Assembly: GCA_046758505.1 (NCBI GenBank) | Contig: JBHIAH010000019.1 | Location: 1 to 37,258 of the forward strand | Source of the DNA: Candidatus Methylomirabilales bacterium | GTDB lineage: Bacteria > Methylomirabilota > Methylomirabilia > Methylomirabilales > CSP1-5 | DNA: 37,258 nucleotides | Reading direction: 5' to 3' | Shown here: positions 1-37,258 of the stretch, in pieces | Numbering within the stretch: position 1 is the first letter of the stretch | How the letters are laid out: each line of letters begins with the position of its first letter | Position numbers and translations under genes: made by a program | The notes under the pieces: model-generated | Seen by the model: only the letters and a program-made list of their open reading frames with translations | Told to the model about the DNA's origin: nothing | The model's database searches: none

Positions 1-476
1 AGAAAGATCTGAGGATTCAATATCATGGCGCGACAGAGGCCTACCCGCTGCTGCTCTCCCCCACTCAGCTCATGGGGGTACCGTTGGGCATAGGAAAGCG
101 GCAGGTTCACCAGCGTCATGAGTTGCTCGGTCCGCGCCTTGATTCGCTCCGAATCCCATTTGGCGAGCCGCGCGAGGAGGGTGATGTTTGCCTCAACCGT
201 CAAATGCGGAAAGAGGCCAGTCCCTTGGACCGCATACCCGATTCGCAATCGGAGTTCGGGGAGGTGTTGATAGTCGATGGGCTTTCCGAAGACGGATACG
301 TGTCCCTGGCTCGGCCGTACCAACCCGTTGATCAGTTGTAGCAGCGTCGATTTCCCACTCCCGCTCGGGCCGACGACCGCTGTGGTCACGAGCTCTGTGA
401 AGGTAAGATCGATGTCCTGAACGGCTTTTGCGTCGCCGTAGAACTTGCTGATTTTGTCGAGTGCAATCTGTGCCAT
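1..476 (-). CDS. ABC transporter ATP-binding subunit, osmoprotectant/betaine/ergothioneine (OsmV/OpuCA/EgtV-like) type; partial, runs off the left edge
   Basis: Not in the ORF track; manual translation from ATG 476: MAQIALDKISKFYGDAKAVQDIDL..GPSGSGKST (Walker A)..RIGYAVQGTGLFPHLTVEANI..RYPHELSGGEQQRVGLCRAM (ABC signature). IGY.VQ..GLFPHLTV is typical of the QAT family. Confidence 0.9.
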   Translation of the reverse strand, partial: MAQIALDKISKFYGDAKAVQDIDLTFTELVTTAVVGPSGSGKSTLLQLINGLVRPSQGHVSVFGKPIDYQHLPELRLRIGYAVQGTGLFPHLTVEANITLLARLAKWDSERIKARTEQLMTLVNLPLSYAQRYPHELSGGEQQRVGLCRAMILNPQIF

Positions 477-524
477 TCAATGACCGCAAGGCGAACGCCT
501 ACATGCGTGCGCGCAGCACGCCCC

Positions 525-1847
525 TCACCTCAGGCAGGTGCGAAAGCCCGCCATCACATCACGCCGGTCGGGGGTATAGTAGTTCCGCCAGGTATTCCGG
601 ATCATGCGGGAGCGCGTGGCCCAACTGCCGCCACGCAGGACCTTGTGGGTTCCAAACCACGGCTGCGAATACTCCTTGTACGGGTCAGCCACGAAGCCGG
701 GGTACGGTCCAAAGGCAGTGCTCGTCCATTCCCACACGTTGCCGATCATTTGCCGACAACCGAACGGGCTGTCGCCGTCGGGCAGCGCGCCGACGTCGAT
801 GCACCCCCCCGCGTGCCCGTCGAGGTTGGCCCGACTGGGGGATAGAGGTTCATCCCCCCACGGAAAGCTCCGCTTGTGCCCGGACAGTCCCCAGCTGTCG
901 GGCGTAGGCTCGGCGCTCGCCGCCGCTTCCCATTCAGCCTCGGTCGGCAAACGCCGGCCTGCCCATCGGCAGTAGGCCTCGGCCTCGTACCAGTTCACGT
1001 GGATGATGGGGTGGTGCTCCTCTAGTGGCACGATTTCGTCATACCGCCTCCGGCTCCAGCGACCGCCAGCGTCGCGATGCCAATAGACGGGGTGCTCGGC
1101 ACGCTCTCGCTCCCGCCACCGCCACCCCTCTTCGCTCCAGAACTCCCGCCTGCGATAGCCCGTGTCTTCCACGAACGCCACAAACTCGCCGTTGGTCACC
1201 GCCGCGCGCGCAATACGAAAGGGCTGCAGCGTGACGGGATGGGCCCACTTTTCATTGTCGAACACGAAAGGGAGATCCGGCGTCGCGCCGAGGAGGAATG
1301 TCCCTCCGGGAATCTCCGCATCGCCAACCAGCGGCCCGTCCCCCGCCTGCCCGGCGGGGACCTCTTCGGAAAGAGCGGTGAGTTGCGGGGGCGGGTATCC
1401 GAGCGTCTGCCGGGTGTAGGTGAACGCCTCATCGTGCATGTCCTCGTGGAACACAGCCAGGCGGTGAAAGTAGATCTCCTCCCCGTTCAGCTCGATCGAG
1501 CCGAGCCGCTGGACGATCCGGTTCATCACCTGCTGCATGTAAGCCAAGGTCTCTTCTCTCGACGGAAGCGGGAGGTCCCACCGGGTGTCGTGCGGTATCG
1601 CCATGGAGTCGTACAGCGCATCGGCATCCGCACGTATGGGCTCCGCCTTGCCGCAATGCCGCAAGACCCACTTTTCTTGGAACCACGCCACATGTCCGAT
1701 CTCCCACAGGAGCGGGTTCACGATGGCGAGGCGGGGCCCCATCATTTGCTCGTCGGTCAGGTCAGCGATCAGGGCGAGGGTCCGTGCACGGCCATCGATC
1801 AGCACGTGAGCCAACTCGGCAGCCGAAAGCGTGGCATGCTCATCCAT
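525..1847 (-). CDS. senA: SenA-like non-heme iron selenoxide/sulfoxide synthase (EgtB superfamily, DinB + FGE-sulfatase domains)
   Basis: NPLLWEIGHVAWFQEKW, LYDS..PHDTRWDLPLP, metal triad GH..FHEDMHDEA, RRLPTEAEWE, GNVWEW, and C-terminal YSQPWF..RNYYTPDRRD..GFRTC, which resemble SenA more than the EYNGKFM-type EgtB (from recall of family motifs). Confidence 0.8.
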   Translation of the reverse strand: MDEHATLSAAELAHVLIDGRARTLALIADLTDEQMMGPRLAIVNPLLWEIGHVAWFQEKWVLRHCGKAEPIRADADALYDSMAIPHDTRWDLPLPSREETLAYMQQVMNRIVQRLGSIELNGEEIYFHRLAVFHEDMHDEAFTYTRQTLGYPPPQLTALSEEVPAGQAGDGPLVGDAEIPGGTFLLGATPDLPFVFDNEKWAHPVTLQPFRIARAAVTNGEFVAFVEDTGYRRREFWSEEGWRWRERERAEHPVYWHRDAGGRWSRRRYDEIVPLEEHHPIIHVNWYEAEAYCRWAGRRLPTEAEWEAAASAEPTPDSWGLSGHKRSFPWGDEPLSPSRANLDGHAGGCIDVGALPDGDSPFGCRQMIGNVWEWTSTAFGPYPGFVADPYKEYSQPWFGTHKVLRGGSWATRSRMIRNTWRNYYTPDRRDVMAGFRTCLR

Positions 1848-1905
1848 GAGTGACCCCCACTGCGTGACAAACGCCGGGATGTTTTGGTCGGACGACGGAG
1901 TGCAT

Positions 1906-3015
1906 CTACCCCCACACGGCCTCGGCCGTTTCCACGATCACGCGCAACTTGCGCTTCTCTTCTTCCACCGAGATGCGGTTGCCGATGATCGAGCTGGCGA
2001 ACCCACACTGGGGACCAAGGGCGAGCCGCTCTAACGGCATGAACCGGCTGGCCTCCCGGATGCGCCCGGTCAACTCCTCTTGGGTCTCGAGCCGCGCGTT
2101 CTTGGTGGAGACCAGCCCCAGGACGACGATCTTATCGTCAGGCACATCCCGCAGTGGCGCGAAGGACCCGGACCGGGCGTCGTCGTATTCGAGCAACAGC
2201 CGCTGGGCGCGGATTCCCCGGAAGAGACTTTTGGCGATCGATTCGTACCCCCCTTCGGACAGCCACCGGCTGCCCTGGTTGCCCCGTCAGAGGTGGAAGC
2301 CAAAGGTCACTCCTGGAAAGTCCCCCATCACCGCATTGTCCATCTCCAGGCCCCGTTTCAGCCACTGCTCGATGCTCCACCCCTGCGCCTCATAGAAGGC
2401 CCGGGTTTTCGGGTCGATCAGCAGAGCATAATGGGGCGCATCGAGCTGGATGTATGCCGCCCCCAGGCGAACCAACTCGCTCACCTCGCTGACCAGGATG
2501 TCCGTGACATCCGCCAGAAAATCATCCAGGGTGGGATAAGCGTTCGTGGAGTGCTCAGGCGACCAGAAGTTCACCCACAGGCTGGGACTCGGCAACGTGA
2601 TCTTGGGGATCCGCGTGGTGCGGGCTCGCAGATACGTAAACTCCTCCGCCGAGAGGTGGCGCCGGCGGCTGAGCCTGCCCACGACTCCCACAGCGGCCGG
2701 CCGCTCCAGATGCCAATCCCCCACCTCTGCATCGCCAGACCAGTCACCCCACAGAAAGGCCTCCAGGGGACACGCACCGAATCCGTCAACCGCCGCCGTC
2801 ATCTGGCTCTGAAACGACTGGCGGCGCATCTCCCCGTCGGTGACCACCTCGAGACCTACCTCCTCCTGGAGTGCCACCGCCTCATCGACGGCGCGGTCCT
2901 CGATTCCCTTGAAGGCCGCCTGCCGGATCGTCGCGGCGGCAAGATCCTGCTGGGCCTTCAACAGCCAGTGAGGTCGCAACAGGCTTCCGACGACATCGGC
3001 GCGGATTGCCTTCAT
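1906..3015 (-). CDS. Cobalamin-independent methionine synthase II (MetE C-terminal/core) family zinc alkyltransferase, 369 aa, with predicted selenocysteine at codon 243
   Basis: ORFs 2287..3267 and 1906..2196 share a frame (381 nt offset). Start MKAIRADVVGSLLRP at 3015 follows a purine-rich RBS. Motifs TDGEMRR, YIQLDAP, FHL-TGA-RGN, LLEYDD, LGLVSTK and PQCGFAS are present. The only interruption is TGA at 2287-2289, at the Zn-ligand Cys position. Confidence 0.88.
2257..2289 (-). promoter_or_regulatory. In-frame UGA plus bacterial SECIS element
   Basis: Minus strand: UGA-CGGGGCAACCA-GGGCAGCC-GGU-GGCUGUCC. An 8-bp stem (one G-U pair) starts 11 nt after the UGA with apical loop GGU, the same geometry as the E. 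coli fdhF SECIS. Confidence 0.82.
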
Positions 3016-3085
3016 GCCCCTTTCCGCCTCTCCGCCTGGAGAGTAGTCGGCCCGAAACATCGTGCCAGACCCCGAGCGAACGATT

Positions 3086-4093
3086 CTACTGCGCGACGGC
3101 GGAGAGCGAAAGGGCAAAGAGGTGATCCGTGTCCGTATCCCACCGGAGCAGGTTGAGGCCGGCCTCTCTAAGCATCGCCTCGACCATCGCGCGCGTATAT
3201 TTGCAGCTAATCTCTGTCCGGATCGATTCCCCCCGCACAAAGTGTACCGCGAGATCGATCGCGTCAATCGCCACGTGATGCGACTCGCGGGCGACCAGAT
3301 GCATCTCGATTCGTGACTCGTCGCGGTTGTAAAAGGCGAGATGGTCGAACCGATCCGGAGCGAAATCGGCCTCCAGGTGTCGATTGATAACGGAAAGGAT
3401 GTTCCGGTTGAAGGCGGCGGTCACGCCCGCGGCATCATTGTACGCCCCCTCCAGGAGACCCACATCCTTCACCAGGTCCGTACCCAGCAAGAATCGGTCC
3501 TCCGGGGCGAGCTGGCGGACGACGTTCCGGAGAAAGCCGGTGGCCTCATCGGGCGTCAGGTTTCCAATCGTTCCCCCTAAAAAGATCACCAATCGAGGTC
3601 CCCCTCCCTGGAGGATCTCCACCGGTTGCTCGAAGTCGCCAATCAGGCCGTGGACGCGCAATCCCGGGTAAACCTCACCGAGCGCGTGGGCCGTCTCCCG
3701 AAGCAGGTCTTCGCTGACATCGACTGGCACATAGCAATCGAGCAGCGCGGCACGCGCCATCGCGTTGAGGAGGATGCGGGTCTTGCGCGAACTGCCCGAC
3801 CCGAATTCCACCAGGGTCGTGGGCCGACACGATGCGATCACGTCATCGGCGATCTCTGTGAGCACAGCACGCTCGGTGCGCGTCGGGTAGTACTCCGGAA
3901 GCTCGCAGATCTGCTCGAAGAGGGCTGCGCCCCGGGCGTCGTAAAAGTACTTGGGGGGCAATTCCTTTGGGGTCTTGGTCAGGCCACAGCGGACATCCTC
4001 GGCCAGCCGGGCAAACGGGTTTCCGCCCCCCGAATGGAGACCGATATGAATCCTAGACTCATGGTCCGATGGCACCATCGACGTCGGCCCCAC
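3086..4093 (-). CDS. egtD: L-histidine N-alpha-trimethyltransferase (hercynine synthase)
   Basis: KELPPKYFYD..LFEQICELPEYYPTRTE, VEFGSGSSRKT, FLGGTIGNL, AYNDAAGVTAAFNRN, IRTEISCKY. Start uncertain (GTG 4093 or ATG 4078). Confidence 0.95.
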   Translation of the reverse strand: MGPTSMVPSDHESRIHIGLHSGGGNPFARLAEDVRCGLTKTPKELPPKYFYDARGAALFEQICELPEYYPTRTERAVLTEIADDVIASCRPTTLVEFGSGSSRKTRILLNAMARAALLDCYVPVDVSEDLLRETAHALGEVYPGLRVHGLIGDFEQPVEILQGGGPRLVIFLGGTIGNLTPDEATGFLRNVVRQLAPEDRFLLGTDLVKDVGLLEGAYNDAAGVTAAFNRNILSVINRHLEADFAPDRFDHLAFYNRDESRIEMHLVARESHHVAIDAIDLAVHFVRGESIRTEISCKYTRAMVEAMLREAGLNLLRWDTDTDHLFALSLSAVAQ

Positions 4094-4116
4094 AACCGCT
4101 GACCACCCTCATCTTA

Positions 4117-4938
4117 TTATTTCGCCCCGAGTTGCTCCTGTGCGGCTCGCGCAAAACGCTCCAGACTGGTCAGGTGGCTTGGCAACTCTTCGCTCAGCGA
4201 CGCGTCTTCCGTACCGGGGTCAAGGACGAGCCGATTGCGGATCTCGATGAGCTGGCCCAGTTCGCGAGCCAGACCCGGCTCGAGCTGACCAACCTCTGCC
4301 AGGACCTCGGGAATATCCGCGAAGTCTCTGGGAGGCCGGAGTTTCATGGCAGTGATGAGCTCAAGACAGACCGCAAGCGCACATGTAATGGCGGACTGAA
4401 GAAAATAGCGGCCGGCTCCCTCTTGAATCGGATCCGCTGCGGCCGCCTTCTCGAAGCCTCGCAGTTGACCGATGCAGCGTTCCATCTGCCCAAGCCTTGC
4501 TGTCATCTCGTCCCTGCGGATCGTCACGGCGTCCTCCATCGGATGCAGCTCCCACCCGAGCATCTGCCTGAGATCGAAGTACCGCCCCCAGACACCTCTC
4601 TCAAAGGCGATCCGCGCCTCTTCGTCACGGCTGTAGACCACCCGGCCCGCCGTGAGGACAGCACCACGAAATGTCAATGGTGTCTCGTTCAGAATCCGCA
4701 CCCCGGCGCCGGGAACCGCCAGCATCTCTTCCAGTAAAGTCTCCAGGCGAATCTCCACATGGAAGTAACTCCCGGGTGGAAGGTTTGGGTCCATAAAGGC
4801 AGCGATCTGCACATCACGAAGGGCGGGAAAATCCTCGGGCATGGCGATGCCGTAGGCGAACAGGGTCGGGGTCTCGCCGAGTAAGTTCTCTGCCTCCGCC
4901 TGGAGCCGCTCGAAGAGTTGAGATCGCTCACAGTTCAT
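4117..4938 (-). CDS. Fused MNT (MntA-like) nucleotidyltransferase + DUF86/HEPN (HepT-like) protein, catalytic motifs degenerate
   Basis: N-half LFAYG..RDVQIAAF..VRILNETPLTF..G.VVYSRDEEARIAFE..YFD matches the MntA fold. C-half RYFLQSAI..PPRDFADI..LAEVG..IRNRLV matches DUF86. Confidence 0.75.
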   Translation of the reverse strand: MNCERSQLFERLQAEAENLLGETPTLFAYGIAMPEDFPALRDVQIAAFMDPNLPPGSYFHVEIRLETLLEEMLAVPGAGVRILNETPLTFRGAVLTAGRVVYSRDEEARIAFERGVWGRYFDLRQMLGWELHPMEDAVTIRRDEMTARLGQMERCIGQLRGFEKAAAADPIQEGAGRYFLQSAITCALAVCLELITAMKLRPPRDFADIPEVLAEVGQLEPGLARELGQLIEIRNRLVLDPGTEDASLSEELPSHLTSLERFARAAQEQLGAK

Positions 4939-5078
4939 GGTTCAACGTGGAGGGGAGAGAGTTGAGAGCCCAGAGCTGAGCGTTCACCGTCCACGGTTCG
5001 CAGTCATTTCACCGTTCCTGGTTCACGGATTGGCAACTCCGCCTTGACTGTCAACCACGAACTGTGAACCATGAACCG
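4931..5078. repeat. Degenerate heptamer repeat array forming an inverted pair (GTTCAC-type then GTGAAC-type)
   Basis: cgttcac cgtccac ggttcgc..ggttcac followed by tgtcaac cacgaac tgtgaac catgaac. Confidence 0.65.
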
Positions 5079-5101
5079 ATCAATAGGTCTGCGGTCCGCC
5101 T

Positions 5102-5755
5102 TCAGCGCAGTCGCCGCCGGAGCTCCGGGAAATCATCGATCAACACATCGGGTCCCGCTGCCCGAAGATCCGCGACCGGCCGCAGGCCGTACGTCACCCC
5201 CACGCTATAGAGCCCCGCCCGCTTTGCCATCTCGACATCAACCGGACTATCCCCCACCATCGCCGCCAGTCTACTCTCCACGCCGGTGGCGCTGAGAACC
5301 CGCCGGGCAGGCTCCGGATGCGGTTTTCGCTCGACCGTGCTGTCGCCGCCCAACACCACGTCGAAGTGGCCTGAGATGGCAAGCCCCTCGAGGATGCGGA
5401 CCGTGAACTCAAGCGGCTTGTTGGTCACGATCGCCTTTCGCTTTCCCTGGAAATGCTCGAGGGTTTCCCGAACCCCCTGATAGAGGCAGGTCGCATCCAG
5501 CAGGTGCACCGCGTAATATTCCCGGAAGAACCCGACCCCGGCCTCCAGGACCCCCAGATCATCGGGACCGAGTGCCCGGCTGAGGAGAGTCTGCACCCCG
5601 TCACCGACGTACCGGCAGACCTCCTCTACAGAGAGCGGGGCCCGTCCAAGTTTCTCCAGGGCGTGATTAACCGCTGCCGTGAGGTCGGCCCGGGTATCGG
5701 CGAGCGTCCCGTCCAGATCGAAGACGAGGAGGTCCACATACTTGGCTCCCCTCAC
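5102..5755 (-). CDS. gph: HAD-family hydrolase, phosphoglycolate phosphatase-like
   Basis: FDLDGTL motif I, VTNK motif II, RKPHPEP, MVGDS..D motif IV; GTGA overlap with the upstream stop. Confidence 0.85.
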   Translation of the reverse strand: MRGAKYVDLLVFDLDGTLADTRADLTAAVNHALEKLGRAPLSVEEVCRYVGDGVQTLLSRALGPDDLGVLEAGVGFFREYYAVHLLDATCLYQGVRETLEHFQGKRKAIVTNKPLEFTVRILEGLAISGHFDVVLGGDSTVERKPHPEPARRVLSATGVESRLAAMVGDSPVDVEMAKRAGLYSVGVTYGLRPVADLRAAGPDVLIDDFPELRRRLR

Positions 5756-6912
5756 CCTCTCCTCCTCGCTGCAAGATACTCCGCGATCCGCCGAACCCCT
5801 TCCCGGAGGTTATCGAGGGAATTGGCGTACGAAAAGCGGATGTGCCCTTCCCCCCCGCTCCCAAAGTCGATCCCCGGGGTGACCGCCACCTTGGCCTGCT
5901 CGAGGAGCTCAAAGGCAAACCGATACGAGTCGGCCGCAAAGGCCGTCGCATCGGCCAGGACGTAGAACGCCCCCTGCGGCTCCCGGGAAATGATGAAACC
6001 GATCCGACGCAGGGCCGGGACCAAAAATCGGCGCCGCTCGTCATAGATCTGACGCATCCTTTCGACGTCGGCCCCCGCCCCCCTCAGGGCAGCGATGGCC
6101 GCCCGCTGAACAAAGTCGCTGGCCGAGATGAAGAAGTTCTGATGCATCTTCTGCAGGGGCCGGACAAGCACCCGGGGAACGATGAGGTACCCCAGCCGCC
6201 AACCGGTCATGGCGTAGGCCTTGGAGAAGCCGTTCAACACCACGGCGTGATCCGTGTACTCGAGGATCGAGTGCTCCTCCCCCTCGTAGGTCAGCCCATG
6301 GTAGATCTCGTCCGAGACGATCAGGAGACCGAGGTCGGCGAGCCCCCTGAGGCAGTGGTCCGGCAAGACCGCCCCCGTGGGGTTCGCCGGAGAGTTGACG
6401 AGGAGGGCCTTTGTCCGTGGGCCGATCTTCTCCCGAACCGCCTCGGGGTCGAGCCGGAAGCCATCCCGTTCCCGAACCGGGACCGGTGACGGGGAACCGC
6501 CGCTGAATTGGATGACATTCGGATAGCAGGCGTAATGGGGATCGGTGAGGATGACCTCTTCCCCGGACTCCAGGATCGCCGAGAAGAGGAGCCACAGGGC
6601 AGGAGAGGTGCCGGCGGTGACGAGAATCTGCGCCGGCGAAACCTGCACCCCGTATCGCTCGGCGTAGTGACCGGCAATCGCTTCCCGCAGCTCCCGGATC
6701 CCGAGACTGTGCGTGTATTTGGTTCGTCCCTCTCGGAGGGCCTCGACCGCAGCTTCGTGCACGCAGGCGGGGGTGGAAAAGTCAGGCTCGCCTAGCTCAA
6801 GGTGAATGATGTGTTCTCCCTTGATCTCGAGCTCCTGCGCGCGCTCCAGGACCTCCATCGCGATAAAAGGGGGCAAGACCTCCGCCCGACCCGCGATCCT
6901 CATCCGCGTCAT
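5752..6912 (-). CDS. PLP-dependent aminotransferase, class I/II
   Basis: ELGEPDF, NSPANPTG, SDEIY, GFSKAYAMTGWRLG, IRFSYA. Start set at ATG 6912 (ATGA overlap with the mqnA stop). Confidence 0.92.
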   Translation of the reverse strand: MTRMRIAGRAEVLPPFIAMEVLERAQELEIKGEHIIHLELGEPDFSTPACVHEAAVEALREGRTKYTHSLGIRELREAIAGHYAERYGVQVSPAQILVTAGTSPALWLLFSAILESGEEVILTDPHYACYPNVIQFSGGSPSPVPVRERDGFRLDPEAVREKIGPRTKALLVNSPANPTGAVLPDHCLRGLADLGLLIVSDEIYHGLTYEGEEHSILEYTDHAVVLNGFSKAYAMTGWRLGYLIVPRVLVRPLQKMHQNFFISASDFVQRAAIAALRGAGADVERMRQIYDERRRFLVPALRRIGFIISREPQGAFYVLADATAFAADSYRFAFELLEQAKVAVTPGIDFGSGGEGHIRFSYANSLDNLREGVRRIAEYLAARRRG

Positions 6913-7739
6913 CCCATCTCCACAAACCGCCACGGCACGGGAAGGGTGACGACCCCATCCAGTTCCGGGCTCGCGAGAAATTCGGTGAATCCTTCAAGGT
7001 GCCCGGGGGTAAGATCGAAGGAGAGCTGCTTGCGAAAATAATTCAAGCAGGCCTCCTCGCTGATGCCGACCCGCCGATGTACGGCGACACTCAGCGCCTC
7101 GGCCCGCCCCAGACTATACGCCTTCGAAGCGAGCAGTGCCCGATGCAGCTCACGGGTCCGTTCCGGATGGGCGTGGTAAAAATCCTCCCGCACTCCCCAG
7201 AAGGCGAAAACGAACGGAAGACCGGTGAGCGATTTCCATCCCTCCCCGAGGTCGAGCTGATGCGGGTACCGGCACGCGTGACCCGCCCGAAGCGCCGGAT
7301 CACCGATGAGGAGACCCGCGACGACCTTCGGGGGAAGCTCCTCGGACACATCGCCCTGAAGATAGACCGGGGCGACGCCATAGCCTCGCTGGAGGAGCAG
7401 CCGGAGGAGATAGACCGAGGTGAGGGATTCCCGGGTGATGAGGACGCTTTGGCCATCCAATTCCTGAAGCGGGAGACGGCTCAGGCAGAGCACGCTCCCC
7501 ACCGCCCCATCGCAGGCAATGGCCAGGTCGGGAAGGAGCCGGAAGCGCCCGGGCGCCCGCGCGTAGGCCACGGAAGAGATGACCGAGACATCCAGGTCGC
7601 CCCGCTCGAGCATCCGGTTCAGCTCGGCCGGGGTCCCCTCGACCAGATCACAGCCGGCCTCCACGGCCCCTTCCTCCATCCCGTAGTAGACCGGCTCGCA
7701 GTTGATATAGCGCACTTTCCCGACCCGCGGTCGTTTCAC
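6909..7739 (-). CDS. mqnA: Chorismate dehydratase, futalosine menaquinone pathway
   Basis: VGKVRYINCEPVYYG, GTPAELN, IACDGAVGSV, SLTSV.L, LLIGDPAL, DLGEGWKSLTGLPFVFAFW. Confidence 0.9.
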   Translation of the reverse strand: MKRPRVGKVRYINCEPVYYGMEEGAVEAGCDLVEGTPAELNRMLERGDLDVSVISSVAYARAPGRFRLLPDLAIACDGAVGSVLCLSRLPLQELDGQSVLITRESLTSVYLLRLLLQRGYGVAPVYLQGDVSEELPPKVVAGLLIGDPALRAGHACRYPHQLDLGEGWKSLTGLPFVFAFWGVREDFYHAHPERTRELHRALLASKAYSLGRAEALSVAVHRRVGISEEACLNYFRKQLSFDLTPGHLEGFTEFLASPELDGVVTLPVPWRFVEMG

Positions 7740-8995
7740 GACTCCCGCCTCTCATAGAGCGACGTGCCCTCCACGAGGGTGAGGAGGACTTTTTCCGGAC
7801 CTGCGTCGTGCAAGAGGTACTCATACGGGTCCGCCTCCGACCCGTCCAGGGAGACGGCGGTGAGATCGGCCCGTTTCCCGGGCTCCAGGGTCCCGATCTC
7901 GCGATCGAGCCCCAAGGCCTCGGCACCCCCCGCGGTCACCATCCTGATCCATTCTGCCGGGGACAGCAGCCCGCCATGAACCTGGTGGGCGAAACGGATC
8001 TCATCCCAGAGACTGAGACTCTCGTTGCTCGCCAGGGAATCGGTCCCCAGCCCCACCGGGACCCGCAGATCCCGGAGCGCCTTCAGGGGAGCCCGGCCCA
8101 CGCCGAGAAAGGCGTTGGACCGGGGACAGTGCGCCACCGCGACCCCGCGCTGGGCCACGATGTCCAGGTCCCCTTCTGTGAGGTGAACGGCATGCACCAG
8201 GAGGCACTTTGGACGCAGCAGGTTCAGGCCGTCGAGATAACGCACCGGGGTGGTCCCGAGCGTCGGGGGGGGGACGTCGCCCCATCCCGTTGCGGGGAGA
8301 AGACGGGTCCGGATCTCGCCCCCCCCTGATCGCAGGTACTCCACCTCGGGGCCGCTCTCTGCGGCGTGGATCGCAGCCTTCAGGTCCAATCCCTGCTGTG
8401 CCTGCCGGCACAGGTGAAAGAGCCGGGGCGAGAGGCTGTAGGTCGCATGCGGGGAGATGCCCACTTCGAGCAGACTCCCGCGCGCCTCCTCCCGCATTGC
8501 CTTCAGATGCGCAAGGGATACTTCGGCAATCTCCTCTGCCCGCGCATCGTCCAGACCGATCATCTCTCGATACACCACCCCACGGAGGCCACTGTTTTTC
8601 AGCGCCGGCAGGCTCACCCCGGTCGAGGCCACATCCCCCACGCACGTCGTGCCCGACCGGATCAACTCGGCGATCCCCTCCGCCACGGCCCCCGCACACG
8701 TCTCCCCCAAGAGGCTCCGCTTCTGCTCCACGAGATTCACGATCCAGTCCACGAACGATCGACCCGAAGGGACCTGCTGGCGAAGGGCGCAGAGCTCGAG
8801 GTGGGTGTGCACATTGACCAGGCCGGGAAGGAGGATTGCCTCGCCCAGATCCCACCATGCTGCCCCGGGATGTTCCTCCTTCAGGACCGCCCGCGGCCCC
8901 ACGCTCCGGATGCGGGCCCCGTCGATCAGGAGAGCGCCGTCCCGAATCGCGGGTTGGCTGACCGGGAGGAGGTACCTGGCAGCGAGGACGCGCAT
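7736..8995 (-). CDS. Metal-dependent amidohydrolase, probable aminodeoxyfutalosine deaminase (MqnX-like)
   Basis: PGLVNVHTHLEL, SPHATYS, IHAAES, VHAVHL, HCPRSN, LGTDSLASN; translationally coupled to mqnA. Confidence 0.75.
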   Translation of the reverse strand: MRVLAARYLLPVSQPAIRDGALLIDGARIRSVGPRAVLKEEHPGAAWWDLGEAILLPGLVNVHTHLELCALRQQVPSGRSFVDWIVNLVEQKRSLLGETCAGAVAEGIAELIRSGTTCVGDVASTGVSLPALKNSGLRGVVYREMIGLDDARAEEIAEVSLAHLKAMREEARGSLLEVGISPHATYSLSPRLFHLCRQAQQGLDLKAAIHAAESGPEVEYLRSGGGEIRTRLLPATGWGDVPPPTLGTTPVRYLDGLNLLRPKCLLVHAVHLTEGDLDIVAQRGVAVAHCPRSNAFLGVGRAPLKALRDLRVPVGLGTDSLASNESLSLWDEIRFAHQVHGGLLSPAEWIRMVTAGGAEALGLDREIGTLEPGKRADLTAVSLDGSEADPYEYLLHDAGPEKVLLTLVEGTSLYERRES

Positions 8996-8996
8996 G

Positions 8997-9596
8997 CTAC
9001 CCTGTCACCGAGAGCTGGCGCCACCACTCCTCGGCTCGGGCGAGTTCCTCCGGGGTGTTCATGTTGAAGAGGCTGAGTCCTTGGGGATCGTAGGGCCCGA
9101 GCTCCTCCATCCCCACGCGCCGGACCCGGACGTGGGGAAAGAACCGTGCGATCTTCAGGTCGCCGGAGTGGACCAGGCGTTCCATCTGGGGGAGACACGT
9201 CTTGGCGTACAGGGCATACAGCGGTTCCCAGTCGTCGGTATAGGGGACGACCGCATCCCAGTCGTCGGTGAGGGTGGCGAGATACCGAATCAGGCCAGGG
9301 TTAAAAAACGGCATATCGCACGCCATTACAAAGGTCCACGGATGGCGGGCGACGGCGGTGCCGGTATAGATGCCGCCCAGCGATCCCTTGTTTGGGATCA
9401 AGTCCGGAACGACCGGGACACCCAGGTCACCGTACAGATCCCGGGCGTTGGCCACAACAATGACTTCCGGGAAAATCCGCTGCAGTCCATCGACCAATCG
9501 GTCGATGAGACGCTTCCCTCCGATCTCCAGGACCGCCTTGTTGCGGCCCATCCGGGTCGATTGTCCCCCGGCCAGAATGATCCCGCTGATCGTCAT
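8997..9596 (-). CDS. mobA: Molybdenum cofactor guanylyltransferase
   Basis: ILAGGQSTRMGRNKA, GSLGGIYTG, ACDMPF, EPLYALY, FNMNTPEE. Confidence 0.93.
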   Translation of the reverse strand: MTISGIILAGGQSTRMGRNKAVLEIGGKRLIDRLVDGLQRIFPEVIVVANARDLYGDLGVPVVPDLIPNKGSLGGIYTGTAVARHPWTFVMACDMPFFNPGLIRYLATLTDDWDAVVPYTDDWEPLYALYAKTCLPQMERLVHSGDLKIARFFPHVRVRRVGMEELGPYDPQGLSLFNMNTPEELARAEEWWRQLSVTG

Positions 9597-9659
9597 CGCT
9601 CAGGCCACCCTCGCTCATTCCCCATCCCCGAGAATGCAGGCGACCACCCGGATCATCTA

Positions 9660-10127
9660 TCACTCTTCCTCGTTGTTGTTCCCCTTCTCTAACTGGTCGA
9701 GGCCCACTATCTCTCCCTCCACCTCCTCTGCCTGCGCCTCCTCTTCCCCGTGCTCCTCCTCTCCTTCTTCCTCTGTCCCCTCCTCGGCCTCGACCGGCAC
9801 CACGACTTCAAGCTCCTGCTCGTGCTCCTCTGCTTCTAGCACCTCTTCGGCCGTGACCCCCTCGGGGGCAATCTCCCTGAACCACGTCGGTTTGACCGCC
9901 TCCGCGTAGACCCCTGTCTTCGTCACTTCCTCAACAGGTTTCACGCTGTACTCAATCTTCCCCGCAGCGATCTCCTCCAAGGCAAGATAGGTCGGCTTAT
10001 GGCCTCTTGGCTGGACCAGGGGGGGCGCATTCTGATTGAGCTGCCGGCTTCGCTCCGCCGCAATGATCACCAATCGATATTTGCTGTCGACTTTCTCCGT
10101 CAGGTCCTCGAGCGGTACATGCGTCAT
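9660..10127 (-). CDS. rpoZ: RNA polymerase omega subunit with long acidic C-terminal extension
   Basis: DSKYRLVIIAAERSRQL..KPTYLALEEIAAGKI; follows gmk. Confidence 0.92.
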   Translation of the reverse strand: MTHVPLEDLTEKVDSKYRLVIIAAERSRQLNQNAPPLVQPRGHKPTYLALEEIAAGKIEYSVKPVEEVTKTGVYAEAVKPTWFREIAPEGVTAEEVLEAEEHEQELEVVVPVEAEEGTEEEGEEEHGEEEAQAEEVEGEIVGLDQLEKGNNNEEE

Positions 10128-10756
10128 CGGTCAATCCCTCCGTGTGAGATGCCTAACTCCTCCCGGATGCGGGAGCGCAGGCGGGAGCTGCGGTGCCGCT
10201 CTGCCACAATGATGGCACAGAGATCACCGACCGCCTGCTCAAGCACATCGTTGATAATCACATAGTCATACTCGTGGAAATACGTCATCTCTTCCTGGGC
10301 CCTCCGCAGCCGGCGCTCGATCTCGTCGGAGGCCTCGCTCTGCCGGGCGCGGAGACGCTCCTCGAGCTGTTCCCAGGACGGCGGGAGGACAAACACGAAC
10401 ACCCCCTCTGGATACACCTGCCGGAGCTGCGCCGCTCCCTGGGTATCAATATCCAGGATGACGTCGCGGCCCGCGCCGAGCTCGGCCTCGAGCAGATGCC
10501 TCGAAGTACCGTAGAAATGCCCGTGGACCCTCGCCCACTCCGCGAAATCCCCCGCCCTCACCATGCGCTGAAAGGTCGCCTCGTCGACGAAGTGATAGTC
10601 CCGGCCCTCGACCTCATGGGATCGTGGGGCGCGGGTCGTATAGGAGATCGAATGTGTAAGGCCTGGGTTCCGGCGAACGGCTTCCCCACACAGGCTGGTC
10701 TTTCCTGCCCCCGACGGGGCCGACACCACGACGAGGAGCCAACGCGGATCCCCCAT
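10124..10756 (-). CDS. gmk: Guanylate kinase
   Basis: SAPSGAGKTS, SYTTRAPR..EVEGRDYHFV, YGTS, LDIDTQGA, YDYVIIND. Confidence 0.97.
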   Translation of the reverse strand: MGDPRWLLVVVSAPSGAGKTSLCGEAVRRNPGLTHSISYTTRAPRSHEVEGRDYHFVDEATFQRMVRAGDFAEWARVHGHFYGTSRHLLEAELGAGRDVILDIDTQGAAQLRQVYPEGVFVFVLPPSWEQLEERLRARQSEASDEIERRLRRAQEEMTYFHEYDYVIINDVLEQAVGDLCAIIVAERHRSSRLRSRIREELGISHGGIDR

Positions 10757-10759
10757 CTG

Positions 10760-11017
10760 CTACTCCCTCTCTCCTTGATCACCGATCAACCGCTGGGCCA
10801 GGGTCTCGGTCTGAATGGCCGAGAGGATCACATGGTCGCTGTCCGTCACCACGATCGAGCGCGTGCGCCGCCCGTTCGTGGCATCCACCAGCTTTCGCAC
10901 TTCCTTCGCCTCGTCCTTGAGCCGCTTGCTGGGGGCAGAACTCGGATTGACGATGGCAACGATCCGACTCGCCACGACCATATTCGCAAACCCAACATTG
11001 AGGAGTTCGGTCGCCAC
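10760..11017 (-). CDS. remA: DUF370/RemA-family regulator
   Basis: [55 protein letters not shown] 11017 follows GGAGGT; conserved yicC-remA-gmk-rpoZ order. Confidence 0.9.
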
Positions 11018-11070
11018 GCCACTCACCTCCCTCCGTCCCCGGCGCTCGTTCCCCATCGCCCCCGAGGGCC

Positions 11071-11949
11071 TCATTCGATATTCTGGACCTGCTCCCGGAC
11101 CCGCTCCAAGTCCGCCTTGATCTCCACCACGACCGGCGAGATGACCGCATCGGCCGCCTTCGCCCCGATGGTATTGGCTTCCCGGTGCATCTCTTGCAAG
11201 AGAAACTCAAGCCGCCGCCCATGGGGACCATCACCCCGGAGGAATGTTTGAAACTGCAGGATGTGGCTCTCGAGCCGGGCACACTCCTCGGTGATGTCGG
11301 ACCGATCCGCGAAGAGCACCACCTCCTGGGCGAGCCGATCCGGATCCGGAAGCGGCGTGCCGAGCAGGGACGCGATCCGCTCCTGCACCCGGTTCCGATA
11401 GGCGTGCACCAGGTGAGGCGCCCGCGCCTTGACGGCGTCCAGGGCCGCCCCGATCTGGCCGAGGCAGACCTCGAGACCTTGGGCCAGGTTCTCTCCCTCT
11501 TTGCGCCGCATCGACTCGACCTCATCCAGGGCCCGGTGGATCAATGGCTTGAGGACCGCATCTGCCTGCGCGAGGTCGACCTCCGCAGCCTCGACGGTCA
11601 CGAAGTCGCGCAGCCCCATCAGGGCCTCGATGGTCACGGCGCCCCCCAGGCCCAGCTCCTGCTGTAGCTCCCTGAGCGCTCCAACGTACTGCTCGATGGC
11701 CCCCCGGTCAATGCGCAAGGTTCGGGGAATCTCTCCATGCAGCTTTTCCGTGACCTGCACGTCAAAGCGGCCCCGGTGCACCCGCCCCCGGACCTCCCGT
11801 TGGAGCGCATGCTCCAGGGAGGCCAGGGCCCGAGGAAGCCTGATCCGGATGTCGGTAAACCGGTGGTTAAAGGCCTGGATTTCAACGGTGTAGAGGTGGG
11901 TGGCCGTGGCACCCTCGGCCCTGCCATACCCGGTCATGCTTTTGAGCAT
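11071..11949 (-). CDS. yicC: YicC/YloC family endoribonuclease
   Basis: [54 protein letters not shown]. Confidence 0.95.
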
Positions 11950-12057
11950 AGGGACTGAACCAAAGACAATCACCCAGGGAAGGCCACCGACGCCGCATCG
12001 GAGATCATCTCGGGGGCTATGGCCCCCGGGGGGAACGCAACCCCCTGTTTCTTCTCC

Positions 12058-12086
12058 ACGTTACTGCAGTTTCCGCGGCCTGTCAA
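12058..12086 (-). promoter_or_regulatory. Sigma70 promoter of the yicC-gmk-rpoZ-mqn operon
   Basis: TTGACA-17 nt-TAACGT, about 110 nt upstream of the yicC ATG. Confidence 0.7.
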
Positions 12087-12154
12087 ACTCAAACGACCCC
12101 CGGCCCGGCCACGTCTGCCTTTACTTGGCCCCCCCCGACGGATAAGATAGTATA

Positions 12155-13066
12155 ATGATGCTAGAGTGGACGGCGACACAAGCGCGCTACGCCCGGCTCC
12201 TCCGGCGACGCATCACTCGCGTGGAGCGGCGGCGGGACAAGATCCTCGCAGACGTGGCCCAGGCACGGGGATGGGAGCAGGTACGCCGGCAGGGAGAACT
12301 GCTTCGGGTCAACCAGAGGCGCGTCCCGCGGGGCCTGCCCGAGGTGACCCTGCCCGACTACTACGGGGAACCGGGGAAGAGCCTGACCATCCCCCTTGAC
12401 CCGGCCCTCTCCGTCGAGGCCAACGCCGAGCGCTACTTCAGGCAGGCGCGGAAGGCGAAACGGGGACTCCCGATCATGGAGCGCCGGCTGGCGCAGACTG
12501 AGACAGAGCTGAAAGCGTGGGAGACCGCCCTGGAGCGCGTCATCCAGGTCGAGACCGCCGAGGCCCTGGACAGAGTAGCGGCGGCCCACGACCTGGCTCG
12601 GCTCGAGCCGTCATCCCCCCCGCCGCGCCCCCGAAAGAGCAAGCAGGGAGGCGGCCTCGAGCCCCGACGCTATGTGTCCACTGACGGCCGAGAGATCTGG
12701 GTCGGTCGGAGTTCCGTAGGGAACGAGCACCTCACCTTCCACCTAGCCCGCCCCCACGATCTGTGGCTCCATGTCGAAGGATACGGGGGATCCCACGTCG
12801 TTGTCCGGAACCGCAAGGGACAGACGGTCCCTCCCCGGACCCTGCGCGAGGCCGCCCAGCTCGCCGCCTTCTTCAGCAAGGCGCGTAACGCCGGCAAGGT
12901 CCCCATCCACTACACCGCCGCCCGGTACGTCAGACGGGTGAAAGGCCGAAAGCCCGGCACCGTCCTCCTCACGCAGGAAAAGACCGTCCTCGTCACCCCG
13001 GACCCCGCCGTGGTGGCCGCCTGCGCCGAGCGGGGGAAGACAGGCCTGGCTTCCACATCTCGCTGA
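12155..13066 (+). CDS. RqcH/FbpA (NFACT) homolog with coiled-coil and NFACT-R domains only
   Basis: GELL..IPLDPALSVEANAERYF..RKAKRG; IWVGRS..NE.LT..ARPHDLWLHV..GSHVVV..AAQLAAFFSKA..YT..YVRR. Confidence 0.85.
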   Translation: MMLEWTATQARYARLLRRRITRVERRRDKILADVAQARGWEQVRRQGELLRVNQRRVPRGLPEVTLPDYYGEPGKSLTIPLDPALSVEANAERYFRQARKAKRGLPIMERRLAQTETELKAWETALERVIQVETAEALDRVAAAHDLARLEPSSPPPRPRKSKQGGGLEPRRYVSTDGREIWVGRSSVGNEHLTFHLARPHDLWLHVEGYGGSHVVVRNRKGQTVPPRTLREAAQLAAFFSKARNAGKVPIHYTAARYVRRVKGRKPGTVLLTQEKTVLVTPDPAVVAACAERGKTGLASTSR

Positions 13067-13087
13067 AGCCGACAGGGAGGCGCGGCA

Positions 13088-14035
13088 GTGGCCAGGTACG
13101 CCGCCATCGACGTGGGGACCAATACCGTCCGGCTCCTCGTGGCAGACGCGGAAGACTCCACGACCTATCGCGCCGTCTTCCAGGCGCAGCACATCACCCG
13201 GCTCGGCGAGCGGATCGAGGAGACCGGCATGCTGAGTGAAGCGGCGATGGCGCGGACCCTCCAGGTGCTTCAGCGCTTTGCCCAACAGGCCAGGGCGCTG
13301 CGGGCTGAGGAGGTGGCGGCCGTCGCCACCAGTGCGGCCCGGGAAGCCGCGAATCAGGGGGCGTTCCTCGCCCGGGCGCGGAGCGAGGCGGGCGTCGAGC
13401 TCCGGGTCATCTCCGGAGAATTCGAGGCGACCCTGACCGCCCTTGGCGTGTCCCACGCCCTGGGCCCGGTGGGCACCCCCATACTGATTCTCGACATCGG
13501 CGGAGGGAGCACCGAGTTTACCCGGCTTGACCAGGGCAAGATGGGCGGGTACATAAGCCTTCCCATGGGGGTGGTGAAGCTGACCGAGGCCCACCTCAAT
13601 GGCGATCCGCCCTCCGGAGAAGAACTAGAAGCCGCGGCCACCTCGATCCGCGAGAGCCTCGGGCAGGTGCCGGCCTCTCTCAGGCACCCGCCGGGGGGCA
13701 TCCTGGTGGGGACCGCGGGCACCCCCACCACCCTGGCCGCGATCGACCTTGGTCTTGCGACGTACGATGCAAAGCGAGTCACCGGCCACCGCCTGTCGCG
13801 AGACCGGATCCGGGAGCTGCTGGACTACCTCTGCTCCCTCCCCCTGGCCGAGCGCCGCCAGATCGTCGGCCTCGAGTCGGCCCGAGCGGACGTGATCCTC
13901 GCAGGCACCCTGCTGACCCGTGAGACCATGGCGCTCTTCGACTTTGACGAACTCACGGTGAGCGACGGGGGCCTCCGCGAAGGCCTCCTCCTCCACCATC
14001 TTGCCCACCACCACCCCAAATCGCCCCCTGATTGA
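13088..14035 (+). CDS. ppx: Ppx/GppA family exopolyphosphatase (short form)
   Basis: AAIDVGTNTVRLLVA, ITRLGE, ATSAAREAAN, ISGEFEA, DIGGGSTE, RADVI, GLREG. Confidence 0.92.
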   Translation: MARYAAIDVGTNTVRLLVADAEDSTTYRAVFQAQHITRLGERIEETGMLSEAAMARTLQVLQRFAQQARALRAEEVAAVATSAAREAANQGAFLARARSEAGVELRVISGEFEATLTALGVSHALGPVGTPILILDIGGGSTEFTRLDQGKMGGYISLPMGVVKLTEAHLNGDPPSGEELEAAATSIRESLGQVPASLRHPPGGILVGTAGTPTTLAAIDLGLATYDAKRVTGHRLSRDRIRELLDYLCSLPLAERRQIVGLESARADVILAGTLLTRETMALFDFDELTVSDGGLREGLLLHHLAHHHPKSPPD

Positions 14036-14293
14036 GCCCGGGAGGCGAGACGAAGAGGCCGAACGGGAAGCTCTAGCACCGGCCACTGTTCCCCTATGCC
14101 GTGGGGGCGGTCATCTGGATCATCCTCCCGGGCCTGCTCTTCCTGTACTTCTGGTTCAGTGCGCCGGATGAACTCAAGCACGATACGCACAGCAGCTTGG
14201 CTCCAAAGGGCCCACTAATCACCGATAACGTTCCCCGTATGCGGCGGTGAGCCGGCGTCCGCAGGATCTAGAGGGGGGTGACAAGAGGACTGT

Positions 14294-14590
14294 GTGATTG
14301 CAAGACCCGACCCCCAACCGGACCCCGAGATAGATGAAGGCCTCGAGAACGCTGGTAGGCGGATTGGCCAGCTTGAGCGATTCCTCGTGACAACGCTCAT
14401 GGTATTGGACCAGTACAGCGCGATTGCGTTTGTCTTTGCTGCAAAATCCATCGCTCGCTTCAAAAAGATCGAGGAGTCGCCCGTCTTTGCAGAGTATTAT
14501 CTTGCCGGGACATCGGCTAGTGTCTCCTTTGCCTTGTTGATAGGCCTCTGTATCAAAGGCGGATTCGCGCTGCTTGGGTGGAGCCATTGA
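14294..14590 (+). CDS. Small hypothetical membrane protein (possibly a remnant)
   Basis: 98 aa, lower GC; GRRIGQLERFLV..FVFAAKSIARF..FAEYYLAGT resembles the C-terminus of DUF3307-like membrane proteins (recall, unverified). Confidence 0.45.
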   Translation: MIARPDPQPDPEIDEGLENAGRRIGQLERFLVTTLMVLDQYSAIAFVFAAKSIARFKKIEESPVFAEYYLAGTSASVSFALLIGLCIKGGFALLGWSH

Positions 14591-14693
14591 TATCAAATGC
14601 AGGGAGCATGTGTTATTCCTGGACGAACACAAAGCGCTGCGGGGAGTAGTGATGCCGAAAGAGACTCCCTGCCCACGAGGATGCTAAAAGCGG

Positions 14694-15098
14694 TCAAGCC
14701 TTAGGTAGGTCACCAGGAAGTCCAGTCCTGGCGTATCGGAAGAGGTTCGCTTTATCTCCCAAGCCTTGAAGAGCAGAGGCAGTACACCGGTCTTGTTTCC
14801 ACGGGCCGCGGACGTTCGGGCTGTCCAAGCATGTCGTAGCATGAATAGTGGGAGGAAGGCCTGCAACCTGAAACGAGGGCGAGAAACTCGGTAACGGCAA
14901 GGGGGGGCTACGGTTCCGTTCAACGATATCACTGCCGGCTCAGGTGCATTGGCGCCACTGACATAGCCATGCCGCTTTCGAAACTCACGCTCTTGGGAAC
15001 TCTCTAGTTCCTCCGCTGCTACATGCGTGTTGACCCCTGTAACACTCAGCAAGCAGGGGCGCCCAGGCACCCAAAGAACAACCCGTTCACCTGCTTCA
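14694..15098 (-). pseudogene. Frameshifted C-terminal remnant of a ThiF/E1-like enzyme
   Basis: RV..PGRPCL..EEL..RHGYVSG..PEPAVISLNGTVA, then a second frame with QGLGDKANLFRY; there is no N-terminal GxGxxG region and the 5' side abuts a tandem repeat. Confidence 0.55.
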
Positions 15099-15155
15099 GC
15101 GGGTGGGGTCAGGCATTTGGCGGGTGGGGTCATGGCGGGTGGGGTCAGGCATTTG
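15099..15155. repeat. Three copies of GCGGGTGGGGTCA (copies 1 and 3 extended by GGCATTTG)
   Basis: Copies start at 15099, 15120 and 15135. Confidence 0.85.
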
Positions 15156-15392
15156 TATATTTATATCGGCTTTGGGACCGGTTCCAGCATCGTTTAGTAC
15201 CGTGTCTTGCAATCCCACCCCGCCCTTCCTCCGGGGTTGCTCATCCTTGGGACGATCGTAGTTTGGGCTTGACAGGAGCTGTGCGTGCTGGGGTACAAGA
15301 GAGGCGACTCCAGGCGACCCTTCGGGTTGCCGCGTGGCTGACTCTGGGACGAGGACTCAGCTCTCAACACTCAACTCTCAGCAGGTAGTTGA

Positions 15393-15435
15393 GATGGAAC
15401 CGGGGTAGGGATAACCCCTAGCCCACCTCCGGCAC
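15393..15435 (+). promoter_or_regulatory. Conserved leader hairpin, copy 1 (candidate cis-regulatory RNA)
   Basis: GATGGAACCGGGGTAGGGATAA-cccta-GCCCACCTCCGGCAC is highly similar to 26409-26452 on the minus strand; a TTGACA lies at 15269. Confidence 0.6.
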
Positions 15436-15461
15436 GATTGACGGCGTTTCGGAAGTTTCTG

Positions 15462-15506
15462 ATGCCCTCTCGGGCGAACCTTGGCCCGAGAGGGCGTATT
15501 GCTTTT
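15462..15506 (+). terminator. Intrinsic terminator-like hairpin in the 5' leader of the MBL-rhodanese gene
   Basis: 14-bp stem ATGCCCTCTCGGGC / GCCCGAGAGGGCGT, 8-nt loop, tail ATTGCTTTT. Confidence 0.7.
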
Positions 15507-15574
15507 GACCGTTGGTCGGGAAATGCACCTCAGTTGCAGGCAGCGCGTCCTCATCGAAGTAGGGAGATTGAACG

Positions 15575-16702
15575 ATGTATTTTAAGCAAATCTTGGACGA
15601 ACGCTGTGGTTGCGCATCCTATCTGATAGCCTCTCGCCAATCGCATGAGGCGGCGATCGTCGATCCCTCAATCGAGACGCAACCATATGAAGAATTGCTC
15701 CGGGAGCGCAACTTTCGACTGCGCTATGCGCTCGACACGCACGTGCACGCAGACCACGTGTCAGGCGCACGCAAGCTTCGAACCGCCCACGCGGCCGAGC
15801 TGTGTCTGTATGAAGAGGCCCAGGTGGTCTACCCCTTCCGTCCCCTCAAAGATGGCGAAGAGCTCGCGCTAGGGCAGCTACGCCTGCGCGTGTTGCACAC
15901 ACCCGGACATCGCCAAGAGCTGATCTCGATCCTGATCATTAACCCACCCCGCAGCCCGGAGCCCTCGATGGTGCTGACGGGCGATTCGCTACTGGTCGGC
16001 GACGTCGGCCGCCCGGACTTTGGAGGCGGCGACGCCGCTGTTCAGTATGACAGCCTGACGCGCTTGCTACGGCTGCCGGACTGGGTGGCGGTTTTTCCCG
16101 GTCACTTTGAGGGGCCTTGCGGCAAAGGGATGTGTGGCCGACCCAACACAACCATCGGCTTCGAGCGACTGTACAACCCATTGACCCGCCTGGATCGCGA
16201 GACCTTTGTCTCTACCCTCGTACACAGCCTCGCCGCGCGGCCATTGAACATGACCGCCATCGAGGCGACCAACCGGGGCGTGGGCGACATGCCGTGGGCT
16301 ATGCTAGCCACCGCCCCCGCAGTCAGTGAGATCGACATCAATACACTGGAAATGCGTCCGCCAAGGGCAGTCGTCTTGGATGTTCGCGAACCGCAGGAGT
16401 ACGCGCACGGGCATGTCCCTGGTGCGGTCAATATTCCCCAAGCAGACCTAGCCTCGCGGCTGGACGAGGTGCCGCGGGATTGGCCCGTGATGATCATTTG
16501 CCAGTCAGGGATGCGCTCATTGCGGGCGGCGCAGTACCTGACGCAGATGAACATCGCTCAGGTCGCGAACGTGAAAGGTGGTAGCACAGCGTGGCGCAAG
16601 GCAGGCAAAGCGGTCACCGTCGGCGACACGAGCGTGGAAGAGCCTCGTGTCACCGAAACGGAATGGATGCACGCCGGCGCCCGCAGCAGCCTCCAGACTT
16701 AG
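15575..16702 (+). CDS. MBL-fold persulfide dioxygenase (ETHE1-like) fused to a rhodanese domain
   Basis: DTHVHADHVSG, HTPGH, TGDSLLVGDVGRPD, FPGH, TTIGFER.YN; rhodanese LDVREP.EY..GHVPGA..ICQSGMRS; RBS GGGAG. Confidence 0.9.
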   Translation: MYFKQILDERCGCASYLIASRQSHEAAIVDPSIETQPYEELLRERNFRLRYALDTHVHADHVSGARKLRTAHAAELCLYEEAQVVYPFRPLKDGEELALGQLRLRVLHTPGHRQELISILIINPPRSPEPSMVLTGDSLLVGDVGRPDFGGGDAAVQYDSLTRLLRLPDWVAVFPGHFEGPCGKGMCGRPNTTIGFERLYNPLTRLDRETFVSTLVHSLAARPLNMTAIEATNRGVGDMPWAMLATAPAVSEIDINTLEMRPPRAVVLDVREPQEYAHGHVPGAVNIPQADLASRLDEVPRDWPVMIICQSGMRSLRAAQYLTQMNIAQVANVKGGSTAWRKAGKAVTVGDTSVEEPRVTETEWMHAGARSSLQT

Positions 16703-16814
16703 CACCCTCTTGAGGCCACGGTTCGTGGCACCCTGGAAACCGCCCAGAAGTGCCAGTTAAGCGTGGCGGGTGGGCGCGTGCCGGTGGGCGGGTGGCGCGC
16801 TGGGTGAGGAGACC

Positions 16815-17093
16815 CTAAACCCTGTGGGTACGTTTTCCTGTTTTGCCGCGGCCGAATTCGGCCGGTGATGGTCCCTGGCCGACTCCCCTGACCAGCCAGT
16901 CTAGGCTCACCTCTTTGAGTTCGGCAACCCTGACCAGATACTCCAGGGGGGGTCTGACCGTCCCGTGCTCGTAGCGGCTCACCTTATCTTGGTGATAGCC
17001 GCCGACCGCTCTGCCAAAGTCGGTCTGGCTGACCTGACCCCGGGCTTCTCTCAGCCTCTTCCCGACTCCAAGCCACAGAGACCGTGATCGCAT
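16815..17093 (-). CDS. XRE-family HTH transcriptional regulator
   Basis: GKRLREARG..SQTDFG..VSRYEHG..P..L..VSLDWLV.G; RBS GAAAGGA. Confidence 0.85.
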   Translation of the reverse strand: MRSRSLWLGVGKRLREARGQVSQTDFGRAVGGYHQDKVSRYEHGTVRPPLEYLVRVAELKEVSLDWLVRGVGQGPSPAEFGRGKTGKRTHRV

Positions 17094-17123
17094 GACAAGA
17101 TCCTTTCGTCCATAGCCAGTCCA

Positions 17124-17152
17124 AGCCTATTTTGCATCTCACAGGCTGTCAA
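17124..17152 (-). promoter_or_regulatory. Sigma70 promoter for the XRE gene
   Basis: TTGACA-17 nt-TAGGCT. Confidence 0.65.
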
Positions 17153-17365
17153 GCATGATGTACAGCTCGGGCGCAAGCTTCGAATCTTGATATACACACG
17201 TACCACTCTCCACCTCGATCCGTGGGTACGGCCGCGGCCGCACTCTGGTGACTTCCATCAACAGACAACCCCGGCAACGCCAATCGCTGATCGGGAAGGC
17301 GGTCCGGTCCATCCGAGGTGGACACACCGCATCGTGCAAACCACGACCGCTCGTGAACTATGCCG

Positions 17366-17394
17366 TTGACATCGCACGGGCGGATTGTTAGCAT
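17366..17394 (+). promoter_or_regulatory. Sigma70 promoter (extended -10) for the repeat/PilZ gene
   Basis: TTGACA-17 nt-TAGCAT with TG at the extended -10 position. Confidence 0.7.
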
Positions 17395-17436
17395 CCGACA
17401 ATTACAGTCCTCCCTAGGTTGGCGCGGGTGGTGCCG

Positions 17437-18639
17437 ATGCACGACCTCAGGAACATGGCCAAGGCGCCCATGGAGCTCTTCGGCACGTTCGTGACACAGG
17501 CGTGCTCAATCTTGACCGAGGAAGGGCTCACCGCCGCCGCCGCATTGGAAAAGTTCCAGCACGCCCGAGAGATCCTCGGCCGGGACACGGAAGGGCTGCT
17601 CAAGACCTTTCGCCTGAAGCTCATTCAGAAGGAAGAGGAGCTCCAGGCGATACTCCGTCCCCCCCGGCGGGATTTAATTGGGCAGGCCCGCGAGGCTATC
17701 AGACAACTCTACCAAGTCGTTGGCCGCTTCTCCTTGAGGAATAAGCTAACCCCTACCCTCCAGGGGCAATCCCTTTCCGCCGTGCTCGCCGCCCACCAGG
17801 AGGCCCTCGCCAAAGCTGATACCGATGCGATCGAGCTCTTCGAGGCCGAGGCCGAGCGGCTCCTCGCCCGCAAGAATGAGGATTTGGCCGAACAGGCCCT
17901 GAAGGCTGTTTTCGAACTCGCGCGGACCATCACGCGCTTCTCCTTGAAGGAGAAGCTGACCCGCGCCTGGGAGGATCAACCGGCTTCCGCCCTGCTCGCC
18001 GCGTACCAAGAGGCCCTCGCCAAAGCTGATACCGATGCGATCGAGCTCTTCGAGGCCGAGGCCGAGCGGCTCCTCGCCCGCAAGGGAGACCCGCAGGCGC
18101 TCTCCGCGTTCGCCACCCTCAGGGCCCAACCCCTGGAGTCTCGTCTGACACCTGCCCAGAGGGAAGCCAAGGCAACCCTTCAGGAACTGCGACGGATCAA
18201 GGAAGAGGCCGCGCTCGCCATGTGTTTGCTCGCCTCCATCTCGAAATTCCACGCCAGGCTCATCCCTTTGTGCACACAGTGGAGGAGGGAGGTACGACAC
18301 CGCCTGGAAGGAGAAGGCCAGCGAGGTATCTCCGCGGCACTTCACACGGAGACACATCCTCAGCTTCCCGTGATCTTGGTGGACTGGAGCAAGAGCGGCC
18401 TGCGGGTGCAGTGCTGCGCGATGTTTCCCCCGGACACGATCCTAGTCCTCTCCTTACAACCTTCACGGGTGAAGGAGCAAGCCCTTTCGTTGAAAGGAGA
18501 GGTGCGGTGGTTTCAGGAGGAACCGAACCATCCGGGGCGGTACACCCTCGGCCTCCGGATCGTGAAGGGCGTGGAAACGCCGTGGTGGGAACGCTTTCCT
18601 ACACTCATGGAGCAGTCGACGCAACGGGATGCCCTGTAA
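17437..18639 (+). CDS. Helical protein with 70-aa tandem duplication and C-terminal PilZ domain
   Basis: PilZ motifs RREVRHR and VDWSKSGL, plus LKGEVRW and YTLGLRI. Start ATG 17437 or 17455. Confidence 0.75.
   Translation: MHDLRNMAKAPMELFGTFVTQACSILTEEGLTAAAALEKFQHAREILGRDTEGLLKTFRLKLIQKEEELQAILRPPRRDLIGQAREAIRQLYQVVGRFSLRNKLTPTLQGQSLSAVLAAHQEALAKADTDAIELFEAEAERLLARKNEDLAEQALKAVFELARTITRFSLKEKLTRAWEDQPASALLAAYQEALAKADTDAIELFEAEAERLLARKGDPQALSAFATLRAQPLESRLTPAQREAKATLQELRRIKEEAALAMCLLASISKFHARLIPLCTQWRREVRHRLEGEGQRGISAALHTETHPQLPVILVDWSKSGLRVQCCAMFPPDTILVLSLQPSRVKEQALSLKGEVRWFQEEPNHPGRYTLGLRIVKGVETPWWERFPTLMEQSTQRDAL
17800..18084 (+). repeat. Exact 75-nt direct repeat, period 210 nt, within the CDS
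   Basis: 17800-17874 is identical to 18010-18084. Confidence 0.95.
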
Positions 18640-18760
18640 GGCTCGACCCGCGGCCCGGAGAAGGGGGGGTGAGGTCGGCGAGTGGGCGGCACGTGCTAAA
18701 TCTGAAGGGGGGTCCTGTTCACCGAGAGGGCGCCGAAGCCGGCACGCTGCTGATTGGACA

Positions 18761-19483
18761 TTAGGTCTCTACGTTTTCAAATGCCATGGCGACCCGGTAG
18801 GTCTTGAAGCGGATCGTCTCGGCCACTGCCGCGGCAGCGTAGCTCAGGTTTTTGGGGGCCTCTTCGACCAGAATCACCCCCCGCACCTGCTGCTTTCCCT
18901 TTCCCAGGTGCTTGCGGACCCACCCGACCCGCTGCAGCATTTCCGCGACCAACTTCTCTCCCTGTCCCCGTCCAGCGACCGTCACCACCACCAAAACCCC
19001 ACGTCCATCCCGGACCAGCAGATCGATGGTGCCCACCCCGGTGGAAAATCCCGGTCCGATCGGTTTCCCATTTTTGTCACTCACCAGGCGTAACCCGGGT
19101 TCCAGCATCTCCGGCTGCTCTGCCAACAGCTCTCGGAGCCCGACCGGATCCAGGGCAAAAACGGGGGTATCCGCACCGGGATTCCCCTGAACTCCCATGG
19201 CTGCCTCTGCTTTCTCCATCTCGGCTCCGAGGTCCGGGGGCGTGCCATCGTCCATGTCCGGGTCGGCCGACTCCTGGACGAGCGTCGGGGCCTCGGCGGA
19301 TCCCGCCTCCTGCTCTGCCCGAGACCCCCCCTCATCCCCCCGGATGTAGAAGACGTTCGACTCCGCCCCCACGACATAACCGCAGAGCGAACAGGTCGTC
19401 TCCCCATCCTTGAGCGGTGTCCCACAGAGCCTGCAGGTGGGTGCCTCCTCACGCCCCCACAGTTTCTTGATTCGTTCCCTCAT
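18761..19483 (-). CDS. Zinc-ribbon + degenerate NucS/DUF91-like PD-(D/E)xK domain protein
   Basis: CRLC..CSLC; LLAEQPEMLEPGLRLV..GTIDLLVRDGRGVLVVV..GWVRKHL..VRGVIL. Confidence 0.7.
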   Translation of the reverse strand: MRERIKKLWGREEAPTCRLCGTPLKDGETTCSLCGYVVGAESNVFYIRGDEGGSRAEQEAGSAEAPTLVQESADPDMDDGTPPDLGAEMEKAEAAMGVQGNPGADTPVFALDPVGLRELLAEQPEMLEPGLRLVSDKNGKPIGPGFSTGVGTIDLLVRDGRGVLVVVTVAGRGQGEKLVAEMLQRVGWVRKHLGKGKQQVRGVILVEEAPKNLSYAAAAVAETIRFKTYRVAMAFENVET

Positions 19484-19546
19484 GCCCGTATAACCTTCCG
19501 GCCAGCCTTGTGGCGGGAGACGGCGGGATTCCCCGTCCGCTCCGGG

Positions 19547-19562
19547 AGCAAGAATTGTGCCC
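19547..19562 (-). promoter_or_regulatory. Sigma54 (-24/-12) promoter candidate
   Basis: GGGCACA-ATTC-TTGCT, 64 nt upstream of ATG 19483. Confidence 0.55.
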
Positions 19563-19745
19563 GAAGCTGATTCCTCCGTTCCAGCCGGTGATTTTCACGT
19601 CATCTTGACGACTGCTCGTGTGGGCAGGTCCTCGGGGGGATCGTCTCGGGGGGCCGAACTCTAATATTTTACCCTTTTTCCCGGTCCGGGGGCAACTGTG
19701 TCGCGAGACCTACAGTCCCCGCGGGTCTCGATCCGGGCCGCGCGA

Positions 19746-20255
19746 TCACGCCGTCGTCAGGGGGCCACAGGAGGATCCCCGGTCAAGGCGCTGATGCGCC
19801 ACATCCAGATCTGAGCCCGCCCCCCCTCCATTCGTCGTCATGTCCCCTACTTCAGGAGGGAGGCACCATCGCACGCTGCTCAGGGAGTCGCTGAACTCAT
19901 CGACCACGTACGCCTTGATCAGCCGCCAGGCCGATCCGGAGGTATCCAGAAACTCCACGCCGGTCCGATAGACCAGATCTCGCTCCCCAGAGGCGCAGAT
20001 GTGATATCGGTCAACGAGCGATCGGACGGCCCGGCACTTCATGCCAATCCTCTGATCATGGACTGGGAGGGACAGGAAGGCCATGGCTCCAGGGCGGACA
20101 ACGTTCGGGTGCTCGAGCAAGGCCCCTCCCATGCTGATATCAACCAGGGATACCCCGTGGCAGATGCCTGTCTTGAGGACCGTAATCCGTCCCGCCGCCT
20201 GGCGCCCTGCGTCCCACCGGAGATGGCACCGCCTCTCCCCGTTTCGCCGGTGCAT
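19746..20255 (-). CDS. PilZ domain protein
   Basis: ERRCHLR and VDISMGG motifs, YRTGVEF; ATG 20255 follows GGAG. Confidence 0.8.
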   Translation of the reverse strand: MHRRNGERRCHLRWDAGRQAAGRITVLKTGICHGVSLVDISMGGALLEHPNVVRPGAMAFLSLPVHDQRIGMKCRAVRSLVDRYHICASGERDLVYRTGVEFLDTSGSAWRLIKAYVVDEFSDSLSSVRWCLPPEVGDMTTNGGGAGSDLDVAHQRLDRGSSCGPLTTA

Positions 20256-20324
20256 CGATTCGCCTCGCTCTCCTCGCACTCGCCGCGACGGACTCTTTTC
20301 CCTCAGAAGGTCCGGGGGGAAGGC

Positions 20325-20930
20325 TTACTTGCTCTGGGCCACCGATTCCGCGCCAACCTTGGGAGTCAAGATCCGCATGGTGACCCGACGGTTCTTGGCC
20401 CGCCCCTCCTCGGAATTATTGTCAGCCACCGGCGTCTCTTTCCCGAACCCGACCCACGAGATTCGACGGGTTCCGATCCCAAAGTTGTGGACCAAATGCC
20501 GTACGACCGAAGCTGCCCGCTCCCGACTAAGGTGAAGGTTATACAGCGTCGGGCCCACCGCATCGGTATGCCCCTCCAATTCGACCAGCGTGTTCGGATC
20601 TTCCTTGAGGATCCGGCCCACCTCGACCAGCGTTGTGATGGCGGCATCCTTTAACTCCGCCTTGTTGAAGTCAAAATAGACTGCCCGTGTTTCCCGCACG
20701 TCGTACATATTTCGATTGGCAAACTTTCGCGAGAACTTGCCTTCCATCGCATCGAGCCGCGCGGTAATGGCGTCCACCTGCTGCTGGCGCGCCTCTGACT
20801 CCTGGGCAATCTTCTCATCCATCATGCCCAGTTGCTCCTTGACGTACTTGACAGTTGCGCAGCCCGAGGCAAACGGGACTGTCAAGAGCAAGAGCAATAT
20901 CTTTCGGTGAAACAGGTGCTTGACCATCAC
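20325..20930 (-). CDS. OmpA-family peptidoglycan-binding lipoprotein
   Basis: Lipobox ASGC; VYFDFNKAEL, LEGHTDAVG, YNLHLSRERA, GFGKETPVADN, GRAKNRRV. Confidence 0.92.
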   Translation of the reverse strand: MMVKHLFHRKILLLLLTVPFASGCATVKYVKEQLGMMDEKIAQESEARQQQVDAITARLDAMEGKFSRKFANRNMYDVRETRAVYFDFNKAELKDAAITTLVEVGRILKEDPNTLVELEGHTDAVGPTLYNLHLSRERAASVVRHLVHNFGIGTRRISWVGFGKETPVADNNSEEGRAKNRRVTMRILTPKVGAESVAQSK

Positions 20931-21004
20931 GTGTCCTCCTCTCGGTGATCTCTCCCGCCCCCGATGTAGGCCGGACCTCGTCGGGAGCAGAGCGGTCCCG
21001 CTCG

Positions 21005-21631
21005 CTACCGGACCGTGAATTGTATGATCGCGGTGTCGAGGCCCCCTTCCGCCTGCACGGCGACGGCCACGTTGTACGTGCCGGCTTCGGCGTCGCTCGG
21101 CAGCTTGAGGGGAACCGTACTCGCCCAGGTCCCGGCCTTCCGCTTCACATCCAGAACAGGATTCCCCACGAGCCGCCCTCGCGTACTGATCTCGCGCCGC
21201 TCCGTCACCGAAACCTCCCGGTTGGGGTCCGGGGTGAGGAGCGCATACTGGACGATAAGATGGATGGTATCCCCCGGCCCGACCGTGGATGGTTGGGCCT
21301 TTACCTTTTCGATGCGGATGGTCGTCTCTTGCTTCGGCGTGTAGTTATACGTCTTGGCCGTAGCCGGGTAGTCCCGCTGGCGGGCCTCCATGGCATTTCC
21401 GATCAGCCCGCCCGCCAGGGTGCCCAAAAGACCCCCGGCGAGGGCGCCGGCGGTGCTGTTGAAGATCAGCCCACCGAGCAAGAGGCCGCCTGCCGCGCCG
21501 GCGGCCGCCCCAACCACCGCCCCCGGATGCTCCCTCACCTTCTGTTGGAGTGAGGCACAGCCCACCGCCGAGCCAGCGACGAGCAGCACGCAGAGCCCAA
21601 GCGCCAGCGCCTGCCGTGAGATCCCCTCCAT
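21005..21631 (-). CDS. Glycine-zipper lipoprotein with C-terminal Ig-like domain
   Basis: ATG 21631 follows GGAGG; lipobox AVGC; GAVVGAAAGAAGG..GALAGGLLGTLAGGLIGN; beta-rich C-terminus (P..AEAGTY.V). Confidence 0.8.
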   Translation of the reverse strand: MEGISRQALALGLCVLLVAGSAVGCASLQQKVREHPGAVVGAAAGAAGGLLLGGLIFNSTAGALAGGLLGTLAGGLIGNAMEARQRDYPATAKTYNYTPKQETTIRIEKVKAQPSTVGPGDTIHLIVQYALLTPDPNREVSVTERREISTRGRLVGNPVLDVKRKAGTWASTVPLKLPSDAEAGTYNVAVAVQAEGGLDTAIIQFTVR

Positions 21632-21921
21632 ATCCTCCCCCCTCCCTTCGCCACCGGTGACAAACGCCGCGTTTGGAAAGATCCATCCCCTGACGCCAGC
21701 ACAGGGCAACTTTGCCTCTTTGTAGTAAACCCCGGCAACACCGAGGGGTCTAGGCCTCCCCGGGGCTCTGCCTGGCCGCTCAGCGCCCTGCGCCATTGAG
21801 CCACGTGCGGCTCACACGCCGCACCTTCATTCAGCCAGCAGGACCGCTGAGATGCGCCCCCACGAGGCCCTCTGGACTGGAATCTGTTTGCGCGCAGGAG
21901 AAACCTGTGCGTGGCGAAAGG

Positions 21922-21937
21922 GCACGTTCCATGCCAA
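21922..21937 (-). promoter_or_regulatory. Sigma54 promoter candidate for the lipoprotein-OmpA-PilZ genes
   Basis: TTGGCATG-GAAC-GTGC with correct GG/GC spacing. Confidence 0.6.
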
Positions 21938-22048
21938 TCGCGCGGAAGTCGCCCTCGGGACGAGAGATCCTCCGGATCATATCGGTTTTGCTTGGAATTG
22001 CCAGGAGTGGAGGAGGGGGCGCGGCTTTCCTGTATGGGCTAAGAGTAC

Positions 22049-22079
22049 GTAAGAATTACACGGGCAATGTAAGGTTTAC
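22049..22079. promoter_or_regulatory. Twin GTAA-N3-TTAC palindromes (candidate enhancer-binding sites)
   Basis: GTAAgaaTTAC at 22049-22059 and GTAAggtTTAC at 22069-22079. Confidence 0.6.
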
Positions 22080-22329
22080 GGATGATATCTGCCCCCGGGG
22101 GCACACCCCCCTTTTAACATGGCACGCGCCTCCCTGGAGCCAGCCCGCCACGGCTCGCAGCGGATCGGCGGGTCGTGTGGGTATGAGATGCCGGGCACAC
22201 TAGCCACTTCTCCGAGAAACCTTGACCGGCACCAGCCGAGGGTGTATCGTGAAAAACCAGGGCCATCGACGAACAACAGGTACCTCTTCGCGAGTCGACA
22301 CGGGAGGTCCCGGTCACAGGGGGGGGAGG

Positions 22330-23229
22330 ATGACCTTCCGGGAGACGCTGACCCGCTGGGTGCGCAAAGCACGGAACGATTCGTTTCCCTGTCCCGCCTG
22401 TCAAAACCCCCTTTCCCACGAACATTCCTTTTGCCCCCATTGCTATATGGTTCTCCGGCCGGAGGGCATGGCGGCACTCCAGCAGACCCTCCAGGGGGCG
22501 AAGGTCCGGGAGGACGTCTATATCCTGAGACAACTCCATCACGGAGACGGAGAGGGCACCACCCTCCTCGCCTACGATCCCCCACCGGAGTCCGGGTCGC
22601 CGCCCTCATCACCCCACGCAACGGAGGTCCCGCCGGCCCCATCGGGGCAAGAAACCGGGCCTCCCCGGCGCACCCCAAAGCCCCGAAGACAACAGCAGGA
22701 GATTCAACCAGAGCCGATGGCGTCTGCCTTTTCCGCTGAGCCTCCCCTTTCTGTCGGCCCCGAGGACCTCCCCGCTCTCATCCGGTGGTTTTTGAACCAC
22801 GACCGCTCCATCCCCAACAATTTGGCAGTCCTCGAGGAGGCCCACCGCATCGTTGACGGAGGCGAACACCACTGGACGTACGAGCGGCGCCTCGCGTGGG
22901 TCATCGCTGATGACCTTCGCACGTACGATTCTCCAGAGGTGCTTCAGGAGCACCTGGCCCTTCTGACGACGGTTTACGCCCGGACGATCCAGGCCCTCCG
23001 CAGGCTCGGCTCGCACCATCCAGGACTCCGATCTCCAGCCGACCTGCCGGAAGCAGAGCAACGGGAGATGTGGGAGCTCTGTCGCCGGCTCGGTTTCACG
23101 GCGACCCGGCTGCGGGTGGAGTCGTGGATTTACCGGCGGCGCCACGGTGAGCCTCCCAGCGTCAAGCCCCATACCCCCCAACGCCGGTCGAGCGTGCGGG
23201 CCTACGCAGGACCCCGGAATCCTCGATGA
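22330..23229 (+). CDS. Hypothetical protein with N-terminal zinc ribbon and Pro-rich linker
   Basis: ATG 22330 follows a G-rich RBS; CPAC..FCPHC. Confidence 0.7.
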   Translation: MTFRETLTRWVRKARNDSFPCPACQNPLSHEHSFCPHCYMVLRPEGMAALQQTLQGAKVREDVYILRQLHHGDGEGTTLLAYDPPPESGSPPSSPHATEVPPAPSGQETGPPRRTPKPRRQQQEIQPEPMASAFSAEPPLSVGPEDLPALIRWFLNHDRSIPNNLAVLEEAHRIVDGGEHHWTYERRLAWVIADDLRTYDSPEVLQEHLALLTTVYARTIQALRRLGSHHPGLRSPADLPEAEQREMWELCRRLGFTATRLRVESWIYRRRHGEPPSVKPHTPQRRSSVRAYAGPRNPR

Positions 23230-23321
23230 CCCCTACCGGGGCCTGACCCCGCGTGACCCCTCGTCCTGCGCCCGCTGCGGGCATGCGGAGCTCTCCGTCA
23301 CCTGTCCGGGATTTGGTGGCC

Positions 23322-23633
23322 TCAGCAATCCTCGCAGCACGGGGATAGGTCTGAACGGACGAACAGCCCCGCAAAGTCCGCCTTCCGCAGCACATAGTGG
23401 TGTTTGTCGGACAGCGCTCCGGTCAAAAGGATCTCCGAGAGTACGACGATAGCCACGCCCTCACGCGTCGTCTCGAATTCCACCTCGAACCGATCGCCCG
23501 CGATGTGGGGCTCGTAGTAGTCGCCGTACTTCAGCCCAGGCCGCTGCTCCAGCAAACGTTGCAGGACCTGGCCGTTCCCCGGGGCCCCGAGATACTTCAA
23601 GATTGCACTCTTCCTTAACGTCACCCTCTCCAC
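23322..23633 (-). CDS. Small hypothetical protein with Cys-rich C-terminus (PCCEDC)
   Basis: GTG 23633 follows GGAGG; globular-looking composition. Confidence 0.65.
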   Translation of the reverse strand: MERVTLRKSAILKYLGAPGNGQVLQRLLEQRPGLKYGDYYEPHIAGDRFEVEFETTREGVAIVVLSEILLTGALSDKHHYVLRKADFAGLFVRSDLSPCCEDC

Positions 23634-23762
23634 CGCGAATCCCTCCTTCCACCCAGACCTCCGTTGGGCGCCCGAATCCCCCCGCGGCTGTTTCATTCCG
23701 GGCGCGCGTGGGACCCTTCCTTCCGGATGGACTCGGTGGTGTTTCGCGCTCTCGCGGGGGCG

Positions 23763-25130
23763 CTAATGGTTTTTCCTCCTGCGATACACTCGGTCCTTAA
23801 TCACACTGACAATCCACACCACGCTCTGCCTGAGGCTCGCGTCCCCCGGCCGCACGGTGGCCTCGATCTTCTCCACCTCTTCGCCGATGGCCGCCTCGAG
23901 GAACGACGATTTCTCGATCGCCAGGACCTGAGACGGATACACACTCCGATGGCCCGTCATCACAAAGCTCACCACACACGCGACGGCGGCGTACGGGGCG
24001 ATCTTTGCGCCGAAATACTCCACAGCCATAATACTTGCCGCAATGGGGGTATTGGCCGCCCCCGCCAGAAGACCCACCAACCCGATGGCCGCAAAGGTGC
24101 CTGGGTCGACATTGAACACTGTCGCAAAGAGCGTTCCAGCCGTCGCCCCGACAAAGAATATCGGCGTCACAATCCCGCCACTCCCCCCGAAGTTGAGCGT
24201 CAGGCTGGTAAAAATGACCTTCAGAATAAAGGCATACCACACCACCCTTTCGCCCCCCAGGGACGCCTCGATCGTTCCCAGCCCGAGCCCGAGATACTGC
24301 GTGGAAAACAACAAGGTTAAACCCGCCAGCAGGCCCCCGCCGATGATTCCCTTCCACGGGCTCCATATGCGTCCCATGTCCGCGAGCTTTTTCCCGACCT
24401 TTAAGACCTCAATGAGAAAACATGAGCACAAGCCAAAGAAAATACCTGCCAGGACCACTTTTATGAAGAAGGAGTGGCTGAAGACCGGCACAAACGCGAT
24501 CGGGTGGTAAAAATATGTAATCCCCAATGCGGACGACACCTGATAGCTGATCAGCCCCGCAACGAAAGAAGGGAGAAGGACGTCGTAGACGATGCTGCCC
24601 ACAAAGAGTACTTCAACGCCAAAGATCGCGCCGGCGATGGGTGTGCCGAACACCGAAGCAAAGCCGGCGCTGATCCCACACACAACCACCTTCTTGCGAT
24701 CGCGGTCATTAAATCGGAGCAGATCGGCGACCAGGGATGCCAGCCCCCCACCTATTTGCGCACACGGTCCCTCTTTGCCTACCGAGCCGCCCAGCGCAAG
24801 CGTGATAATCGTCGTCAGAAACTTCACCGGCACGACCAGGGGCTTTATCTTCCCGGACCGCTTGTGCACCGCTTCAATCACCTTCTCCGTCCCGTGCCCT
24901 TCGGCGTCCGGAGCTAAATATTGCGTGAGGAGGATACTGGCGAACAAGGCGACGGGCAGCAACACGAAATAGTAGGGAACCTGACTACCAAGTCTGATGC
25001 TCCAGTTCAAGACTTTCAAAAACACTGCTGTGGACAAACCCACAATGAGACCGATCACTGTGGCCAGAATAAACCAACGAAGAATACTGATGAAAATGAC
25101 CGATTCTTCGGTGAATACTCGTGTCTTCAT
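23763..25130 (-). CDS. CLC/EriC-family chloride channel or H+/anion antiporter
   Basis: GHGTE, GGSVGKEGP, AGFASVFGTPIAGAIFGVE, GGIVTP, ANTPIA, SVY.SQ. Confidence 0.93.
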   Translation of the reverse strand: MKTRVFTEESVIFISILRWFILATVIGLIVGLSTAVFLKVLNWSIRLGSQVPYYFVLLPVALFASILLTQYLAPDAEGHGTEKVIEAVHKRSGKIKPLVVPVKFLTTIITLALGGSVGKEGPCAQIGGGLASLVADLLRFNDRDRKKVVVCGISAGFASVFGTPIAGAIFGVEVLFVGSIVYDVLLPSFVAGLISYQVSSALGITYFYHPIAFVPVFSHSFFIKVVLAGIFFGLCSCFLIEVLKVGKKLADMGRIWSPWKGIIGGGLLAGLTLLFSTQYLGLGLGTIEASLGGERVVWYAFILKVIFTSLTLNFGGSGGIVTPIFFVGATAGTLFATVFNVDPGTFAAIGLVGLLAGAANTPIAASIMAVEYFGAKIAPYAAVACVVSFVMTGHRSVYPSQVLAIEKSSFLEAAIGEEVEKIEATVRPGDASLRQSVVWIVSVIKDRVYRRRKNH

Positions 25131-25274
25131 GTTCTCGATCTTCTCAGGAATGACCGGGTGATGGAGGAAACGGCGGTGCGCACCAGCACCGTCGCGGCCT
25201 GAAATGCATCGGGGCGAGTGGCATTTTTGAAGGTCATGACGGGGACCTGTCGACTGCCTGAACCATGTTCCTCC

Positions 25275-26273
25275 TTAGTCTTCCGCCGGGGGGGCGTCCC
25301 CCGACGCCTCTTCCTGCCCTTGGGCCTCGGTGGCTACTCGTCCCCTCGATTCGGCCTCACGCCGGGGCTGCACCGCCAGGACCGGACAGGGTGCCTTTCG
25401 GATCACCGCCTCGGCCACGCTGCCGAGGAGAACGTGGCTGAGGCCGGTGCGCCCCCGGGTCCCCATGACGATCAGGTCGACCTGCTCCTCCTCAGCCTCG
25501 GCCACGATGACCGCGGCGGGGACCCCCACCTGCACCTTCGCCCGGGCGCGCAGCCCGAGCACCTCGACCACGTGCTGGCGGCGGGCGAGCTCGTCCTCGA
25601 GCGATTCCAGGTACCGTTCCTGCTTCCCGGCGGGGAGGGGGACGGGGGTCTCCACCCCCCCAGCCAGGCCACCCGGGCGCACCACGTGGAGCAGGAGGAG
25701 CTCCGCCCCAAAGACATCGGCCAATGTAAGGGCATGGTGCCAGGCCCCTTCGGAGACCGGGGAGAGATCGGTCGCCCACAGGATCCGCTGAACTGCGGTC
25801 AGGGGGCGGTCCCCCTGCCCAAGGCGGAGGGCGAGGACGGGGACGGGGACATTCCGGAGCACCGCCTCGGTGACACTCCCGAGCAACAGGTGGGCGAGGC
25901 CGGTGCGCCCTTCGGTCGCCATGAGGATGAGATCGGCCCGGCTCCGGTGGGCCGCCCAGGCGATCCCGGGGGTCGGCTCCCCCACCTTTACCTTGCACGC
26001 GACCGTAAGGAACCGCCGGAGCTCGGCCGGCACGGCGGCCTCCAGCCATTCCCGGAGCTGGTCACGCACCTCCTCCAGGACCTCCACCTGGGTCCGGGCC
26101 AGCGTCTCTCCCAGCCGGTGGACCAACTCCACGCCTGGGAGGGCGTGGAAGAGGATGAGCTCGGCCTCGGCCCGCAAGGCCAGCCGGGCGGCGAGGCGGC
26201 AGGCGACCGTGGCGGCGGGGGAAAAGTCGGTGGGGACGAGAATCCGGGTGATCCGCGCGGTCGTGCTCAACAC
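25275..26273 (-). CDS. Tandem-domain universal stress protein
   Basis: Two USP domains: ILVPTDFS..DLILMAT.GRTG..LLGSVTE.V and ILWATD.S..DLIVMGTRGRTG..LLGSVAE.V..PCPV; RBS AGGAGG before GTG 26273/TTG 26270. Confidence 0.93.
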   Translation of the reverse strand: MLSTTARITRILVPTDFSPAATVACRLAARLALRAEAELILFHALPGVELVHRLGETLARTQVEVLEEVRDQLREWLEAAVPAELRRFLTVACKVKVGEPTPGIAWAAHRSRADLILMATEGRTGLAHLLLGSVTEAVLRNVPVPVLALRLGQGDRPLTAVQRILWATDLSPVSEGAWHHALTLADVFGAELLLLHVVRPGGLAGGVETPVPLPAGKQERYLESLEDELARRQHVVEVLGLRARAKVQVGVPAAVIVAEAEEEQVDLIVMGTRGRTGLSHVLLGSVAEAVIRKAPCPVLAVQPRREAESRGRVATEAQGQEEASGDAPPAED

Positions 26274-26338
26274 TCCCCTCCTGGCTCGGTGCTTCGAGAC
26301 CACAATTCCCGGTCGGGGCCAGAGCCCTGACCTATCCC

Positions 26339-26383
26339 AAAAACAAAACGCCCCCCGGGGGCATACGCACCCCGGGAAGGCGT
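26339..26383 (-). terminator. Intrinsic terminator in the 5' leader of the USP gene
   Basis: ACGCCTTCCCGGGGTGC-GTAT-GCCCCCGGGGGGCGT followed by TTTGTTTTT. Confidence 0.75.
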
Positions 26384-26408
26384 CTGAATTCCTGGTGCAC
26401 CATCGCGT

Positions 26409-26452
26409 GTGCCAGAGGTGGGCGGTGCGATTATCCCTACCCCGGCTTCATC
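26409..26452 (-). promoter_or_regulatory. Conserved leader hairpin, copy 2 (candidate cis-regulatory RNA)
   Basis: GATGAAGCCGGGGTAGGGATAA-tcgcacc-GCCCACCTCTGGCAC. Confidence 0.6.
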
Positions 26453-26485
26453 CGTCCCTCTCTTCTCTCCTTGGCATCCGTTCAA

Positions 26486-26514
26486 ATTATCGGCCCTCTT
26501 CCGAGGATTGTCAA
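26486..26514 (-). promoter_or_regulatory. Sigma70 promoter upstream of leader copy 2 and the USP gene
   Basis: TTGACA-17 nt-GATAAT. Confidence 0.7.
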
Positions 26515-27233
26515 GTCCGAGACGTTGCGATGCCAACCAAGATTCCCTGATCGCCCGGGTCATTCCCGGTTTGCCCCACTGAGAGGAGAGAACGCCCCGC
26601 GGGGGGATCGTCGGCGGCTCTCCCGATGACTCCTACCCTCCAACGGCGGGGACAGGCCGGGCTTGCAAGCGCCACCGAGAAACGATGCCGATCCCCGATC
26701 CGAAAGGGGGAGCGCGCAGCCTTCTTCCACGGCATCCCCCACGCGTCCTTGATCCCACCATGTGATCCGAGAGCTGCTCCCCCTGGCACCGCCAGACGGA
26801 GACTCCACACGGCACCCAAGGGTGGGCTCGAGCAATCCGCTATAATGCCGCACTCGACATGACAGAGACGGATTGTGTACACTCGACCTGGTCTGGAGGC
26901 TCTACCGGTCGGATAGCCATGCCCGCGCCTCCGCTTACGCCCGCCTCGCCCTGCAGACGAGAATCGCCAATGGCGAACCTCACACGGCATGGAGTCCGGT
27001 GGGAGGGTAGCGCGAAACGGCAGAGGCTCCGGCTCGGGGGTGGATGGCAGGCAGACGCTGGAGAGCATGGACGGATGCAGATGTAATTCGCTCACCTCGA
27101 TGGGTTCACGCATCGGTGAACATGAGAAGCGATTCCAAAGTGGAAAGGGCCCCTGGGGCGTCTCCTGCGCGGGCCCGATCCCCCAGGGGAACGGTACAGC
27201 TCTCCCAGACCCCATGCCGAAAAGGAGAGACAC

Positions 27234-27926
27234 ATGAGCGGGCACACGATGGAGACACTGGTGGACAGGCTCGAGAGCCTTGAGCGACAGAGCCGCCGAA
27301 TGAAAAGGGTGGGGGTGGGGAGCATGGCTCTGATCGCCGCCGTGGTGCTCATGGGGCAGGCCATGCCCAAGCCGATGGCCAAGGTGGTCGAGGCCGAAAA
27401 GTTCGTGCTCCGGGATGCCAGGGGAACGGCCCGCGCGTGGCTGGACATGTCCGCCGACTCGGTGAACTTGGCCCTCGCAGACCGGGACGAGCAGAGCCGT
27501 GCTTTCGTATACGTTCAGGCCGACGGCACGGCAGGCCTCGCCTTCTTCGACAAGGACCGGGCGCGCCGGGTCGGCCTGTTTGTCTCGGCCGACGGATCCC
27601 CAGGACTCAGCCTTGCCGGCAAGGACGGGAACACCCGGGTTCAGGCACACGTGGCGGCGAACGGTCGGCCAGACCTGAGCCTCACAGACACGCACGGGAG
27701 ACGCATCGGATTGCTCGTGTTGCCCGACGGCACGCCGGCCTTCGGCCTCGCGGACAGGACGATGAAGATTCGTGCCGCGCTCGGACTGGAGCCCGACGGC
27801 GGGGTGCGTCTGGTCTTCTCTGATCGAGACGCGAGGGAACGCGCGGAGCTCGCGGTACTGCCCGACGGAACACCGCGACTGAGCCTCATCGGGCATACGG
27901 GCAGGCTCGTTTGGCATGGACCGTGA
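27234..27926 (+). CDS. Membrane-anchored beta-repeat protein (long paralog)
   Basis: RBS AGGAG; short coiled coil, one TM helix, VEAEKFVLRD, then about 7 repeats of ~22 aa (L.D..G..R..L.V..DG.P). Confidence 0.8.
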   Translation: MSGHTMETLVDRLESLERQSRRMKRVGVGSMALIAAVVLMGQAMPKPMAKVVEAEKFVLRDARGTARAWLDMSADSVNLALADRDEQSRAFVYVQADGTAGLAFFDKDRARRVGLFVSADGSPGLSLAGKDGNTRVQAHVAANGRPDLSLTDTHGRRIGLLVLPDGTPAFGLADRTMKIRAALGLEPDGGVRLVFSDRDARERAELAVLPDGTPRLSLIGHTGRLVWHGP

Positions 27927-27982
27927 GGAGCCCGCGTCAACAGACCTCCGGCACCGAGAGAACCGTATCGCCGGTCATGCCA

Positions 27983-28016
27983 GTAACTCTTACTGTCCTC
28001 ACCATGTAAACCTTAC
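27983..28016. promoter_or_regulatory. Twin GTAA-N3-TTAC palindromes (candidate enhancer-binding sites)
   Basis: GTAActcTTAC at 27983-27993 and GTAAaccTTAC at 28006-28016. Confidence 0.6.
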
Positions 28017-28132
28017 ACCTTCACCCCCCCGCGAACGTTCCGGTCACCTCTCACGCTCCTACTGAGGCTTCCGCAGCCAAGCCATGAAGACGAGAGCGGT
28101 CCTCCCCCCGGCCGTCCACCCTTCTCCCGGCA

Positions 28133-28147
28133 TGGCATGGAGGTTGC
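28133..28147 (+). promoter_or_regulatory. Sigma54 promoter
   Basis: TGGCATG-GAGG-TTGC, near consensus. Confidence 0.75.
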
Positions 28148-28309
28148 CATGTCTCGTTCTCCTGTGAGAGGGAGTCACCTCGCAGGCCGCAGTGGAATCG
28201 GCCATCAGATCCTTGTCTGAAGAAAGGAGGGACGAAGCAAGAGGACATGTGCCGAGACGTATTCTGGAGAGCACAAACTGTTCACGCGCGTCCACGAGAG
28301 GAGATCGAG

Positions 28310-28564
28310 ATGAGGCACGTCGCTCTACCAATTCTTGTGACGACCATCGCCACGTTCATGGCAGCCCCGGCCACATGGGCTTCTACCTGTCCGAAGCTCT
28401 ATGCCCAGTGCCAGGAGGCCTTGAAGAAGAGCCCGAACACCGAGGCCGCGAAGCGCTGTGAGCATGGCATCATGCTTCACAAGCAGGGCAAGCACGACGC
28501 GTCAGTTGCCGCGCTGACGGAGGGCCTGGCGAAGCTCGGGGTGAAGGTGGAGAAGAAAATGTAA
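28310..28564 (+). CDS. Small secreted helical protein with Cys/His residues
   Basis: RBS GAGGAG; signal peptide ending ATWA; mature STCP..C..CEHG..LH..GKH. Confidence 0.75.
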   Translation: MRHVALPILVTTIATFMAAPATWASTCPKLYAQCQEALKKSPNTEAAKRCEHGIMLHKQGKHDASVAALTEGLAKLGVKVEKKM

Positions 28565-28633
28565 CCAGTGCTCGCCTGCTGAGCAGAGATGGGTTCCATC
28601 CCTACGATCACGCACGCCGAACGGAGGTTGACG

Positions 28634-29167
28634 ATGAGAATGCGAACGTGGACCACCATTGTGTTGACCGGGCTCATCGTCGTGGGTCTTCCCCGCCTCG
28701 CCCGCGCCCAGGAAAAGCCGCAGGAGACCGAGCGGCAGATGGCGGGGTCCGAAGTGGTCCGCGACGCGGTAGCGGCTGCAATCAGCGACCGCGAGCCGGT
28801 AGATGCGAGTCAGGTGTTTTCCCCGACCATTGGGACGATCTATTACTTCACGGCCGTCCGGTCGCCACGCCCACCCACCGAGATCACCCACGTCTGGTAC
28901 CACGGAGAACGGGAAGTGGCACGGGTCACCCTGTCCGTCAACGGGCCCATCTGGCGCACCTGGAGCAGCAAGCGTATCCTACCGACGTGGACGGGGTCGT
29001 GGAGGGTAGAGGCGCTGACGCCGGAGGGAACCGTCCTGGCCTCCCAGGACTTTTCTGTCGAGCCCAGCCCGGTCGCCGAACCTGCTCCGACAGCCCAACC
29101 CGCTCCGGTCGCCCAGCCTGCTCCCGCCATGGCGCCCGGCCCGGCCAGCGAGGCAGAGAAGAGATGA
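28634..29167 (+). CDS. Secreted DUF2914 domain protein with Pro/Ala repeat tail
   Basis: RBS GGAGG; signal peptide; ISDREPV, IYYFT, ITHVWY, WRTWSSK, GSWRVE. Confidence 0.85.
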   Translation: MRMRTWTTIVLTGLIVVGLPRLARAQEKPQETERQMAGSEVVRDAVAAAISDREPVDASQVFSPTIGTIYYFTAVRSPRPPTEITHVWYHGEREVARVTLSVNGPIWRTWSSKRILPTWTGSWRVEALTPEGTVLASQDFSVEPSPVAEPAPTAQPAPVAQPAPAMAPGPASEAEKR

Positions 29168-29360
29168 GGAGACAACGAACGAGCTTTGATCAGCCGCGGT
29201 CTTACAAGAAGGTGTGTTCGAACACGGCGTGAATCCGTGGCGGAGACAGAACGTCGCATGGGCGTCCAGCCCCGAGTGAAGTATCTAGGGACCGCTCGGC
29301 CCTCACGCCTGGTTCGGACTCTCCCACAGCCCGACCCGGCCTGGCACCAGAGGCACACAT

Positions 29361-29828
29361 TTGGGGTCCGTGGAACACTCGCGCGTCTTTTCGTATAGTC
29401 CGACCTACTACCGAGTCCCAACGCTGATCATGTGGACGGTCACCCTCCTCGTGCCTGTCCTCCTGCTTGGTACGACATCCGCCTGGCCGGAGAGGGTTTT
29501 TGGCGTCATCGTCCTCCTCCCCATCGTGGGTGGGATGTGGTGGCACCACGGAAGGCTCAAAAGGCGGGCGTGGACGATCCGCGTCACGAGCGATGGGATT
29601 ATCGGTGAGTCAATCATCGGGGAGACTACGGGCCTGACCTGGGGAGAGATCGACAGCATAGAGATCCCATCACTGTGGCAGGTATGTCTCGACGGCATGC
29701 CTCGGGTCATCCTGCGCTCACGAAACGGGAGGAAGGAATTCATCATCGGGAAAAACTTGCGGGGCTATCACCAACTCGCCCAAATCATCAAGGCCAACAC
29801 ACCCTATTGTTCCCACGATCGGCTATAA
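29361..29828 (+). CDS. Hypothetical membrane protein (2 TM helices + PH-like beta domain)
   Basis: Two hydrophobic segments, then IRVTSDGI..LTWGEIDSI; start uncertain. Confidence 0.6.
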   Translation: MGSVEHSRVFSYSPTYYRVPTLIMWTVTLLVPVLLLGTTSAWPERVFGVIVLLPIVGGMWWHHGRLKRRAWTIRVTSDGIIGESIIGETTGLTWGEIDSIEIPSLWQVCLDGMPRVILRSRNGRKEFIIGKNLRGYHQLAQIIKANTPYCSHDRL

Positions 29829-29979
29829 CAAGGCTCCCCCCCCACGCGACAGCCCTGCCCGGGAGCACCCTCGGGGCCCCATTCACACAATCAGTGATGA
29901 GACCAATTGCTTGCGGTCGGAGTCGCACTTCACGTCCACTCGTGATACCGTTGAGACTCTGACCCAGAAAACTCGCCAT

Positions 29980-30054
29980 CAGCTATCGGCTATCGGCAGT
30001 CAGCTGTTTTCGGATTCCTTGCTGACGGCTGGCTGCCGACTGCTGAGCCGCTGT
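29980..30054. repeat. Degenerate heptamer inverted array (CAGC/CGGC then GCTG)
   Basis: cagctat cggctat cggcagt cagctgt .. gctgacg gctggct gccgact gctgagc. Confidence 0.6.
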
Positions 30055-30111
30055 TATCGGTCATCGCTGAGGAGTTCCAAGGAGACTGGCACCACGGAGG
30101 CGGAGGTTGTC

Positions 30112-30534
30112 ATGAACGAGCCAATGATGGAAACCTTGATGCGGCGGCTCGAGGGCGTGGAGCGGGAGAACCGCCGCTGGAGATGGGCGGGAGCGGTGGC
30201 CCTCACCGGGATCGCCGCCATGGCACTGATGGGTCAGGCCGCCCCGAGCAATGTGCCGAAGGTGATCGAGGCCGAGAAGTTTGTGCTCCGGGATGCAGGC
30301 GGGAACGCCCGCGCCGTCCTGGCCCTGGGGCCTGACGAATCGGTGGGCCTGGGTCTCTCCGACATGGCCGGCACGGCTCGGGCCTGGCTGTCGCTCGGTC
30401 CACAGGGCTCCCCGAGCTTTGCCCTCTTCGATAAGGCGGCCAAGCCGCGGGCCACGCTGCGCCTGTGGCCCGACGGCGTGCCGCGCTTGGCCCTCAACGA
30501 CAAGGACGGGAACGTCATCTGGAACGCACCCTGA
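30112..30534 (+). CDS. Membrane-anchored beta-repeat protein (short paralog of 27234..27926)
   Basis: ATG 30112 follows GGAGG; METL..RLE..ER..RR, LMGQA, EAEKFVLRDA.G.ARA; about 3 repeats; ends W.AP. Confidence 0.8.
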   Translation: MNEPMMETLMRRLEGVERENRRWRWAGAVALTGIAAMALMGQAAPSNVPKVIEAEKFVLRDAGGNARAVLALGPDESVGLGLSDMAGTARAWLSLGPQGSPSFALFDKAAKPRATLRLWPDGVPRLALNDKDGNVIWNAP

Positions 30535-30778
30535 CGGGTCCGAGTCCATGCGCTGGACCAATCCGACATTGAAGGCGTCGGCATCCCCGTGGATGCTGAG
30601 GGAACCGCAGAGACCGCTCAGAAGGCTCCGCGTGCGGCGGAAACTCGGGGGGGTATCACCGGCGCTCGGGGCGGGGACCGCATACCCTCCCGGGCGCGAT
30701 CGGAGGCTGATCTTCTTGACAAAGGATAGCCGCTGTGATACCAAGGACGAAATCTGAAGCCCACCCAAAGGGCCGTGT

Positions 30779-31378
30779 ATGGAGCCGCATAACGTTCTGG
30801 TCCTGAACCGATCTTTCGAACCCCTTCAGGTGTGTGATGTCCGCCGGGCCATTGTCCTGCTCTTCACCGGTCGGGCGGAGCGGGTCGAGGATACCGCCGA
30901 TCGCATCTGTTCCCCCTCGGTGGCGCTGCTGATCCCGTCGGTCATCCGCCTCCAACGATATATCCGGAGACCCCCCACCCACGTCCTCTCCTTCAACAAA
31001 AAAAACATCCTGAAGCGAGACTGTTACACCTGCCAGTACTGCGGCCGGAACGGCGGCGAGCGCATGACCATCGACCATGTAGTGCCGCGGTCTCTGGGGG
31101 GGAAAACGATGTGGGACAATGTGGTGAGCGCGTGCCGGACCTGTAACACCCGAAAGGGCAGCCGGACTCCCCAGCAGGCCGGGATGCGACTCCCGCGGAA
31201 ACCCGCCAAGCCGATCTCCGCCCTTTATCTGACGATCCTGGCCCAGTCGGCCCGCCATTTGCATGTCTGGCAGAAGTACCTGCCCGCGGAGGCGGTCAGG
31301 CCCCTGACAGGCAACGGATTTAGCAAGGAGGTCTATCCATGCAATGGCGACGGGCGATCCCCCTCTCGGCACTCTTAA
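30779..31378 (+). CDS. HNH endonuclease
   Basis: VLVLN.SFEPL, PSVIRL, RD.YTCQYCG, TIDHVVPRSLGG..WDNVV.AC..CN.RKG. Confidence 0.92.
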   Translation: MEPHNVLVLNRSFEPLQVCDVRRAIVLLFTGRAERVEDTADRICSPSVALLIPSVIRLQRYIRRPPTHVLSFNKKNILKRDCYTCQYCGRNGGERMTIDHVVPRSLGGKTMWDNVVSACRTCNTRKGSRTPQQAGMRLPRKPAKPISALYLTILAQSARHLHVWQKYLPAEAVRPLTGNGFSKEVYPCNGDGRSPSRHS

Positions 31379-32448
31379 TCCTCTGCGTCCTTACACCCCT
31401 GGAAGCTCAGGCACCGGGCTCACTACCGGGCACCGGGTCCGAGGCGAGCGTCCCGGTCGAGGCGCTCCATCAGGTCCAGTCGAGCGATAACCTGCACCTG
31501 TTGGCCGCCTATTACTACGGGGACGCCCGTCAGTGGGTCCGAATCCTGGAGACGAACCGGCCCGCCATCCAGAACCCCAGCGTGATCCATCCCGGCCAGA
31601 TCTTGCGCATCTTTCTCTCCCCCGACTGGACCCCCCCGGAACCGTACGCCAAATGGAAGCACCGAGTCCGCGAGGAGGGTCCACCTGCCACGCTCACCCC
31701 CTCGAAGGCTCCCGAGCAGAGTTCCAGCCTCCCCACGCCGGAGGGGGCGTTCTCCCTCCGATACCATGGCAGGAAGGGCCTCGTGGAACGGGCGGAAGTG
31801 ACGATCGACGGAAATATCTTGCTCCGCCAGGGAGAACAGACGCAGGAGAAGTCCTTTGCTTTGGCCGGCTTGCTCGAATCGCGGATCAACGACGTAACCC
31901 CCGAGGGATACTTCGACATCACCGGTCGGACGGTCGACCTGGCGAGCCAGGGGACCCCTGCAGATGCGAAGGCGTTAGATCCGACGACCTTTGGCTTGCC
32001 GCCGAAGGGGCAAGGGTTCCGGTGGCTCGTCGATGATCGTCTCCAGCTCGTCAAGGTCCTGGACGGAAACCCCCAGCTAGTCGCGGCCCTTCATAACGTG
32101 ACCTACCCCGAACGCGCCCTGCGTATCGGCGACGGGTGGGAGACGACCCAGACCGTCAGGACCGTTTTCCCCTCGCCCCTTCTGGTCAAGATCGCCTACG
32201 TCCTGAAAGGCCAAGAGCGATTCCAGGAGCAGGACGTACTCCGCCTCGATCTCGAAAGCCAGGGGGAGCTCAAGATTCCCGAGCGCCAGGTCGCGATTAC
32301 CCTCCAAGGATCGGGATTTGTTTTCATCAGTCGTGCGACCGGCTCGCTGCTCTACCAGGAGACACAGGAAGTTACTACAATCGACAACGGCGCCACCGGG
32401 GCGTCCCAGACGGTGACGACCACGAGCAAGCTCACCAACCGCCTGTAA
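31339..32448 (+). CDS. Secreted LysM-domain protein with beta-rich C-terminal domain
   Basis: Signal peptide (LEA/QA); HQVQSSDNL..LA..YYGD..W..I..N..IQNPSVIHPGQIL. Confidence 0.8.
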   Translation: MQWRRAIPLSALLILCVLTPLEAQAPGSLPGTGSEASVPVEALHQVQSSDNLHLLAAYYYGDARQWVRILETNRPAIQNPSVIHPGQILRIFLSPDWTPPEPYAKWKHRVREEGPPATLTPSKAPEQSSSLPTPEGAFSLRYHGRKGLVERAEVTIDGNILLRQGEQTQEKSFALAGLLESRINDVTPEGYFDITGRTVDLASQGTPADAKALDPTTFGLPPKGQGFRWLVDDRLQLVKVLDGNPQLVAALHNVTYPERALRIGDGWETTQTVRTVFPSPLLVKIAYVLKGQERFQEQDVLRLDLESQGELKIPERQVAITLQGSGFVFISRATGSLLYQETQEVTTIDNGATGASQTVTTTSKLTNRL

Positions 32449-32541
32449 GAAGGGCTGCCCCCAGGGTCCCTTGTCTTTCTCCCGCCTTTCAGCGATAATC
32501 CTTCCAGAGCCCGCCACGACGAGGCGCCAGAGGAAAGAAGG

Positions 32542-34542
32542 ATGTCGCTCTTCACCCTTCACTGTCACTTCGAACCCAAAGGAGATCAGCCCCGGGCCAT
32601 CCAGCAGCTCACCGAGGGGGTCCTGAAGGGGGAGCGGCACCAGGTCCTTCTGGGCGTGACCGGGTCGGGCAAGACCTTTACCATGGCCAACGTCATCACG
32701 GCGGTCGAGCGGCCGACCCTGATCATTGCCCACAACAAAACGCTGGCCGCCCAGCTCTACAACGAGTTCAAGACCTTTTTCCCCGACAATGCCGTCGAGT
32801 ACTTTGTCAGCTACTACGACTACTACCAGCCGGAAGCCTACATTCCCCAGACCGACACCTACATCGAAAAGGATGCCCTGACCAACGAGCACATTGACAA
32901 GCTCCGCCACTCGGCCACCCACTCGCTCCTGGAGCGGCGGGACGTGATCATCGTCGCGTCCGTCTCGTGTATCTATGGCCTGGGGTCCCCCGAGGCGTAT
33001 TACGGGATGATGGTGTTCCTCGAGCAGGGGGGATGGTGCCAACGGGACGAGATGCTTCGGAAGCTCGTCGAGATCCAGTACCAGCGGAACGACTATGACT
33101 TTCACCGCGGGACCTTCCGGGTCCGGGGAGATGTGGTGGAGGTCTTCCCCGCCTATGCGGACGCGGCGGTCCGCGTGGAACTCTGGGGGGATGAGGTCGA
33201 GGGCCTGTGGGAGATCGACCCCCTGACCGGGACCAAGCTGCAGAAACTCCACCGGGCCCCCATCTACCCCGCCAATCACTACGTGACGCCCGAGGAGCGG
33301 CGACAGCGCGCCTTTGCCGCCATTGAGGCGGAACTCGAGGAGCGCGCCACCTGGTTCGAGACACAGGGGAAACTCCTCGAGGCCCAGCGCCTCCGGCAGC
33401 GCACCCTCTTTGACCTCGAGATGATGCGGGAGATCGGCACCTGCAAGGGCATCGAAAACTACTCCCGGCATCTCACCGGCCGGATGCCCGGGGAGCCACC
33501 CCCGACGCTCATGGATTACCTTCCCAAGGATGCCCTGGTCATCGTCGACGAGTCCCACCAGACGATCCCGCAACTCCACGGCATGTACCGGGGAGACCGC
33601 TCCCGGAAAGAGACCCTGGTCACGTACGGGTTCCGTCTCCCCTCTGCGCTCGACAACCGGCCGTTGACCTTCGCCGAGTTCGAGCGGTGCGTGAGCCAGG
33701 TGATGTACGTCTCGGCCACCCCCCGCCCGCATGAAATCCACAAAGCCCACGGGCAGGTCGTGGAGCAGATCATCCGGCCAACAGGTCTGATCGACCCCGC
33801 GATCGAGGTCCGACCGACGCGGGGACAGATCGACGACCTCATGCACGAGATTCGGGCTCGCGCGGCCAGGGAAGAGCGCGTCCTCGTCACCACGCTCACA
33901 AAGCGGATGGCCGAGGAGCTCACCGACTACCTGGCCGAGCACGGAATCCGGGTGCGCTACCTGCACTCGGACATCAAAACCCTCGAACGCAACGAACTCA
34001 TCCGCCACCTGCGCCTGGGGAAGTTCGATGCCCTGGTCGGGATCAACCTCCTCCGCGAGGGGCTCGATATTCCCGAGGTCTCCCTCGTCGCCATCCTCGA
34101 TGCCGACAAGGAAGGGTTTCTGCGCTCGGCCGGGTCACTGATCCAGACCATGGGTCGCGCCGCCCGCAACGTGGAAGGCAAGGCGATCCTCTACGCGGAT
34201 ATCACGACCGGCTCGATGGCGGAGGCCTTGCAGGAGACGATCCGACGCCGGAGCCTTCAGATGGCGTACAACGCACAACATGGCATCACACCCGAGACCA
34301 TCACCAAGCAAATCAGCGACGTGCTCGCCTCTATCTACGAGCGGGATTACTACACGGTCCCCGCGCTGCCCGACGAGGAGCGCACGAAATACATCCCCCG
34401 GGAGGAGATTCCGGCGTTCATGGCCTCGTTGGAGAAACAGATGAAGCAGGCATCCAAAAAGCTCGAGTTTGAGCGGGCCGCCGAGCTTCGGGACCAGATC
34501 CGCGACCTGCAGCGCCGCATGCTCGGCATCATCGACAATTAA
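32542..34542 (+). CDS. uvrB: Excinuclease ABC subunit B
   Basis: [60 protein letters not shown]. Confidence 0.99.
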
Positions 34543-35072
34543 AGCCGTACAGCAATAAAGCGAGTGCAGACAGTACAGAGGGTGCTTTTCCTCTCCCGAT
34601 CCTCCGCATGCCAGGAAAGAAACATGAGCCCCGCGGAAATCAGTCAGTTACCCCTCCAAAGGTGTCCGGTACCTTTAGTTTCCATCCAACCTCTTTAAAT
34701 TATTGGCTTTATTTGTAAGGCCCGGGTCTACGACGCGCGGGCTAGACCTTTGAGCCCAGAGGCCTATCCCGCTCGCGTCGCATCAGGCCCTCGCCGCCTT
34801 GCCTTGATCCCCCAGCCCGAGCTCTCCCGTTTCCGCCGAGCCCCGACGTCCCCCCTGGGGGGTTGTGCTCCCCTTCAGGTGTCCGTCAAATCGGGCGTAG
34901 CACCGGCTGACCCCATTCTTCGGCGGCGAGCCACCGTAGCCGCCGCGCTACTCAGGGAGGAGTGGCATGAGAAGGCGGAGGAGCACGGCCACCGCTATGA
35001 GGGCCAGCGCGAGGTAGGCACTTGTCCGGCGGACATGTGGGAACCTCCGATTCAACAAGAAGACCTGTGCGT

Positions 35073-36621
35073 AATTGGGGGACATAATACGTATTTTTCA
35101 GGAGGTCGTTTCGATGAAATCAATATTATGTCCCCTGAATCAACGGCCCTACAACCCACATTTCCTCCAGACGATCTAACTTTGCTCCTTGATCTCTTCA
35201 GCGAGTGTCCCAAACACTTCCTTGACAAAACAGGTTGACGCTAAGACGGTTCCTAGCTTCGGAAATGGAGCAAGAGAGGGATACTTGTATGTTAGCGCTT
35301 CGCAGAGTATTCCGCCTAGCCCAGCAAAGGCTATTTCTGACAGAGTCTTGTCAATTGGCTGGCCATGGCGCGCGAGGTGTATGAACCCCCTTGTCCCTGC
35401 GACTAGGTAATCCGCTGCTCTCACGAGAGGTTCGACCTTCGAGGAGGCAAACCGAAGATCTTCAACCTTCTCAAACCCTGCCTTAAACTTACGCCCGTCC
35501 TTCATCTGGATTACTGCCGGATTCCCTTTCCTCTGCTTCAACAAATTGAAAATGTACTCATAAGCGGGCTCGAATACAGGTGTTTCGTCGTGGATGATGA
35601 CACACACGCCCGGGACATCGAGTTCGACATGTTGAATGGCGCCGACGACCAAGGCGAAGTTGAGCGTATCCATCGCGCGAAGAACGCCCTGACCCGCCTG
35701 CGCCTCCGACAGCATCTCTGCCTCGATTTCAGCAAGTACTCCTTCGATTCTTTCGGCCAAGTCTGGACGACCCCTGTGGAGGAACTCATCACGCCAGTCC
35801 AGGACGTTCTGCCGCATCAACTGGCCGTCCTTTGCTCGGTACGCCCGGGCGAACGCATCGATAAGGTGACTGCCAGCATCATAGAAGACTTGTGCCTGCT
35901 CCTGCCTGAGTTCGGGGTCCCAGGTTTCCTCATTGGGTATTCTGGGATTGTATGCAGGGTCAAAGAACGTGTCCACGATCCTGCAACATGCAGAATACCG
36001 CTTCTCCGCCACATACATGAACGGAATGCAGCCCGCCTGCCCCACGGCAGAACAGACTGCACGAATAAACTGCTTGCCGTGCGTATGCTTAATTAGCTGT
36101 GAACCCTTCACTTCACTCGTTGAAAATCCGTATTTTCGCTCCAAATTTCCCACGCGTACTTTGGCATCCCATCGCTTCTCGTTAGACACCCACCAGCCCC
36201 CTTCGATAAAGACCGGCTGTGCTGGGTCGAGCAGATTGGGTCCTGTATTTCCCGTCTCATCCAAAAATAGAGTGCCCTTATAAGTCATTGCCGACCCAGT
36301 GGTTTGCTGTGCCGGGCTAACTAGAATTAGACAGAGCTGTCTAGTTCCCCGAACACTGCGGTTTCCTGCAGCCTATCTTCTTGACTCCGAATCGAAATAG
36401 CATCGCATCCTTTCGAATCCAAAGAGAAGTAAGTATTATGTCCCCCGAATTCCCCCCCGAAAGGCCTACGATAACCTGCTTGAGTCACTTCTCACTCATC
36501 TGATGATGCAAAACGTCTAAGCTCACGAATTGCTGGTGACAGTATATGTCATTACACGTCTCATACCGCCGCCCTATCTGTTGGCGGCAAACCCAAATTC
36601 GTATATCCTGTCCCCGGAAAT
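35073..36621. repeat. Dispersed (G)TATTATGTCCCC(C/T)GAAT-type repeats
   Basis: Copies at 35073-35090 (minus), 35124-35140 (+), 36433-36451 (+) and, degenerate, 36609-36621 (+). Confidence 0.7.
35176..36288 (-). CDS. DUF3800-family protein (RNase H-like acidic motifs)
   Basis: LFLDETG.TG.NLLD..QPVF, EVKG, IIHDE, SK....VRAADYL. Confidence 0.8.
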   Translation of the reverse strand: MTYKGTLFLDETGNTGPNLLDPAQPVFIEGGWWVSNEKRWDAKVRVGNLERKYGFSTSEVKGSQLIKHTHGKQFIRAVCSAVGQAGCIPFMYVAEKRYSACCRIVDTFFDPAYNPRIPNEETWDPELRQEQAQVFYDAGSHLIDAFARAYRAKDGQLMRQNVLDWRDEFLHRGRPDLAERIEGVLAEIEAEMLSEAQAGQGVLRAMDTLNFALVVGAIQHVELDVPGVCVIIHDETPVFEPAYEYIFNLLKQRKGNPAVIQMKDGRKFKAGFEKVEDLRFASSKVEPLVRAADYLVAGTRGFIHLARHGQPIDKTLSEIAFAGLGGILCEALTYKYPSLAPFPKLGTVLASTCFVKEVFGTLAEEIKEQS

Positions 36622-36643
36622 GCCCCAAGATGGAAGATGACAT

Positions 36644-37258
36644 CTATCCGGAGGATTGGGATGAAGCCGAACCACTGATTTCCTTCAGCTTGGCCACCAC
36701 ATCTTCCTTGATCTCTTGAAGCTCCTTTTGCGCTACGAAGCCCCCAATTGCGTTGACCTCTTCCAGGATTTGAAGAAAAAACAGGATGCTTGCGGTTAAT
36801 ACTGGCCTCGCCCACTTGTCTCCAGGGAGGAGCTTAAGTAGAAATCCGTTCTTCGGATCCCAGAACATGTGGTCGAATAAATCGGTGGCATGGACCGCCC
36901 GGGATCCGAGGCGAAATGGAAGGTCGTAGGCTGATTGCAGACTAACTTCACGCATTGCTTCCTCGATCCTGCGACCGTGCCAGGCCGCAGCTTCGTACCG
37001 TTTCTTAAACTCTTCCTCCGGCATACGGGCTTTCGCCTCGTCGACCCGCTGCCGAACCAGAGTCTTCTCTTCGTCGGAAAACATCCCCTTGAGGCCAGGA
37101 TTCTGTTCCGTCGCGTTCATCAACTTCTGGTCTTGGATGATTATAAAGTCGACGTACTGCCGTGCCCGGCCCTCACGATCATCCATCCCGAGGTATTTGA
37201 TATGCGCGAGGATCTCGGAGAGCGTCCGAAGAAGGGCCTGGGCATCTTCACATAGACC
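36644..37258 (-). CDS. DUF5677/HEPN-like protein; partial, starts beyond the right edge
   Basis: The frame stays open to the edge: GLCEDAQALLRTLSE..KYL, then W....I, Y...FR..S..VH. Confidence 0.65.
   Translation of the reverse strand, partial: GLCEDAQALLRTLSEILAHIKYLGMDDREGRARQYVDFIIIQDQKLMNATEQNPGLKGMFSDEEKTLVRQRVDEAKARMPEEEFKKRYEAAAWHGRRIEEAMREVSLQSAYDLPFRLGSRAVHATDLFDHMFWDPKNGFLLKLLPGDKWARPVLTASILFFLQILEEVNAIGGFVAQKELQEIKEDVVAKLKEISGSASSQSSG

Follow-up and report, generated by a model that had tools for sequence, protein, structure and literature searches.

A predicted operon for a selenium- or sulfur-containing histidine antioxidant in a relative of methane oxidisers, without the usual selenosugar gene and with an optional MetE-like gene that very probably encodes a selenoprotein

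To our knowledge, selenoneine is made in one way only, by SenC, then the selenosugar synthase SenB, then SenA, the last of which joins hercynine to SeGlcNAc through a C-Se bond. The senABC cluster of Variovorax paradoxus, going by the excerpted text of bioRxiv 10.1101/2022.04.13.486033, shares with the locus presented here a SenA-class synthase that passes the NCBIfam cut-off and carries the composite active-site motif, and egtD is co-localized, as here, in a subset of the published sen clusters (likewise from excerpts). Unlike V. paradoxus as described in those excerpts, the present organism lacks both senB and senC in the operon and encodes no SenB elsewhere in its genome, and it adds a MetE-like gene with a very probable selenocysteine (Sec) codon and a QAT-family ABC importer.

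The window is the whole stretch of DNA that was analysed, 37,258 nucleotides from a Candidatus Methylomirabilales bacterium (phylum Methylomirabilota, or NC10). Four genes lie co-oriented on the minus strand in the order egtD, MetE-like, senA-like and ABC ATPase, separated by 70, 58 and 48 nt:

3086..4093, minus strand: egtD, starting at GTG 4093 or ATG 4078 (TIGR03438, PF10017)
1906..3015, minus strand: MetE-like gene (Meth_synt_2), 369 aa, ATG at 3015 (PF01717)
2287..2289, minus strand: in-frame TGA, the codon of U243, aligned with the MetE zinc ligand Cys643
2257..2275, minus strand: SECIS-like hairpin, stem GGGCAGCC/GGCUGUCC, loop GGU
525..1847, minus strand: senA-like gene with DinB_2 and FGE-sulfatase domains (NF041186)
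3..476, minus strand: 5' part of a QAT-family ABC ATPase gene, first 158 residues (PF00005; proV)

This arrangement had been described in an earlier note made from the letters alone, and the ORF coordinates and translations bear it out, as family profile scores do the gene identities. Neither SenB nor SelD is encoded in the window, in keeping with that note's account of the neighbourhood of senA; genome-wide, every match to TIGR04348 or TIGR00476 falls on a different contig. The note had also proposed looking to the left of the window. The window starts at the contig end, and its positions 1-55 are identical to the final 55 bases of contig C1, where the remainder of the ATPase is followed by a 500-aa OpuAC+permease fusion. 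The operon thus probably continues onto C1 with a fused binding-protein/permease. Consensus scans of the minus strand over positions 1-5200 returned no promoter-like or terminator-like sites.

The egtD product, encoded by the genome's single copy, scores 368.5 bits against TIGR03438 (equivalog cut-off 290.9) and 367.7 bits against PF10017, and is predicted to be the histidine N-alpha-trimethyltransferase that makes hercynine. The ATPase (PF00005, 102.5 bits; top subfamily match proV) has full-length syntenic copies at five loci (L012, L014, L015, L023 and L025). The best solved match of the binding domain is EgtUC (174.8 bits), and like the EgtUV system of Streptococcus pneumoniae, in the parts of bioRxiv 10.1101/2022.05.02.490363 used here, it retains the cage of aromatic residues as well as the K, T and R that bind the carboxylate. 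In contrast to EgtUV as set out there, the domain order is reversed, with the binding domain N-terminal, and the discriminating residues, read from a sequence alignment with roles taken from the same excerpts, are different: Tyr at F293 and Phe at Y337 (SpEgtU numbering) put the “F-Y switch” in the ProX configuration, and Phe stands at G244. Of the transporter described earlier, the betaine type holds, while the EgtUV-type identity is reduced to a likeness to EgtU.

The synthase is predicted to be a SenA-class non-haem-iron selenoxide/sulfoxide synthase and not an ordinary EgtB. It reaches 539.9 bits against NF041186 (cut-off 420), whereas with the EgtB model TIGR03440 it scores 360 bits, exactly the cut-off; the comparison of SenA and EgtB models that the earlier note had called for therefore comes out on the side of SenA. 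Residues read by eye off alignments to OvsA and EgtB (N44, E49, H52, H86, R89, H134, M137, H138, Y390, Y393, N422, Y423, Y424 and R428) fit the SenA composite active-site motif xNEH--HRHxHYYN(F/Y)(F/Y)R (PMC11030361). Among solved relatives the top score, 349.5 bits, belongs to the ovoselenol synthase OvsA (PDB 8U41/8UX5; PMC11030361), but at the positions that select histidine or hercynine the protein has the SenA-type Y393, N422 and Y423 where OvsA has M, Q and A and, unlike in OvsA, egtD adjoins the synthase gene.

Between egtD and senA lies the MetE-like gene, whose frame is interrupted by the TGA. At this position (U243; motif GFHL-U-RGNQGSRWL) each of the 13 aligned homologues has Cys, and TGA itself recurs there in 16 of 38 further genome loci (17 of 39 rows) and 16 of 68 metagenome loci. 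A bacterial SECIS element is a stem-loop shortly 3' of the UGA with G or U in its apical loop. Here an 8-bp stem starts 11 nt after the UGA, and a G[G/U]U loop is present in 17/17 TGA forms as against 3/22 Cys forms, although the hairpin encodes the conserved peptide SRWL, so that the discriminating part of this comparison is the choice of Arg codon only; by itself, the 68-nt stretch folds with an ordinary energy (z = -0.48). The genome encodes tRNA-Sec, selA, selB and selD. The TGA very probably specifies selenocysteine at a predicted zinc-ligand position, which upholds the earlier reading. That it is a nonsense mutation in a pseudogene is scarcely credible: translation table 11 does break the frame there, but the homologues that share the TGA, 16 from further genome loci and 16 from metagenome loci, show 64-81% identity and keep intact frames on both sides of it, and we rejected this explanation in practice. 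A MetE-like selenoprotein family was not found in the two catalogues compared.

We know of no activity for the 369-aa family. The protein is a single domain that matches PF01717 (Meth_synt_2) at 48.2 bits (cut-off 21), and its AF2 model (pLDDT 81) has MetE C-terminal domains as top Foldseek matches. All seven matching NCBIfam methionine-synthase models remain below their cut-offs, the best being NF005085 (239 vs 313 bits). The closest solved structure is 1ypx (164 bits), and the nearest named relatives are of the YxjG/YxjH type. With the short “vitamin-B12-independent methionine synthase family” proteins (Listeria 1YPX, YxjG/YxjH, NCBIfam PRK06520/PRK06233) it shares the single-domain fold, length, predicted zinc tetrad and homocysteine residues, but it differs in having Sec for the first Cys ligand and in scoring under all curated cut-offs; a Trp-rich insert at about residues 87-106 has no counterpart in 1YPX. 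As in the MesA-MesD core methionine synthases (PMC7857596), the folate-binding domain (Meth_synt_1) that full-length MetE has at its N-terminus is absent. Scores are low, at 42 bits with MesD (3RPD) and only 26 bits with full-length MetE, yet the site residues align. In MetE-type enzymes zinc is bound by E. coli H641, C643, E665 and C726, and homocysteine by S433, E484 and D599 (PMC7857596). The predicted zinc residues H241, U243 (Sec or Cys, at the C643-equivalent position), E276 and C337 and the predicted homocysteine residues S11, E62 and D192 are invariant in the 14 aligned MetE-like sequences, and they line up with the residues that bind zinc and ligand in MesD 3RPD, and likewise with 1YPX. 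Housekeeping methionine synthesis is probably done by a separate split MetE pair on contig C5.

The earlier note had held that its reading would fail if the MetE-like gene were not linked to senA/egtD in other genomes. The linkage recurs: egtD/senA flank or neighbour the gene in 11/41 genome loci and 8/68 metagenome loci, across four phyla or more, and the gene order takes three forms, egtD-X-senA, senA-senB-X-egtD and senA-egtD-ABC-X, where X is the MetE-like gene. X immediately adjoins egtD in all linked loci except L024 and L084, and the linked forms all fall within one Sec-rich subclade. About half of the Sec forms, however, sit in unrelated neighbourhoods, and the relatives are for the most part Cys forms with other, unrelated surroundings. 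The gene is facultative in the operon, a same-genus genome (G054) having egtD-senA-ABC without it. It might accordingly be an alternative housekeeping methionine synthase that travels with a mobile egtD-senA cassette and has no functional link to it, as the heterogeneous surroundings of unlinked homologues and its variable presence within one genus would suggest. We think this improbable, as simple hitch-hiking does not predict linkage in at least four phyla and three gene orders. Gene callers truncate the gene at the TGA, so neighbourhood surveys of egtD/senA clusters would tend to overlook it.

We tentatively favour, at somewhat less than an even chance, a selenoneine-type SenA/EgtD operon in which the MetE-like Sec enzyme methylates homocysteine and so refills methionine and SAM for EgtD. 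EgtD would trimethylate histidine to hercynine, spending 3 SAM, and the SenA-class iron enzyme would place selenium (or sulfur) on the imidazole C2, while the QAT-family importer would bring in a carboxylate betaine. The facultative protein encoded between egtD and senA, a single-domain putative zinc enzyme with Sec as its first Cys ligand, would bind homocysteine in the manner of MetE and MesD and methylate it, returning the homocysteine left by EgtD's use of SAM to the methionine/SAM pool; its Sec form would be produced only with selenium available. Directly supported are the gene identities, the homology between Sec and Cys, the conserved hairpin, the synteny and the lack of SenB; the MetE-like enzyme's substrate, methyl donor and physiological role, and the product of the operon, are what we infer. 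Among the three roles put forward earlier, homocysteine recycling is the best fit, given the conserved homocysteine and zinc residues and a gene that nearly always adjoins egtD. In Lactobacillus paracasei, yxjH is under methionine regulation and shares a transcript with luxS, a gene of SAM recycling (PMC6004538), but unlike the YxjG/YxjH type the MetE-like gene here belongs to a thio/selenoimidazole operon instead of a methionine regulon. Against recycling, every curated methionine-synthase cut-off is missed and the genome has neither a MetH activation domain nor MttB; neither the window nor the syntenic loci examined showed a corrinoid protein or MttB. Moreover, were SAM supply the only role, the far commoner EgtB-type clusters should carry the gene too; an EgtB-like neighbour was found just twice (L045 and L097), and the 31 gene families that a published table gives as co-encoded with these enzymes include no MetE-like one (PMC13674229).

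The scarcity of EgtB-like neighbours suits a tailoring enzyme that, with the selenol or thiol of selenoneine, ergothioneine or an intermediate bound at its zinc/Sec site, would add a methyl group to it (giving Se-methylselenoneine, for example) or take one off. Linkage is with selenium-type SenA-class clusters and not with EgtB clusters, the gene sits inside senB-bearing clusters, facultative membership is typical of tailoring genes, and alkylation of a variety of thiols is known from the MetE superfamily (PMC10418091, excerpted). A trimethylammonium substrate, however, would not need the invariant S11, E62 and D192, the predicted contacts for homocysteine's free amino and carboxylate groups, and the 70-77% identity between linked and unlinked homologues argues for one shared substrate. 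Product methylation, the second of the earlier roles, therefore stays a candidate behind recycling, possible but rather unlikely.

Selenocysteine usually marks redox catalysis rather than a zinc ligand, and redox catalysis is its normal role in excerpts of PMC13188914. U243 and C337, adjacent in the metal site by homology, could pair as a selenenylsulfide and reduce what SenA leaves, a hercynyl selenoxide or selenenic acid, or else oxidised selenoneine; in vitro the SenA product requires reduction, provided by DTT (excerpts of bioRxiv 10.1101/2022.04.13.486033). But the full H/U/E/C zinc tetrad and the homocysteine site are retained and the relatives are mostly Cys forms from unrelated contexts, which makes a reductase a poor prospect.

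In this genome (96.8% complete) there is no SenB, the top TIGR04348 match scoring 88 bits where the cut-off is 300, and 9 of the 11 other cluster-bearing genomes likewise have none. As the sole other enzyme of the operon, the MetE-like protein could supply SenA with another selenol, such as selenohomocysteine, for coupling to hercynine. Yet among 201 genomes sampled in the phylum, SenB is absent from 61 of the 63 that bear SenA, and the MetE-like gene lies within 5 kb in just 11 of the 63; in G054 and in the closed genome G019, SenA occurs with neither SenB nor the MetE-like gene. Since many genomes with SenA do without both, the MetE-like protein cannot be an obligatory SenB substitute. The gene also accompanies senB (L033 and L037), and this SenA retains the residues assigned to selenosugar binding. 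The alternative selenol donor suggested earlier is consequently disfavoured and very unlikely, SenB-less SenA operons being the rule in the phylum and mostly lacking the gene. A phylum that holds SenA-class enzymes almost without SenB departs from the textbook pathway in its donor or its product. Methylomirabilota might make selenoneine or a kindred selenium compound without the SenB selenosugar, SenA acting on an undescribed Se donor and the Sec MetE-like protein serving as a partner specific to selenium, with a seleno-amino acid (e.g. selenohomocysteine) as its substrate or the product as its target for methylation, rather than as a plain methionine synthase. We regard this as a speculative and rather doubtful possibility, and the “undescribed selenometabolite pathway” of the earlier note is at present a conjecture.

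As judged from its genes, this relative of methane oxidisers would thus possess an operon for a selenium- or sulfur-containing histidine antioxidant, lacking the usual selenosugar gene and carrying an optional Sec MetE-like gene. The MetE-like protein would add a selenoprotein family with Sec at a predicted zinc-ligand position, and its presence and absence within one genus offer a natural experiment on what the gene contributes.

The first 4.1 kb of the window contain four minus-strand genes, separated by gaps of 70, 58 and 48 nt. Gene calls, translations and family scores bear out the operon read here in the earlier note. The features of the window and of the other contigs (C) of its genome (G000) that enter the argument are the following:

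4117-4938, minus strand: unannotated 273-aa ORF, no NCBIfam match, ending 23 nt upstream of egtD
3086-4093, minus strand: egtD (TIGR03438, 368.5 bits; cut-off 290.9)
1906-3015, minus strand: MetE-like gene, 369 aa, a single Meth_synt_2 domain, in-frame TGA at 2287-2289
525-1847, minus strand: senA-like synthase gene (NCBIfam SenA NF041186, 539.9 bits; cut-off 420)
3-476, minus strand: first 158 codons of an ABC ATPase gene, from translation
C5:43252-45158: two neighbouring Meth_synt_2-matching ORFs (342 and 353 aa) that look like a split MetE
C6:7795-8721 (locus L005): selD, the sole copy in the genome, with an in-frame TGA and followed by a MetX-like esterase gene
C16:31912-33933 (L055; L069): GT4 and its neighbours, the GT4 being 28% identical to a true SenB
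C45:3-527 (L004): second SenA-class fragment, 174 aa, opening the contig and 70% identical to the window's synthase

The window is contig C19 and starts at a contig end, its positions 1-55 being identical to the last 55 bases of C1 (158,676 bases). It was there, to the left, that the earlier note had suggested looking for permease and binding-protein genes, and C1 indeed carries the remainder of the ATPase gene, then an OpuAC and permease fusion of 500 aa, and then an NYN-domain gene. The C19-C1 join is supported because the identical five-gene order runs uninterrupted in loci L012, L014, L015, L023 and L025. On the other side of the operon, synteny of the 273-aa ORF and of the housekeeping genes past it is confined to the phylum; the ORF is syntenic in same-genus genomes, with 59% identity in G054. 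No promoter-like or terminator-like sites were found on the minus strand of positions 1-5200, which is weak evidence, and an Rfam scan of the window at the gathering threshold gave 0 matches. One metatranscriptome run (X1; 6% of sampled words) yielded four short contigs that come from a relative (90-96% alike). The 380-nt contig bridges the senA/ABC junction (340-719), although a contig from an RNA library is no proof of transcription and uncovered stretches of this run carry no meaning. Elsewhere in the window, G+C is lower (0.51-0.59) at 14001-16000, 24001-25000 and 35001-37000, the usual range being 0.61-0.70.

Comparison with homologues indicates that the in-frame TGA of the MetE-like gene is read as selenocysteine (U243). 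Its column is Cys in 13 of 13 aligned homologues, within the invariant motif GFHL-C-RGNQGSRWL. The protein database yields at least 8000 candidates at E <= 0.001; full-length forms (361-407 aa, 68-77% identical) make up the best 120. Sec forms do not show up there, since gene prediction terminates at TGA. At the nucleotide level the column is TGA in 16 and TGC or TGT in 22 of 38 genome loci (out of 41, with L044, L047 and L048 left out as frameshifted or partial). The 68 metagenome loci divide into 16 with TGA, 38 with Cys and 14 outside the resolving pattern. An 8-bp hairpin with a GGU loop follows the UGA after 11 nt (2257-2275). The codons of the conserved SRWL peptide form its stem, so Cys forms have the hairpin too, but the choice of Arg codon tells TGA forms from Cys forms: a G[G/U]U loop is found in 17 of 17 TGA forms versus 3 of 22 Cys forms (Fisher 2.6e-8, a figure that overstates the case because the compared rows are related). 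G000 encodes tRNA-Sec, selD, selB and selA, and its selD, with its own in-frame TGA, is therefore of the Sec type. No SelD turned up in the flanks of the 41 genome and 68 metagenome loci. That a gene interrupted by TGA is a pseudogene is, in this case, extremely improbable.

The protein scores below cut-off with each of the seven methionine-synthase models that it matches (best NF005085, 239 versus 313 bits). Among solved structures it is closest to Listeria 1YPX (164 bits) and MesD 3RPD (42 bits). The AF2 model (pLDDT 81, pTM 0.85) has MetE C-terminal domains, 1YPX and 3RPD as its top Foldseek matches. Unlike full-length MetE, the protein has no folate-binding N-terminal domain. According to Price et al. 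(PMC7857596), MetE binds zinc through H641, C643, E665 and C726, and homocysteine through S433, E484 and D599. In the window protein H241, U243, E276 and C337, together with S11, E62 and D192, stand opposite the ligand-site residues of 3RPD and the motifs of 1YPX, and all seven columns are invariant in the homologue alignment. By this mapping the first four correspond to the MetE zinc residues and the last three to its homocysteine residues, so that Sec occupies the position of the first Cys zinc ligand and the free alpha-amino-acid site is intact.

Three roles had been proposed for this enzyme: recycling, (de)methylation of the product, and supply of a selenol. We tentatively favor the recycling of homocysteine for the SAM demand of EgtD, while putting it somewhat short of an even chance. 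For each hercynine it makes, EgtD yields three S-adenosylhomocysteine, which give rise to three homocysteine; the MetE-like enzyme would methylate this homocysteine, restoring methionine and SAM. We take as established the operon, the selenoprotein, the conserved zinc and homocysteine sites, the recurring yet optional place beside egtD and the absence of SenB. The closest named relatives are of the YxjG/YxjH type, and in Lactobacillus paracasei yxjH is described as methionine-regulated and co-transcribed with the SAM-recycling gene luxS (PMC6004538), which speaks for recycling. Against it, the recycling reading names no methyl donor, and Sec is usually a sign of redox chemistry; a redox role is itself unlikely, in a protein with invariant homocysteine-site columns. 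The gene also accompanies SenA-class and almost never EgtB-class clusters, which again counts against recycling. Methylation of the pathway product, by an enzyme of this fold in such clusters, is an appreciably weaker candidate than recycling.

Housekeeping methionine synthesis in G000 probably falls to the split MetE on C5, with which the window protein shares only 22% identity; the window gene is therefore not the sole methionine-synthase candidate. G000, which is 96.8% complete, yielded neither a MetH activation domain nor an MttB. Among unlinked homologues elsewhere, an MttB-family gene lies directly upstream of a Sec-type gene in Anaerolineales (L022:5409-6962), and a RACo corrinoid activator gene adjoins a Cys-type gene (L018:8149-9732). 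These neighbors hint that corrinoid proteins are the methyl source for part of the family. A corrinoid-borne donor was set aside for G000, which has neither MttB nor the MetH activation domain.

Association with egtD and senA recurs in other genomes, as the neighborhood analysis suggested in the earlier note reveals. Of the 41 genome loci, 11 (L011-L015, L019, L023, L024, L025, L033 and L037) have the MetE-like gene together with egtD and with a SenA that shares 50-81% identity with that of the window; ten of them have TGA and one (L033) has Cys. In L045 a synthase of 34% identity lies 3.5 kb away. In the metagenomes egtD is directly upstream in 8 of 68 loci, all eight with TGA, and SenA comes next on every contig long enough to include it. 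Because some metagenome contigs duplicate genome contigs (L089 and L013 both have 16,669 bases), the genome and metagenome counts cannot be taken as independent. The L011 contig, binned as 'Gammaproteobacteria', is probably mis-binned, since it is identical to L012, a Methylomirabilis contig, over the MetE-like gene. With X for the MetE-like gene, the commonest order is egtD-X-senA-ABC. Nitrospinota L033 has egtD-X-senA-senB and Planctomycetota L037 has senA-senB-X-egtD (SenB scores of 403 and 372 bits), while genome G056 has senA-egtD-ABC-permease-SBP-X. Near the L033 cluster lies a PRK06370-type FAD disulfide oxidoreductase gene (12121-13518, minus strand); its family is reported in the literature to be co-encoded with such synthases in 4% of cases. 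In a quick tree of 39 rows, the 12 linked ones (11 loci and the window) all fall inside one subclade of 18, with a weak SH-aLRT of 82; Sec occurs in 16 of these 18 rows versus 1 of the 21 outside. Unlinked homologues have mixed neighbors (103 ORFs from 30 loci, and a further 26 ORFs). That the gene simply hitch-hikes with the cluster is improbable. A rare linkage to a non-SenA member occurs at L097:5127-7549, where a Cys-type gene is followed after 160 nt by an ORF that resembles these synthases; it has an FGE-sulfatase domain and only 32% identity to the SenA of the window.

The synthase itself, scored against both families, is well over the SenA cut-off and reaches the EgtB model only at its cut-off (360 bits). 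Among solved structures OvsA comes closest (349.5 bits), followed by EgtB-I (270.7) and SenA 8K5I (253.9, in two stretches). Active-site residues, read by eye from alignments to solved relatives, are N44, E49, H52 / H86, R89 / H134, M137, H138 in the first part and Y390, Y393 / N422, Y423, Y424, R428 in the second. They fit the reported SenA motif xNEH--HRHxHYYN(F/Y)(F/Y)R, unlike that of OvsA, which ends in ...YMQAYR (PMC11030361). Also present are the equivalents of SenA N63, E68 and R120, residues implicated in selenosugar binding by the SenA structure paper (PMC11237966). By this motif match the synthase resembles a selenosugar-type SenA that uses hercynine, yet its lineage has no SenB, an apparent contradiction.

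The SenB model is TIGR04348 (confirmed from its description; cut-off 300), and its best match in G000 reaches 88 bits. The lack of senB noticed next to senA thus extends to the whole genome and nearly to the phylum. SenA is over cut-off in 63 of the 201 Methylomirabilota genomes sampled, a count that takes in G000 and the unpublished G057 and G162. SenB is over cut-off in two of the 201 (G025 and G115, of one genus, adjoining SenA), with at most 10 candidates scored per genome. The other 61 SenA-bearing genomes show no SenB, including the closed genome G019, where SenA stands alone with no egtD within 10 kb. Among the 11 other cluster-bearing genomes SenB is over cut-off in two, those of L033 and L037. 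The GT4 on C16 was considered as a stand-in and kept as a lead only; the SenB model gives it 88 bits, the GPMC family-4 model 330. GT4-like matches to SenB of 82-107 bits occur in six of nine SenB-less cluster genomes and in neither of the two SenB-bearing ones. This GT4 adjoins a selenium metabolism-associated LysR regulator (311 bits, over cut-off), with tRNA-Sec some 10 kb away; its surroundings also include a PhnE-type permease and a below-cut-off match (131 versus 190 bits) to the Rcas_1661 (seleno)lipoprotein model. The SenA fragment on C45 matches the SenA model with 187.9 bits over the last 118 positions, and its N-terminal part is nowhere in the G000 assembly. An 880-aa molybdoenzyme resembling ArrA / thiosulfate reductase follows (L004:1072-3714). 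G000 may hold a second, unassembled sen cluster; the phylum-wide SenB result is independent of C45.

Could the MetE-like enzyme supply the donor of SenA instead? Homologues at least 64% identical to it lie within 5 kb of SenA in only 11 of the 63 genomes, nine as Sec forms (G000, G020, G027, G029, G044, G070, G084, G131, G073) and two as Cys forms (G056, G066). Any match at all occurs in 85 of the 201, a tally that takes in the unpublished G068 and G111, with distant forms only. Within the window's genus, SenA is present in 12 of 13 other genomes, six with an adjacent Sec gene and six without a match at E <= 1e-80. One of the latter six, G054 (L083), has egtD, senA 109 nt later, ABC and SBP-permease, with nothing between. 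As SenB-less SenA genomes are often without the MetE-like gene, it is not an obligatory replacement for SenB, and the selenol-donor role once suggested for it, which the missing SenB would leave room for, is very unlikely.

The transporter is betaine-type, as first described, while ergothioneine specificity is unsupported. The closest solved relative of its binding domain is the ergothioneine binding domain EgtUC (174.8 bits), with A. fulgidus ProX next (159.1). In EgtU numbering (chain index offset by 229, derived from K242, G244 and F293), and with residue roles as described in bioRxiv 10.1101/2022.05.02.490363, the cage N339, Y341, Y419, Y443 and the carboxylate binders K242, T296 and R379 are kept. 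The F293/Y337 switch of EgtU, by contrast, has the ProX configuration (Y/F), and Phe replaces G244. With cage and binders kept and a ProX-like switch, the system is predicted to be a carboxylate-betaine importer, not of the EgtU type.

We found no paper linking cobalamin-independent methionine synthase to ergothioneine/EgtD or to selenoproteins, and none linking methionine synthase to selenoneine/SenA. Section 7 of PMC13674229 names 31 gene families co-encoded with these synthases, with no MetE-like family among them. The sen-cluster preprint reports only co-localised egtD and a selenate transporter, and the ovoselenol paper (PMC11030361) has no passage on SenA without senB, though the supplements of these and of the thiohistidine papers may show such clusters. 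The main texts of two selenoprotein inventories (PMC9312934, 2022; PMC13188914, 2026) name no methionine synthase, MetE or homocysteine, and that of the latter no PF01717 or COG0620 either. PMC13188914 cites a groundwater-MAG survey (Deng et al.) that may list the MetE-like family; the survey covers candidate new selenoproteins as well as a Methylomirabilota MAG of 63 selenoproteins. The points established from this window are that SenA-bearing genomes of the phylum almost always lack SenB, that genomes of one genus differ in having the MetE-like gene, that this gene occurs in three cluster architectures, and that the transporter is not of the EgtU type.

Follow-up and report, generated by a model that had tools for sequence, protein, structure and literature searches.

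The window, by which we mean the whole stretch of 37,258 nucleotides that was analysed, carries a series of minus-strand genes towards its first positions. In the direction of transcription, the series begins with egtD (3086..4093), encoding the histidine N-alpha-trimethyltransferase that makes hercynine (TIGR03438, 368.5 bits; cut-off 290.9). The start of a MetE-like gene (1906..3015) lies 70 nt further on, and 58 nt past its stop codon comes a gene for a senA-type selenoneine synthase (525..1847), whose product scores 539.9 bits with the SenA model NF041186 (cut-off 420) and 360 bits with the EgtB model, a value equal to the cut-off of the latter. The next gene downstream (3..476), partial at the window end, encodes a ProV-like ABC transporter ATPase of the betaine/choline family (PF00005; TIGR01186, 132.9 bits on the partial protein), and such a gene also follows senA in the orthologous loci.

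The MetE-like coding sequence is complete, with 369 codons from an ATG at 3015..3013 to a TAG at 1908..1906, and its start methionine is common to the orthologues. Translation of the minus strand revealed one internal stop, a TGA at codon 243 (2287..2289), in the context F-G-F-H-L-U-R-G-N, where the H-x-C zinc motif would have its Cys. The preliminary description of this DNA had put forward a single frame with one TGA at codon 243, an otherwise intact protein and the presence of the other predicted zinc ligands, and the translation bears this out: His241, Glu276 (in LLEYDD) and Cys337 (in PQCGF) are all found. It had also proposed to verify the sequencing support of the TGA; contigs from four DNA runs of one study, a possible source of the DNA, cover this codon with zero differences.

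Comparative analyses revealed the same alternation between TGA and Cys codons in many relatives. Among the relatives, nine genomes have TGA at column 243, at 76–100% identity, and the Cys form is found in four orthologues and seven paralogues. The best 80 of about 600 further relatives gave TGA at 28 loci, TGC at 42 and TGT at 10. Homologues with TGA or with Cys, both of which the preliminary description had suggested looking for, thus occur in each survey, and TAA or TAG occurs in neither. Since three of the 28 had already been counted among the nine, the TGA form is present in 34 genomes, and the Sec forms bear ten phylum labels. Purifying selection acts on the part beyond the UGA as strongly as on the part before it: over 21 pairs, the median dN/dS is 0.136 for the former and 0.133 for the latter, in a comparison in which dS between congeners reaches 1.7. 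The MetE-like gene is an intact, selected gene, with a lone in-frame UGA where all non-UGA relatives have Cys.

The machinery for Sec insertion, another point singled out earlier for checking, is encoded in the same genome. The matches to selA (607 bits), selB (333 bits, interrupted by a contig end), selD (407 bits) and tRNA-Sec (80 bits) all exceed their cut-offs. The selD gene contains an in-frame TGA of its own, followed after 24 nt by a SECIS with a 9-bp stem and a GUG loop. Among the 28 TGA-form genomes tested, 26 have a SelA match, and the other two are MAGs of unknown completeness. A search for FdhA (TIGR01553) gave nothing above the cut-off and no match with TGA. The TGA/Cys column, the dN/dS values and the Sec machinery support the earlier proposal that the codon is recoded as Sec rather than being a nonsense mutation. 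Very probably, UGA243 is read by SelB–Sec-tRNA(Sec) as Sec, to give a 369-residue single-barrel MetE-like protein of the YxjG/YxjH/1YPX type.

A SECIS-like hairpin, GGGCAGCC-GGU-GGCUGUCC, is located at 2257..2275 on the minus strand and spans codons G248 to S253. It has the 8-bp stem, the GGU loop and the start 11 nt past the UGA that had been described, with 3 nt in the loop, a UGA-to-loop distance of 19 nt and an energy of −12.8 kcal/mol. These values fall within all four constraints of the bSECIS model, which specifies a loop of 3–9 nt, a stem of 4–16 bp, a G in the first two loop positions and a distance of 16–37 nt from the UGA, at an MFE of −7.5 kcal/mol or lower (PMC13188914). The 19-nt hairpin alone is unusually stable (z = −3.8; 0 of 200 shuffles as stable). 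Since its 66-nt context is unexceptional (z = −0.54; 53 of 200 shuffles equal or better) and hairpins are common in a G+C-rich genome, the hairpin by itself is weak evidence, and it is the comparative data that carry the case for Sec. A de novo selenoproteome scan of the same genome (62.8% G+C), in which 463 of 1994 crude TGA candidates had a hairpin, was set aside as a SECIS comparison, being too unspecific at 63% G+C.

The alignment of Sec and Cys forms clarifies which parts of the hairpin are specific. The core AGCC/GGCU is formed in the Cys forms too (53–56 of 56 per pair), and this 4-bp stem core is not independent evidence because it is dictated by the invariant peptide S-R-W-L, which the Cys forms also contain. 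Only two features distinguish the Sec forms, namely the bases of the loop and the fifth base pair: a G[G/U]U loop is present in all 33 Sec forms versus 12 of 56 Cys forms, and the fifth pair is formed in 31 of 33 versus 32 of 56. The Arg codon of the loop is CGG or CGT in all 27 Sec genes, codons that account for 39% of the other 823 Arg codons of those genes. Formal covariation of the hairpin is weak, with double changes at one pair (two cells), a score of 0.179 against 0.152 for shuffled alignments that was reached by 8 of 500 shuffles, and a percentage of paired positions matched by 26 of 500. An Rfam scan of the window returned no matches. The term "canonical SECIS", used in the preliminary description, therefore stands insofar as all bSECIS constraints apply, but the core follows from S-R-W-L and occurs in Cys forms, and the covariation is weak. 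The S-R-W-L peptide would pre-form the hairpin core in the mRNA of Cys forms, and a switch from Cys to Sec would need little beyond TGY to TGA plus CGC to CGG or CGU. Such a short route fits the repeated Sec/Cys switches on the tree.

Residues 18–365 of the protein match PF01717 (48.2 bits, cut-off 21). The AF2 model (pLDDT 79.7) has 1ypx and zinc-bound MetE structures as its top Foldseek matches (E from 1e-17 to 1e-19), and with the MetE catalytic barrels 1t7l, 1xpg, 4ztx and 4l5z it gives E values of about 1e-18 and TMq values of 0.71–0.76. The protein is accordingly modelled as a MetE-type (beta/alpha)8 barrel, and its best PDB match is 1ypx, by fold as well as by sequence (E 3e-47; 1.6e-66 with a profile). 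The scores lie below the cut-offs of the NCBIfam short methionine synthase models, at 239.1 against 313 for PRK06520 and 217.3 against 576 for PRK06233, and far below that of full-length MetE (TIGR01371/PRK05222), at 30.8 against 930 bits, with 369 aa versus the roughly 750 aa of the two-barrel enzyme. By these thresholds the protein is a relative of the short methionine synthases rather than one of them, and its function is only loosely constrained.

The zinc ligands of MetE are His, Cys, Glu and Cys (PMC539065). The corresponding positions, His241 (the H of H-x-U; codon 2293..2295), Glu276 (codon 2188..2190) and Cys337, the predicted distal ligand (codon 2005..2007), all on the minus strand, do not vary among the 88 family members, and position 243 is Sec or Cys in all 88. 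The counterpart of His241 in 1ypx is the H of HiCRGN, and Cys337 is HMMER-aligned to NPDCGLK of Candida albicans MetE. Judging by motif order, Glu276 would be the equivalent of Glu642 of Thermotoga maritima MetE (PMC539065). The alignment of the H-x-C motif, together with the fold, suggests that Sec243 is a zinc ligand, and we consider it probable that the catalytic zinc site consists of Sec243, His241, Glu276 and Cys337, with Sec standing in for the first Cys in the H-x-C...E...C set of MetE. S11, E62 and D192 likewise show no variation across the 88 members; in an alignment with C. albicans MetE they correspond to its GS, HGE and DEP motifs, the residues of which hold homocysteine by its carboxylate and its amino group (PMC539065).

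The order egtD–MetE-like gene–senA, a selenoneine context that the preliminary description had overlooked, is kept in the seven Sec orthologue loci with both flanks, and two contig-cut loci show one neighbour. A separate Cys lineage of the family has been recruited into senA–egtD–ABC clusters, and a Latescibacterota, a Gemmatimonadota and one further genome also have the gene in a sen cluster, so that MetE-like relatives are found in selenoneine clusters of at least four lineages. Outside sen clusters the surroundings are heterogeneous, as seen from 111 neighbouring ORFs at 29 of the best 80 loci (of about 600). Six congeneric species possess senA and lack the MetE-like orthologue, indicating that the gene is accessory. 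SenB was searched for with TIGR04348: the best match in this genome, which is 96.8% complete, reaches 87.8 bits against a cut-off of 300 and lies on another contig. In families f1 and f7, the 32 remaining genomes likewise have no SenB above the cut-off, and 31 of them have a SenA match. A weak match to the SenB model is seen likewise in genomes without SenA. A Sec-containing SenB candidate at L075 was discarded, as its TGA aligns with Arg in four of four homologues and represents a nonsense change. The single SelD of the genome, Sec-containing and located on contig C6 rather than beside senA, could serve both the SelD and the SenC roles.

Given that the homocysteine-binding residues of MetE are invariant, we tentatively propose that the enzyme is a methyltransferase of homocysteine (an alpha-amino-acid thiol or selenol) supporting EgtD; taken as a whole, this mechanism is a serious possibility that falls somewhat short of being probable. 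The substrate thiolate would bind zinc and attack a methyl donor, which may be methyl-folate, methyl-corrinoid or another compound. The homocysteine left after the three SAM-dependent methylations by EgtD would be returned to methionine, and this recycling would sustain hercynine and selenoneine synthesis. With Sec instead of Cys, the nucleophile on the zinc would be tuned, or the site protected from lasting oxidative inactivation, which MetE and YxjG are known to undergo at cysteines of their active sites. Previous work described the S-bacillithiolation of MetE Cys730 and of YxjG upon NaOCl treatment (PMC4360819), and a Cys620–Cys704 disulfide arises in zinc-free MetE (PMC539065).

TGA is the commonest ordinary stop in this genome, at 628 of 1264 long-ORF ends, and UGA243 might simply terminate translation or be subject to near-cognate suppression by Trp or Cys, the product being a 242-residue fragment or a mixture. 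We regard this as highly improbable: the 126 codons after the TGA are equally constrained and hold two invariant predicted zinc ligands, the stop is always TGA and always aligned with Cys, and the loop letters are selected in TGA forms only. The chance that a recent nonsense mutation (a pseudogene) or an assembly error lies behind the TGA is virtually nil. A lone stop in an intact frame does resemble a young pseudogene, of which the senB of L075 is a true case, but here the conservation data refute it, with the TGA kept in 34 genomes and across congener dS values of up to 1.7, with unrelaxed dN/dS downstream and with the agreement of the four-run contigs. A different kind of doubt concerns the role of Sec243, which might be mainly redox or nucleophilic rather than that of a zinc ligand, through a selenenylsulfide with Cys337 or a Se-methyl-Sec in ping-pong transfer. 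Known Sec/Cys pairs are nearly all catalytic redox residues (PMC13188914), and a disulfide between the two zinc cysteines is possible in MetE (PMC539065). However, the four ligand positions as well as R-G-N and E-Y-D-D are invariant in Sec and Cys forms, which argues for a common metal site, and a thioredoxin-like motif is absent, making this role of Sec243 distinctly improbable.

Another possibility would be that the same selenoprotein is dedicated to the selenoneine pathway, which would make it a fifth, hitherto undescribed component of selenoneine metabolism. The enzyme might catalyse zinc-selenolate methylation or demethylation of a selenol (selenoneine to or from Se-methylselenoneine, or selenohomocysteine), employ a histidine betaine to donate or accept the methyl group, or contribute to the supply of the selenium donor where SenB is absent. 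The location in sen clusters of several lineages, the recruitment of two unrelated MetE-like branches in Methylomirabilota and the lack of above-cut-off SenB just described would agree with such an enzyme. So would the selD gene that adjoins the MetE-like gene in four of four Poribacteria loci, an arrangement suggestive of a role specific to selenium and not expected from the methyl-cycle reading, and the neighbours found elsewhere, an MttB-family gene (L078) and a HAL-like lyase (L137 and L143). On the other hand, the invariant residues for the alpha-amino and carboxylate groups of homocysteine would be needless for a trimethylated betaine, senA is kept without the MetE-like gene in the six congeneric species, and SenA is absent within 6 kb at 74 of the best 80 (of about 600) loci. 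A dedicated role is therefore unlikely in our view, both as an alternative function and as a fifth component; if it were true, it would provide the first demonstration of Sec as a catalytic-zinc ligand in a natural enzyme. A Sec-decoded MetE-like zinc enzyme, tentatively a homocysteine methyltransferase beside EgtD, remains the best explanation overall, and we hold it with good confidence.

The gene thus described adds a widespread family, with at least 34 genomes under ten phylum labels, to the bacterial selenoproteome, and standard annotation splits it or labels it a pseudogene. Sec in the catalytic zinc site of a non-redox methyltransferase would be an unusual use of selenium; to our knowledge, no natural Zn–Sec site has been demonstrated experimentally. 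The coexistence of natural Sec and Cys forms makes the reason for Sec directly testable, and the locus links Sec-dependent translation and the selenoneine pathway in one operon. The hairpin further illustrates how a peptide-encoded structure can pre-adapt a gene for conversion from Cys to Sec. The survey of these loci also draws attention to SenA-bearing Methylomirabilota without a recognisable SenB. The MetE-like family is absent from the 119 families and subfamilies of the 2026 catalogue (PMC13188914), in which those of Haft and Gwadz 2023, Haft and Tolstoy 2025 and Deng et al. 2026 were covered through its Table 1; Deng et al. 2026 predicted 63 selenoproteins in a Methylomirabilota MAG. The absence agrees with the earlier remark that methionine synthase II is not known to be one of the classic selenoprotein families, and our literature searches found no MetE-type selenoprotein.

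Among known systems, the protein most resembles the single-domain cobalamin-independent methionine synthase II family (Listeria 1YPX, Bacillus subtilis YxjG/YxjH, PRK06520/PRK06233), with which it shares a length of about 370 aa, a single MetE-type barrel and the HxCRGN, LEYD and PQCGF motifs. It differs in having Sec where these proteins have Cys and in scoring below both NCBIfam cut-offs. Genes of the YxjG/YxjH type are methionine-regulated genes of Firmicutes, YxjH being under Met T-box control and co-transcribed with luxS (PMC6004538), while the present gene is a member of a selenoneine operon. With full-length MetE (T. maritima, E. coli, C. albicans) it has in common the catalytic barrel, the His/Cys/Glu/Cys pattern and the homocysteine-binding Ser/Glu/Asp, but the identity is only 15–18%, Sec occupies the first Cys ligand position, and the N-terminal duplicated barrel, which in MetE shapes the folate-polyglutamate site, is missing.

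The locus likewise resembles the sen clusters of the senA–senB–senC type, with or without egtD (bioRxiv 10.1101/2022.04.13.486033; PMC13674229), in its above-cut-off senA and its egtD flank gene. A betaine-type ABC transporter is often found beside such synthases (Table 1 of PMC13674229), as it follows senA here, and that table has no MetE-like gene among its co-encoded families. Unlike these clusters, the genome has no senB above the cut-off and no senC beside senA. As in bacterial genes with an in-ORF SECIS, of which E. coli fdh is the prototype, the UGA is followed by a hairpin with a small G[G/U] loop, Sec and Cys forms are paired, and selA, selB, selD and tRNA-Sec are needed; the stem differs from the usual ones in being largely dictated by the peptide. 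The predicted role of Sec, a catalytic-zinc ligand in a non-redox methyltransferase, sets the protein apart from known bacterial selenoproteins. The closest parallels are the Sec-metal proteins, namely FdhA (Mo/W), the [NiFeSe] hydrogenases and, among families predicted to bind metals, the CobW-related proteins, SaoB/SaoC and the SO_0444 Cu/Zn efflux protein (PMC13188914), in which Sec also stands for a metal-ligand Cys. In the MetE-like selenoprotein, by contrast, the metal would be zinc and the site one of alkyl transfer.

On the sequence evidence, the MetE-like gene at 3015..1906 on the minus strand is a real feature, belonging to a selenoprotein family, both widespread and uncatalogued, in which short MetE-like methyltransferases carry Sec where the H-x-C motif has its predicted zinc ligand. 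Translation of the minus strand gives 369 residues with a single internal stop, a UGA at codon 243 (2289..2287, minus strand) in the context F-G-F-H-L-U-R-G-N, which bears out the one frame with a single TGA reported in the preliminary description. Contigs from four DNA runs span the TGA and show no difference there, these runs being from one study, possibly the one behind this assembly, and hence not independent. Across 2239..2312, each of the four runs has its Logan contigs broken at or close to 2260-2289, with a roughly 2- to 5-fold rise in summed word depth at the breaks, probably because co-occurring strains or species share the conserved TGA-hairpin stretch, splitting the assembly graph.

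The preliminary description had taken the UGA for Sec recoding and not a nonsense mutation, and we consider this reading very well supported. Profile searches of the genome (2.99 Mb, 96.8% complete) found all of the machinery that such a reading calls for, namely selA (607 bits), selB (333 bits, truncated where its contig ends), selD (407 bits, carrying one in-frame TGA of its own) and tRNA-Sec (80 bits). TGA terminates 628 of 1264 long high-GC3 ORFs in this genome, and therefore is not reassigned. Among 61 related genomes, nine have an orthologue with TGA at column 243 (76-100% identity, one partial), and Cys stands there in four more distant orthologues and seven paralogues (30-34%). A wide survey, scanning one genome per species, yielded about 600 relatives; the best 80 of these have at this column only the codons TGA (28), TGC (42) and TGT (10), with no TAA or TAG. 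The 34 TGA genomes in total (nine plus 28, less three common to both sets, recognised by identical contig numbers and coordinates) bear record titles naming ten phyla: Methylomirabilota, Poribacteria, Acidobacteriota, Latescibacterota, Chloroflexota, Gemmatimonadota, Bacteroidota, Binatota, Thermodesulfobacteriota and Myxococcota. Selection was compared in 21 pairs from seven orthologues of Methylomirabilota (dS 0.28-1.7): codons 1-242 have a median dN/dS of 0.133 and codons 244-368 one of 0.136, indicating that the portion beyond the TGA is translated. A SelA match turned up in 26 of the 28 TGA-form genomes examined and in 14 of 22 Cys-form genomes, the latter a subset of 52. Taken together, the machinery, the conserved column, the even selection and the co-occurrence with SelA exclude both a pseudogene and an assembly error.

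The preliminary description also placed a canonical SECIS behind the UGA. Folding confirmed the hairpin itself, GGGCAGCC-GGU-GGCUGUCC (2275..2257, minus strand), with an 8-bp stem and a 3-nt loop, 11 nt 3' of the UGA; alone it folds at -12.8 kcal/mol (z = -3.8), and none of 200 shuffles folds equally well. The bacterial SECIS model, as presented in a 2026 review of prokaryotic selenoproteomes (PMC13188914), allows loops of 3-9 nt and stems of 4-16 bp, with 16-37 nt from UGA to loop, a G at the loop start, mostly as G[G/U], and an MFE of at most -7.5 kcal/mol; the hairpin (GGU loop, 8 bp, 19 nt, -12.8 kcal/mol) fits all four constraints. By itself, the hairpin proves little, since 463 of 1994 crude TGA candidates in this genome (62.8% G+C) have one, and its 66-nt surroundings are unexceptional (z = -0.54). 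The stem is made of the codons for the family-invariant peptide G-S-R-W-L, of which AGC-CGN-UGG-CUN is self-complementary. When 33 distinct Sec forms were compared with 56 distinct Cys forms, the four loop-proximal pairs formed in all 33 Sec forms and also in 53-56 of the 56 Cys forms, whereas the loop was G[G/U]U in 33/33 Sec forms (GGU in 28, GUU in 5) against 12/56 Cys forms (GCU in 42). The fifth pair forms in 31/33 versus 32/56, and at least five contiguous pairs in 31/33 versus 29/56. For the loop Arg, 27/27 distinct Sec genes use CGG or CGT, although these two account for only 39% of the other 823 Arg codons in those genes, and 39/52 Cys genes use CGC. We read these counts as suggesting a stem preformed by the peptide, with selection in Sec forms targeting the loop and the stem extension; such a stem would make Cys-to-Sec conversion easy. 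Formal covariation is weak: pairing holds in 87.9% of the cells of 28 distinct rows (equalled by 26 of 500 shuffles), double changes occur at one pair only (two cells), and a score of 0.179 compares with 0.152 for shuffles (attained by 8 of 500), figures that are indicative only because the sequences are related and non-independent. The SECIS assignment stands with respect to the bacterial model, but the stem core is shared with Cys homologues. The selD of this genome has a differing, model-compatible element (9-bp stem, GUG loop, 24 nt past its UGA), and Rfam returned no matches.

A quick tree by maximum likelihood, built on 88 rows and omitting the partial locus L031 and four rows duplicating other loci, needs at least 11 changes of the Sec/Cys label, at least three of them forced by well-supported branches. 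Sec and Cys forms are sisters inside Anaerolineales, and likewise inside another Chloroflexota clade.

The family is absent from the published lists consulted. Table 1 of the 2026 review (PMC13188914), with 119 families or subfamilies, has no MetE-type or PF01717 entry, and a term search of its text gave nothing relevant on methionine synthase, MetE, homocysteine, PF01717 or B12. Term searches of Peng et al. 2016 and the deep-Sep paper found no MetE-type selenoprotein, and Table 1 of a JACS 2026 survey (PMC13674229), on genes co-encoded with sulfoxide/selenoxide synthases, has no MetE-like family. Full-text literature searches yielded no paper on such a selenoprotein, although supplements of recent selenoprotein surveys might list the family. 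NCBIfam release 20 lacks a selenoprotein model for it, and Cys forms carry the database name 'cobalamin-independent methionine synthase II family protein'.

The Sec-form gene here is embedded in a selenoneine operon. On the minus strand, egtD (4093..3086; TIGR03438, 368 bits) is followed after 70 nt by the MetE-like gene, in the operon middle, after a further 58 nt by senA (1847..525; NCBIfam SenA 539.9 bits, cut-off 420), and after 48 nt by a ProV-like ABC ATPase gene. This order is retained in Sec orthologues, and the surveyed locus L076 reads egtD, Sec form, senA, ABC. Methylomirabilota of another family have a Cys form in the order senA, egtD, ABC ATPase, fused permease/binding protein, MetE-like; in the tree this form groups within Actinomycetota sequences, apart from the Sec clade; two family branches were therefore recruited independently into sen clusters. 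Further arrangements are Sec form, transglutaminase-like gene, senA (520 bits) and senB in a Latescibacterota locus (L075), and, in a Gemmatimonadota locus (L108), egtD and a Cys form with, further along, a putative selenate-binding protein (TIGR04553, 374 bits), selD/senC and senA. SenA lies within 6 kb in 6 of the best 80 loci of the roughly 600 relatives, and all four Poribacteria loci (L067, L069, L070, L124) have selD downstream of the Sec form, at 0.6-2.0 kb. The called selD ORF begins only at model position 32-58 in L067 and L069, as expected if selD there itself contains Sec. Other neighbourhoods are heterogeneous (111 neighbouring ORFs, 29 loci). An MttB-superfamily methyltransferase gene immediately upstream of an Anaerolineales Sec form (L078:4409-5965, plus strand), a histidine-ammonia-lyase-like gene, under the HutH cut-off, directly downstream of a Gaiellaceae Cys form (L137:7092-8525, plus strand), and an ATP-grasp gene with an MFS transporter upstream in L137 and L143 hint at histidine-betaine metabolism. 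The MetE-like gene is accessory: six congeners carry senA and selA with no orthologue. Upstream of egtD, a 273-aa ORF (4117..4938, minus strand), conserved at 52-59% in three orthologous loci, weakly matches MntA-type nucleotidyltransferase antitoxins (residues 40-125) and HepT-type RNase toxins (residues 149-264), and looks like a fused type VII toxin-antitoxin-like protein.

Among families of related genomes, SenA-type synthases occur in 14/14 other f1 and 17/18 f7 genomes. SenB (TIGR04348) exceeds its cut-off in none of these 32 genomes, 31 of which have a SenA match, nor in the present genome (best 87.8 bits, cut-off 300); among these families senB is confined to f4 (4/6 genomes, adjoining senA). 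SenA in these Methylomirabilota is therefore without a recognisable SenB to provide its selenium donor. The senB of the Latescibacterota MAG (L075:9430-10383, plus strand) has one in-frame TGA, at codon 130, for which Sec was rejected: it aligns with Arg in 4/4 SenB homologues in a variable stretch and, in contrast to the MetE-like case, appears to be a nonsense change (CGA to TGA) or an error. At a contig edge, the present genome has a second SenA-like piece, which is partial (G000:C45:6-509, 187.6 bits), and a relative has a SenA-like fragment bearing an in-frame TGA (G044:C20:22022-22522, 147 bits). Three unpublished genomes enter our counts, and no conclusion rests on any of them: G007 is one of the six congeners, G021 is in the SenA and SenB tallies, and G106, the genome of the Cys-form locus L099, is in the SelA tally and the codon, hairpin, tree, Arg-codon and invariance counts.

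The protein matches PF01717, the cobalamin-independent synthase catalytic domain, over residues 18-365 (48.2 bits, cut-off 21). NCBIfam comes nearest with its models for short methionine synthases, PRK06520 at 239 bits (cut-off 313) and PRK06233 at 217 bits (cut-off 576), both of them sub-threshold. In T. maritima MetE (PMC539065), His618, Cys620, Glu642 and Cys704 bind zinc, and Ser411, Glu462 and Asp577 hold homocysteine. Here H241, U/C243, E276, C337, S11, E62 and D192 are invariant in 88/88 family members, and the remaining predicted zinc ligands (His241, Glu276, Cys337) are intact, as the preliminary description held; we infer the equivalence of Glu276 and the mapping onto T. maritima numbering. 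Sec243, His241, Glu276 and Cys337 probably hold zinc.

In the proposed mechanism, SelB would insert Sec at position 243, the substrate (a thiol or selenol of the alpha-amino-acid type, homocysteine being the likeliest) would bind zinc and then be methylated, and the enzyme would regenerate methionine within the selenoneine operon. Each hercynine costs EgtD three SAM, so it is metabolically sensible for the operon to include an enzyme that regenerates methionine. The Ser, Glu and Asp that are invariant here, and which in MetE grip the free amino group and carboxylate of homocysteine, argue for a homocysteine-like substrate and not a trimethylated betaine. We hold the homocysteine or methyl-cycle role only tentatively, at somewhat less than an even chance. 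The main rival, a selenium-specific role within the selenoneine pathway, draws on the selD and sen neighbourhoods and on the missing SenB, and appears unlikely. The genome has two adjacent short MetE-type genes (G000:C5:43252-45158, minus strand; 342 and 353 aa; PF01717 266 and 109 bits), probably the housekeeping methionine synthase pair, which makes the Sec form an extra paralogue; no full-length MetH was found in it, only an Hcy-domain-like 332-aa ORF on contig C4.

Sec is resistant to over-oxidation, and under the homocysteine reading a selenolate ligand may keep the site reactivatable amid the oxidative conditions of antioxidant synthesis, or alternatively raise the reactivity of the zinc-bound nucleophile. 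Published work describes S-bacillithiolation of MetE (Cys730) and YxjG under hypochlorite, leading to methionine auxotrophy (PMC4360819), and a disulfide joining the two ligand cysteines of zinc-free MetE (PMC539065).

The AlphaFold2 model (pLDDT 79.7, pTM 0.84) matches two kinds of structure at E 1e-17 to 1e-19: Listeria 1ypx, which is annotated as a 'putative vitamin-B12 independent methionine synthase family protein', and the catalytic barrels, with zinc bound, of MetE from T. maritima, N. crassa and C. albicans. In C. albicans MetE, NPDCGLK aligns to C337, and the GS, HGE and DEP motifs align to S11, E62 and D192. YxjH, among the nearest studied relatives, is methionine-regulated: a Met T-box precedes yxjH, which is co-transcribed with luxS (PMC6004538). 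1ypx is the closest solved structure (E 3e-47; 1.6e-66 using a profile), and its HiCRGN aligns to the HlURGN of the present protein.

Follow-up and report, generated by a model that had tools for sequence, protein, structure and literature searches.

In leader-peptide attenuators of the trp/his and erm/ABC-F types, the first hairpin of the leader contains in its 5' strand a short ORF with its own Shine-Dalgarno (SD) sequence; a terminator follows, and the position of the ribosome regulates the gene behind them. In ON-type riboswitches the last conserved helix overlaps an arm of the terminator, and some second-messenger classes are present in many copies per genome. The RNA targets of ANTAR regulators consist of two tandem hairpins with hexanucleotide loops, the second of which overlaps the 5' arm of the terminator, and they serve multi-operon regulons. 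Correia, ERIC, BOX and REPIN elements are modular, occur in numerous intergenic copies and affect the expression of neighbouring genes. These promoter-bearing intergenic repeats are all named in the survey of putative mobile promoters by Nijveen, Matus-Garcia & van Passel (2012, PMC3575422). Putative mobile promoters are highly similar upstream regions found before non-homologous genes of one genome; to qualify, the sequences upstream of non-paralogous genes must share at least 80% identity over 50 nt or more. The survey yielded mostly sequence pairs, and it points out that such promoters can carry regulatory RNA motifs along with them (PMC3575422).

The window analysed here, i.e. the whole stretch of 37,258 nt of a Candidatus Methylomirabilales bacterium (contig JBHIAH010000019.1), contains two copies of a promoter-leader-terminator cassette whose family, found in one group of NC10 bacteria (Methylomirabilota), has not been described before: ATGGAACCGGGGTAGGGATAA...GCCCACCTCCGGCAC at 15394-15435 on the + strand (copy 1) and ATGAAGCCGGGGTAGGGATAA...GCCCACCTCTGGCAC at 26409-26451 on the - strand (copy 2). 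The two copies extend over 15392-15507 (+) and 26338-26453 (-). An initial annotation of this DNA had reported two copies on opposite strands, and both were located at these places, where the 15-mer CCGGGGTAGGGATAA has its only two perfect occurrences in the window. When up to three mismatches were allowed, the same two window sites were recovered and no others, compared with 1.05 expected by chance. With a covariance model (R1) built from nine copies of the same genome, the window copies obtained 89.3 bits (E about 1e-17) and 84.4 bits (E about 1e-16); because of these scores, together with dozens more matches in the genome, chance is ruled out. The parts of the unit follow one another in the order of promoter, purine-rich SD-like box, mini-ORF overlapping hairpin P1, linker, helix P2, terminator and co-oriented gene.

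Copy 1 represents the long form. Its 'long-form' 5' module (15261..15338, +), presumed to combine a promoter with the first leader hairpin, holds a TTGACA hexamer (15269-15274, +), the conserved box GGGGTACAAG (15290-15299, +) and the hairpin GGCGACCC-UUCG-GGGUUGCC (15313-15331, +). No promoter was called in this module by the sigma-70 consensus scan, since the last T of the second hexamer is missing. An nhmmer profile of the module has nine matches in the genome, seven of which lie 47-60 nt upstream of the core element. The interval between the module and the mini-ORF is occupied by 3.7 copies of the heptamer ACTCAAC (15355..15380, +; Tandem Repeats Finder), and CTCAAC-like arrays are found at the equivalent position in further copies (C93, C1, C18). 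The mini-ORF, ATG GAA CCG GGG TAG (M-E-P-G-stop; 15394..15408, +), can be read directly and has an additional in-frame stop, TAA, downstream (15412-15414). P1 (15400..15432, +) is formed by the 5' strand CCGGGGUAGGG (15400-15410) and the anti-SD-like 3' strand GCCCACCUCCGG (15421-15432), and P2 (15440..15469, +) by GACGGCG (15440-15446) and UGCCCUC (15463-15469). The intrinsic terminator (15462..15507, +) comprises a 14-pair stem-loop (15462-15497) and the tail ATTGCTTTTG, which extends to 15507. The gene downstream (15575..16702, +) encodes a persulfide-dioxygenase-like protein of 375 aa, with a metallo-beta-lactamase fold (Pfam PF00753, 9e-16) and a rhodanese domain (PF00581, 7e-19).

In copy 2, a short-form unit on the - strand, the promoter TTGACA-17 nt-GATAAT (26486..26514, -) matches the consensus at 11 of 12 positions, and the purine-rich stretch GAGAGAAGAGAGGGACGG stands before the mini-ORF, ATG AAG CCG GGG TAG (M-K-P-G-stop; 26437..26451, -, by direct reading). 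The strands of P1 (26412..26445, -) lie at 26445-26435 and, for the 3' strand GCCCACCUCUGG, at 26423-26412; RNAfold, applied to this stretch alone, returns the P1 fold with -11.3 kcal/mol. P2 (26376..26404, -) pairs GAUGGUG (26404-26398) with CGCCUUC (26382-26376). It is followed by the intrinsic terminator GACGCCUUCCCGGGG...CCCCCGGGGGGCGU (26338..26384, -), with the stem ending at 26348 and the tail UUUGUUUUUG at 26347-26338. The downstream gene (25275..26303, -) encodes a tandem universal stress protein (two stretches of Pfam PF00582, 1.8e-58); its longest ORF begins with GTG at 26303, and the likely start is TTG 26270, located after AGGAGG. Both copies share a GGYG...GAYGCC segment and then a terminator-like hairpin with a T tail, which ends in either case 67 nt upstream of the likely start (ATG 15575 in copy 1, TTG 26270 in copy 2), in agreement with the distance of 65-70 nt given in the initial annotation for a U-tailed hairpin behind a similar GAYGCC segment.

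The family extends well beyond the window. The R1 model has 39 matches in the same genome at E<=0.01, and 50 at E<=1. When related genomes were searched with it, 12 of the 13 that belong to the genus had matches (between 2 and at least 109 in each, the upper value in G006, a genome of 3.4 Mb); matches were also found at 1-10 per genome in three related genera, and in 24 of the 66 genomes of the order. In a sample of 151 genomes of the phylum there were 21 with matches, all of them within three families, and no R1 match in the rest of the sample. Short contigs in MAGs labelled Binatia, Nitrospiraceae, Nitrospinota, Acidobacteriota and Gemmatimonadetes are possibly mis-binned. These analyses establish that the family exists, in how many copies and in which taxa it occurs, that its parts follow a fixed order, how it is oriented to the downstream gene, and that it has a terminator. 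Within the literature searched, no paper joins Methylomirabilis with a riboswitch, and among the matches listed none deals with Methylomirabilis and small RNA, non-coding RNA, attenuation or a leader peptide. The shared transcription-attenuation element proposed in the initial annotation fits this anatomy, but the two-copy element described there is a family of at least 39 copies per genome.

The copies vary in build, with short and long forms and inserted heptamer arrays, while nine copies of the same genome have a mean column identity of 73% and share long blocks without differences. In a pair on contig C18, identity covers the whole leader and 75 nt upstream (>160 nt), yet one copy precedes a methyltransferase gene and the other a metallophosphoesterase gene, which places the pair among putative mobile promoters as defined in PMC3575422. 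One might therefore regard the unit as a selfish or neutral promoter cassette without any sensing, in which P1, mini-ORF and terminator are baggage setting a low constitutive expression. The C18 pair, the conservation of the promoter spacer among copies, the range from 2 to at least 109 copies within one genus and the earlier description of similar upstream regions before unrelated genes (PMC3575422) all agree with such a cassette, but we consider it very improbable. In distant genera and families of the order, the core architecture (start, stop, SD, P1 pairing, terminator) is kept despite about 40-50% sequence change, a sign that purifying selection acts on these parts; moreover, propagation and a regulatory role can coexist. 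The family also differs from the mobile promoters surveyed in having dozens to more than 100 copies, a defined leader RNA with mini-ORF and terminator, and conservation across families of an order.

A mobile-element end, raised as an alternative in the initial annotation, finds no counterpart in the data: neither unit has terminal inverted repeats, the sole inverted repeat being the terminator, and blastn against 72,556 plasmid and 50,697 phage records gave no match. The element is numerous, intergenic and modular like Correia, ERIC, BOX and REPIN elements, but lacks their terminal inverted repeats, is strictly oriented to the downstream gene and has its promoter at one end and its terminator at the other. 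An inverted-repeat transposon end or mobile repeat (MITE, Correia, REPIN) was rejected because of the absence of terminal inverted repeats and the co-orientation of 34 of 41 copies with the next gene.

These 41 copies of the same genome are intergenic in 38 cases, and the co-orientation is similar (24/28) among those with E<1e-6; upstream genes have no strand bias (23 on the same strand, 14 on the opposite). A promoter of the type TTGACA-N17-GATACT ends 20-34 nt upstream of the AUG in 54/135 copies, compared with 25/500 random windows containing such a promoter anywhere. A terminator was identified under a strict test in 108 of 137 copies versus 20 of 150 random windows. Its hairpin, with a stability of -20 to -31 kcal/mol, ends 95-104 nt downstream of the CCGGGG anchor, and the median distance from the anchor to the ORF start is about 200 nt in relatives. 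The further copies are thus intergenic, co-oriented and nearly always provided with a terminator at a fixed distance, in line with the regulatory element proposed in the initial annotation. Both window copies have kept their downstream gene across species: in G006, a protein 78% identical to the product of the copy 1 gene, as well as one 67.5% identical to that of the copy 2 gene, has a copy of the element upstream. The genes behind the copies encode stress proteins, sigma-54 activators (GAF/PAS), PilZ proteins, kinases, methyltransferases, dehydrogenases and transporters, so that the control of stress genes suggested in the initial annotation turned out to be too narrow; among these genes, no common pathway or transporter class pointing to a ligand was found.

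Possession of a promoter and a terminator is also what would be expected of a family of small-RNA genes, each producing an RNA of 110-230 nt that would act in trans via CCCACCUCC or as a ribosome decoy, with the neighbouring gene transcribed separately. Near-consensus promoters and very strong terminators do predict abundant short transcripts, a few copies have no co-oriented gene nearby (e.g. C127:1748 and C43:20143), and the C-rich anti-SD-like motif resembles known small-RNA seed regions. However, the position of the units is strongly tied to a co-oriented gene, and neither this orientation nor the proximity (34/41; about 200 nt median) is required of free-standing genes. The conservation of orthologous leader-gene pairs between species speaks against them as well, and dozens of near-identical RNAs sharing one seed would duplicate each other. 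Small-RNA genes are therefore a distinctly unlikely explanation.

The leader also carries a mini-ORF. Its pattern, AUG-NNN-CCG-GGG-stop, overlaps the 5' strand of P1. Among 141 anchored copies of the genus the start codon is ATG in 113, GTG in 8, TTG in 5 and CTG in none, and codon 5 is TAG in 71, TGA in 42, TAA in 13 and TGG in only 3. Start and stop occur together in 114 of the 141, and 27 have no intact four-codon frame. A purine-rich block at -13 to -8 forms a predicted duplex of -6.8 kcal/mol with the anti-SD, compared with -4.6 for shuffled sequences. Of 28 copies belonging to other genera, 24 have ATG as the start; a stop follows exactly after four codons in 18 and after five in one more (the frame is not intact in the other 9), and an AGGUG-type SD is located 3-9 nt upstream of the start in 24. 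Codon 2 of these distant copies is unconstrained (GAA, ACA, CCC, CAT, GTC, GGC and others). Across genera, then, start, stop, ORF length and SD box persist, codon 2 drifts, and codons 3 and 4 change with P1. The conserved succession of SD, AUG, three codons and stop points to the involvement of ribosomes, and the leader, judged from its sequence, appears to contain a translated four-codon mini-ORF composed of an SD-like box, AUG/GUG/UUG, a free codon, two codons belonging to P1 and UAG/UGA/UAA. The scarcity of UGG at codon 5 could just as well reflect the need for a mismatch in P1, since UGG would perfect the helix.

The high copy number, the promoter as a part of the unit, and the fact that the triplets written out in the initial annotation form a start-to-stop mini-ORF had gone unseen in that first reading, in which ribosome involvement (SD-AUG-three codons-stop) was not considered.

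Like trp/his-type and erm/ABC-F leaders, the element has an SD and a short ORF with start and stop in the 5' strand of its first hairpin, and an intrinsic terminator between this ORF and the gene, in the two window copies as elsewhere. In contrast to them, the ORF comprises four codons only, contains neither a run of regulatory codons nor a conserved arrest peptide, and fronts dozens of unrelated genes instead of one pathway. The encoded peptide varies outside the genus (MTPR, MPQG, MVPP, MGPK and others), and thus no arrest motif is evident. In the codon usage of the genome CCG accounts for 40% of Pro and GGG for 34% of Gly codons; sensing of hungry codons is therefore unlikely, and rare-codon sensing was rejected since both codons are common.

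P1, with its anti-SD-like 3' strand CCCACCUCC, corresponds to the common stem that the initial annotation had recognised in both copies. P1 and P2 together are 88.1% paired in 114 same-genus copies, with a covariation score reached by none of 500 shuffles. P1 alone is 70.5% paired in 28 distant copies, where two-sided changes affect 6 of 10 pairs (15 cells) and again 0/500 shuffles reach the score; an example is the pairing of CGAAGG with UCUCUCG. The columns of P2 are 89.6% paired in the 114 copies, with two-sided changes in 3 of 6 pairs, but covariation is minimal and the helix has only 4-6 pairs. The weak covariation reflects the youth of the family; in addition, the alignments had been fitted to P1. 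The 3' strand of P2 is identical with the first 6-7 nt of the terminator 5' arm, which makes P2 a putative antiterminator and bears out, for copy 1, the claim that the base of this arm can pair upstream.

Such sharing of bases is the geometry of the expression platform in transcriptional ON-type riboswitches. In a riboswitch, P1, the linker and the P2 loop would form the aptamer for a global metabolite or second messenger, and this ligand would stabilise P2 and withhold the foot of the terminator, the AUG and stop being incidental. Linker and P2 loop (CACAAUCGAYGGCGCACCA..A..UCAGACGCC) are in fact conserved as strongly as the stems, and GGCGCAC and ACGCC persist in distant genera. Furthermore, many copies precede genes of PilZ proteins, GAF/PAS sigma-54 activators and kinases, a set that we take to resemble the regulons of second-messenger riboswitches. 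Nevertheless, a riboswitch is unlikely. None of the 4227 models of Rfam 15 matched the window at gathering thresholds, and searches of both element regions at E<=10 returned chance-level miRNA/lncRNA matches only, far below threshold, in line with the initial annotation, which could not match the element to any riboswitch class it knew; the downstream genes, devoid of a common pathway, name no ligand, and P2 covaries minimally. Translation signals are foreign to aptamers, and a riboswitch leaves unexplained why AUG is replaced by GUG and UUG but not once by CUG, why a properly spaced canonical SD is found in another genus, and why codon 2 is free in sequence and fixed in length. At least 109 copies in 3.4 Mb would also be unlike riboswitches. 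Hence the term 'riboswitch' used in the initial annotation has the geometry in its favour and nothing more.

Alternatively, P2 might be stabilised by a protein or a small RNA acting in trans, in the manner of RAT/BglG-type or ANTAR antitermination, through binding to P1, to the repeated GGCAC...GGCGCAC motif or to both. P2 alone is far too weak to overcome the terminator, so an outside factor would be needed; the conservation of the linker in sequence rather than structure suits a protein site, and a single regulator could serve so large a regulon. The two hairpins before the terminator, the second overlapping its 5' arm, recall ANTAR leaders in particular, but the loops of P1 (about 10 nt) and P2 (13-15 nt) are not the two hexaloops of ANTAR targets. 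Proteins with ANTAR domains are encoded in 48 of the order's 66 genomes, among them 15 of the 21 that belong to a genus without the element, so their occurrence does not track it, and an ANTAR regulator was rejected as the partner on this ground. No candidate factor was found, and the conserved start, stop and SD would have no explanation; antitermination by a factor of this kind is accordingly rated as quite unlikely.

The reading that we place first, while holding it only tentatively, is that of a cis-acting transcription attenuator within a cassette of about 190-250 nt that has been propagated before unrelated genes, its sensor probably being the translation of the mini-ORF. Given the many copies before unrelated genes and the conserved four-codon frame, the units probably form a genome-wide switch at the RNA level. 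A ribosome on the mini-ORF would hold P1 open; without a ribosome, P1 would fold and GGGGU would pair with the anti-SD-like ACCUC. Depending on whether P1 is open or folded, the linker and P2 would then either hold the first bases of the terminator 5' arm, leading to read-through, or leave them free, allowing the full terminator to form. Ribosome occupancy of the mini-ORF could favour either read-through or termination, as the sequence fits both directions. About 40 to 100 or more transcription units would respond jointly to the initiation of ribosomes on the mini-ORF or to their departure from it. That these units constitute a 'ribosome-availability' regulon, in which a mini-ORF in an SD/anti-SD-like hairpin sets termination versus read-through for 40 to more than 100 of them, is possible but rather doubtful.

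If it is true, genes of stress response, signalling and accessory metabolism would be switched together by the translational state, without a sigma factor or repressor. It would be among the largest attenuation regulons derived from a single leader type, in a little-studied and mostly uncultured phylum, and its sensor (an SD, four codons and a stop within a hairpin) would be smaller than any classical leader peptide. The cassette would also provide a clear natural example of a promoter and regulatory leader copied before unrelated genes, i.e. of fast rewiring of expression. Should the leader instead be a riboswitch or be controlled by a protein, the copy number alone would make its ligand or factor a major regulator. 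The model can serve annotation too, as it marks 5' ends and likely co-regulated genes for hundreds of transcription units of Methylomirabilales.

Some features count against a ribosome-controlled attenuator, and several other readings of the leader were considered. The classical 2:3 antiterminator of leader-peptide attenuators is absent, the 3' strand of P1 and the 5' arm of the terminator both being C-rich. A thermodynamic switch controlled by the ribosome was rejected: in nearest-neighbour folding of 106 copies, the mean pair probability of the terminator was 0.88 when the leader was free and 0.87 when the mini-ORF footprint was blocked, so that in this respect too, with a predicted terminator indifferent to ribosome occupancy, the element departs from the known leader-peptide attenuators. 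An alternative local hairpin between CCGGGG and the proximal CCYNRG was rejected as well, since 495 of 500 shuffles reached its percentage of pairing and 442 of 500 its covariation score. An ECF-sigma promoter reading of GGAAC-N16 was dropped on inspection, as the would-be -10 falls inside the variable loop of P1. RNAalifold gave almost no consensus structure for 125 wide alignments, and mutual information is dominated by two sequence subfamilies, UAGGC and UGACC. Two further observations tell against the mini-ORF: in short-form copies the SD-like box also serves a small hairpin at the 5' end, of which it is the 3' arm, and codon 6 has in its third position an A (xxA-UAG) that is conserved above the level that a coding reading predicts.

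The two copies of the element, a promoter-leader-terminator cassette, lie at 15392-15507 on the plus strand (copy 1) and 26338-26453 on the minus strand (copy 2), as the initial annotation had described them, and share 73% of columns in an alignment over 270 nt, with ATGRARCCGGGGTAGGGATAA, GCCCACCTCYGGCAC, TTCNGAYGCC and the terminator arms identical or near-identical. Consensus scans placed a terminator of 14 pairs with a T-rich tail in copy 1 (15462-15497, plus strand), and a sigma-70-type promoter (TTGACA-17-GATAAT, 26514-26486, minus strand, 11/12) and a terminator ending at 26348 (minus strand) in copy 2. According to Pfam, the gene behind copy 1 encodes a metallo-beta-lactamase-fold and rhodanese protein, and that behind copy 2 a tandem universal stress protein. 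Between copy 1 and its preceding gene, just upstream of the copy, a 15-21 nt unit occurs three times in degenerate form (15099-15155, consensus GCGGGTGGGGTCAGGCATTTG). The initial annotation could not match the element to a riboswitch class; the whole window gave 0 matches to Rfam 15 at gathering thresholds, and at E<=10 both copy regions yielded nothing but noise. No description of the element was found in Rfam or in full-text searches on Methylomirabilis, which covered the main text of openly accessible papers.

A loose pattern search of the window's genome returned 4 copies and a fuzzy regular expression 13; nine good copies (alignment A2) served as the basis of a covariance model, R1, to which only the leader hairpin P1 was given as structure. 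The search of related genomes suggested in the initial annotation was run with this model and revealed many further copies. The own genome (3.0 Mb) contains 50 matches at E<=1, of which 39 reach E<=0.01, and 12 of the 13 genomes of the genus were matched, with 2 to at least 109 matches per genome, the latter in the relative G006. Across the order 24/66 genomes were matched (own genus g1 12/13; other genera g2 1/1, g5 3/6, g8 7/20 and g6 0/21), and in a phylum sample 21/151, all within three families of the order, the largest other family giving 0/94. The genus and order tallies include the unpublished genomes G007 (g1) and G021 (g5), and the phylum tally G021 only; without them g1 stands at 11/12 and g5 at 2/5, and their sequences enter no alignment or copy count. 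An exact leader 19-mer matched 41 stretches among all prokaryotes (one genome per species), 25 of which are full elements according to R1, most of them in records named Methylomirabilota, NC10 or Methylomirabilales. Seven full copies (L197, L206, L207, L209, L213, L220 and L222) reside on short contigs (2-8 kb) of metagenome-assembled genomes labelled Binatia (3), Nitrospiraceae, Nitrospinota, Acidobacteriota and Gemmatimonadetes, and could be either mis-binned Methylomirabilales DNA or a case of real spread. Among the 16 stretches not recognised by R1, one sits at the end of a contig belonging to a Methylomirabilis record, and the 15 in other taxa (Enterobacter, Azospirillum and others) were taken as chance words.

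For counting, 148 non-identical copies were used, obtained from 154 nhmmer matches in the own genome and at 105 loci of relatives after six duplicate or incomplete matches were dropped. The unit is conserved and oriented, with strong sequence conservation in its core. A terminator (hairpin energy of -12 kcal/mol or lower, then a U tract) is present in 108 of the 137 well-anchored same-genus copies, compared with 20/150 random genome windows, and its hairpin always ends 95-104 nt past the CCGGGG anchor; several of the 29 copies failing this test have an imperfect terminator by eye. In 54/135 copies, including copy 2, a near-consensus TTGACA-N17-GATACT ends 20-34 nt before the AUG (the short form), such a promoter occurring at any position in 25/500 random windows. 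The sequence of the 17-nt spacer is maintained among copies as well (CCCCTG..C..GT.GGGG before ATACT). It holds an inverted CCCC/GGGG pair, as seen in the own genome (G000:C127, about 2250-2280) and at many loci of relatives, and might serve a DNA-binding regulator as an operator. The long form, to which copy 1 belongs, has an extra 5' module in which TTGACA and a conserved GGGGTACAAGAGAGGCACC box are combined with a hairpin capped by UUCG. Of the 9 instances of the module in the own genome, 7 have the core following within 47-60 nt. In copy 1 an ACTCAAC heptamer array (3.7 copies, 15355-15380, plus strand) separates the module from the core and its mini-ORF, and arrays of the ACTCAAC/CTCAGCT type occupy the same position in other copies (own-genome contigs C93, C1 and C18), so the transcribed leader tolerates these repeats. 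Another motif, GGTCTTGAATCTTGACATT, adjoins several own-genome copies and may be another promoter type. It lies upstream of C107:1327 and of C18:34740, where heptamer arrays of GGGTCAG/GCTGAGG come before it, and immediately downstream of C6:18333-18364, a weak copy.

The leader hairpin P1 pairs CCGGGGU(A)GGC with GCC(C)ACC(U)CCGG and shows some compensatory change. Over 114 same-genus copies P1 and the short helix P2 are 88.1% paired, with a covariation score reached by 0/500 shuffles and two-sided changes in only 14 cells; in 28 distant copies the figure for P1 is 70.5%, with two-sided change in 6 of 10 pairs (15 cells), a score again reached by 0/500 shuffles and lower values for all slid registers. 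The model had fitted both alignments to P1, a bias in favour of this hairpin. An alternative local hairpin was tested and found no support. P2 (GAYGGCG with CGCCYUC) is 89.6% paired and almost invariant; its 3' strand is also the foot of the terminator, and the short helix competes for that foot. In 106 folded leaders the predicted terminator probability was 0.88, and 0.87 when the mini-ORF footprint was made unpairable; a switch, if there is one, must therefore act kinetically or with the help of a factor.

The conserved core starts with a mini-ORF, AUG-RAN-CCG-GGG-URR, counted in 141 copies (7 of the 148 were dropped for an anchor with two or more mismatches). The start codon is ATG in 113, GTG in 8, TTG in 5, CTG in 0 and another in 15; codon 5 is TAG in 71, TGA in 42, TAA in 13, another in 12 and TGG in 3, the rarity of the last having a second explanation in that UGG would make P1 a perfect helix. 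Start and stop are both intact in 114/141, and a second in-frame stop follows two codons later in 98/141, the A before it being more conserved than coding predicts. A purine-rich block occupies positions -13 to -8, and 75/124 copies have GGAG, GAGG or AGGA at a spacing of 3-11 nt. In short-form copies this Shine-Dalgarno-like box doubles as the 3' arm of a small hairpin at the 5' end. These translation signals are conserved across genera: in 28 copies from other genera (alignment A4) the ATG is kept in 24, a stop comes exactly after four codons in 18 and after five in 1 more, and an AGGUG-type Shine-Dalgarno sequence lies 3-9 nt before the start in 24. Codon 2 in these copies is free in sequence and fixed in length, and codons 3-4 co-vary with the opposite P1 strand (for example, CCA AGG or CGA AGG with UCUCUCG). 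Since start, stop, length and ribosome-binding site are conserved and the peptide is not, the sequences suggest that the act of translation, not its product, matters. In the G006 counterpart of copy 1 (L141, in front of the corresponding MBL-rhodanese gene) UAG has become CAG at the first stop, a loss compensated in P1 (U-A to C-G), and the ORF, now of six codons, ends at the second in-frame UAG.

The mechanism proposed is that the mini-ORF is translated, that ribosome occupancy would govern P1, and that the state of P1 would in turn determine if terminator formation can be held up by the linker and P2. The geometry would be just as compatible with a ligand or protein that acts on these two parts, but the translation signals would then be left unexplained. 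By analogy, the element appears to work most like a leader-peptide attenuator, but lacks the 2:3 antiterminator and the regulatory codons that define this class; its platform geometry resembles that of an ON riboswitch, but there is neither an Rfam match nor a ligand. The only ANTAR-domain protein gene of the own genome is located at G000:C2:58537-58698; such genes are found in 48/66 genomes of the order, and their occurrence does not track the element.

The relation to genes was assessed for 41 own-genome copies with a rough codon-usage gene caller. Thirty-eight are intergenic, and 34/41 point the same way as the next gene (24/28 with E<1e-6). Of the seven opposite cases, one or more is a miss of the caller, as a co-oriented PrmA-like ORF with a Pfam match follows the copy. 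The upstream gene shares the strand of the copy in 23 cases and lies on the other strand in 14. A small-RNA family would account for a promoter and a terminator, but not for this link with the gene that follows. The longest co-oriented ORFs behind copies had Pfam matches in 23/39 cases in the own genome and 46/92 in relatives, and the families are very diverse: stress and redox proteins (Usp, CBS+BON, GYD, DinB, MsrA, AhpC, CMD, cupins), signalling proteins (sigma-54 activators with PAS or GAF, histidine kinases, response regulators, an ECF sigma factor, PilZ, PhoU), methyltransferases, aldehyde, PQQ and molybdopterin enzymes, transporters, and TPR and RHS proteins. Relatives of both window genes in G006 (78% identity for the copy 1 gene, 67.5% for the copy 2 gene) each follow an element copy. 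Two copies on contig C18 of the own genome (G000:C18:30965-31052 and 32565-32652) do not differ across the leader and at least 75 nt of upstream sequence, and precede different genes (methyltransferase and metallophosphoesterase), which looks like a recent copying of the cassette alone. Together with the leader-gene pairs kept in G006, this indicates that the cassette is copied independently of genes and then kept. Propagation alone, with no function, is at odds with the conservation between families. In evolutionary terms the element fits the 'putative mobile promoter' phenomenon (PMC3575422), from which it differs in a far higher copy number and a defined RNA. Some copies are clustered, each cluster on one strand (C18, 25.2-37.5 kb, 9 at E<=1; C2, 1.8-17.5 kb, 8 at E<=1), with neighbouring genes in runs, 1-3 kb apart, each carrying its own leader.
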